A stretch of 61,979 nucleotides of DNA, the filler included, from Collodictyon triciliatum (taxonomy: Eukaryota): the NCBI GenBank assembly GCA_043381765.1. It is 12 parts of 12 records of this genome, joined end to end, with 100 filler letters (N's around TTAATTAATTAA, not from the genome) between each part and the next. Parts side by side here need not be neighbours in the genome. Positions count along the whole stretch, not along the records: positions 5,008 to 9,910 come from JBHJMP010005657.1; 11 more parts are not named here. One strand, 5' to 3'. Made by a program: the position numbers and the translations under genes. Below are positions 1 through 61,979 of the stretch, piece after piece. The notes below the pieces were generated by a model, which worked only from the letters and a program-made list of their open reading frames with translations, did not search any database and was not told the DNA's origin. How positions within the stretch are numbered: the stretch's first letter is position 1; each line of letters starts with the position of its first letter.

Positions 1-106
1 AAAAAGAAAAAGAAAAAGAAAAAGAAAAAGAAAAAGAAAAAGAAAAAGAAAAAGAAAAAGAAAAAGAAAAAGAAAAAGAAAAAAGAAAAAAGAAAAAAGA
101 AAAAGA
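1..106. repeat. (GAAAAA)n microsatellite at contig end
   Basis: Direct tandem hexamer repeat. Confidence 0.95.
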
Positions 107-216
107 AGTTGACAGCGTGGTTAATTGCAAAATCAAAAATTAAGAAAGTCTAATTTTTCTCTGTAATTTATAAATTATGACCACATAATTACAGGTACTT
201 AAATTTTGTGTATAAC

Positions 217-3200
217 CTGAGTCATTGTGGGGTCTATGTACTTCACAGATAAGAAATTTTCGAAGCAGCCCTCCATTAACCGATTTGTGTCTCTGTAAGG
301 TAAAAAATAATAATAATAAAAAATTTCTCAGTAAAAGTGAATTAGCAAATTCACATATGGTGGCTTTTTCTTCTCACCCAGCAGAGAAAATGCTGTCATA
401 TATACGCTCGTGGATTGATTCCTTCTTTGAGTCTCTGGGTGATTCGTCTAACACATCGTGTAAATAAAGATTTTGAAGAATCAGAAAGAGGAATTGAACC
501 GAAAATAAAACAATACGACAAAGCCTGACAGTGGTGAGTTTTAATAGAAACAAAATACCTTTATATTGATTTCTGATATGAGAAAGAGAATATTGTATTG
601 CTGGTTTGCGGAAGATATCCTTCCAGATATCAAATTGCCCTCTTTTGATATCCTATTAATGGTATATTTATATATGGCCTGAATCTAGAATTTAAAAACC
701 AATCGCTGAAAACATGTTCAGATGGTACCTCAATATGCAAATTTGTAAATTGGTACCTTGTTCCCAATTCTCTTCTGAAGAAAATGTTTTCCATCCAAAG
801 AGATGTCATTATTTCTCAAAAACTGTAAATAAATATGAGTTCAGTACCTTGCAGAAACTAGATAAGTTAACCGGCCGTAAAAATTATCCAAACATATTTG
901 AATGCGCTTAGTTTTAAACCTTTTACACATCACAATAAAATAATATGTTATCTAGTGATATATTGCTTGATACCTGAAGCGTATTCAGACAAGAACGGAG
1001 ATCATTCTCTGAGAGCTCACATAATGCGATTAGATGTTGTAAGTCTGTTTTCAGTCCTTCGTGATGGCATATTTCCTAAATATCAATATATTACCAAGAT
1101 AAAGCTAAATTATTTGCTTTAAAATAATGAAAAATAAAAAAAAAGCCAATTATCTATTTCAAAAAAGTATCTCAATACTTGCAGCCTATTTGCCATTTTT
1201 GTTGTTGAGGTTCGATTCAAGGTAAAGTTCAAAGCAATCTGACGCAGAGGCCTTAAAGCAGGTACGAAGCTGGAAAAGTTGTTCATAATTAATAAATGCA
1301 CATTTCCTTCCCTTGAATCGAATAAAGGGAAAAAAATTAATAAATGCAAAGGTTATCAAAATATAATATTGTATCACATCGATGTTAATCTATACGCATC
1401 GTTGCAGATGGCGATTATAGGCTTTGTTATTTTTGCACCCCTGTTAGAAACTTTCTTACTGGATTTTACTCCATCACCCACTTTCGAATCTCTAAATCAC
1501 AAAAATAAACCTACATTAGATTTTGTACAGGAGATACGCGTATTCTCGCATAATAGCCATAACTGTCAAACCTATAAACATACCCGCTTGATTTTGATGA
1601 AGACTGTATCATATTTACAAGCATTTGGATAGCTCCCTTTTATTTTATTTTTAAACATATTTGTTAAAATTGTAAGGTGTTAATAATTTTCCATTTTTCC
1701 AGTTTCTTCCGTCACACATTGATGTTTTTTTCCAATATCCTTAATGATGTTTGAGTTGAACCTTTGTGCTACTGTCGTTGACAGCACCATCGATCTCATC
1801 CACTAATATGTTCAAGGGGGGAGGGGATGCGGTCATTTTAAATTAAATATTTAGCATATAAAATGTATTTTAAACTCACGAATGATTAGACTAGGTTTTT
1901 GAGCAGCAAATGAGCTCTTAATTTCCATGGCATTCATTATTTTGGTCTTGAGCGACTCAGATGTTTTGTCTTCGCTGTATTTGGATCGATTGGTTACTTA
2001 CATTGAAAACATTAAAAAAAAATTTTTCTCAAAAATGAAAAAGTCGTTTGTTTACTTACCTGGCATTTATTTCGATGGGAGTATATCCTGCATGTTTTGC
2101 AAGTATGTGTACAAGAGTGGTTTTACCAAGCCCTGGAGGCCCCGATAAAAGGATGATCTAAATTAGCCATTAACAAATGAAGAAATAAATAAATATCCGT
2201 AGTTCTTAACGAAACCATCAGTGAATTATTTCTCTTCTATAACCAATTGAGAAAAGAAATTACGGGATGGCAATCGATATGTTTATAATAGAAAAAAAAA
2301 CCTTTTTGATTGGGAAACCATCCTGCCCGATAAATGGTATCTCAGGTTTTTGAAAGAAGGGTTTATACTCTGAAAAAAAATAATTGATGTTAAATTTCCT
2401 CTATACATCTTTAAACTTGATGCACATATCGATACTCGTTTCAGAAAATCAACAAGATACACTAAACTACCTTTAGACCCTGGGACAAAGGCGGATTTTT
2501 TGTCAAATGCCATTTTTGGTGCATATGAACTGGAATTTGTTCTGGCTATTCAAAATGAGGCAAAAGGACGTTGATCAATAATGTGCATCGGCCCATATTT
2601 TATCATCATTCTTAATGTCGAATCGTATAAGTTGGAAAGGCTTGGCTTCGACACCTCAGATTATGTAGTTCATTTCTTTTCACAATTATCCCGCCTTATA
2701 GTGATAATAGTTTCGTTTGTTTTCCCTTATACTCGAAAGGACAGAATCATGTATTATTATTGCATATTTATTTTTACATGGAGGATTGAACGGACGGGAA
2801 AACACAGGGCCATCCCATGACTTAATCCATCTCAAAATTTCGCGATTAGTATTCTAGATAATAATTTTTTTTTTAAAAAAAGTACTTACACTAGTCATAC
2901 TATATACATAAAGAGGACTAATATGACTTCCCCAGTGTTCTATGTGCAAAATGAAACTCTGAAGGACTAACTTCATCACTCAGAAGGTCCATAAAAGTCA
3001 TTGGTCTGTATTTATCGACCCAAAGCTTATCCTCTACTGGTCTATATACCGAGGTATTGTGCATTTGGCTTTATTTAATTAAATAAATTGACGCGTTTGA
3101 GACGAGATTGCAACTGTTTCTTGGACGAAATCCTATACTCCACTTAAAAAAAATAAAAACAAAATCAGAATCATGAAGTAGAGAGCCACGTACCTTTGCT

Positions 3201-4426
3201 TCCGATGAAGGGCCGAAGATTTTTCGCGGTGTCTAACCTACACGTTTGAAAATAGTGACAACTTATAATAAAACCTCTGTGTATTGGTTCATAACTGAGC
3301 TATCTTTGTCATGCAATTCATTTCCTTTTGCCGACCAATAAATACAGTTTATTACATGGAGAGGAATGCGAATCTAATGATAAGAAACCTTTTGGAGGGC
3401 AGCTGACATAACATCATCTATCGACTTTCCTAGGAGACCGTGTTTATTCTGTGCAGATGAATCCAGTATTTTTGGGATGGACGCGATGTTTTGATACACA
3501 CCAAGATAAACTTGGTCCCCATTTGGTAGCTTCACAGAAACACTCTTTGAGCCTATCGGCTCAATTCGATGTATTCCCCTGTGCTTAGTTTGGCTAATCT
3601 CCACCCCCAAGCGAACACGCTTCTGGGCTGTGTNNNNNNNNNNNNNNNNNNNNNNNNNNNNNNNNNNNNNNNNNNNNNNNNNNNNNNNNNNNNNNNNNNN
3701 NNNNNNNNNNNNNNNNGTAATTAGCGATATACATTAAACTATTGTATTTTGATATGAATTATGCCTCTGGATTCATCCAATGATGACGAAAAGTCTGCAT
3801 ATGGGTCCTCTGATGTATGAGGTAATCTGTCTGCTACATCATTCTGGTGCACTCTCAAATGGGACATAGGGGATTGTATCGGGAGAGCTCTTTTAGTTAC
3901 ATGGTCTCGGCTAGTACTGGTGTTTTGAGGAGATTCAGGGCTCATCTGCTAATGTTTCAATTTAGAATCAAGGAAAATGAAAAAAAAAAGGGAAAAAAAA
4001 GGAATAGAATGAAAAATGAAAAGAGGGAAATGATGGAGAAAAGGAGAAAGGAAAATCGAGGATTAAAGGCTTATAAAAGCTTACTTTTGTAGAGGTCGGA
4101 GCAAGTTTTGCGGGGGTTGTAGCAAGACCTCCTTCCTCTGGCAGATCTTCATATATGCTCCACTCTTCTTCACCTCCATTTTCTTCGTCTATTCTAATGT
4201 CTTCCTGTTGGTTGTGGCTGGCATCAGCCTCGGCGTTGTAGTTCCCTGTGTTTCGGATCAAGTGGAATAAGATAGGTTTGACAAGAGAACTAAAGAACAG
4301 AGGGACACACGATCATGGCCTTTTTGCGACAGAGTTTACAACAGGCTCTTCTCTTATATTTCTTTATTAACCGTATTATCATTTGGGCTTGCGCCTACCA
4401 TCAGAGTAGTCCGACGGATCATCCAT
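217..4426 (-). CDS. CTF18: Chromosome transmission fidelity protein 18 (RFC-like clamp loader large subunit), multi-exon, 3'-partial
   Basis: Spliced minus-strand exons give [18 protein letters not shown] / [14 protein letters not shown], Walker [15 protein letters not shown]...[12 protein letters not shown] (~2059-2158), Walker B DEIDG (~1790), [19 protein letters not shown] and [10 protein letters not shown]. The ATG at 4426 (MDDPSDYSD) is inferred. GT-AG introns. Confidence 0.9.
1287..1348 (+). mobile_element. Micro-retroelement copy 1 (34-nt insert, 14-bp TSD), in a CTF18 intron
   Basis: AATTAATAAATGCA (1287-1300) + CATTTCCTTCCCTTGAATCGAATAAAGGGAAAAA + AATTAATAAATGCA (1335-1348). Confidence 0.85.
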
Positions 4427-4907
4427 CACGATAGGGAGCACTGACCTACAAAAGTCCACACAGGGTCAAAGCGCACGTTTAAGAGGAAGCCTTAGACCGT
4501 TTCTGAGGTCGCCCCCCGTCTTTGGGAGCACTTCCTCCTTTTCTTTTCTCTTGTGTGCGGCGATTTTTTTATTTCGACATTGAAGCGAATAATTTCATAA
4601 ACCGACTCTCGATTTTTGTGGGTTTCTTCCTTTTTCTTTCCCTGGCATTTATTAATTTTATGCCTTTCTCCTTTATTTGTGACACTTGTTTTTCCATGTT
4701 CTTTATGAGTTTTGCTCAGCTGGCGTTGCACAGGTGTTAAGGAACCTTCATGAATAACTATATTTTATAGGAAAGGGGTTTCGTGTTGGTATTGTCCATT
4801 CGTTAATAAAAAAAGAAAAAAAAGAAAAAAAAGAAAAAAAAGAAAAAAAAAAAAAAAAAGAAAAAAAAGAAAAAAAAGAAAAAAAAAAAAAAAAAAAAAA
4901 AAAAAAA

Positions 4908-5007
4908 NNNNNNNNNNNNNNNNNNNNNNNNNNNNNNNNNNNNNNNNNNNNTTAATTAATTAANNNNNNNNNNNNNNNNNNNNNNNNNNNNNNNNNNNNN
5001 NNNNNNN
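4908..5007. other. Artificial contig linker N-TTAATTAATTAA-N (stops in all six frames)
   Basis: Same 12-mer between N runs at 4952, 9955, 14958, 19968, 24970, 29970, 34970, 39968, 49304, 54300 and 59296. Contigs are ~4.9 kb and appear size-sorted. Confidence 0.98.
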
Positions 5008-5120
5008 GAAACAAAGAAACAAAGAAACAAAGAAACAAAGAAACAAAGAAACAAAGAAACAAAGAAACAAAGAAACAAAGAAACAAAGAAACAAAGAAAC
5101 AAAGAAACAAAGAAACAAAG
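5008..5120. repeat. (GAAACAAA)n microsatellite
   Basis: Tandem octamer at contig start. Confidence 0.95.
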
Positions 5121-5212
5121 AACTAAAGAACCAAAGAAACAAACACCACACATAAATACTGATTGTCCTCTAAAACACCAGAGAACACTTACCAGGCGAG
5201 CCACGACGAAGC

Positions 5213-7939
5213 ATGCTCGAGAGCACGATGGCAAGTGAAGGCAGCGAAAAAAATTCCAATATTGAGGCTGACCAAGACACAGCGAACAAGTGTGATATTG
5301 TAACCGCACAGCTCTCTGTGGGGCTCTCTCCGAGTTCAAAGAGAGATGGAGTTGTAAGTAAAAGTTGGAGGTATTTAGATTGGGAAAGATTTCAATGTGA
5401 TACGCAAGGGAAACCACTCCTTTTCAGCAACAGGACGTACATACGCAAAGTCAGCCACCAAAATACATTCTCTGAACATTTGCTGCACAACCACCGGGTC
5501 AATAGCCTGTGTTGGACCTTCTTTGGGCGTTTCAGTGTGGTCATTCCAGTCTTTGCTATCTCAAGCCTTGTTTGGTGGTACATCCTAGCGACGGGTCACG
5601 GCGCGCAGACACACTCTTACTTTTTCGCTCTGACACTGCTCGCTCTCTTTATTTACACACTTTTCTTTATGATTTTTCAGGCTGATATCATTCATATCTC
5701 TCTCAAGCGCTTCGACACTATCTTTATCCTCATCAACATCGTCACAAACATGACCTCTCTGGCACAAAGTCTCCACTGGAGTTGGCTGGGAAGGCTCTGG
5801 GTTGTATTCATTGCATTTCTATACCTAAACTCCCTCATCATGGATGGTTATCCATTGAGTTTCCGCATAATTGAGCGACTTATCCGTCCCTATCTCGACC
5901 ATATTAACCTCCAGAACATCAATAAGCAATATTACAGTTGGAGCTACGATGATAATAATACACAAGTCTACTTGCTCAAATGGTTTGCTGTCCTCCAGGT
6001 AGCCATGAATCCTATTGTGGGCTCTCATAAGAACTTTCTCAAGCAACTTAGCTTTCGCTTGGTGGCTGGAGGAGTTACGTTGTGGTTTGCCATTTTCATT
6101 TCAATTTCGTGTCAGATGGTCTTATTTTTCCTGGTTGAAATGGATAAGGTAGTTGGGCATGACATCGTGGTTTTCGATGTTCTGTGGCTTCGGTTATCCA
6201 CTCAATTATTATTCCGCACCAGCACAATCAATATCGTTTTGTTCCTTCTGCGCCGCCTATGGACTTCTTATCGTAGGCCATTTGAAATGCTTTCAGTTCG
6301 CCAGCAGCTTATTTGTATTCCAGTTTTTAAAGAGTGGGAACATTATATAAAGTTCCTTCTACAGGAAATTCATGTTTCTTCCCCCATTGATTGCGTTACG
6401 TCTTCTCTACCACCACCACTACCATCTCCAACAGTATCAATGCCCGATTGCCCTAAGGAGCAGTACAACCACGTGGTAATACAAATTCCTCATGATGACC
6501 ACTATCCACCATCATTAGTGCAATCCCAAGAACATGGAGACAGCAAACAACCTTGCCAAGATGCAATCCAAATGTCAGAGAATGTGGACATGTCAAAATC
6601 TATTCGTCAACTGGGCTTATGTATTCCAAATGCAATTGTAGAAATCGACAGTCATATGGCGGACCAGACCAAAATATCTTTGCCTCAACCTTTGGGTCTT
6701 TACTCCCAAAAACAGCACCAACCAATTCAACTCTACCAGCTGGGGTCCTCTCCTTCATCGATCCCTTTGGTAATGGACGAGTCAGCCTCTGTGACAGAAT
6801 CCAATTTTAATTTTGATTCTCAAAGTGAAAGTCATCCGGTACATCATCCATCCTCAAAAGAAAACACAAAAAAGTCTAAAAATGCAGTTTATGTGATTAA
6901 TAGGAATGCACAAGAACACGATAAAAAGGAAAACTTGAGTTCAAATAAAAAAAGCAATTCGTTCGTTCGTGAAAATGCCAACAAAAGTGCGAGATATTAC
7001 CTATTGGCATCAAACCCAAACTATATATTTGAATTCCAAGCGGATGAGGACTTACTATCAAGAATATTTGTACCCTCACAGGCACATAAGGTTCGCCAAT
7101 TCATTATCAAAATCGTTCCAATCAGCAGCGTGTTATGGTTGGTGGGGTCAGTGCTGTTTTTCGTCTCTTTCACAAATACCAGCCCAAAACTCTTTTGGTT
7201 GTACAACATATCTTTTGCCGCTGCTGCTCTTCATTACTTGATACTTTTCAGCCTTCACCACTATCGCATTGTGATGTTGGCGATGGCCAATTTTGATGCC
7301 TTTTATCTCCAAATGGTTAATATCACATTTTGCCTAACCATGGCCGCTTATCTCCGATGGGATGGTGTCAGAGTATACACAGGCCTTTTGAATTTTTTTT
7401 TCGCCTTCTCCTTTGTCATTGTTCATGACGCATCTCCAAAAAGTTTGAAATCTACTCAAAAGAAATTCAGAAGTTACGTGAATCTCGGGCACAGCATAGA
7501 CAAAATCCCTCACCGGTTTTTGGAAATGGCTTACTTGATATGTATAAATTATTTCCCTTCCAACAAAATCCTGCATGAATCATTGCTTCACCTGGTAAAA
7601 GAAAAGCAACCCAAAACACTTTTAGAGCACTTGAGAGAAGTTAAAAAAACAGTTCGCTTTGTTGACCTCGTGGATTGGTTGGCTTTCTCGTATGGGATGA
7701 TATTCATTACCTACATCAGTGTCCTTGTCGAGTTTGACATGGTTGCTGGGTCCGAGGACAGAGAAATCACACTAATAGGGAGATGGTACCTAAGTTCCAT
7801 TTTAAAGGCGTGCATTGTTAACACCTTCCTCCTACTGGGCAGAAGGGCGTTTTGGAAAATCTGGAATCCATTCCTTTGTCCATCACTCGAGAGAGGAATA
7901 CACAAATTCCCTCTCGTCAACGCCGTCATGGAATCTTAA
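5213..7939 (+). CDS. Intronless 908-aa multi-pass membrane protein with two homologous TM domains; function unknown
   Basis: Long uninterrupted ORF. Two hydrophobic blocks share motifs (KRFDTIFILINI / ANFDAFYLQMVNI; IMDGYP / VHDASP; INIVLFLLRRLW..YRRPF / VNTFLLLGRRAFW.IWNPF) and are separated by a Pro/Ser/Gln-rich linker. Confidence 0.85.
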   Translation: MLESTMASEGSEKNSNIEADQDTANKCDIVTAQLSVGLSPSSKRDGVVSKSWRYLDWERFQCDTQGKPLLFSNRTYIRKVSHQNTFSEHLLHNHRVNSLCWTFFGRFSVVIPVFAISSLVWWYILATGHGAQTHSYFFALTLLALFIYTLFFMIFQADIIHISLKRFDTIFILINIVTNMTSLAQSLHWSWLGRLWVVFIAFLYLNSLIMDGYPLSFRIIERLIRPYLDHINLQNINKQYYSWSYDDNNTQVYLLKWFAVLQVAMNPIVGSHKNFLKQLSFRLVAGGVTLWFAIFISISCQMVLFFLVEMDKVVGHDIVVFDVLWLRLSTQLLFRTSTINIVLFLLRRLWTSYRRPFEMLSVRQQLICIPVFKEWEHYIKFLLQEIHVSSPIDCVTSSLPPPLPSPTVSMPDCPKEQYNHVVIQIPHDDHYPPSLVQSQEHGDSKQPCQDAIQMSENVDMSKSIRQLGLCIPNAIVEIDSHMADQTKISLPQPLGLYSQKQHQPIQLYQLGSSPSSIPLVMDESASVTESNFNFDSQSESHPVHHPSSKENTKKSKNAVYVINRNAQEHDKKENLSSNKKSNSFVRENANKSARYYLLASNPNYIFEFQADEDLLSRIFVPSQAHKVRQFIIKIVPISSVLWLVGSVLFFVSFTNTSPKLFWLYNISFAAAALHYLILFSLHHYRIVMLAMANFDAFYLQMVNITFCLTMAAYLRWDGVRVYTGLLNFFFAFSFVIVHDASPKSLKSTQKKFRSYVNLGHSIDKIPHRFLEMAYLICINYFPSNKILHESLLHLVKEKQPKTLLEHLREVKKTVRFVDLVDWLAFSYGMIFITYISVLVEFDMVAGSEDREITLIGRWYLSSILKACIVNTFLLLGRRAFWKIWNPFLCPSLERGIHKFPLVNAVMES

Positions 7940-7984
7940 TTTTTTCCCCAACATATTCATCTATTGTTAGATGTTGAAGCATTT

Positions 7985-8043
7985 ATCTATTTACTCCACC
8001 CTTTGAATCGAATAAAGGAAAAAAAAATCTATTTACTCCACCC
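7985..8043 (+). mobile_element. Micro-retroelement copy 2 (25-nt insert, 17-bp TSD), just 3' of the 908-aa gene
   Basis: ATCTATTTACTCCACCC (7985-8001) + TTTGAATCGAATAAAGGAAAAAAAA + ATCTATTTACTCCACCC (8027-8043). Confidence 0.92.
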
Positions 8044-8992
8044 ATCCACATCCTGTTCTTCATAATATGTTTCTATTCTTTTCTTTATGAAAAAAAAATA
8101 TCTTCCGCTTAATACATTCTTGCCTGTTCTGAACCAAAGGCGGTCCAAGTCTGGTGTTTGTTGCTTTGCTTTTACCTTTGTTATCTATTTGATTTGATAT
8201 TCCATCAATCGATCTCATCTACCCAATAAACTGGGTCTATGTGAATCCCCCTAGAACGCTCCCACTATCGTGGCCAGCCAGTATACCCACCCATGCTCTG
8301 TTCAGGCTCGAGTGTCTTAATAGTTGCGAATGAAGGGGTCTGATAATGCCATCTTACCATGAAGCAAAAATCTGCCATCAATTCAGGTTGTTGTTTTGAC
8401 TCTTTTATCGATGGCTGTGTATAGGCTATACGCAAACAATCTGTTTCAAGAAACCAAAAGCTATGGAATCCAGGTCAATTATTTTAGTTTGGCCAATCTT
8501 AAAGAATTATTGATGGCAACAGATTGAGTAAATAAATAATACAGATAGGGAGTGCTTTCAAAAGACTATCTAAGAAGACGTATTGATATACCATGAAAAC
8601 AAAACTCCATCGTTTTGTGGTGTGGGCGTAGGTTCATGGGCACCCACCACCAGCAACAGCAGTATTTGTAATTTGCTATTGCCCGCTAAAAAAATAAACC
8701 AATCGTGTTTGATTTCCATATCGTTTTACTAAATTGCACTCTATCTCGGTGCAATATGCTTAATTTGAACGGAAAATGGAAAAAAAAAAGGCCTGTAATC
8801 TAGGTGTTGCAAGAGATACCGTCTCTTTGAAATCTGAGAATAAAGCATTCGGAGATAATGCAGCGAAGATTGTATCTTAAACCTATGTATTTATTTGATT
8901 GCTACAGTTTTTAGAATGTCCGAAACATTTTCAAGCTCTAGGCAGGCATGCACACATTCAAATACATATATTTGATAGATAGATAGATAGAC

Positions 8993-9045
8993 ACATGGAC
9001 GGACATTGAATCAGATAAAGGAAAAAAAAAGACATGGACGGACAT
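8993..9045 (+). mobile_element. Micro-retroelement copy 3 (variant core, 14-bp TSD)
   Basis: ACATGGACGGACAT (8993-9006) + TGAATCAGATAAAGGAAAAAAAAAG + ACATGGACGGACAT (9032-9045). Confidence 0.85.
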
Positions 9046-9851
9046 CTAAGAGAGTTGTGTGGATACCACCGGGTGGGGCGTGGACAATCCCAATGACGCC
9101 TCGCTGCGGCTTTGAACCTCCTAAGGCGCACACATTATTTGCGGCAAGTCGCATACCCAAAACGGAGTGTGTGACAACAAGTGACGTGTCCGGCGGTCAT
9201 GATTCACCATCCGCGCAACGGTCTGCGATTCCCTCTTCAGACAAATTTCTATGTAAGCTGACCCATATGTGGAACTCTACCGATTCCCACGGTTTGGTTT
9301 TCTTTCGCGAGCCAATTCCGTTACAGGCCGCTATGTGCGCAGATTCGTTTGTGAGAAGCCTTTGGTGGGGCCGCAGAGAGGATCAAAAAACAAGGCCTGA
9401 TATTTATTACATGGCGATGAAACATATGTGTGATGTGTGTGCCTGCACGTATATATGTGAGTAGGTGTGTGCGCATGAGAAGCAAATCTATGGTGAACCG
9501 ACAACTTAGTCGGGGTTGCTTTTGTTTGCGTGGACTCCGCCCTATTGAGGCCGTTGAGAAAATACGTGGCATATGAGAAAGAGAGGAAGAGAAAAAAGAT
9601 CTCGGGGGTGAAGGTCTGGGTCGCTTGGCATACTCGAAACCCTAGCATGGAGGCCTGATTCCCGAATATTGACCGCACCAAGTTCTGCCTCGTGGAGCGC
9701 GGCTTTATCTTGCCCCTCCAATAACTTATCGCCCTCCTTCCCTCGATTTCTTGAGCAAGGAAGTTACCGCCCAACATGAACCTCTCGTGTATGCCCTTTA
9801 AAATTGGCTGCTATCGTTGTTTTTCATGCCGCACATCCCAGGCTTATTGCA

Positions 9852-9887
<36 letters not shown>

Positions 9888-10010
9888 CTTTTTTTTTTGT
9901 GTTGTTTTTTNNNNNNNNNNNNNNNNNNNNNNNNNNNNNNNNNNNNNNNNNNNNTTAATTAATTAANNNNNNNNNNNNNNNNNNNNNNNNNNNNNNNNNN
10001 NNNNNNNNNN

Positions 10011-10554
10011 CGTGGCCGAGTCGCGTCTGGCCGAGTCGCGGCGGCTGCTGCAGGCTGCCTCCGACAAAGGGCTGCCCGATGCGCGGGCCAATCTGCGCCT
10101 GTACAACTCGGGCGCCGATGTGCGGGCCAACCTGCGCACAGCTGAAGCGCTTGTCCACACGCACCCGAAGGCTGCCGCGCATATCTACGAGGTCGTGGCA
10201 TTTGGCTGCGCGAGTGCGGACGCGTGTCTCGGACTTGCCGTCTGCTGTCTTCGCGGTGTGGGTGTGGGTGTGGGTGCAGGTGCAGATGCAGACGCAGATG
10301 CAGATGTGGGTCTGGATGTGCCCTGCAATGCCGCGTTTGCCCTGCGCTATCTGCTCAAGGCCGCCCTGCTCGACCACCCAGTCGCCTGCTTCGGCCTCGG
10401 CTGCCTCTGCGCCGGTCTGGCGGGCTTGTTTGTCGGCGGCGATGGTGTCCCCGCTGCGGGTCTCGGCAATCTGGATGTTGCTGCCCGCTGGTGGGGCCGT
10501 GCTGCTGAATTGGGCCATAGGGATGCGCGCCGTCTGCTCCGCCTCATGGCGTAG
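10011..10554 (+). CDS. Sel1-like repeat protein, 5'-partial
   Basis: GC-rich ORF with Sel1 motifs LQAASDKGLPDARANL, YLLKAALLDHPVACFGLG and AARWWGRAAELGHRDARRLL. Contains a GV/AD dipeptide microsatellite insert. Confidence 0.75.
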
Positions 10555-10766
10555 ATTCCCTGCTCCGTGCGGAAATGCGTGCCTGTGTCTGCCTCACACA
10601 CACACACACACACACACACACTCTCTCTCTCTCTCTCTCATCTGTGTATTCGATAAATGAGGCAGTCTGCGTAGATGTTCCTCTGCTTTTGTTTTTGTCT
10701 TTGTCTCTAATCAACGGGTTTGCTTTGGTTTATTCACACGCTGGCTGCAACGGTCGGCGTTTGGCT

Positions 10767-11749
<983 letters not shown>

Positions 11750-12185
11750 CACCTGTGCTCAGATCGGCTTCGGATCTACTTTCGAGAATCGGCTTTCAGT
11801 TTGAGTCCTAGTGACCTATCAGAGTCAAGCGATCTGGTTTTTTGCTACGTTGTTGGATCGATCCAGTGTTTTTTTCACTTGGTCAAAACCATGGACGTAA
11901 CGGTATCTTAATCTGGAATTTTGAGGGTGGAAACGACTCCGCCTCCATATCGCTTTCATGAGGATTCTCGTAGCTGGTGGCAGTTTTCGTCTGTTGCTTG
12001 TGTGTGCTTGCAGGGCTTCTTGCACTGTTTCGCGCAAGACTTGACAGGCTGTTAGCCTTGTAATAAGCGCCCAATCAGACACGTTATCAATAGTCCCTTT
12101 AGCGCTAGATAGCGGCCAGTCCCACGATTTAATTCCGTGAGTTCATCTCTGAAAGGAAGAAGTGTAGTCCTTTACGAATTCAGAG

Positions 12186-12462
12186 AATAAAAACAAAAAC
12201 AAAAAACAGAAAAACAAAAAACAAAAACAAAAAGCAAAAAACAAAAAGCAAAAAACAAAAAGCAAAAAACAAAAACAAAAAACAGAAAACAGAAAACAGA
12301 AAAACAAAAAACAGAAAAACAGAAAAACAGAAAACAAAAAACAGAAAACAAAAAAACAGAAAACAAAAAACAGAAAACAAAAAACAGAAAACAAAAAACA
12401 AAAACAAAAACAAAGAAAACAAAGAAAAAACAAAAACAGAAACAAAAACGAAAAAAACAAAA
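12186..12462. repeat. Compound (AAAAAC/AGAAAAC)n low-complexity repeat between the divergent MORN5 and TRIM-like genes
   Basis: Direct observation. Confidence 0.9.
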
Positions 12463-12546
12463 AGAGTCGTATTCCAGCGCCTTCCTGAGCTCGCGGCTCA
12501 ACCCCTGATAAACTCACACCTGACACGCCCCCACACGGCTTCAAGT

Positions 12547-14511
12547 ATGTCCAGCCAGCGCCCTTCCTTCGCCTCTCTCATCTCGCTGGAGCTCCAATGC
12601 CCGGGCTGCACCAACGCCAATCCCGCAGATAACCCCACCAAGTGCGGCCACTTCTTCTGTGACGCTTGTGTCACCGTCATAACAAACTTGCCGGGAGACA
12701 GCAGCACTCCCAAGTGCCCCATGTGCGCAGAAGACTTTCAGGTTTTGTCGACCGAGAAAAAAGAGGACTACAAACAACTCTTGAAGCCCATCCATAGCTC
12801 GCTGAAGGGTGACTCGCACTGTGCAACCTGCTCGAGCATGGCCCCTTCGGTGGTGTGTACCTCGGACTGTGGGTTCTTGTGCCTATATTGCAACGAAAAG
12901 CATCAGACAGGCCATCAAACACTGTACGACTCTTATCGCGCAGCATCGTGCATAGACAAGACTCTATACTTTTGATTGGTCCAAGCCTCGATTGCTCTAA
13001 TCCTCATCTTCTTGATTTTTTTATTCGATTCTCTTGATTGTCAATAGCTCGGTGTTTCAGTGCGACCTGAATGAAATGATAATACCAGGCAAGTGTATTT
13101 GTCACTCGCGCCCAATCACTCATGTGTGCGCGGTGTGTTGGGGAAATGTCGGAAAGTGCGCTCTATGCATGGAAAGTAGCCTGGACTGTAGCCATCATCA
13201 CCCACATACAAAGATTGGAAGTATCGGAGCCTGCAATACCACATGCGGAGCGATGCTTGGTATCATCATTGAAAAGCGCGAGCAAATAGATGAATCAATA
13301 GAGAGCATCGATACGGAGTTGAAGAAGGTAATATATATATATATTTATAAAAAAAAAAACATCTCCTTCGGATTTCAGGATTGTAGCATAATATCGTGAG
13401 CTTTTTGCTTCTATGATATTCCTTTCCGAGATATATTAGCATATTGCGACAAGGGATGTTGCTTCAAACATAAAAATGATTGAAATAAAAGAAAAGAGCA
13501 TTGAATGGTTTAATTATTTTCGTCTTGGCAGGTTGACGGCCAGCTATTTGATATCCAGAGGAAAATACAAGATTACTGCAATAAATTTGAAGAGAAAAGC
13601 TTATTCAAAAAGGATGAGAAAATGAAAGAGGTACTATTTTCTTTTTGAGCAGGGGAAGTAGTATTCTGAAGGTGGATTGAAGTTCTAATTATCAAGTTAT
13701 ATATAAACAGCTGGAAGAAATAGCACAAGAGTCAAAAAAGGGACACCAAGACCAGAAGAAGAAGCTTCACTTGCGCATCCAGGTGATTAAACATATGGAG
13801 AAAATCTTAAAAATAGCGACAAGGATCGAATTTGGTCAGGAAACAAATGCAAGACTGGCGAAGTACAAGAAGGTGGTCGATGAGATAGGAACGTGGGGAA
13901 TTGAGCTGATTTCGCCAATCAAGATAGAGATAGAAATCCCAGACGAGCCGGGTGACATCGTGCGTAAGTCTTATGTCAACAATATGAAGAAGATCATTGC
14001 AGTGTCGATCTTTGTAGCATTTGTATCCATCGCCATCGGATACTTGGTATACTACGGATTATCTACGAAGCTACAGGATACAGAGATTCAATATTATGTC
14101 GTAAGCAAGGACTTAAATATGACTCTTGCTGACGTCAGGAAGCTGTCTGAACTTTTATCAGCTGAAAAGCACCACCTGAAAGAAGTAAAGGATTTTGTCG
14201 AACAGCTTCAACAAGAATTGTTAGAATGGAAACAGAAACATGAAGACATGGAGAAAATGCTTCATGAAGAGAAACAATCTTCCAATTTAAAGTCATCTAA
14301 GTTGGATGAACTCATGATCAAGAATAATCAGTTGGAAGATATGCTCAGGAAAGAAAGAGAGTATAGTTCTTCGACCTTGGAACAGTTAACTAAATGTAAT
14401 CTCAAAATTAAAAAAATTAGCACTGAGCGCTCGAGTTCTACAGAGTTCCATCCATTCAAAAAAGTTATCATTTCCTTGGCTCTCTTTTCGATTGCATTTA
14501 TCACCTCTTAG
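12547..14511 (+). CDS. RING / B-box / coiled-coil (TRIM-like) protein with TM helix, second coiled coil and hydrophobic C-terminus, 4 exons
   Basis: RING CPGC..KCGHFFCDAC..CPMC; B-box-like CATC..VCTSDCGFLCLYCNEKH and C.CH....HVCAVC...C.LC. Exons ~12547-12923, 13048-13327, 13532-13630 and 13711-14511 join in frame through GT-AG. TM IIAVSIFVAFVSIAIGYLVYYGL; C-terminus SSSTEFHPFKKVIISLALFSIAFITS*. Confidence 0.8.
13010..13039 (-). mobile_element. Short, degenerate micro-retroelement copy (8-bp direct repeat) in intron 1 of the TRIM-like gene
   Basis: TCTTGATT + TTTTTATTCGATTC + TCTTGATT. The reverse complement of the insert is GAATCGAATAAAAA. Confidence 0.55.
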
Positions 14512-15013
14512 CTTAATTGAACTCGCATACGCTGTGGGCAGTTTCATGATAAGGCGCCTTTTGTCGACTGACTGGCCAAAGCGTGCAAAGCTACAACAAT
14601 CTCACCAAAACAACCGCCACTCGGAGAACGAGAAAGGAACAAGGTGATAAAAATAAATAAGCAACTGATACCGAAATAATTGTCAACAAACATAAGATAA
14701 GTATGAATGGTTTATATTTATACAGCTTGGGGGTTGGTAGATTAGTTTGAATTATCTTTATTTTATTCTTCCTTTCAATTTTAGTTTGAAATATTTTTTA
14801 TTTTATTATTTCTTTCAAGAACCCAACTCACCACCCAGTATAGTGGAAGGCCGGCAAACCATGAAGTCCTTTACAAAATCAGAGTATAAAAAAAACAAAA
14901 AGAAAAAGAAAAANNNNNNNNNNNNNNNNNNNNNNNNNNNNNNNNNNNNNNNNNNNNTTAATTAATTAANNNNNNNNNNNNNNNNNNNNNNNNNNNNNNN
15001 NNNNNNNNNNNNN

Positions 15014-15157
15014 CATAAAAAAGAAACATAAAAAAGAAACATAAAAAAGAAACATAAAAAAGAAACATAAAAAAGAAACATAAAAAAGAAACATAAAAAA
15101 GAAACATAAAAAAGAAACATAAAAAAGAAACATAAAAAAGAAACATAAAAAAGAAAC
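15014..15157. repeat. (CATAAAAAAGAAA)n 13-bp minisatellite
   Basis: About 11 tandem copies at contig start. Confidence 0.95.
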
Positions 15158-15264
15158 AAGAAATAAGTAAGATTTTTTTATTTTTATAAATTATGCAAAA
15201 GACAAAAACAAAACTCAGATCATAATTTTCAAATATTTCAGAATCCGGATCTGAAACATCAACG

Positions 15265-18200
15265 ATGACGACATCTAGTTCAATATACTCGGATGATTCT
15301 GATATCACTGAGGAAGAAAGCACTAATGATGGCCCATCTGCCCATCCTCTCCGCAATCGAGGCCATTTATATAGATCACCGAATACGGAGAAAAAAGGTA
15401 TCACTCCTATAACGATATTACCTTCTCATCCTTATTCTTATTCTCACCTGCTACAATTTTTTAAATATGGTGTATGTTTTTAAAATTCCTTGTAAACAAT
15501 TTATATTTGAGCTAATGAATAAAAAATATCAGTCGGGTATACACCCAGTTCGACCGGGATTCCGCTAGAATTACAAGAAAGAGATATACAATATTGTCAA
15601 GCTGTAAGAAAGAACATTGAGACGATTCAATCGCTCTTCCCTCATGGATCTAGTTCATCTGCTACCAATACAGTCGATTTGGGGACTTTGATTGCTTTAC
15701 TTGGTTCAGAGATTCAAGAAATACCGAAACACATGAAACTAATTAACAGTCACATTGGAGAGCTAGAAGTTTCGAAATCTCAATTAGAAGCAAGACTGCA
15801 AAAGACATCAAGTGACGTACAAAAAATGGTGGCAGACAACCGAATAGCAGTTCTGCAAAAAGATAAAAAGATAAATGAACATCAAGAAATTATAACAGAG
15901 GCATTAAACAATCTCCAGGTGGCAATTCAATCTATCCCTGAAAATGAAGACTTGAAATATACAATTCAAGGCCATATCAAATCTCGAGATATAGTCGCTG
16001 CAGCGAAAGGGTTGACCAATCTCACCAAAAATGTCGGGGAGAAGCTATCTGAGCTCCAATGTGACTTTGCTTTATTGAGTAAAGAGCATGCAAGTGATCA
16101 AGAGTCACCCCACCATTTACCGGAAGGAGAAATTGGTCAGATTCTAGAGCGACTTGACCGCTCAGAATCCAATGAAGCACATCAACACACTATTATAGAA
16201 GAACAGAGGGAACTAATAGAGACACGGTCCCAATATTTGACCCAACTACTCATCTTGATAGAGACAGAAATGCTACCTGAAATCTCCATGAAAAGAGATA
16301 TTGGAAAATGGGGCAAGTTCCTCTCACAAGTCAAATCAAGCATAGATATGAGGAGCAGTCAACCAAAAGGCAACGAAATTCATGATGCAACCCCTAATAT
16401 GAGTTTAATCCTGCCCACTACACACGAAGTAGATGTTTTACACTCGTACCCTGTAAGTGCATCCGCAATGACCTCGGCAGATGTATTTGCACTAAAAGCA
16501 GAACTTGAGAAGCGAATCGAAAAATTGGGCGGGCAGCTTAAATCAACCGAAGAAACAATATCAAGACTTGTACACGAACTCAGCGAAAGCCAGTCTCTTT
16601 GTGCTAGAGTGCAGTCAGAAAACAAAGAGATTATATTACAAAATAGCATCTTAGAGCAAAAGCTCCAGAAAACGGCTCTGGTTGAGCAAAAGAACATGGA
16701 ACTCCAAGAAAAATTCAACAAGATATCTGAGCAGCAGCATCTTCAACAGCAGACATTTTTAGAGAAAGGAAAGCTTCTTTCCCCGCGACCTGACACTGAA
16801 GAATTGGATTCACACAGAATGTTGTTACAAACGATGGAGCAATGGATTTTGGACCTATGTCAAGGAATCCACTCGACCTATCAACTCGTCATGTCTACCG
16901 AGCCTGATATACAAGAATACCAAGCACTTGAGACACCATCAAAAACAAATATCCAGCGCAGTTATTTAAATGCAAAAAGTCGGATGCGCCATGTATACCT
17001 CACAATTGAAACACTTCGAGAACAAGCAGCCCTTGAACATGCAAGAAAGGAAAGGGAACTAGAAAATCGTACCATGACATCAATTCAGGAGGCTCGTGGA
17101 TCTGAAGCGAGTCAAATACTGGCGATGACAGAAACTGTGACAAACATGAGGCAGTTGTATGAGTCAAGAAATGCCCAATATGAAGAGACCTTAGCTAAGC
17201 TGGTGGAACTGCAACATTCCCAGCAAGAGAACAAAGAAGTTATCTCTCGGATGATTCTTCGACTTTCCATTCAATTATCTCGTCCATTAGAGTCAAGAAG
17301 CTTGGATGAAAATCTGCACCACTATCTGGAGTTACTCACAAATCATCTGTTGACAGACCTTCATAAACTAAAATTTGAACTGGAGAAAAGTAAAGTAGAT
17401 ATGGAAAGAAATAAAATGCATATCGAAAGGTGTGAAGACGAGCTCGAACGATGCAAAACAGCACTAATTTTGAGAGCACAATCAACGCTGCGCGATGTAG
17501 AGGAAGAATCTGTTCAGGAATCTTCATTTCACTCAGGTACTTCTTTACCTTTTGCGCGGTTCCCTTATGTCATGTTATACATAGGTGTTTTTATACAAAT
17601 ATTTAGTATCGTTCCTTCCTTCCTTCCTTTATTTATTTATTTATTATATTATGTTTTGTTTTGTTTTGTTTTGTTTTGTTTTGTTTTGTTTTGTTTTGTT
17701 TTGTTTTGTTTTGTTTTGTTTTGTTTTGTTTTGTTTTGTTTTGTTTTGTTTTGTTTTGTTTTGTTTTGTTTGTTTGTTTGTTTGTTTGTTTGTTTGTTTG
17801 TTTGCTTGTTTGCTTCATTATTAACGTCCATGTAAAACACCAATACGAACCCTTCCTATCCTGCGAGTGCTATTTACTACTATACTATGACCTAAATCGC
17901 ATGGATTACAATTTCATTTACATTTTTTGCGATCAAGTATTCAATCTCATTTATTTAATTATTTACCTTCATTGTGCAAATCACTTAAGAAGCGGAAGCA
18001 CTCAACGAGAATGATGAGCACCCCTCCGATAATGGCAATCAACAGCGTCATATGATACGAAGCACACCTAAATCCCCACCACCACGCGTTGAGAGACATA
18101 ATCTCCAATCGCTCGAAAGTTCGAGACCTACATCCGAACCAGATACATATGTAGGGGATGCTGAAAATGAGATCTACAATAGAACTCAGAGCACTGGGAA

Positions 18201-19029
18201 AGGAGTAGGTTCAAGTCTGTCGAGTCAGAGTGATATACGAGGCGACAAACAAATAGCAGATGCAGGATCAGCGGACTCGCATGTTAATCGGACGTATGTA
18301 TCGAACCCGACCAATGTCGGATTAGTTAATACTATCGAAGCGTTCACGCATCCGGATATGGCTTTTGAACACAGGGAAATCATGCGTGAAGGTCAACGCC
18401 ATGAGGTCCATTATCTCTACCCAGGGACCCATCAAACACAGACTCCAAGTCTGGCTATCCACATGAACCCGAATTCTGACCAAGCTTATTCCCAGCGTAG
18501 TCCTACCAGAAAAGATTTGTTCCATCATGAACATACTGAGCCATCCACTATGCAGTATACTCCAGTATATCATGAGACACCGATGCAGCCACGTGCGATG
18601 TACATGTCCCACCAGGCCCCAGAGCCAGAGACCGCCCAGTTTGTCAACCCTATTCCCCCACAGGCTTCGTACCAAGCACCACAGGAACAATACATGTCGC
18701 ACCAGCACAGATATCACCCAAACTCGCCACATACACCCAGGTCGAGCGTTGCGGAACAACTGCACTCACCCCGCAATTACCCAGCACACACCCACGCTCG
18801 TATATCATCTCCTACATCACCCACATCACCCACAACGACAACACCAAGAGCTATGCATCCACATAACTCATCTTCAAACACCGTTCTCCAAGCCGTTCCG
18901 CTGTCGAATTACAGAATACCCGACCCAAATATATCTCCGCGCCCACAATATGCATACCGTAGCTACGCCTCTTCAAAGTGGTCTGATTCAGGTTTCCTTA
19001 CGTCTGCTCCCATCCAATCGCCAAGGTAG
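15265..19029 (+). CDS. Large coiled-coil protein with Pro/Ser/His-rich disordered C-terminus, multi-exon, start uncertain
   Basis: Long exons ~15532-17536 (heptad-rich, E/K/Q/L) and ~17990-19029, separated by a GT-AG intron that contains (TTTTG)n. No family recognised. Confidence 0.7.
17653..17803. repeat. (TTTTG)n/(TTTG)n intronic microsatellite
   Basis: Direct observation. Confidence 0.95.
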
Positions 19030-20023
19030 GATGGCTGCGGCAAGGAAGCAGCCCACTCACAAAATAGTGGATGGCCTCCCTAATTATATCCTGTCAGAGA
19101 TTTCTCTCTTCCGCTCGTATGAAAGACTTATGCAATCCACAACCAGTTTCCCTTCTTTTATTCTACTTCTAATAAAAGAATTGAAATAAAACAGAAGCAT
19201 ACTTTAACACAGAAACAAAACAAAGAGGCAAAAACATACAGTGTCACGGCCTGATAATGCTTGGGTGATAATTGAAAATACAAATGATGAGGTGTTTGTA
19301 ATCCAAAGGCCGCGTCTGTACGATAATTTCTGATGCTATGCAATTAAAATAAATTCAAATATGCTCGCGAATTCTTTTTTCACTCCAATGTCGTCGATAT
19401 GTTCTTTTTTTTTTTGAGTGCCTGACCGAAATATTTCTGTTATACAAATCTGAATTTTTTTTTTGATATCACCCTGAACTGTCTGTTTGCCTCTAAAACA
19501 TTTATATCATCGCTGTTTTGTAATCTCATCTACAGATCTTCTGTATGTAAAGAGTCTAGACAAATGGATATCAATACCAGCGACCGACCGCTAGAATGGT
19601 GACGCGTAACTCTGAAGGATTTCTGGTACTCCTTTTTCTTTTTTTTTTCCCCTGTACGTACGAAATGATTGGCTAAAATGATATTCGAAGGACTTCAGTA
19701 GGTTAAACCATAAGGAAAATAATGTTGCTAAAGCCCTAACAAAGGAATGATATTGTGATAACCCCTGTTCGAGAAAAAAAAAAGAAGGAAAAATAGATAA
19801 ATATAGGACCTTCGTTGGTAATACCACGTCCTCTCTAGAATATTTGAATAATATTTAATATTTCTGGACCTCCATTTGGAAATTAAAGAAATTATGAAAA
19901 AAAAAGTGAAAAGTGAAAAAGTANNNNNNNNNNNNNNNNNNNNNNNNNNNNNNNNNNNNNNNNNNNNTTAATTAATTAANNNNNNNNNNNNNNNNNNNNN
20001 NNNNNNNNNNNNNNNNNNNNNNN

Positions 20024-20118
<95 letters not shown>

Positions 20119-20253
20119 CAGAGTCAATAAAAATATGAGGAAATGATCAGTTTTCAGTTGCCATTTAATTTAATCTCGCTATTTTTCATCACCCATTGAA
20201 CCTGGGACAATATTTGCCATTATATATGAATTCTATTTAATTAAAATAATCAG

Positions 20254-23200
20254 GGGCAAGTTGAAGAAATTGAGGCCTACCTTACACAAGCAACGGACCA
20301 AAACGGTCTTTTTCCACATCAAAACGTTAAACGTATTCTCCAAAATTTGTCCGCAGCTTTCTCTTCTCAAACAATTCATAGATCGAGATTGCCAGGATTT
20401 CATAGTAAAAATACAATATCATTAAATTAAAAAACTACATAAAATAGGAAATACAAAAACACTTCAAGCCCCCTATAGAATAAGGTTGCAAAAAACTATA
20501 ACGAAAGTCATCTACCCACTGCTTTACATTCAAGATTTCAACGGAAAGCCATATGAGACAGTGATATACAAAGGAAGCACAGTATTGCCATTTATTGATA
20601 GATGTATAGACGACAGCAACGACAGCAAGCCTACATGTGGCTGGCAATTCGACTCGTCGACAGGGAGACCCATTAAAAACAGCCAGGTTTCTAAGATTCT
20701 CTTCATTCATGAAAAACAGTTACGCATGGGGTTGCAAATAATATAAATAACCAAAGAAAAGATTAAAATATAAAATAAGTAGAAAATATTGCTTTAGGGT
20801 TTCTGTTGCTCTTGCTCTTTATCTGGAATTATATACAATAGCAATATAAGGTAAGTTTTTTTTTTTATACTGATAGGCCCAAAAACTATGTTGTGGTAAA
20901 AAGTGAAAACACTCTCAACATACTTGCAAATATCCATTCTAAGAGACGATAAGCGGTATGAGGTATTCAATAAATAAAATTTAAATAGAGCTGAGGATGC
21001 GTGTTCGTTCAACAGCAAGCAGTCTGCTCATTGTCTTAGATGGAGCTCCTTATGGTTCTCTGGTTACAGAGCTCTGGGTTATCAGCTTTTCTTTGAAATC
21101 AAAATCAGTGTTGACATACCTGTTCTTCTGAGTGGCGAGGAATATGGAGTGATGACTGTATACATTTCTATTTTTAATAGATACATGTTAATATAAATAA
21201 GAATGAAAAGATAATGCCTCTTGTTATGGTAATCTAGTTATGTTGCGGGAATTATCACTTTGAAAATTTTTTTCACATAAATTGCTCTGTTTAAAAAACT
21301 GAAGGAAGTTCTTAAAGTTGGCCCGACATCCAGAGCAGCTGTTACATCTAACAAGCAAGTTGCTGTCAAATTGAATGGAGACTTTGCTTCGTACACGAGC
21401 ATACCCGATTATTCGTCAAAAATCTTACTAGTTCCCTCCAGACCAAGCACCGACGCCAGAGTAAAGGTATGTTCTCTTGCTAGATCTTTGAATCGAATAA
21501 AGGAAAAAAAAATGTTCTCTTGCTAGAAAAATGGAAAAAATTCAGTTAAAAACTAAAATTTTGCTGAAAGAATCTCATCAACATATCAACTCAAAACAAT
21601 ACCCAAGGATTGCAGCAAAAAATGAATCAATACCTGAAAAAAACTATACGTTTTACCAGAATTATGCAGATAACAGTCTTTTAGTAAGTGAATCATCTGT
21701 GACTATGGACGGTTCAGAATGTGATAAGATAGGGATTAGCTTTACAGCCTTCCAGACACAAGGAAATAAGTGTGGACAAGCTTTGCAAAGTTGTTTAAAT
21801 AATCAGCCAGAAGATATCCTGAATGTAGGCACACCAGTTTTTTTTGTTATATGTTGTAGGAATGATATTCTAATTTTAAACAACAGGCTGACATGGCCTT
21901 GCTTGCAGATGGAAAGATACCAAAATATTTGGTATCAGGACAAGAACTTTTCTTTGAGAAAACGAATGTGATGATTTTTGAGACTATGATTTTCAAATAT
22001 TACAATTATTACAATGATATACTTATACATTTTTGCAAAAACAAATGAATGAAAATTGAAAATGTAGATTGGTACAAAAACGAAGCTGCAGTTAGTTAGA
22101 GAATTAAATACAGATATGACAAGTGTGGTAACTCTGAGCATAAATGCTGATTCCATAAAGTTCATAAAGAATAGGTAAACAAATTTTAAACAAAGGCAAA
22201 ATCTGATAAATATGGCACTAATATTGTAAAATATTATCAAGACATGAATTAAAGATTTACTAAAGTAATTGGATTTTGCAATATTTTGGGAAGGTCGGAG
22301 GGAAAGATTATCGCTGTAAAAGTCCTAACATTCGAAGCAATGTCGAATGAAGGAAGCGCATTTGTAACCGTACAAAATACAGGCCAAATTGATGCAGAAT
22401 ATATCGTAAGCTATTAGTTTCATACCATTCATTTTGTCATTGTAATTTTTCACATAAATTTTGGTTGGTTAGGTAAGTATACACGATTGCACAGATGGAG
22501 TCGTGCCAATTAATTCTGTGACCCGGACGATTAAGGCACAACAGGTTTCTCTTAAAACATTTCAAACTGGGGATTATGGCATTATTTTACGAAATGATGA
22601 GTATATTTGAAGGTGATTGAGGTGACCTTTGGCATGCGAGTTGATGCATCGGATGGGGCGGTATACATATGCACAGGTAAGCGTAAGTTACCTTATCAAT
22701 GACCCTGCACTAGTTCTTTCTAATGAAGCACACCGCCAAAGTTACACTCCAGGATTCGGAGTATTCAGTAATCGATCAAGAGGATATGGTCTTCAACACC
22801 ACAGCAAAAGTCACTGAAACGTCGCAGGTTTGCAAATAAAATATGCACTGCGAGGGGTGGAAGGCATTTCAGCAATGGAGTTATCTTGACACGAATTACA
22901 GGGAGGAGACGGAGCCGGAGGTTCTCCGACAGAGGGAGGAGATGGACCGAAAGAGAAGTTGACATGCGATGATTATTGCCCGAAATTGTAAGTTTCCATA
23001 GCGTAATACCACAACAGCCACATCTCCAACTTAGTTTCTTTCATGTTGATGCTCGCATAACGAGCGAACGTGTACAATGTCCAATCCCAAACCAAAACCA
23101 CCGAATGCATAACATAGCTACGACTTGCCCTGTTTCATGGTGAAAAGTTGCTGGGGGAAACTGGCAAAGACGTTTTCAGCGTTCATCGGTCTCCTTCTGG

Positions 23201-23256
23201 CGATCAAAGTATTCTTCTACATAAGGCGCAAGTACAAAAAAAGCTCAGGGAATTGA
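20254..23256 (+). CDS. HAP2: HAP2/GCS1 class II gamete fusogen, multi-exon, 5'-partial
   Basis: Spliced exons give FNGKPYETVI..CIDDSNDSKPTCGW..SQ/GFCCSCS, SAHCLRWSSLWFSGY, VAVKLNGDFASY, the HAP2-GCS1 core VTMDGSECDKIGISFTAFQTQGNKCGQALQSCLNNQPED, SVVTLSINADSIKF, GKIIAVKVLTFEAMSNEG..VTVQNTGQIDAEY, a Cys-rich stem CDDYCPKFYDLPCF...C, a TM helix and a basic tail RRKYKK. Confidence 0.95.
21469..21527 (+). mobile_element. Micro-retroelement copy 4 (27-nt insert, 16-bp TSD) at the 5' end of a HAP2 intron
   Basis: ATGTTCTCTTGCTAGA (21469-21484) + TCTTTGAATCGAATAAAGGAAAAAAAA + ATGTTCTCTTGCTAGA (21512-21527). Confidence 0.93.
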
Positions 23257-23459
23257 CCCGAAAGTTTCGAAAGGTTAAAACGCACGCCGCATTGCAAATT
23301 TTTTCATGAACAATACCATACCATATCATACCAAATAAACAACCGAACAACCAACCAACCAACCAACCAACCAAACAAACCCCACAAGATTTTATATAGA
23401 TATTTATCCTAGTTACCATTATAAAATATGTAGATTATATAGATTAGCTTGGTTGTTTC

Positions 23460-24696
23460 AATATTTTATATGAAATCAAAACTCACTTCCACTTCTGCTG
23501 GAATCTATTCTCGACCTTTTCCTAAACCAATACTTTCTCCAAGCACCGAATCTCCACCCAGCGAAAATTAAAGTTTGCGTGCCCTGAACAAAACAGCCTC
23601 CATCCATTCAGAGTCCTTGAAAGCATCCATGATATTCTTCAATTCACGTTTCTCATTTGCCTCAAACCCATCGCGTTGAGCCCAGTGCTCGATGTCAGGA
23701 ATTTCACAGGATCGAATCGTTTGCCTGATTGCACGCCAAACTATCGCCCATCATAATAGGAATAATTTTGACATCTAAAATACCATTTGTGAATCCTATA
23801 ATCTCTGGAGTGGGTGACCCATTCACTGCAGTTGATAAAATATTCTCCAGGGAAAAGTCAGATGTTGGAGCAAATATTTCTTCTAATTTCAAAGGCTCAC
23901 CCTTCGCAATGGGACATATTCTTCGTCCTGCATTTTAATTTTGTTAATATAATCCAAAAATTGAACGATATCTTTATTAGTTTCATTAGGGAATTGTATA
24001 TAATGTACACCAATTTTATCAAACTCGCTCTGCAGTATTTTAATGCTATCGTCGCTTTCAAATCGTTGGTCGCGATTTTCCATTACTACCGTAACAAAAT
24101 CTTCCAAAGAGTTTTCATTTCGTATGGCATCAATGCCCACCTGTCTTAGAAATTATTGTTGATAATTTTCATCCTGGGCCAAACAAAACCCTTCAGCAAT
24201 TGAATGTTTATATTCATACATTGTGAACTCACCAGCTGGTTCTCCTTCATCATCAATCAGGAGACGCATGTCCAGCTTTAGCACCTCCCATTCATACAAA
24301 TTCACCACTGCTTCCTGTCCCACAAGTTTTTTTACCCGTGTGTTCTATTGTATCCAGACTTACATCCATACAAATAATAAGAAATTTATTTATGTAATCA
24401 TCATATCTATAATTTTGTTCTATTCTCATATAGCTAGATTTTAAATAAATATTTTGTATCCATCCTTACAGGAGTACGTCTCGAATGCACTGAAGATTTT
24501 TTACTCTCAATTACATCCTGCCTATCTTCTACTGATTCTTCTGTTCCAAACTCTTGTAATAAATTCATATCCTCTGCTAAAACTGTATTATAAGTTGCAT
24601 TGAAATCTTTCAGTGCGTCTTTATGATCTTCTCCTCTAGACCATATTTTGGAGCATCGGATGTATTTAAACCATTATCAGCATAATACTCTGCCAT
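23460..24696 (-). pseudogene. Decayed acidic-protein gene of unknown family
   Basis: Protein-like text (VGQEAVVNLYEWEVLKLDMRLLIDDEGEPAGEFTMYEYKHSIAEGFCLAQDENYQQ*FLRQVGIDAIRNE...) broken by an in-frame TAA (~24153) and frame changes near 23890 and 23704, with no intron-sized gaps. Confidence 0.55.
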
Positions 24697-24761
24697 ATAA
24701 TCCGATATATCACAAATCCTTTTTGTATAAAATAAAAAATAGTAATTATCACATTATTCTC

Positions 24762-24805
24762 TCTTGTACCCAAATTATATATACCTAGATAATTTGGGTA
24801 CAAGA
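24762..24805. repeat. Perfect 17-bp inverted repeat with 10-nt spacer
   Basis: TCTTGTACCCAAATTAT (24762-24778) / ATAATTTGGGTACAAGA (24789-24805). Confidence 0.95.
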
Positions 24806-24811
24806 ATTCAT

Positions 24812-24912
24812 CCTTTATATACCCCTATACCTTCCTAATGTGGAATTCCAGATTTGGAAAGGAATGTTCTAGAAGGTTCTATATCCAGAAAAGGAAGGTT
24901 CTAGAAGATTCT
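24812..24912 (-). promoter_or_regulatory. Heat-shock-type promoter: two perfect 4-unit HSEs plus a TATA box
   Basis: gGAAtgTTCtaGAAggTTCt (24861-24880) and gGAAggTTCtaGAAgaTTCt (24893-24912) are alternating nGAAn pentamers. TATATAAAAGG lies on the minus strand at ~24812-24822. Confidence 0.7.
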
Positions 24913-25070
24913 ATAACCATTTTTGNNNNNNNNNNNNNNNNNNNNNNNNNNNNNNNNNNNNNNNNNNNNTTAATTAATTAANNNNNNNNNNNNNNNNNNN
25001 NNNNNNNNNNNNNNNNNNNNNNNNNAAAAAAAAAAAAGAAAAAAAAAAAAAAAATAAAAAAAGTTTTAAA

Positions 25071-25103
<33 letters not shown>

Positions 25104-25359
25104 CGATTTTACATGATGGAAGAGAAAGTAAAACACAGATGAATTTAGTATTGTGTGTTCTTGAAACACCGCAACTTGGATGGTGAAAGTCAGCCTATGT
25201 ATCTAATGTCCACATTGTTTGAAAGCAACACCAGCATTTTTTGAAATAGATAAAAATAAGTGAATGATGGTGTATACCCATGCCATTCATTTAAAGTTTT
25301 TCTGCACAAACAAATAGTAAAGTCTTTTATATTATTTTATTATGTAAATGAGTCAAAAC

Positions 25360-29709
<4,350 letters not shown>

Positions 29710-29827
29710 CTGTTGGTGGAGGCTGTGTGTGGTAAAATTATGTCTGCCTTAATGAACTATAGGGTGATTGGGCAAGATATCGGAAAAGTTGAGTCGAGAA
29801 GGGTATATTTCGCCCTTCAGGAATTTA

Positions 29828-29828
<1 letters not shown>

Positions 29829-29925
<97 letters not shown>
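29829..29925. repeat. (AGT)n microsatellite at contig end
   Basis: Direct observation. Confidence 0.95.
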
Positions 29926-30025
29926 NNNNNNNNNNNNNNNNNNNNNNNNNNNNNNNNNNNNNNNNNNNNTTAATTAATTAANNNNNNNNNNNNNNNNNNN
30001 NNNNNNNNNNNNNNNNNNNNNNNNN

Positions 30026-30071
<46 letters not shown>

Positions 30072-30479
30072 TTTTTTTTTTTTTTTTTTTTTTTTTTTTT
30101 GTTTTTTTTTGTTTTTTTTTAGAGCTTGCCACATCATCGAAAAAGTAATTCTCTGCGTGGTATTCACATGTGCGAGTTAGATACCCTAGTTAGTATATGT
30201 TTGACCACTTCGGGAAAGGTTCCATCACATGGAGAGAGTTTGGGTAACTGAATTCTTCAAAGCCACCTTCCTTTCCTTTTCTGATCGTGTCGTATTTTTT
30301 AATTGAACCATACACTGCATCCTCAATTATATCAAATGTATCCATTTTTAATTACTTTTTTATATTGATTTCTGTTTTATTTCCATTCAATATTGTATTT
30401 TGATATAACTACAATTCTGAGCTCTTTTGTCGGTTTGAATATGTGTCATCATTTATATATTAATTTTAATATATAAAGA

Positions 30480-33271
30480 TGACAATATGGCATTCAAATA
30501 TTTAGATGGCGAAAAGGTAAACATCAAAATGCTAACAAATCGACTCTGAATTGCTTAAAAACTGGGACAAAATAGGAGCGTCTTCCAGGCTCTCGGTCAC
30601 CCACTTACTATAACTGCATATATGTTGGGAGAAGCGAAGTTGGAAATATCACCCAAGGTTTTCCCTGCATTCAAGACATAAGATCATAACCGTTCGATTT
30701 TTTTTTATTATCAAACCATGTTCTCATTTTTTTAATTTTTTTTTTGGTTGTAATATGTATCTCGATAATTTTTTTTACACCTACACCTACAATAGGATTC
30801 AGTAGGGTTAACTTTAACTGAATTGCACAAACTATTGGAGAGTTATTCACTAAGACAACAACTGAATTACGGGTACAATACACACAATGATGAATACAAT
30901 ATCAAGGTGATAAAAAAATCAATCTTGTTGGTTTCTTCAGGGAACATAGAGTAAGTTTAGACATTTTTTTTGTGTCTATGGTTTGTTATCGTCAATATAA
31001 TAGATGTATTACTATCAAAATTGTAAATATTTATTCATTTTTCGGTTTCTTTTCAGGTTATTTGGCGATAATATTTATTCGTATCTTCAATTTTCTATAG
31101 TATGAACGACTTGCACAATGCAAGGCTGACTTTCTATTTGCACGAAGGTGCAAAATCAGATGGCATCGAGCTAAATCACAAATCTATGATGAATTGTTTG
31201 CGAGTAATGACTTAATAAGCTTTCTGGTCCTGAATGATATGTTGAACAATCAAATATTTTCTTTTTTTTTTTCATACAATATTGTAAGCTTATATTCATC
31301 ATTACATAGCTTACAGACCGAATAGCATCGACCAAAGCCATCAACACATGGATGAAACAAACGCGATTCGATGTCCCAAGTCGAGTTCAATTCTATGAAT
31401 TCTTAGACCTATTCTCAGAGTAATTATATTTTCTTTTCATCCACGTTATGCATGGTATACTTCATTCCTTCAGTCCAGCGAATGTTACTTCAAAAGAAAT
31501 ATAGAGTTTAATTAACGAAATGAAGAGGTTTAGATGCTGTTTTCTTTCATAAAATATAGCGCGAGAAAAAGAAGTTCTACATGGAAGACCTCAGATGATT
31601 GGAAAATTCAAAAGAACTCCAGAGGGCTATATGAAGCAAGTGGATGAAGTCCTATAGCATGTTACATCGACGCACTATTCCCCTATATTAGCTAATTAAT
31701 TATTTTTTTAAAAAAAACACACACAAATAATGCGGCATAACCCTCCTAGCTAATGGAAGTCCAAACACCCGAGTTCATGACGACAACCCAGCCTGACTAT
31801 GAGAAAGCAAGAACTCTTTACTTTTCAAAAGCAGCTAATCAAGCCATTACATTTATTACATTTAATCGACGGTGTCTTTCAGGGAAAAGATTTAGGAGGA
31901 GATGTCAATGGGAAAAAGAAGGCCATGAAGAGTTCACTTGGCCAATATCCTGACTCCAAGGTATGTAGTAGATATTTATCATCTAATACAAACCTTGATA
32001 ATTGTATCACCCTTTTTCATTATTTTTTACACATAGTATGGTAAAAAGAGTAAAATAAGTTCCTATCAAGCATATATTTTAAATGATTGTGAATTCCATT
32101 AGCAACCCGGACATCAGGATAAATACAATTACGACCTAGTTACTGATAGAATATCCGCAAGTTTGGAGTGCTACGATAAGATAATGGAAAGATACGACGA
32201 GTTAAAAACTCAAGTAATTTAAGTACCTGTTATTTGTTCACCTTTTTATTTATTTGGATATATCTACTTATTTATCAAGTCATCACACTGCAATATTCAA
32301 GAGTGTACATCATGTTATTACAGAAACAAGAAGGGGCATTAAGAGTTATTCACCAACCCGATTTGAGAGACGTATCTGAAAGGATAAAGACCTACCAATC
32401 TCTCAAAATGGTATGTTCTCCCCAAATAAGAGATATTAGTGCGGTGTGCAATCACGAAATCAGATTTTATCTATTTTGCTCACTGCCGATTTACATTTAA
32501 CGATTAAACACACAGAGCCACGGAAATATGATTCTTCCATCGAAATCAAGACAACTGACAAAGCAAACATCATCTCAATACCGAGTTTCTGCAAAAACTT
32601 TGTCCCGCGTTGCCAGTGAGGCAGCTTTGATAACAAAACAAAGTGATACTTACTCCCACCGTGAGGAACGCGACCATCCGTCTTCCACTGCAGGAGAATC
32701 AAACAAGTCCGAGTCAAAAGCAACAACACTGGACATTCCACTTCCTCCCTTTTTCAAAGAGCCGGAAGGAAAAGAAACGCCTTTGAAAAATGATTCACCA
32801 GGACTCAGGTTCGCTCGGTTCATACAGGAGCAGCATGAATTAGCAGAAAAGCTTGGAGGAAACCGACCGTATAATTTCAAGGAACTTATCGACCGCAGGG
32901 CTCTTTCTGCACGTATTACCAGGAGTCATCCACCCCAATCACCAGTCGAGCGCCTTCCTACTCATTCAAGAGCTAAAGTTCAGACTCGCAGTAGAAATGA
33001 AAGCGTTTCTGGACTGCCATCTGAGGAGACAAGAGGACCCTCAAAAATAGAGACTCAATCCCGGCTACATGATTTTTTAAACTCGGTGAATAGTTATAAA
33101 AAAGCTGTCGGTGGCACAGAACATGATGAATCTGATACAAAAAGCGACAATACTGAGTTATTGGAAGTCTCGGAATCAGATCAGATTCATAGTTCTATGA
33201 TTGAGCAACCCCAGTCACCAAAGAATGAATCGTTGGTTAGTATCCAGAATACGATTCATAAATATTCATAG
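30480..33271 (+). CDS. Multi-exon hypothetical protein, possibly with degenerate EF-hand-like N-terminus
   Basis: Exons such as SVFQALGHPLTITAYMLGEAKLEISPK / DSVGLTLTELHKLLESY, MNDLHNARLTFYLHE, and LTDRIASTKAINTWMKQTRFDVPSRVQFYEFLDLFSE, plus a long terminal exon ending at 33271. Start uncertain. Confidence 0.55.
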
Positions 33272-33538
33272 ACACCTTGACTACACCTAATAATCATAGA
33301 GACACAATGCACTTGACTTACCTATCTACTAACTTTGTCATAATTCTTACTCAAATAGGTGAATTATTTTTCAAAGAGAGATCAAAGGTTACCTTAATTT
33401 TGTTGAAACATTGTAAAGAAAAAAAGAAACAGATAATCAACTGTTTTCGCAGGCTATACGATCATAATCTGATATTCATCAAGGTATAATTTATGTTTTA
33501 TTGATTATTATTTGTTTTGTATTTTCTTGTCTTGTTTC

Positions 33539-33605
<67 letters not shown>

Positions 33606-34830
33606 CATGAGCACAGCAGCACTGAGCAAAGACCGATGCTCTGTCCTCAAACACCGTCGTCTTCGTCAAAGACTTGGAGAATTACGGTTGGCTACTTATT
33701 CATACGGATTCTGTGGTACAATAATGCAATAGCCTTTCTGCACCCGGTAATGTATGTTGGGTTTCTTAATACTAGAGAACGCCAACTCCCACGACAACTG
33801 CAACATCCACGCCTCCTCCTGAGTATGTCCCTAGGCTCAATCTCGGATACAATTCAAGGTCGGTCATATAGACACAACCTCGCATACATTTCTTGGTGTG
33901 TTTATTCACATACATTACTTTTTAATGTACGAAAGAGAGAGAGAGATGATTAGTGGCTGAGCGGTTTGGTAAGAAGCGCCTCAACAACGATGATAATAGA
34001 CTTGAAGTCATAACAACGATGAGATGAAGAACTTGACTTTATATTCTACGATATATCATAGAAAACCCTCAGCCCCCAGGAGGCCTGGAAACGCACCGGG
34101 GATGCAACTTGATAGGTTCCTGTATCTACTTATCGAAGAAGCATTCAGAGCACAATCACTGCACTTTCACATTCCATGACTCCCTCCACTGCTTGTATCA
34201 CCTCCCACCGCAGATAGCCTCAACACTTTCCACAGGACTGAACCTTCCGTTTTGATTTCCTTTCTCTGTCGCAGACAATCCCCACGGCCGATGCGAATCT
34301 CCAGCGCCCGATGACCGGAGAATCTGCTTGTCTGCTCTTTGTCACTATGCAGGAACTCCCATCCTTGCGAAATATAATTGTGAACTCTCCAAACTCTGTT
34401 GATTGGCATACAAACACGGGCGAACCAAACAAAACAAAACAAAAACAAACAAAACAAAAGGGAAAGGGAAAAGGGAAAGGATACCCAAGTCATATTGGCC
34501 CCCCTTTACCATCTTATCACCTTTTTGTATATATATTTTTTTTTATTGTTGTTATTGTTTCTTTCTTTATTTCGTCCTCTCAACTGCAGTAAAACCACCA
34601 TTGATTTTCTTAATATTGCAATACTATATCTCTTGAACGCTTCGATCAAACACTGGGTGCGGTTATAAAATTAATACACGAATCATTGGCACCCTTGAGG
34701 AAAAGATCAGGGCTGCCCCTGCGATCATACTTATGCGAGACTCTAGTGTAAAACAAAGGCCTTTACTATCACAGTAGAGTGAAGTTCGCCGCTAATATAT
34801 GCAGCTTGTGTGGGACTTTCTTCTCCCCTC

Positions 34831-34925
34831 TTTTCTTTTCTTTTCTTTTCTTTTCTTTTCTTTTCTTTTCTTTTCTTTTCTTTTCTTTTCTTTTCTTTTC
34901 TTTTCTTTTCTTTTCTTTTCTTTTC
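34831..34925. repeat. (TTTTC)n microsatellite at contig end
   Basis: Direct observation. Confidence 0.95.
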
Positions 34926-35318
34926 NNNNNNNNNNNNNNNNNNNNNNNNNNNNNNNNNNNNNNNNNNNNTTAATTAATTAANNNNNNNNNNNNNNNNNNN
35001 NNNNNNNNNNNNNNNNNNNNNNNNNTTTCTTTTGTTTTCTTTTGTTTTCTTTTGTTTTCTTTTGTTTTCTTTTGTTTTCTTTTGTTTTCTTTTGTTTTCT
35101 TTTGTTTTCTTTTGTTTTCTTTTTTTTTCTTTTGTTGTGTTTTCTTTTGTTGTGTTTTCTTTTGTTGTGTTTTCTTTTGTTTTGGCTACGGAACGACGCG
35201 CGTGACTAAGGGAAAGCGTGGTTGTGGGAAAAGGTGGATCACTCGAAATCAAAAAAAAGCATTTATTTCCACTTAAGTACTAACGGAATACAACTTGGGT
35301 TGAGGGCAGAAGCAGATG

Positions 35319-36527
35319 CTACGGTGGTGGAGATGGAGATGGAGATGGGGATGGGGATGGGGATGGGGATGGGGATGGGTCGTGGACGAGGATGAGGCGG
35401 CCGTGATGGGAAAGGTCAAAGTGCGACTCCAAAACGTAGCGAAATGGCCCAAACCCAGATGATGCATTTGATTCGTCTTTCTCACGCATGCTGAGTAACT
35501 GGGCACTTCTTGGGTTTGGGCCTGATACATTTTGGTCAAAAAGTGCATGTAGAGATTGCCAGAAATGCTGGACTTTTGGGAAGCGGTGAAGAGCAAGCAA
35601 AAGAGGCTTCTTTGGAGAACCAAACTGGTCCTTTTGGATTCCAACACGAGGTAAAGGATGAACAACGTGATTCTGGAGAATAGGAGATTTTTCAGAGGCA
35701 CATGCATAACGAACTGGATTCTCACTCAAGACACCAACGATATGAGTGGGTCTTATTCCTATTTTCCCGAAGCAGTCTCCTAGTGTCAAGTCTGAGTGCG
35801 GGAGAACACTGCAAGGATAATTCCATGACATCTCAGCAGCGTATTTGGCATGAACTAGATTCTGGTGCAATATTTGAATGGCAGTCTTTGTCATAAGCAC
35901 CCCAGGGCCACTGGCTACGTATGTTATGTTTCTGTCCTGCCCTACTTTACTTCCGTCATAAACCAGGACTTGCCCAGCATATGCAGGCATTTGAGAAGGG
36001 AACGCTTTTAGGACAGAATCTTCCCATCCTCGAATATTGATATAGGCATCATCATCAACAAGTAAAAAGTGAGTGAAATCACTTTGCACACGAAACTCTG
36101 CTCGGATAGCCTCGAAGACTCTTCGTATTTTGGCCACGGGCGGGTAGTCGTTGTCCTTCCCGCCCACTCGGACAAGGCGCACTTTGCCGCGGATCTTTTC
36201 TTCCCACCCGGCACTAAACTCCGTCTCATTTATGGCTGGATGCGGCTCATCCCCAACAAAGATACGCACCTGTGTATTCTCCCCTATTTGCTGGAGCCAA
36301 GATTCCCTGACAAGCCGGAGTCGACCTCGCAAACCCGGCCAGGTGCTGACGATACCAACAAGGAGGCGATAGTCTTGTCTCCGTGCTTGGGGTTTGTTCA
36401 TATCCCCGCCTTTGGCGAGCGGCCCATCCCGTGGAGTTGCTTGGGTGGCGGGCTTTGGCAAGATCAGACAGGAGCTGCCAAGAAGCAAGACTGCAGCCAG
36501 CGCGCTTGCGATCCGCACGAATTGCAT
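35319..36527 (-). CDS. GT31 / Fringe-like beta-1,3-glycosyltransferase, type II membrane, intronless
   Basis: N-terminal signal anchor, R...VRESW, FLLVDDDAYINI (DxD), YVASGPGVLMTKTA and SDLTLGDC..KIGI. Ends in (SP)n. Confidence 0.85.
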   Translation of the reverse strand: MQFVRIASALAAVLLLGSSCLILPKPATQATPRDGPLAKGGDMNKPQARRQDYRLLVGIVSTWPGLRGRLRLVRESWLQQIGENTQVRIFVGDEPHPAINETEFSAGWEEKIRGKVRLVRVGGKDNDYPPVAKIRRVFEAIRAEFRVQSDFTHFLLVDDDAYINIRGWEDSVLKAFPSQMPAYAGQVLVYDGSKVGQDRNITYVASGPGVLMTKTAIQILHQNLVHAKYAAEMSWNYPCSVLPHSDLTLGDCFGKIGIRPTHIVGVLSENPVRYACASEKSPILQNHVVHPLPRVGIQKDQFGSPKKPLLLALHRFPKVQHFWQSLHALFDQNVSGPNPRSAQLLSMREKDESNASSGFGPFRYVLESHFDLSHHGRLILVHDPSPSPSPSPSPSPSPSPPP

Positions 36528-37365
36528 AATCGGCCAAGTTTTCCCGCAGAGCGCAAGGAATCTTCGTAGTGTTTGTAATTATCGACCTGATTCAAATAAT
36601 TATTGTATAACAGTGCATAATGGACGAATTTTGTTGCTTTATATGGTGCATGGTGTTTATCAGATGGGAGAAAACAGCAGCACGCAATATTTTCCACAAA
36701 AGAAACCGATTTTATATCGCCAGAGACCAATCAAATGCCATATATGTACTAATTCATCGCATGTCTGCACCACATTGTAACATCCAGATTCGGACAGCCC
36801 TCCCTCCGCACTGCAACCCTAGTTCCGCCCGTGTGGTTTGTGGCCTACACTTTTTTTTTATTCAAACCCCACCTTTCACTGCGGATTCAAACATTCAAAG
36901 ACCGCAACCCGGACGAGTCACATCGGCCGACGAGAGAGACACCCACGCAAAGCCACACCGGAAAGGCAGACAGACACACATACCCACACACAAACATATA
37001 TACATGCGAAATAAACATATACATGGCCAAATGGGAGCACGCAATAAGCGCAGAGAGACAGAACCAATATGATCCGCCTGCCGCACTCCAAGCCCTTCAG
37101 CCTTGGCTCCCCACATCTGTTCCCTACTTCCAGAACATCGCGCTTTTTTCTTTTTTCTTTTTTCTTTTTTCTTTTTGCTTTTTATTTCTCTTTCTCTTTC
37201 TCTTTCTCTTTCTCTTTTTCTTTTTCTTTTCTTTTTCTTTTCTTTTTCTTTTCTTTTTCTTTTCCACACAACCCACCCAAGCAAACCCTCTGGTGAACGC
37301 AGGTACGGATCCAACTTTTTGCCGACCAGCCGAAGCCGCCCGACCCCCACGCACGAAGCCGCATA

Positions 37366-38207
37366 ATGTCTGCCACAACCCAGTTTGAAGGCCTTCTGAG
37401 CCAAATCCTTTCCCCTCAGAACGAAGTCCGTCGCGCTGCCGAAGCCCAATACACCCAAGTCCGAGATGATCCCAGTCAAGCGTAAGTATTCTTGCCCAGC
37501 TACGCTTTCTTTGTTTCCTTTGTTTCCTTTGTTTCCTTTGTTTCCTTTGTTTCCTTTGTTTCCTTTGTTTCCTTTGTTTCCTTTGTTTCCTTTGTTTCCT
37601 TTGTTTCCTTCGTGTCCTTTGTACCTTTTGTAACTTTTGTAACTTTTGTATGCTGCTTTGGAGATATTCCTCTCCTTTCTTCCTTAGCTTTCTCTTTTCT
37701 TCTCGTCCACTCAAGCGCTATCTCTGCCACTTCTCTAAAGTGGTGCTTATACTAACTCATGAAATGCGTTTAGCGGACTTGTTGTCAACTCCCTCTCCGA
37801 GCTGATCGTCTCTTCTGGAGATATTGGCGTGAGTGCCTCTTCCCTTTCTTTCCTAGTGGGCCAGTTCAGCCGTGCCTTGCTGCTTTCCTTTTCTCTCTCT
37901 TTAGTCCATATTTAGCCATTTGCTCTACCAACTATGTTTCTTCGGGTTTAGATTCGTGGATTGGCCGCCGTTCTTCTTCGTCGGATGATCTCCAAGGAGG
38001 TCTTGGCCACTGTAAGTCTCGCTTATCCACTCTGTAGATCAGCTAAAACCATTCATCCTGCACAAGTTGAAGGGAAGAAAACAATAACAACACCAACCAC
38101 TCTATAACTTTCGTGATCAATTCTTTCTCTGTATATTTTTTTGAGTAAGTTCACAGTTTGAAGCAGTTTCTCACTCGAATCTTTCGCTTTCGCTTTCCTT
38201 TCCTTGC

Positions 38208-38300
<93 letters not shown>

Positions 38301-39732
38301 ATTTATATGTTGCAGTCACTATGCCAGAGCCTTTCGTCTAAACAATACCTTCTCTCAGGTGCCCACCGAAATCCTTGCCCTGGTCAAGCAGCGCCTTCTT
38401 CAGTCGATCAACGATGAGACCAACGCGTCTGTCCGGTTCGTGTTTTACACCTAATGTTACCAGAGTAACCGCGTTCCTTTCCTCTTATTTTCCCACTTCG
38501 CACACCCAAACACCCATTCCATTCTAATTGTCATAGTTTGTCACATTATTGAAAGCCAAACACAAGTATGATTTTTTTCTATAGTATAAGCGATTTACTT
38601 TCCCTTCAATACAAAATTCATTCGCTCTTTTGTCCATTCACTGATATATCCGTATTTTAACAGCTTCAAAGTCAACGATACTATCGGTGTTGTCGCTCTC
38701 CTCCTTGTGCCAGAAAGTCTGAGTTTCACATCGCAATCCCAAATTTCACAGATTTTCCTTTTGGATTATAATACTACACCCTTACATTCTATCTTGGATT
38801 TTCTGTCGATAATATGATTTTGCTTGCACCAACAATTCCCTGATTCATGACCTGGTCAATATCTCAAAAGCCTCTGACGACCTCAAAAATCACTCATAAT
38901 ATTTCTTGTTAACAAAACAGATCAGTGGCCCGAGCTTACACCTGTTCTCTTCCAATGGGCCAACTCTGAGAATCCTGCGCATCGCGAAAGCGCCCTCAAG
39001 ATCTTTGGCGAGCTATCTGATGTCTTCATCAACAGCTTCTCTCAATTCTTTGCTCAAATTCTGCAGCTGCTCTCTGCACGTCTGGGAGACCCTGTGACCT
39101 CGGTTAGTAATGCCAGTCATTATTCCATATGCTGCACCATGTGAACGTGGCTCATCCTAATATAACTTGTTAATTGAGTCCAGGAAAGCGAGTAGATATA
39201 TATTATAGCAAAGAATACAACAAAGAATATAAATAGGATGAAAGTGTATAAGCATAACCGTATTCCATTCAGATCTCTCTGACCATGTTTTTTCTTCTTC
39301 TAAAGGTCCGCATTGCCTCACTGAACGCTTGTTCCACCTTCCTCATCGGGCTAACCGAGAAGAGTCATGTAGACATGTTCCAACCACTCCTTCCTCAGAT
39401 GTTGGAGGTGAGTTTAGTCCCAAATACATTTTTTTTTTCAAATAAGAAACTACATCTAGGGTGGCGACAAGAAAAGGGAGACACTCTGAGTCTAAAGCAT
39501 ACACAAAAACTTTTAATTTATGACATCTTCGATTGGATTGTTATAACCCGTACCCAAATATTTCGTTAGGCAATTAGTTTTGCGCTCAACAATCAAGAGG
39601 AAGAATCTGCCCGCAGTGCTATCGAATACTTTATTAATATCGTTGATGAGCAGCCCAAGTTCATTCGTTCTCAAATCGGCAACATTGTTAACGGAATGCT
39701 CGGCATTGCAGTTGCTGATGGCCTCGAGGACG
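37366..39732 (+). CDS. IPO5: Importin-beta family karyopherin, most like importin-5 (Kap121/Pse1), 8 exons visible, 3'-partial
   Basis: MSATTQFEGLLSQILSPQNEVRRAAEAQY / IRGLAAVLLRR / QWPELTPVLFQWANSENPAHRESALKIF / VRIASLNAC..FQPLLPQML / AIEYFINIVDEQPKFIRSQI...ML.IA..DGLED. Importin-4 is not excluded. Confidence 0.8.
37510..37650. repeat. (TTTGTTTCC)n 9-bp intronic repeat
   Basis: Direct observation; lies in importin intron 1. Confidence 0.95.
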
Positions 39733-39829
39733 GTAATCCGAACACTTTTTTCTGTATATATTATCAATCATCACTTCATCTCATTCCAGTTGGTATCTTC
39801 AACTAATCCGCCCTTTACCGCCCTTTTGC

Positions 39830-39923
<94 letters not shown>

Positions 39924-40023
39924 NNNNNNNNNNNNNNNNNNNNNNNNNNNNNNNNNNNNNNNNNNNNTTAATTAATTAANNNNNNNNNNNNNNNNNNNNN
40001 NNNNNNNNNNNNNNNNNNNNNNN

Positions 40024-40749
40024 GGGGGGTTTCGTTGGCATCAGGTTCTCACCATAGGTCAGAACCCTCAGTTTCAAGTCTACCATCCAAACAAAAACCG
40101 CGGCAGCAGGATGATATATATATATATATATATATGTGTGAGAGTTAGGAGGCGTAATTCAGTAAAAAAAAAAAAAAAAAAAAAAAAAAGAATATCGCAA
40201 AAAAAAAAAACGAGGTTTTGCAGCCGAGAAAGCCTAGCTCACCTTCATCATTCGAGCTTACGATTCCAACATTGGGGTTGACTTTCAGTCTTTGGCATAA
40301 TCCTTCTGGCCCTGTGAGTTAAGATAAACTAATGAGCACACTGATTTACAATACAGATAAAAAGTAATAAAAAAAAAGTATGTATAAAGCAAAGCAAAAG
40401 ACATAAGATGAACAGGAAAAACAGAACAAAAACGGGATGATTGAAACGAGAAACTGGGCGATCACATCATTTCAAAGACCAACAAAATCCACTTGTCGCT
40501 TCCACCCAAACGGACGTTCACTCCGCCCCTTTCACTTTTTTTTTCCACTTTTTTTCTTTTTCTCTTTCTTCGTCTTCTTTTTCATTCAATGCGTGAAACG
40601 TCAAATCAGATACAAAGTCGACGTCGATTTGACGCGCGCACAAAGAAGCTGCTCAAACCTTGGTACTTTGCGTTGAGGGCCTTCACTCCCTCAGCGTTCT
40701 CCGCTTCGATCAGGTCGCGCAGCTCCTGCACAGAGATTGTGAAAGCCAT
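40024..40749 (-). CDS. P2B-type (PMCA-like) Ca2+-ATPase, first three coding exons, 3'-partial
   Basis: MAFTISVQELRDLIEAENAEGVKALNAKYQ/GPEGLCQRLKVNPNVGIVSSNDE/DLKLRVLTYGENLMPTKPP matches the Cation_ATPase_N region of PMCA. A 5'UTR intron acceptor lies at ~40771. Confidence 0.85.
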
Positions 40750-42775
40750 CCTGGCGGAAAGAGAAGCCTTCTACAGATTAGTTAAATGAGAAAAAGCAAA
40801 AGCAAAGACGAAAAGGAAAATAATAGAAAGAAAAAAAGAAAAAAAAGAATGAAAAGTTCAAAAGATACATAGAAAAGAAAACAACCACATAAGCACAGAG
40901 ACCACCCCCTACACATCCGGCAAGCCAGCAACAACGCAGTTCTTTACTCTTAGCACTCAGCCGACAACATGAAATGCGCCTGCTTCTTTCTCTTTCTGTT
41001 TGCTTGTGGCTGCTTGGGTTGCTTGGCCTTGCGCCTGTCCGCTCACCCACACATCAACAGATACTCGAATGTTGAGCCAAACACAGACACAACAAATAAC
41101 CAAAACAAAAATAGACAAAGCAAAACAAACTCTTTTATATACCCATTCCTTTCATCCAATGGCCGTGTGTCAGTCACCCTTGCAAAAGAAAAGCCGGCCT
41201 CTGGAAATGACTAATTCCAAGTCTTTTGTCCCGCTGGGAGGAACAAAAACCCCACAAACGCCAAGGAAAACGCCACCCAACCAAGCGAATATAAATCCGT
41301 CCGGCGAGACTTTGACAGTTTATTGTGTCCCCGCCTTTCCTTACTGGGAATCAGTTGTGTCCCCCGGTCTCGTTTCGGCGTTTGGCCGTGTGGTTCGGCC
41401 TTTGGAATGGTGTTTTTTTCGCTATCGGTGCGCTTTGGATGGGTACGGCAAGGGTGTTGTGTGCTTGTGAGGCTTTTGTGGTAGATGGTTGTGGCCAGCC
41501 TGGTGCAACTTCCTCCATCATGAGAGTAAGATACAAAGACGCGGGGCCCCATCTGCAGGCTCTTCTTTCTTTTCTTTTCTTTTGTTTTTTTATTTTATTT
41601 CTTTCTTTCGTTTCTTTTCTTTTGTGTTTTTACTGATTTATTGATTTATATTTCGCATGCGATTCATTCAGGGCAATTACGGAACCCGTAGCTCGTGGCT
41701 CCTGCTCGTGTTTGCGTGATTAGTAATATATCTATCTCTTTCTGTGTGTCTGTGACGAGTTGCGTGGAGCACAAGGAATATAAGGGTAATATGGAGATGG
41801 ACTGCATCTGCTTAGTAGATACGCGGTCTAAATAATAAACATTCTCGTACAATCGCACTCGCTTCACTACGCATGACAAGAGATATCGGAACACACATCA
41901 AATTCAGCTATGTAAGCAACTGGAATGTTTTTGGAAATAAATCATATGGTTCAATAAATGATAGTGTAAAGTAGAACGGGCAACACCTTTTTTTTTCTTT
42001 TTCTTTTTTCAATTTACTGAAGAGCTACGAGCGCTTAAGAAGGACTTAATTGCATAGACTTTAGAATATCCACACACACACACAAAAAAAAAAAAGACAA
42101 TTTAAGATTATTCTCTTATATCATCAGCCTTCATTAATCACAAAGAGTAGGCTCCAAACACAATAATGCGAAAGATTACCGTGTTCTGATTCAAATACTA
42201 TTACAACCCACCGAACGGTAGTACATGTCTTCTACAAAAACAGGTGCATAGACACATATCTCTCTGTCTCTGTTTTGTTTTCTTTTTTATTGTTAAAAGA
42301 AATGAAACCCTAATCTGAGGCTTGAACCATGTAACACTAACCTAGACGTGATAAAACATCACGTTGCATTACGCTTTGGGTGAGATAAAGAAAAACCTCC
42401 TGCTACACTACCACAATATATGTATTGTAACGTATTACTTTTTATTTTATTGAGTTGAGTTCAGATGAAGCAGGATAAATAGAACTTCCAAGGAATTAAG
42501 GAAACAAGAGGGCTTGCTGTGCCAAACATCGCATAGTCCTTCTAATCCTACTGCACGGGTAAGCTCCTCTGGAATGGCAATCTATGATGTACCAAACAAA
42601 TTCCTGTATGTATCTCCAGAGGTTGCAGATGCCATATCACTGGCCTAGTCTGGTATTTTTAATTGAGAAGTGATGACGCATGAATATCTTTCAATTGTGT
42701 ATCACTATGAAGTTTATTGCGAACGATTGAAAAATCGATCGAGATTGAGCAAATGAGTTAAAAAAAAAAACTCAC

Positions 42776-44635
<1,860 letters not shown>

Positions 44636-44887
44636 GTTGTGTGAAAGAGCCTAATGCGGGCGAGAGTCTTGCAGGTCAAAGGGTGCTTGTTGATTGACAC
44701 TTTGTATGCGGTGGTTGTGTGCTTGTGTTGGGCGTGGTATTATAGAAGCCTTGGCACTCAAAAGCTGTTGGTTTGCGTATGAGTTGACTAAGGGAACGCT
44801 TTGGGAGAGAAAAAAACAACAAGAAAACAACAAGAAAACAACAAGAAAACAACAAAACAAAAAAAAAGTATAACAAAGGGCTGCAGA

Positions 44888-45912
44888 ATGACCAGTCAAG
44901 TGAAGCGTGTTTGCTTCATCAGCGGAGCGTCGCGAGGCTTCGGGCGCAGTATCGCGCTTGCCTGCGCTTCCAAGTGGGCTGCTGTTGACTTTGTCCTGTG
45001 TGCCCGCTCTGAAGAAGGCCTGGCCGAGTCCAAAAGGCTGATTCTTGAGCAGAACGCAGGCAGTCTCGTCCATTGCAGCAGCATCGACATGAAGGACACC
45101 ACAGGCATCGAGGCAAAGAGCGTCGATTGGTTCTCCAAAGTATCCAAATACATATATCAAGTAGACAGACATACAACCAGCTGTTCTGATGGGCATGCTC
45201 GTATATGCAATAGTCATGTTAACACGCCTTTGTTTCAAGGTTGATTGGAGGGCTTACAAGCACGTCTACTTTTTCCTGAACGCGGCTGTGCTTGGCCCAC
45301 TGACTCGCATCGAAGAGCTGCAAGGACAAGATGTCCACGCCGCCGTGAGCGTCAATGTGACAAACACGTTTTCTATGGTCTCGGCTTTTACGAAGCGATA
45401 TCAACAGGAAAAACAAAGCGGCCTGGATGCAACCATCGTAAATACTTCATCTTTGGCTGCGCTTAAGCCGTTTGCGTGCTGGAGTGTTTATTGCGCTTCT
45501 AAGGCCGCGATTGATATGCTCATGAAATGCACTGCGGAGGAGATGAAAGAGGTGGCTGCGATTTTGGGAATATATATCACAGATGATCCTACTTCATGCT
45601 GTGATATCTAACATTATTGTATTTCTTCATTTGTTTATGTTGTGTTGTTTAAATTGCCCAAGATTAGTGAATGTATTGGTTGTGAGGTGTGCTGATATGT
45701 CTCATATTCGTAGGAATCCACTGCAGTATTCAAAACTCTTTCCTATGCGCCTGGTCCTTTAGATACCGATATGCAGACCGAGATTCGACAGAATTGCAAA
45801 GACACGGGCATTCGAGAGTTCTTTACGCTGATGAAGGAGCAGGTGGTTTGATAAATCCTCTGCCAACACGTGAGATAAGAGGGATATATGTTGTTCACAG
45901 TTCATCCTGTGC

Positions 45913-45990
<78 letters not shown>

Positions 45991-57300: not shown

Positions 57301-59251
57301 TCCTTATCATTCCAAGTACCTTGTGGGCATTCGGTGCATGATGTGTTCCCATATGAGCCGGAGTTTGAGTTGAATGTGCCTTTTGCACAAGCATAGCATG
57401 ATTGTGAGTCTTTTGTGATTCCTTCTTTTTGATAGTATCCTGGTGAGCATAAGCTGCACAATGCGCTTCTTTCTGAGCTGTAGCTTCCACTTGGACATGA
57501 AATGCATGATGATTGATTGAATGAACCAGTTTTGTTGTTGAATGTACCCGCTGGACATGATGTGCATGATGCTTGACCATCCTTATCATTCCAAGTACCT
57601 TGTGGACATTCAATACATGATTCGTTTCCATATGAGCCGGAGTTTGAGTTGAATGTGCCTTTTGCACAAGCATAGCATGATTGTGAGTCTTTTGTGATTC
57701 CTTCTTTTTGATAGAATCCTGATAAGCATAAACTGCATGATATACTTCTTTCTGAGCTGTGGCTCCCATTTGAACATGAAATACATGATGATTGATTATA
57801 TGAGCCAGTTTTATTGTTGAATGTACCAGCTGGACATGATGTGCACGATGCTTGACCATCTTTATCATTCCAAGTACCTTGTGGACATTCAATACATGAA
57901 TTGTTTCCGTATGAGCCGGATATTGAGTTGAATGTGCCTTTTGGACAAGCATAGCATGATTCTGAGTCTTTCATTATTCCATCTTTTTGGTAGAATCCTG
58001 ATAAACACAAGCTGCACAATGCGCTTCTTTCTGAGCTGTAGCTTCCATTCGGACATGAAATGCATGATGATTGATTGAATGAACCAGTTTTGTAGTTGAA
58101 TGTCCCAGCTGGACATGATGTGCATGATGCCTGACCATCTCTATCATCCCAAGTACCTTGTGGACATTCAATGCATGATTTGTCTCCATATGAGCCGGAG
58201 TTTGAGTTGAATGTGCCTTTTGGACAAGCGTTGCATGATTCTGAGTCTTTTTTGATTCCTTCTTTTTGGTAGAATCCTGATAAACATAAACTGCATGAAG
58301 CGCTTCTTTCGGAGCTGTAGCTTCCGTTCGGACATGATATACATAATGATTGATTACATGAGCCAGTTTTGTTGTTAAATGTTCCAGCTGGACATGACAT
58401 GCATGATGCTTGACCATCTCTATCATTCCAAGTACCTCGTGGACAATCGATACATGATTTGTTTCCATATGAGCCGGAGTTAGAGTTGAATGTGCCTTTT
58501 GCACAAGCATAACATGATTTTGAATCTTTTTTGATTCCCTCTCTTTGATAGAATCCTGATAAGCATAAACTGCATGATATACTTCTTTCTGAGCTGTAGC
58601 TTCCGTTTGGACATTCAATACATGAATCACCAAATGAGCCCGTTTTATTGTTGAATGTACCAGCTGGGCATGATGTGCATTCATCTTTGTAATTACTCCC
58701 AAAAGTCCCTTGTGGACATTCAATACATGATTCGTTGCTTGTTGAACCAAATCTTGGATTGTAAGTTCCATCGATACATTTTATACATGTCTTTTGGCCA
58801 GATATTGGATTGTAAGAACCAGGTTGGCAAAGTTCACATGTGGATTCTCCTGAATTTGAAGAGAATTTCCCTTGGGGACACAATTGGCAACTGCTAACAT
58901 CGGTTGATGCGACATTTGGATTAAAAGTCCCGGCTGGGCATTTTTCGCAGGTAGTTGATTTTGTTTTATTTGAGTAAGTACCCGTGGAACATGGATTACA
59001 AAACTGCTTTCCTTTCTCACTCATGAAAAACCCAGCAGGACAGTCAAAACAACTCGACTTTCCATCAACACTATTGTATGTCCCGAGCTCACATAGAAGA
59101 CAGGATGAGTTTCCAGCACCTCGAATATTTGGATTGAATGTTCCTGCTGGACAAGAAGTACACGACCTATCGCCCTCATTACTGTAAAATCCAGCAGTGC
59201 AATTATTACATGAAATTTGACCTTTAATATTATTAAATGTTCCAGCCTCGC
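54356..59251 (-). CDS. Giant Cys-rich surface/receptor-like protein (Ephrin_rec_like / GCC2_GCC3-type repeats); open at both contig ends
   Basis: More than 1600 codons without a stop. About 13-14 tandem 93-aa (279-bp) units C..CPAGTFN..TGS.NQSSC..CPNGSYS...C..C.SGFYQ...C..CP.GTFN...C..CPQGTWND. Ends in CPEGFICDG....PGYW. Confidence 0.92.
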
Positions 59252-59647
59252 NNNNNNNNNNNNNNNNNNNNNNNNNNNNNNNNNNNNNNNNNNNNTTAAT
59301 TAATTAANNNNNNNNNNNNNNNNNNNNNNNNNNNNNNNNNNNNNNNNNNNNTTTTAGTTGTTTTTTTTTCCCTTTTCCACTAGTTTAAGTTCTTCTAATA
59401 AAATAAAAAGTTTTTTAATTTTTTTTTTTTTTCAAAAAAAAAAAAAAAACAATAGAGGAGCGGATTTTCACAGTTCAATAGTATCTTTGAATTTATGTAT
59501 CAGATCCAGAACCAAAACGTAATTTCGATAATATTTCACGCTTTATATATATATATGACATTATATGATTTTCTTTATATTACACATTTAAACTGAAGCT
59601 TAATTATTAAGCTACTTGAAGTTCTGATTTACTTTATCGGATTTTAG

Positions 59648-61752
59648 GTAGATATGGTTATGACATCGGTAACCGGGCACCTAATGTCAATTGACTTTCC
59701 TGATTCATATAGAAGCTGGACAGCAAATGATCCATCTGTCCTCTTCACTGCACCCATAGAAAAGAAAGTTTCGCATGTGAAGAAGCCTTTTCATTTTAAT
59801 TATTAACCAAGACCTTCACTCCACGGTTTCTTTTTTTAATTCCGAACCTTTTACTTTAATTTTCTTATAATTCTTGTTTTATGTCTCTGTATGCAAAGGA
59901 TAAAGAGCCTCTCCAAAAAACCCTAACTGTCGAGGCTATCAAAGCACATTGGTTGATCCTCTGGTTGGATTGTGACCGAGAGGGAGAAAACATCGCTTAT
60001 GAAGTTATAGATATATGCAAAAAGTATTTTCTTAATTTCTCTTTTTATTTAATCGTACATTCAGCTATCCTTTACATATACTTACTAAATCGAAACAGCT
60101 GAAAATATAGGTGGAATGAATTTTAAGAAAATATTTCAAATAATAAAAACTTTACTTACTGTCAAACAGAGCTAATCCTAGACTAAGAATTTTGAGAGCA
60201 AAGTTTTCTGCGCTTGTCTCGCAGTAATTTGCTCTATCTCCGCATTTAATGATCCACAGTCACATATGATTTAAATATGTGCTCTTATTTCTTGCTTTTT
60301 TGGACTTCAATTAATATTTCAAATGTTGAATTATGAATCCATATCTGGACCTAAAATATTTTTGATACTGTGAAGGAAGAAGCGTCTCACTTTACTACTA
60401 GAGAGTAATAAATAGGTAATCCAAAAATCCTTCCATAAAAAACTATTAGGGATATTCACGCAGCATGCCAAAGGTTAGGGCTACCAAATGAGTTGGATTC
60501 TCTAGCTGTTGATGCAAGACAAGTACAATTAAATAAATATTCCCATGTTCGAATAAATGGAAAAAATGAGTGTTTATATCTCGCTTTTTCTTTTCTTTAT
60601 TTCTTGTAAACACTTAATCAATTGAAATTGATATACCACAGGAAATCGACCTCCGAATAGGTGCCGCTTTTACCAGGTTCCAGACACTCCGGATAAGACA
60701 TAAATATGATGGTGTACCAGATAGTGTTGTGAGCTATGGTAATTTGTTGCCTTCTAAAAGGAATATATCCAAGAGGAATCCATGTATCGTTTGATTTTCG
60801 TTATATTTTAAAAAAATTCATCCAAAGACAGAGAATTCAAGGCAATCTATTGTTTTATATATTTCCTTGTTTGTTACCAATATACTTTCAGCTAAAAATT
60901 GTTAAATGTAACTGATGCAGGACCATGTCAATTTCCTACTCTCGGTTTCATAGTGGAGCGATACTTAGCTCGAGAAAAATTTGTCTCAGAACCCTTCTGG
61001 TCCCTTAAAGCTACTGTGAAGTTTGTATTAAACACCTCAATCAAATCATTAGGATATTGTCTAAAGGAACTAGGTTTTTAGATCAGCACGAAATAATTTC
61101 GAATCAAAATAATATGTGGCACGTAGGAAATCTGACCTTGAAGGTGTTTTTTCCTGGACAAGAGGGAATTTATTCGATCGATTTTCCTGCTTAATATTTT
61201 ATGAGTTTTGCACACTCCAACCAATGGGGACAATTACAAAAGTTTTGGGAAAACCAACAAAGAAGCTGTGAGTAGTACTAAAAAGTAAATAAAAAGTGAT
61301 GAGCAAACGTCATGGCTCCATAATAAGTGAAAAGCAACACCGCCCTCTACGATCCATGCACCAATTTTTTATATTAGAAAGCCACTTCCACTTACCACTG
61401 TAGAACTTCAGAAAAAGTGCTCAAAATATCTGAGATTTGCATCTGAACATACTATGAAAGTAAGGACTGAAAACATTTTTTATTTATTTATTTTAGTCTT
61501 TATATTTTTCTTTTATTCGATTCAAAACATTAAGTTTCAATTTAGTATAAATTCATTTATAAAGCACAAAATATATTCACTTTTTTTGGCTCATAAAAAT
61601 AAAAATATGTGCTAGATAGCTGAGGATTTGTATCAGAAAGGATTCATCAGTTACCCTCGCACTGAAACAGACAGATTTGCACCGAGTATGAATTTAAAAG
61701 ATTTTGTAAACCACCAAACAGCTAGCTCACAGTGGGGAAACTACGCAACTGG
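59648..61752 (+). CDS. TOP3A: DNA topoisomerase III alpha, internal exons, partial at both ends
   Basis: [26 protein letters not shown] (TOPRIM), [48 protein letters not shown] and [17 protein letters not shown] (catalytic Tyr). Confidence 0.95.
61505..61531 (-). mobile_element. Degenerate micro-retroelement-like copy in a TOP3A intron
   Basis: TTTTTCTTTTATTCGATTCAAA. A possible 8-bp direct repeat AAAACATT lies at 61470 and 61524. Confidence 0.45.
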
Positions 61753-61789
61753 GTAATTTTGATGCTCCAATACCATTCCCTTTTTTGTT

Positions 61790-61979
61790 TTTGTTCTTGT
61801 TCTTGTTCTTGTTCTTGTTCTTGTTCTTGTTCTTGTTCTTGTTCTTGTTCTTGTTCTTGTTCTTGTTCTTGTTCTTGTTCTTGTTCTTGTTCTTGTTCTT
61901 GTTCTTGTTCTTGTTCTTGTTCTTGTTCTTGTTCTTGTTCTTGTTCTTGTTCTTGTTCTTGTTCTTGTTCTTGTTCTTT
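61790..61979. repeat. (TTGTTC)n microsatellite
   Basis: Direct observation; lies in a TOP3A intron. Confidence 0.95.

What the first reader, a model, noticed from the sequence alone, without database searches (positions are those of the whole stretch)
7985..8043. Abundant ~25-nt micro-retroelement family with 14-17 bp target-site duplications
Seen: the core (T)CTTTGAATCGAATAAAGG(A)7-10 occurs on both strands in unrelated contigs. Seven copies sit between perfect direct repeats whose sequence differs at every site: 1287-1348, 7985-8043, 8993-9045, 21469-21527, 25570-25625, 50999-51055 and 53511-53563. Weaker copies lie at ~13010, 27521, 49415 and 61505. That is roughly one clear copy per 8 kb, none inside a recognised exon. 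Read in element orientation, all seven TSDs begin with A, and six are preceded by T. Known: a 3' A-tail, variable ~15-bp TSDs and T|A nicking are hallmarks of target-primed reverse transcription by APE-type non-LTR retrotransposons. Inference: most 5' ends fall within a few nt of CTTTG and the A-run length is tight. This fits a defined ~25-nt RNA, far smaller than typical SINEs, or a LINE with a strong RT stop, better than random truncation. I do not recognise the family.
Basis: partly seen in the sequence, partly recalled or inferred. Interest (0 to 1): 0.9.

Follow-up and report, generated by a model that had tools for sequence, protein, structure and literature searches.

The report
Ultra-short tail copies of a LINE
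The repeated ~25-base inserts are real retrotransposon insertions, but they are the extreme 3' tips of a larger L1-like element rather than a separate tiny element; what is unusual is how short and uniform they are.

Summary
Eight inserts carrying the core ...GAATCGAATAAAGG plus A7-11 sit between 14-17 bp direct repeats that differ at every site. That is about one per 7.5 kb of this mosaic of ~5-kb samples from an unidentified eukaryote. The 13-mer core with up to 1 mismatch occurs 10 times against 0.08 expected. An independent metagenome contig spans one insert with both repeats, so it is not an assembly artefact.

It is not a stand-alone micro-element. One window copy (49402-49504) runs 62 nt back. 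A metagenome contig, L001, carries the same tail preceded by a ~92-nt 3'UTR and the C-terminus of a reverse-transcriptase ORF (zf-RVT). Full-length distant relatives have endonuclease, RT and zf-RVT domains and best match human LINE-1 ORF2p.

These are therefore 5'-truncated L1-like LINE copies made by target-primed reverse transcription. The odd part is the length. Six of the eight have only 13-19 templated nt, and a motif-free scan found none shorter and none from another family. This suggests a preferred very early stop, but n is small. The kind is known; the degree is unusual.

The parts
7985..8043 (+). Tail copy. TSD 7985-8001 and 8027-8043 (17 nt, perfect). Insert 8002-8026 has 17-18 templated nt plus A8.
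   Evidence: An independent contig (run X2, record 8) spans 7933-8083 with 1 other letter and no gap.
1287..1348 (+). Tail copy. TSD 14 nt, perfect. The 34-nt insert has 29 non-A nt. Its first ~11 nt do not match the parent 3'UTR, and it carries the variant CCTTG...AAAGGG.
8993..9045 (+). Tail copy with two substitutions in the core (TGAATCAGATAAAGG). It has A9 plus one G, and a 14-nt perfect TSD (16-18 nt if an AC slip is allowed).
21469..21527 (+). Tail copy. TSD 16 nt, perfect. 18 templated nt, plus one extra T at the 5' junction that the parent lacks.
25570..25625 (-). Tail copy. TSD 17 nt, perfect. 18 templated nt and an A-run of 7.
49402..49504 (-). Longer copy. 62-63 templated nt that match the parent 3'UTR, an A-run of 11, and a 16-nt TSD with 1 mismatch.
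   Evidence: blastn to L001 gives 98.7% over 75 nt. Alignment A1.
50999..51055 (+). Tail copy. TSD 16 nt, perfect. 17-18 templated nt and an A-run of 10.
53511..53563 (-). Tail copy. TSD 16 nt, perfect. 13-14 templated nt (TAATCG...) and an A-run of 8.
13010..13039 (-). Possible very short copy: GAATCGAAT plus an A-run between 8-nt repeats. Weak.
   Evidence: It falls below the TSD threshold of the scans.
27521..27536 (-). Core-like match with 2 mismatches and a short A-run, no TSD. Either an old copy or chance.
61505..61527 (-). Core match with 1 mismatch, followed by a degenerate A-rich stretch. There is a possible 8-9-nt repeat (AATGTTTT) about 37 nt downstream. Probably an older copy.
52620..52636 (+). 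Core match with 1 mismatch, no A-run and no TSD. Unresolved.

Best explanation
The inserts are extremely 5'-truncated copies of the 3' end of an L1-like non-LTR retrotransposon (LINE), made by target-primed reverse transcription.

Proposed mechanism: the element's endonuclease nicks the target at a loose T|A site. The freed T-ended 3' end primes on the short A-tail of the LINE RNA. The reverse transcriptase copies the tail (...CTTTGAATCGAATAAAGG) and in most events stops after only 13-19 nt. The short cDNA is joined to the upstream target end, often with 1 nt of overlap. The staggered second nick leaves a 14-17 bp target-site duplication.

Shown: the insert anatomy; collinearity with a 3'UTR plus RT-ORF C-terminus; presence of one insert in independent data.

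Inferred: the endonuclease and RT steps, and that the clustering of 5' ends reflects a preferred early stop or a minimum viable cDNA length rather than chance.

The confidence given is for the whole statement. That the inserts are LINE-derived TPRT products I hold at about 0.9; that the early stop is non-random at about 0.6-0.7.
For: 1. Anatomy. There are 8 of 8 structures with an A-run of 7-11, locus-specific TSDs of 14-17 nt and both orientations. T precedes the TSD in 7 of 8 (P about 0.018).

2. Parent. A 20-nt pattern reaching 4 nt upstream of the usual 5' end found one metagenome contig, L001. It carries the same tail plus A10, a ~92-nt 3'UTR, and an ORF C-terminus with one frameshift. 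That ORF matches Pfam zf-RVT at E 1.5e-7, 32.4 bits, above the 27.5 cutoff.

3. Bridge. The window copy at 49402-49504 is 98.7% identical to L001 over 75 nt (alignment).

4. Family. phmmer against 1.84 billion representatives gave 14 hits. Seven were fragments at 59-98% identity. Four were full-length proteins of 1226-1275 aa at 29-38% identity. All four have Exo_endo_phos and RVT_1 domains, and three also have zf-RVT. P0009 best matches human LINE-1 ORF2p at 3.4e-57, against 9e-24 for R2. P0018, a close relative of the tail-bearing ORF, aligns to P0009 residues 950-1201 at 8e-24.

5. Not an artefact. Contig record 8 of run X2 spans 7933-8083 without a gap. Five further contigs (X1 records 3 and 4; X2 records 9, 10 and 11) match only 8001-8031/33 with unlike flanks, so they are other copies.

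6. Non-random length. Templated lengths are 13, 15, 17, 17, 18, 18, 29 and 62. The motif-free scan found no shorter insert, no A-only insert and no insert of another family, with 0 hits in the control. Under a memoryless truncation model fitted to the mean, P(6 or more of 8 in 13-19) is about 3e-4 and P(none at 12 or below) is about 0.016. The interval was chosen after seeing the data.

7. Protein-level hint of a ninth case. P0013 is a LINE ORF fragment interrupted by the peptide expected from an antisense tail copy, between a duplicated EREIN. Its DNA was not seen.
Against: The parent's endonuclease and RT domains were not seen on the same molecule as the tail. Only the ORF C-terminus was seen, and the domain architecture rests on relatives at 29-38% identity.

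L001 comes from a metagenome and may not be the window's own species.

No empty-site allele was observed. Only one contig bridged one site, and the raw-read run X6 laid 0 reads.

With n = 8, the length clustering is fragile and the test was post hoc.

No RNA structure explains a stop. The 96-nt 3' end folds no better than shuffles (z 0.11), and the 26-nt tail has an MFE of 0.

The 11 nt at the 5' end of copy 1287-1348 do not match the parent 3'UTR. They remain unexplained: a second subfamily or a template switch are both possible.
Confidence: 0.65

Rival explanations
1. These are ordinary random 5' truncations of the same LINE. The cluster at 13-19 nt is sampling noise from 8 events, and genome-wide the lengths form a smooth, steeply decaying distribution.
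For: Longer copies exist (29 and 62 nt in the window, at least 1 kb in L001). The 5' ends are not identical. No structure predicts a stop.
Against: The motif-free scan would have found inserts shorter than 13 nt or made only of A, and it found none. Six of 8 fall in a 7-nt interval, with geometric-null P about 3e-4 post hoc. No LINE coding remnant was found in 59.8 kb, with no tblastn hit below E 0.1. Of the three other-locus contigs whose upstream sequence is visible (X2 records 9-11), the consensus before position 8001 is not the parent 3'UTR.
Confidence: 0.2
2. The template is a defined small polyadenylated RNA of ~25-30 nt, mobilised in trans by the LINE enzyme like a minimal SINE. It could be a processed or protected 3' fragment of the LINE transcript, or a separate transcript.
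For: The 5' ends cluster tightly and the A-run is tight at 7-11. Two junctions carry a base that the parent lacks (T at 21485, T at 53547), as an RT running off a template end might add.
Against: The 5' ends spread over 13-19 nt rather than one position. Copies of 29 and 62 nt and the parent share the same tail. There is no tRNA or Rfam hit and no room for an internal promoter. No RNA data could be obtained.
Confidence: 0.12
3. The inserts are a library adapter or assembly artefact.
For: None found. The idea rests only on the uniform short sequence.
Against: An independent metagenome contig contains the insert with both TSDs. The inserts are flanked by locus-specific duplications. The tail is the natural 3' end of an RT-encoding ORF plus UTR.
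Confidence: 0.01

Closest known systems
5'-truncated ('dead-on-arrival') copies of L1-superfamily LINEs made by target-primed reverse transcription
   Same: A-tail, variable TSDs of ~15 bp, a T|A-type nick site and 1-nt junction overlaps. The copies are collinear with the 3' end of an ORF2-type protein gene. Relatives of that protein carry APE, RT and a C-terminal Cys/His domain, and best match human L1 ORF2p.
   Different: The modal copy has only 13-19 templated nt plus A7-11. This is far below the hundreds of bases usual for L1 (recalled, not tested here). No intermediate or coding-length copy occurs in 59.8 kb. The A-tails are short and uniform.
Short (<=300 bp) retrocopies of mRNAs in the human genome (Terai et al. 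2010, PMC2831318; abstract and outline read)
   Same: Very short retroposed 3' ends recognised only by the poly-A plus TSD signature. The authors propose that template RNA is truncated or degraded around reverse transcription.
   Different: The parent here is the LINE's own transcript, not host mRNAs. The lengths are an order of magnitude shorter and clustered.
SINEs and tail-sharing LINE/SINE pairs
   Same: A short, abundant, non-coding unit that ends in the partner LINE's 3' tail and is inserted by its enzyme.
   Different: There is no promoter-bearing head, no tRNA, 7SL or 5S-like part, and no fixed 5' end. At 13-19 nt it is smaller than any SINE I know of (recalled).
Chimeric retrocopies from RT template jumps (e.g. 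Magnaporthe, PMC2104539; search listing and abstract start only)
   Same: This could explain copy 1287-1348, whose first ~11 nt are unrelated to the parent 3'UTR.
   Different: Only one such case here. The source of the extra 11 nt was not identified.

Membership tests
Non-LTR retrotransposon insertion by TPRT | 3' A-run directly abutting the downstream target copy | tested here: met
   8 of 8 copies have A-runs of 7-11. One copy has an extra G after the run.
Non-LTR retrotransposon insertion by TPRT | Target-site duplications of variable sequence and roughly constant length | tested here: met
   TSDs of 14-17 nt, with a different sequence at each of the 8 sites. Six are perfect over the full length, one is a 14-nt perfect repeat, and one has 1 mismatch. 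The reversed control gave 0 hits.
Non-LTR retrotransposon insertion by TPRT | Collinear with the 3' end of an RT-encoding parent | tested here: met
   L001 carries zf-RVT ORF C-terminus, 3'UTR, the same tail and A10. The 62-nt window copy is 98.7% identical to it.
Non-LTR retrotransposon insertion by TPRT | Parent encodes an APE-type endonuclease and a reverse transcriptase | tested here: inconclusive
   Only the ORF C-terminus was seen on the tail-bearing contig. Exo_endo_phos and RVT_1 are present in 4 of 4 full-length relatives at 29-38% identity.
Non-LTR retrotransposon insertion by TPRT | Empty-site alleles or orthologous empty sites | tested here: inconclusive
   One bridging contig showed the filled site and none showed an empty one. 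Coverage was 5-8 of 30 bins per run, and the raw-read run laid 0 reads.
L1 superfamily | ORF2 with N-terminal APE, central RT and a C-terminal Cys/His domain, with closest similarity to L1 ORF2p | tested here: inconclusive
   Met for the distant relative P0009 and for the C-terminal domain of the parent. No phylogeny against reference LINE clades was possible. ORF1 was not seen.
SINE | Internal Pol III promoter head derived from tRNA, 7SL or 5S | tested here: not met
   No tRNA and no Rfam family in the window. The inserts have only 13-19 nt before the A-run.
Processed pseudogene / short mRNA retrocopy | Parent is a host protein-coding mRNA | tested here: not met
   The parent sequence upstream of the tail is a LINE ORF2 C-terminus and its UTR.
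Stringent-type LINE tail (3' stem-loop recognised by the RT) | Conserved, stable 3' stem-loop | tested here: not met
   The 96-nt 3' end has z 0.11 against shuffles. The 26-nt tail has MFE 0 kcal/mol.

The most novel reading that the evidence does not exclude
The main product of this LINE is a ~25-nt micro-insertion, not a copy of itself. Either its RT aborts at a fixed point ~17-19 nt after leaving the A-tail (an initiation-to-elongation checkpoint of TPRT recorded in the genome), or only an RNP-protected 3' fragment of the RNA survives as template. On this reading the genome has been seeded with AATAAA-plus-A-run cassettes about every 7.5 kb. These would be the shortest recurrent retroposed unit described, and they are invisible to standard repeat annotation.
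Probability: 0.3. Interest if true: 0.6.

Novelty: new member of a known kind. Interest (0 to 1): 0.4.

Why it matters
If the sampled pieces are representative, tail-only insertions occur about once per 7.5 kb, which is more than 10,000 per 100 Mb. They would be the main footprint of retrotransposition in this genome, yet they fall below the length thresholds of usual repeat annotation.

Each insert adds an AATAAA hexamer and an A-run. One lies 45 nt downstream of the stop of a 921-codon ORF, in the same orientation. The inserts could therefore affect 3'-end formation and seed microsatellites.

The perfect TSDs and near-identical cores imply a recently active L1-like element in a freshwater microbial eukaryote. 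The clustered 5' junctions offer a natural record of where TPRT aborts.

Tried and rejected
- Whole genome of the window: not held, so no assembly-wide census was possible.
- RNA holders: 'no RNA holder listed', so expression could not be examined.
It was repeated on the single piece 5008-9910. The raw-read run X6 laid 0 reads, and no joints or gaps were seen, so there is no information on empty sites beyond one filled contig.
- Hairpin idea (CTTT...AAAG closing a loop as an RT recognition site or stop): rejected, with tail MFE 0 and 3'UTR z 0.11.
- Tail 20-mer in viral contigs (2 loci) and genome contigs (9 loci): all are chance matches. None has the upstream CTT or a TSD. The two viral hits lie inside a 277-aa ORF with a repeated Lys-rich motif.
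- The search for homologous proteins with 'longer' lengths: none at E <= 0.001. The exhaustive phmmer search found the relatives instead.
- Cluster look-up gave no names or organisms. The Atlas search on a Fringe-like window ORF gave mixed eukaryotic phyla, so the organism was left unidentified.
- Parent remnants in the window: no RT motif in context, no tblastn hit below E 0.1 with 23 LINE-related proteins, and blastn of L001 hit only the tails.
- Literature: six searches found no report of this motif (0 papers for the 13-mer) or of a LINE family dominated by copies shorter than 30 nt. This covers only the held library. Dfam and Repbase could not be consulted, and supplements were not opened.
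- A freshwater cryptomonad genome paper (PMC12747079, passages read) mentions LINE classes but nothing on this feature. No link to the window is claimed.

Full report
**What the window is.** The window is not one locus. It consists of 12 pieces, mostly ~5 kb, joined by N44 / 12-letter / N44 spacers, plus a few larger N gaps. Non-N sequence totals 59,775 bases at about 38% G+C. Long standard-code ORFs with RING, HMG-box, LRR and Fringe-like domains mark it as eukaryotic. No whole genome is held for it. The only public runs that hold words of piece 5008-9910 are freshwater or lake metagenomes, at shares of 0.05-0.15. I left the organism unidentified.

- At 7985-8043 a 17-nt sequence occurs twice, and between the two copies lies TTTGAATCGAATAAAGG plus A8.
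- The 13-nt core with up to 1 mismatch occurs 10 times against 0.08 expected, and 0 of 100 shuffles reach 10. With up to 2 mismatches it occurs 16 times against 3.1.
- I also ran a scan that does not use the motif. It looks for an A-run of 5 or more followed, within 2 nt, by a 12-mer of adequate complexity that recurs with up to 1 mismatch within 120 nt upstream. It returned 8 structures, all of this family, and none in the reversed-sequence control.
- So in this sample every poly(A)-plus-TSD event belongs to one family. There are no A-only inserts and no inserts shorter than 13 templated nt.
- A-runs are 7-11 and TSDs are 14-17 nt. T precedes the maximally extended TSD in 7 of 8 copies, or 8 of 8 if an AC slip in the 8993 repeat is allowed.

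**It is not an artefact.** Logan contigs of three metagenome runs and raw reads of a fourth were laid on 5008-9910.
- One 151-nt contig (run X2, record 8) spans 7933-8083 with one substitution and no gap. The insert and both repeats are therefore present in independent data.
- Five further contigs (X1 records 3 and 4; X2 records 9, 10 and 11) match only 8001-8031/33, which is the element, and run on into unlike sequence. These are other copies.
- For the three contigs with visible upstream sequence (X2 records 9-11), the consensus before 8001 is not the parent 3'UTR. Most of them are therefore also short copies.
- No empty site was seen. Coverage was thin (5-8 of 30 bins per run), and the raw-read run laid nothing.

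**The parent.** The 'weak' copy near 49415 turned out to be an eighth TSD-flanked copy that runs 62-63 nt upstream of the A-run (49402-49504, minus strand; 16-nt TSD with one mismatch).
- I scanned the metagenome collection with a 20-nt pattern that includes 4 nt of this extension. It gave one contig, L001 (1157 bp).
- Read on its minus strand, L001 ends in the same tail plus A10. Upstream lie about 92 nt of non-coding sequence and then an open reading frame with one frameshift. Its last part matches Pfam zf-RVT (PF13966) at E 1.5e-7 and 32.4 bits, above the 27.5 cutoff.
- The window's long copy is 98.7% identical to L001 over 75 nt. The short copies align to L001's last 21-37 nt.
- An exhaustive phmmer search with the 202-aa ORF piece found 14 proteins. 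Seven are fragments at 59-98% identity. One of these, P0015 (359 aa, a member of the 98% cluster), reads through without the frameshift.
- Four hits are full-length proteins of 1226-1275 aa at 29-38% identity. All four carry Exo_endo_phos and RVT_1, and three also carry zf-RVT.
- One of them, P0009, best matches human LINE-1 ORF2p among solved structures (3.4e-57 over residues 3-871), well ahead of R2 proteins at 9e-24.
- P0018, a relative at about 60% identity to the tail-bearing ORF, aligns to the C-terminal 250 residues of P0009 at 8e-24.
- The tail is therefore the 3' terminus of an L1-like LINE. The endonuclease and RT domains of the very element that bears this tail were not seen. That step is inferred from relatives.

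**What is unusual.** Templated lengths, from the 5' junction to the last G before the A-run, are 13, 15, 17, 17, 18, 18, 29 and 62 nt. The window holds no LINE coding remnant: no tblastn hit below E 0.1 with 23 related proteins, and blastn of L001 hits only the tails.
- Under a memoryless truncation model fitted to the mean, six or more of eight lengths within 13-19 has P about 3e-4. No length at 12 or below has P about 0.016.
- The interval was chosen after seeing the data and n is 8, so this is suggestive only.
- The 5' ends are not identical. Four of six short junctions share 1 nt with the parent sequence, a microhomology. Two carry a base that the parent lacks.
- This pattern fits a zone of early termination followed by end-joining better than a single defined RNA end.
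- Neither the 3'UTR (z 0.11) nor the tail (MFE 0) has predicted structure that would explain a stop or an RT-binding hairpin.
- There is a protein-level hint of a ninth event. P0013 is a LINE ORF fragment interrupted by the peptide expected from an antisense tail copy of the 17-18-nt class, between a duplicated EREIN. Its DNA could not be fetched.

**Mechanism.** I propose target-primed reverse transcription by the LINE's ORF2 protein.
- The endonuclease nicks at a loose T|A.
- The freed end primes on a short A-tail.
- The RT usually synthesises only the last 13-19 nt of the RNA.
- The cDNA is joined to the upstream end, and a staggered second nick gives 14-17-bp TSDs.
- The reason for the very early stop is open. 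It may be enzyme-intrinsic abortion, template degradation around reverse transcription (as proposed for short human mRNA retrocopies; PMC2831318, abstract read), or a protected 3' RNA fragment.
- Copy 1287-1348 has 11 upstream nt unrelated to the parent UTR and a slightly different core (CCTTG...AAAGGG). It may come from a second subfamily or from a template switch (compare PMC2104539, listing only). This is unresolved.

**Comparison and verdict.** In kind this is a known thing: 5'-truncated LINE copies. It is not a SINE, since it has no promoter head and there is no tRNA or Rfam match. It is not a host-mRNA retrocopy either.
- What differs is the degree. The modal insertion is a ~25-nt tail, at about one per 7.5 kb, with perfect TSDs and near-identical cores that indicate recent activity.
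- I found no report of this motif or of such a length distribution in six literature searches. Dfam and Repbase could not be checked.
- I rate it a new member of a known kind with an unusual truncation profile, and of moderate interest.
- The decisive test is an assembly-wide histogram of 5' ends. It could not be run here.

Noticed in passing
window 4908-5007, 9911-10010 and ten further such sites: The window is a mosaic of pieces, mostly ~5 kb, joined by N44 / 12-letter / N44 spacers. The pieces are unrelated loci, so distances across spacers mean nothing.
   Followed up: yes
window 54300-59303 (-): One open frame of 1667 codons fills a whole piece. It consists of many Cys-rich repeat units, with recurring C..CP.GTFN-type motifs.
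   Followed up: no
window 7937-8016: The tail copy at 7985-8043 begins 45 nt after the stop (7937-7939) of the 921-codon ORF 5174-7939, in the same orientation. Its AATAAA (8011-8016) could act as that gene's poly(A) signal.
   Followed up: no
window 1211-1222 (-): A 12-nt match (CCTTGAATCGAA) to the same CCTTG variant seen in copy 1287-1348. It lies ~90 nt away in inverted orientation, outside the TSDs, with no A-run. It may be an old copy, chance, or related to that copy's odd 5' end.
   Followed up: partly
window 8764-8790 (+): A weak tail-like stretch (85.7% over 28 nt to L001) followed by A10, with no TSD. Possibly a decayed older copy.
   Followed up: partly
protein P0013: A LINE ORF fragment carrying what looks like an antisense tail insertion (peptide IFFSFIQFK) between a duplicated EREIN. 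This would be a nested micro-insertion inside another LINE copy. The core CG appears as CA, consistent with CpG decay.
   Followed up: partly
window 5008-5126, 12189-12400, 15017-15158, 43036-44650 and elsewhere: Very frequent microsatellites and short-period repeats (8-nt and 13-nt periods, long T, A and dinucleotide runs), often at the ends of pieces.
   Followed up: no
L002 1954-1973, L003 13819-13838: The exact 20-mer of the tail occurs in two related viral contigs, but inside a 277-aa ORF with a repeated Lys-rich peptide motif. It is a chance match, not an insertion.
   Followed up: yes
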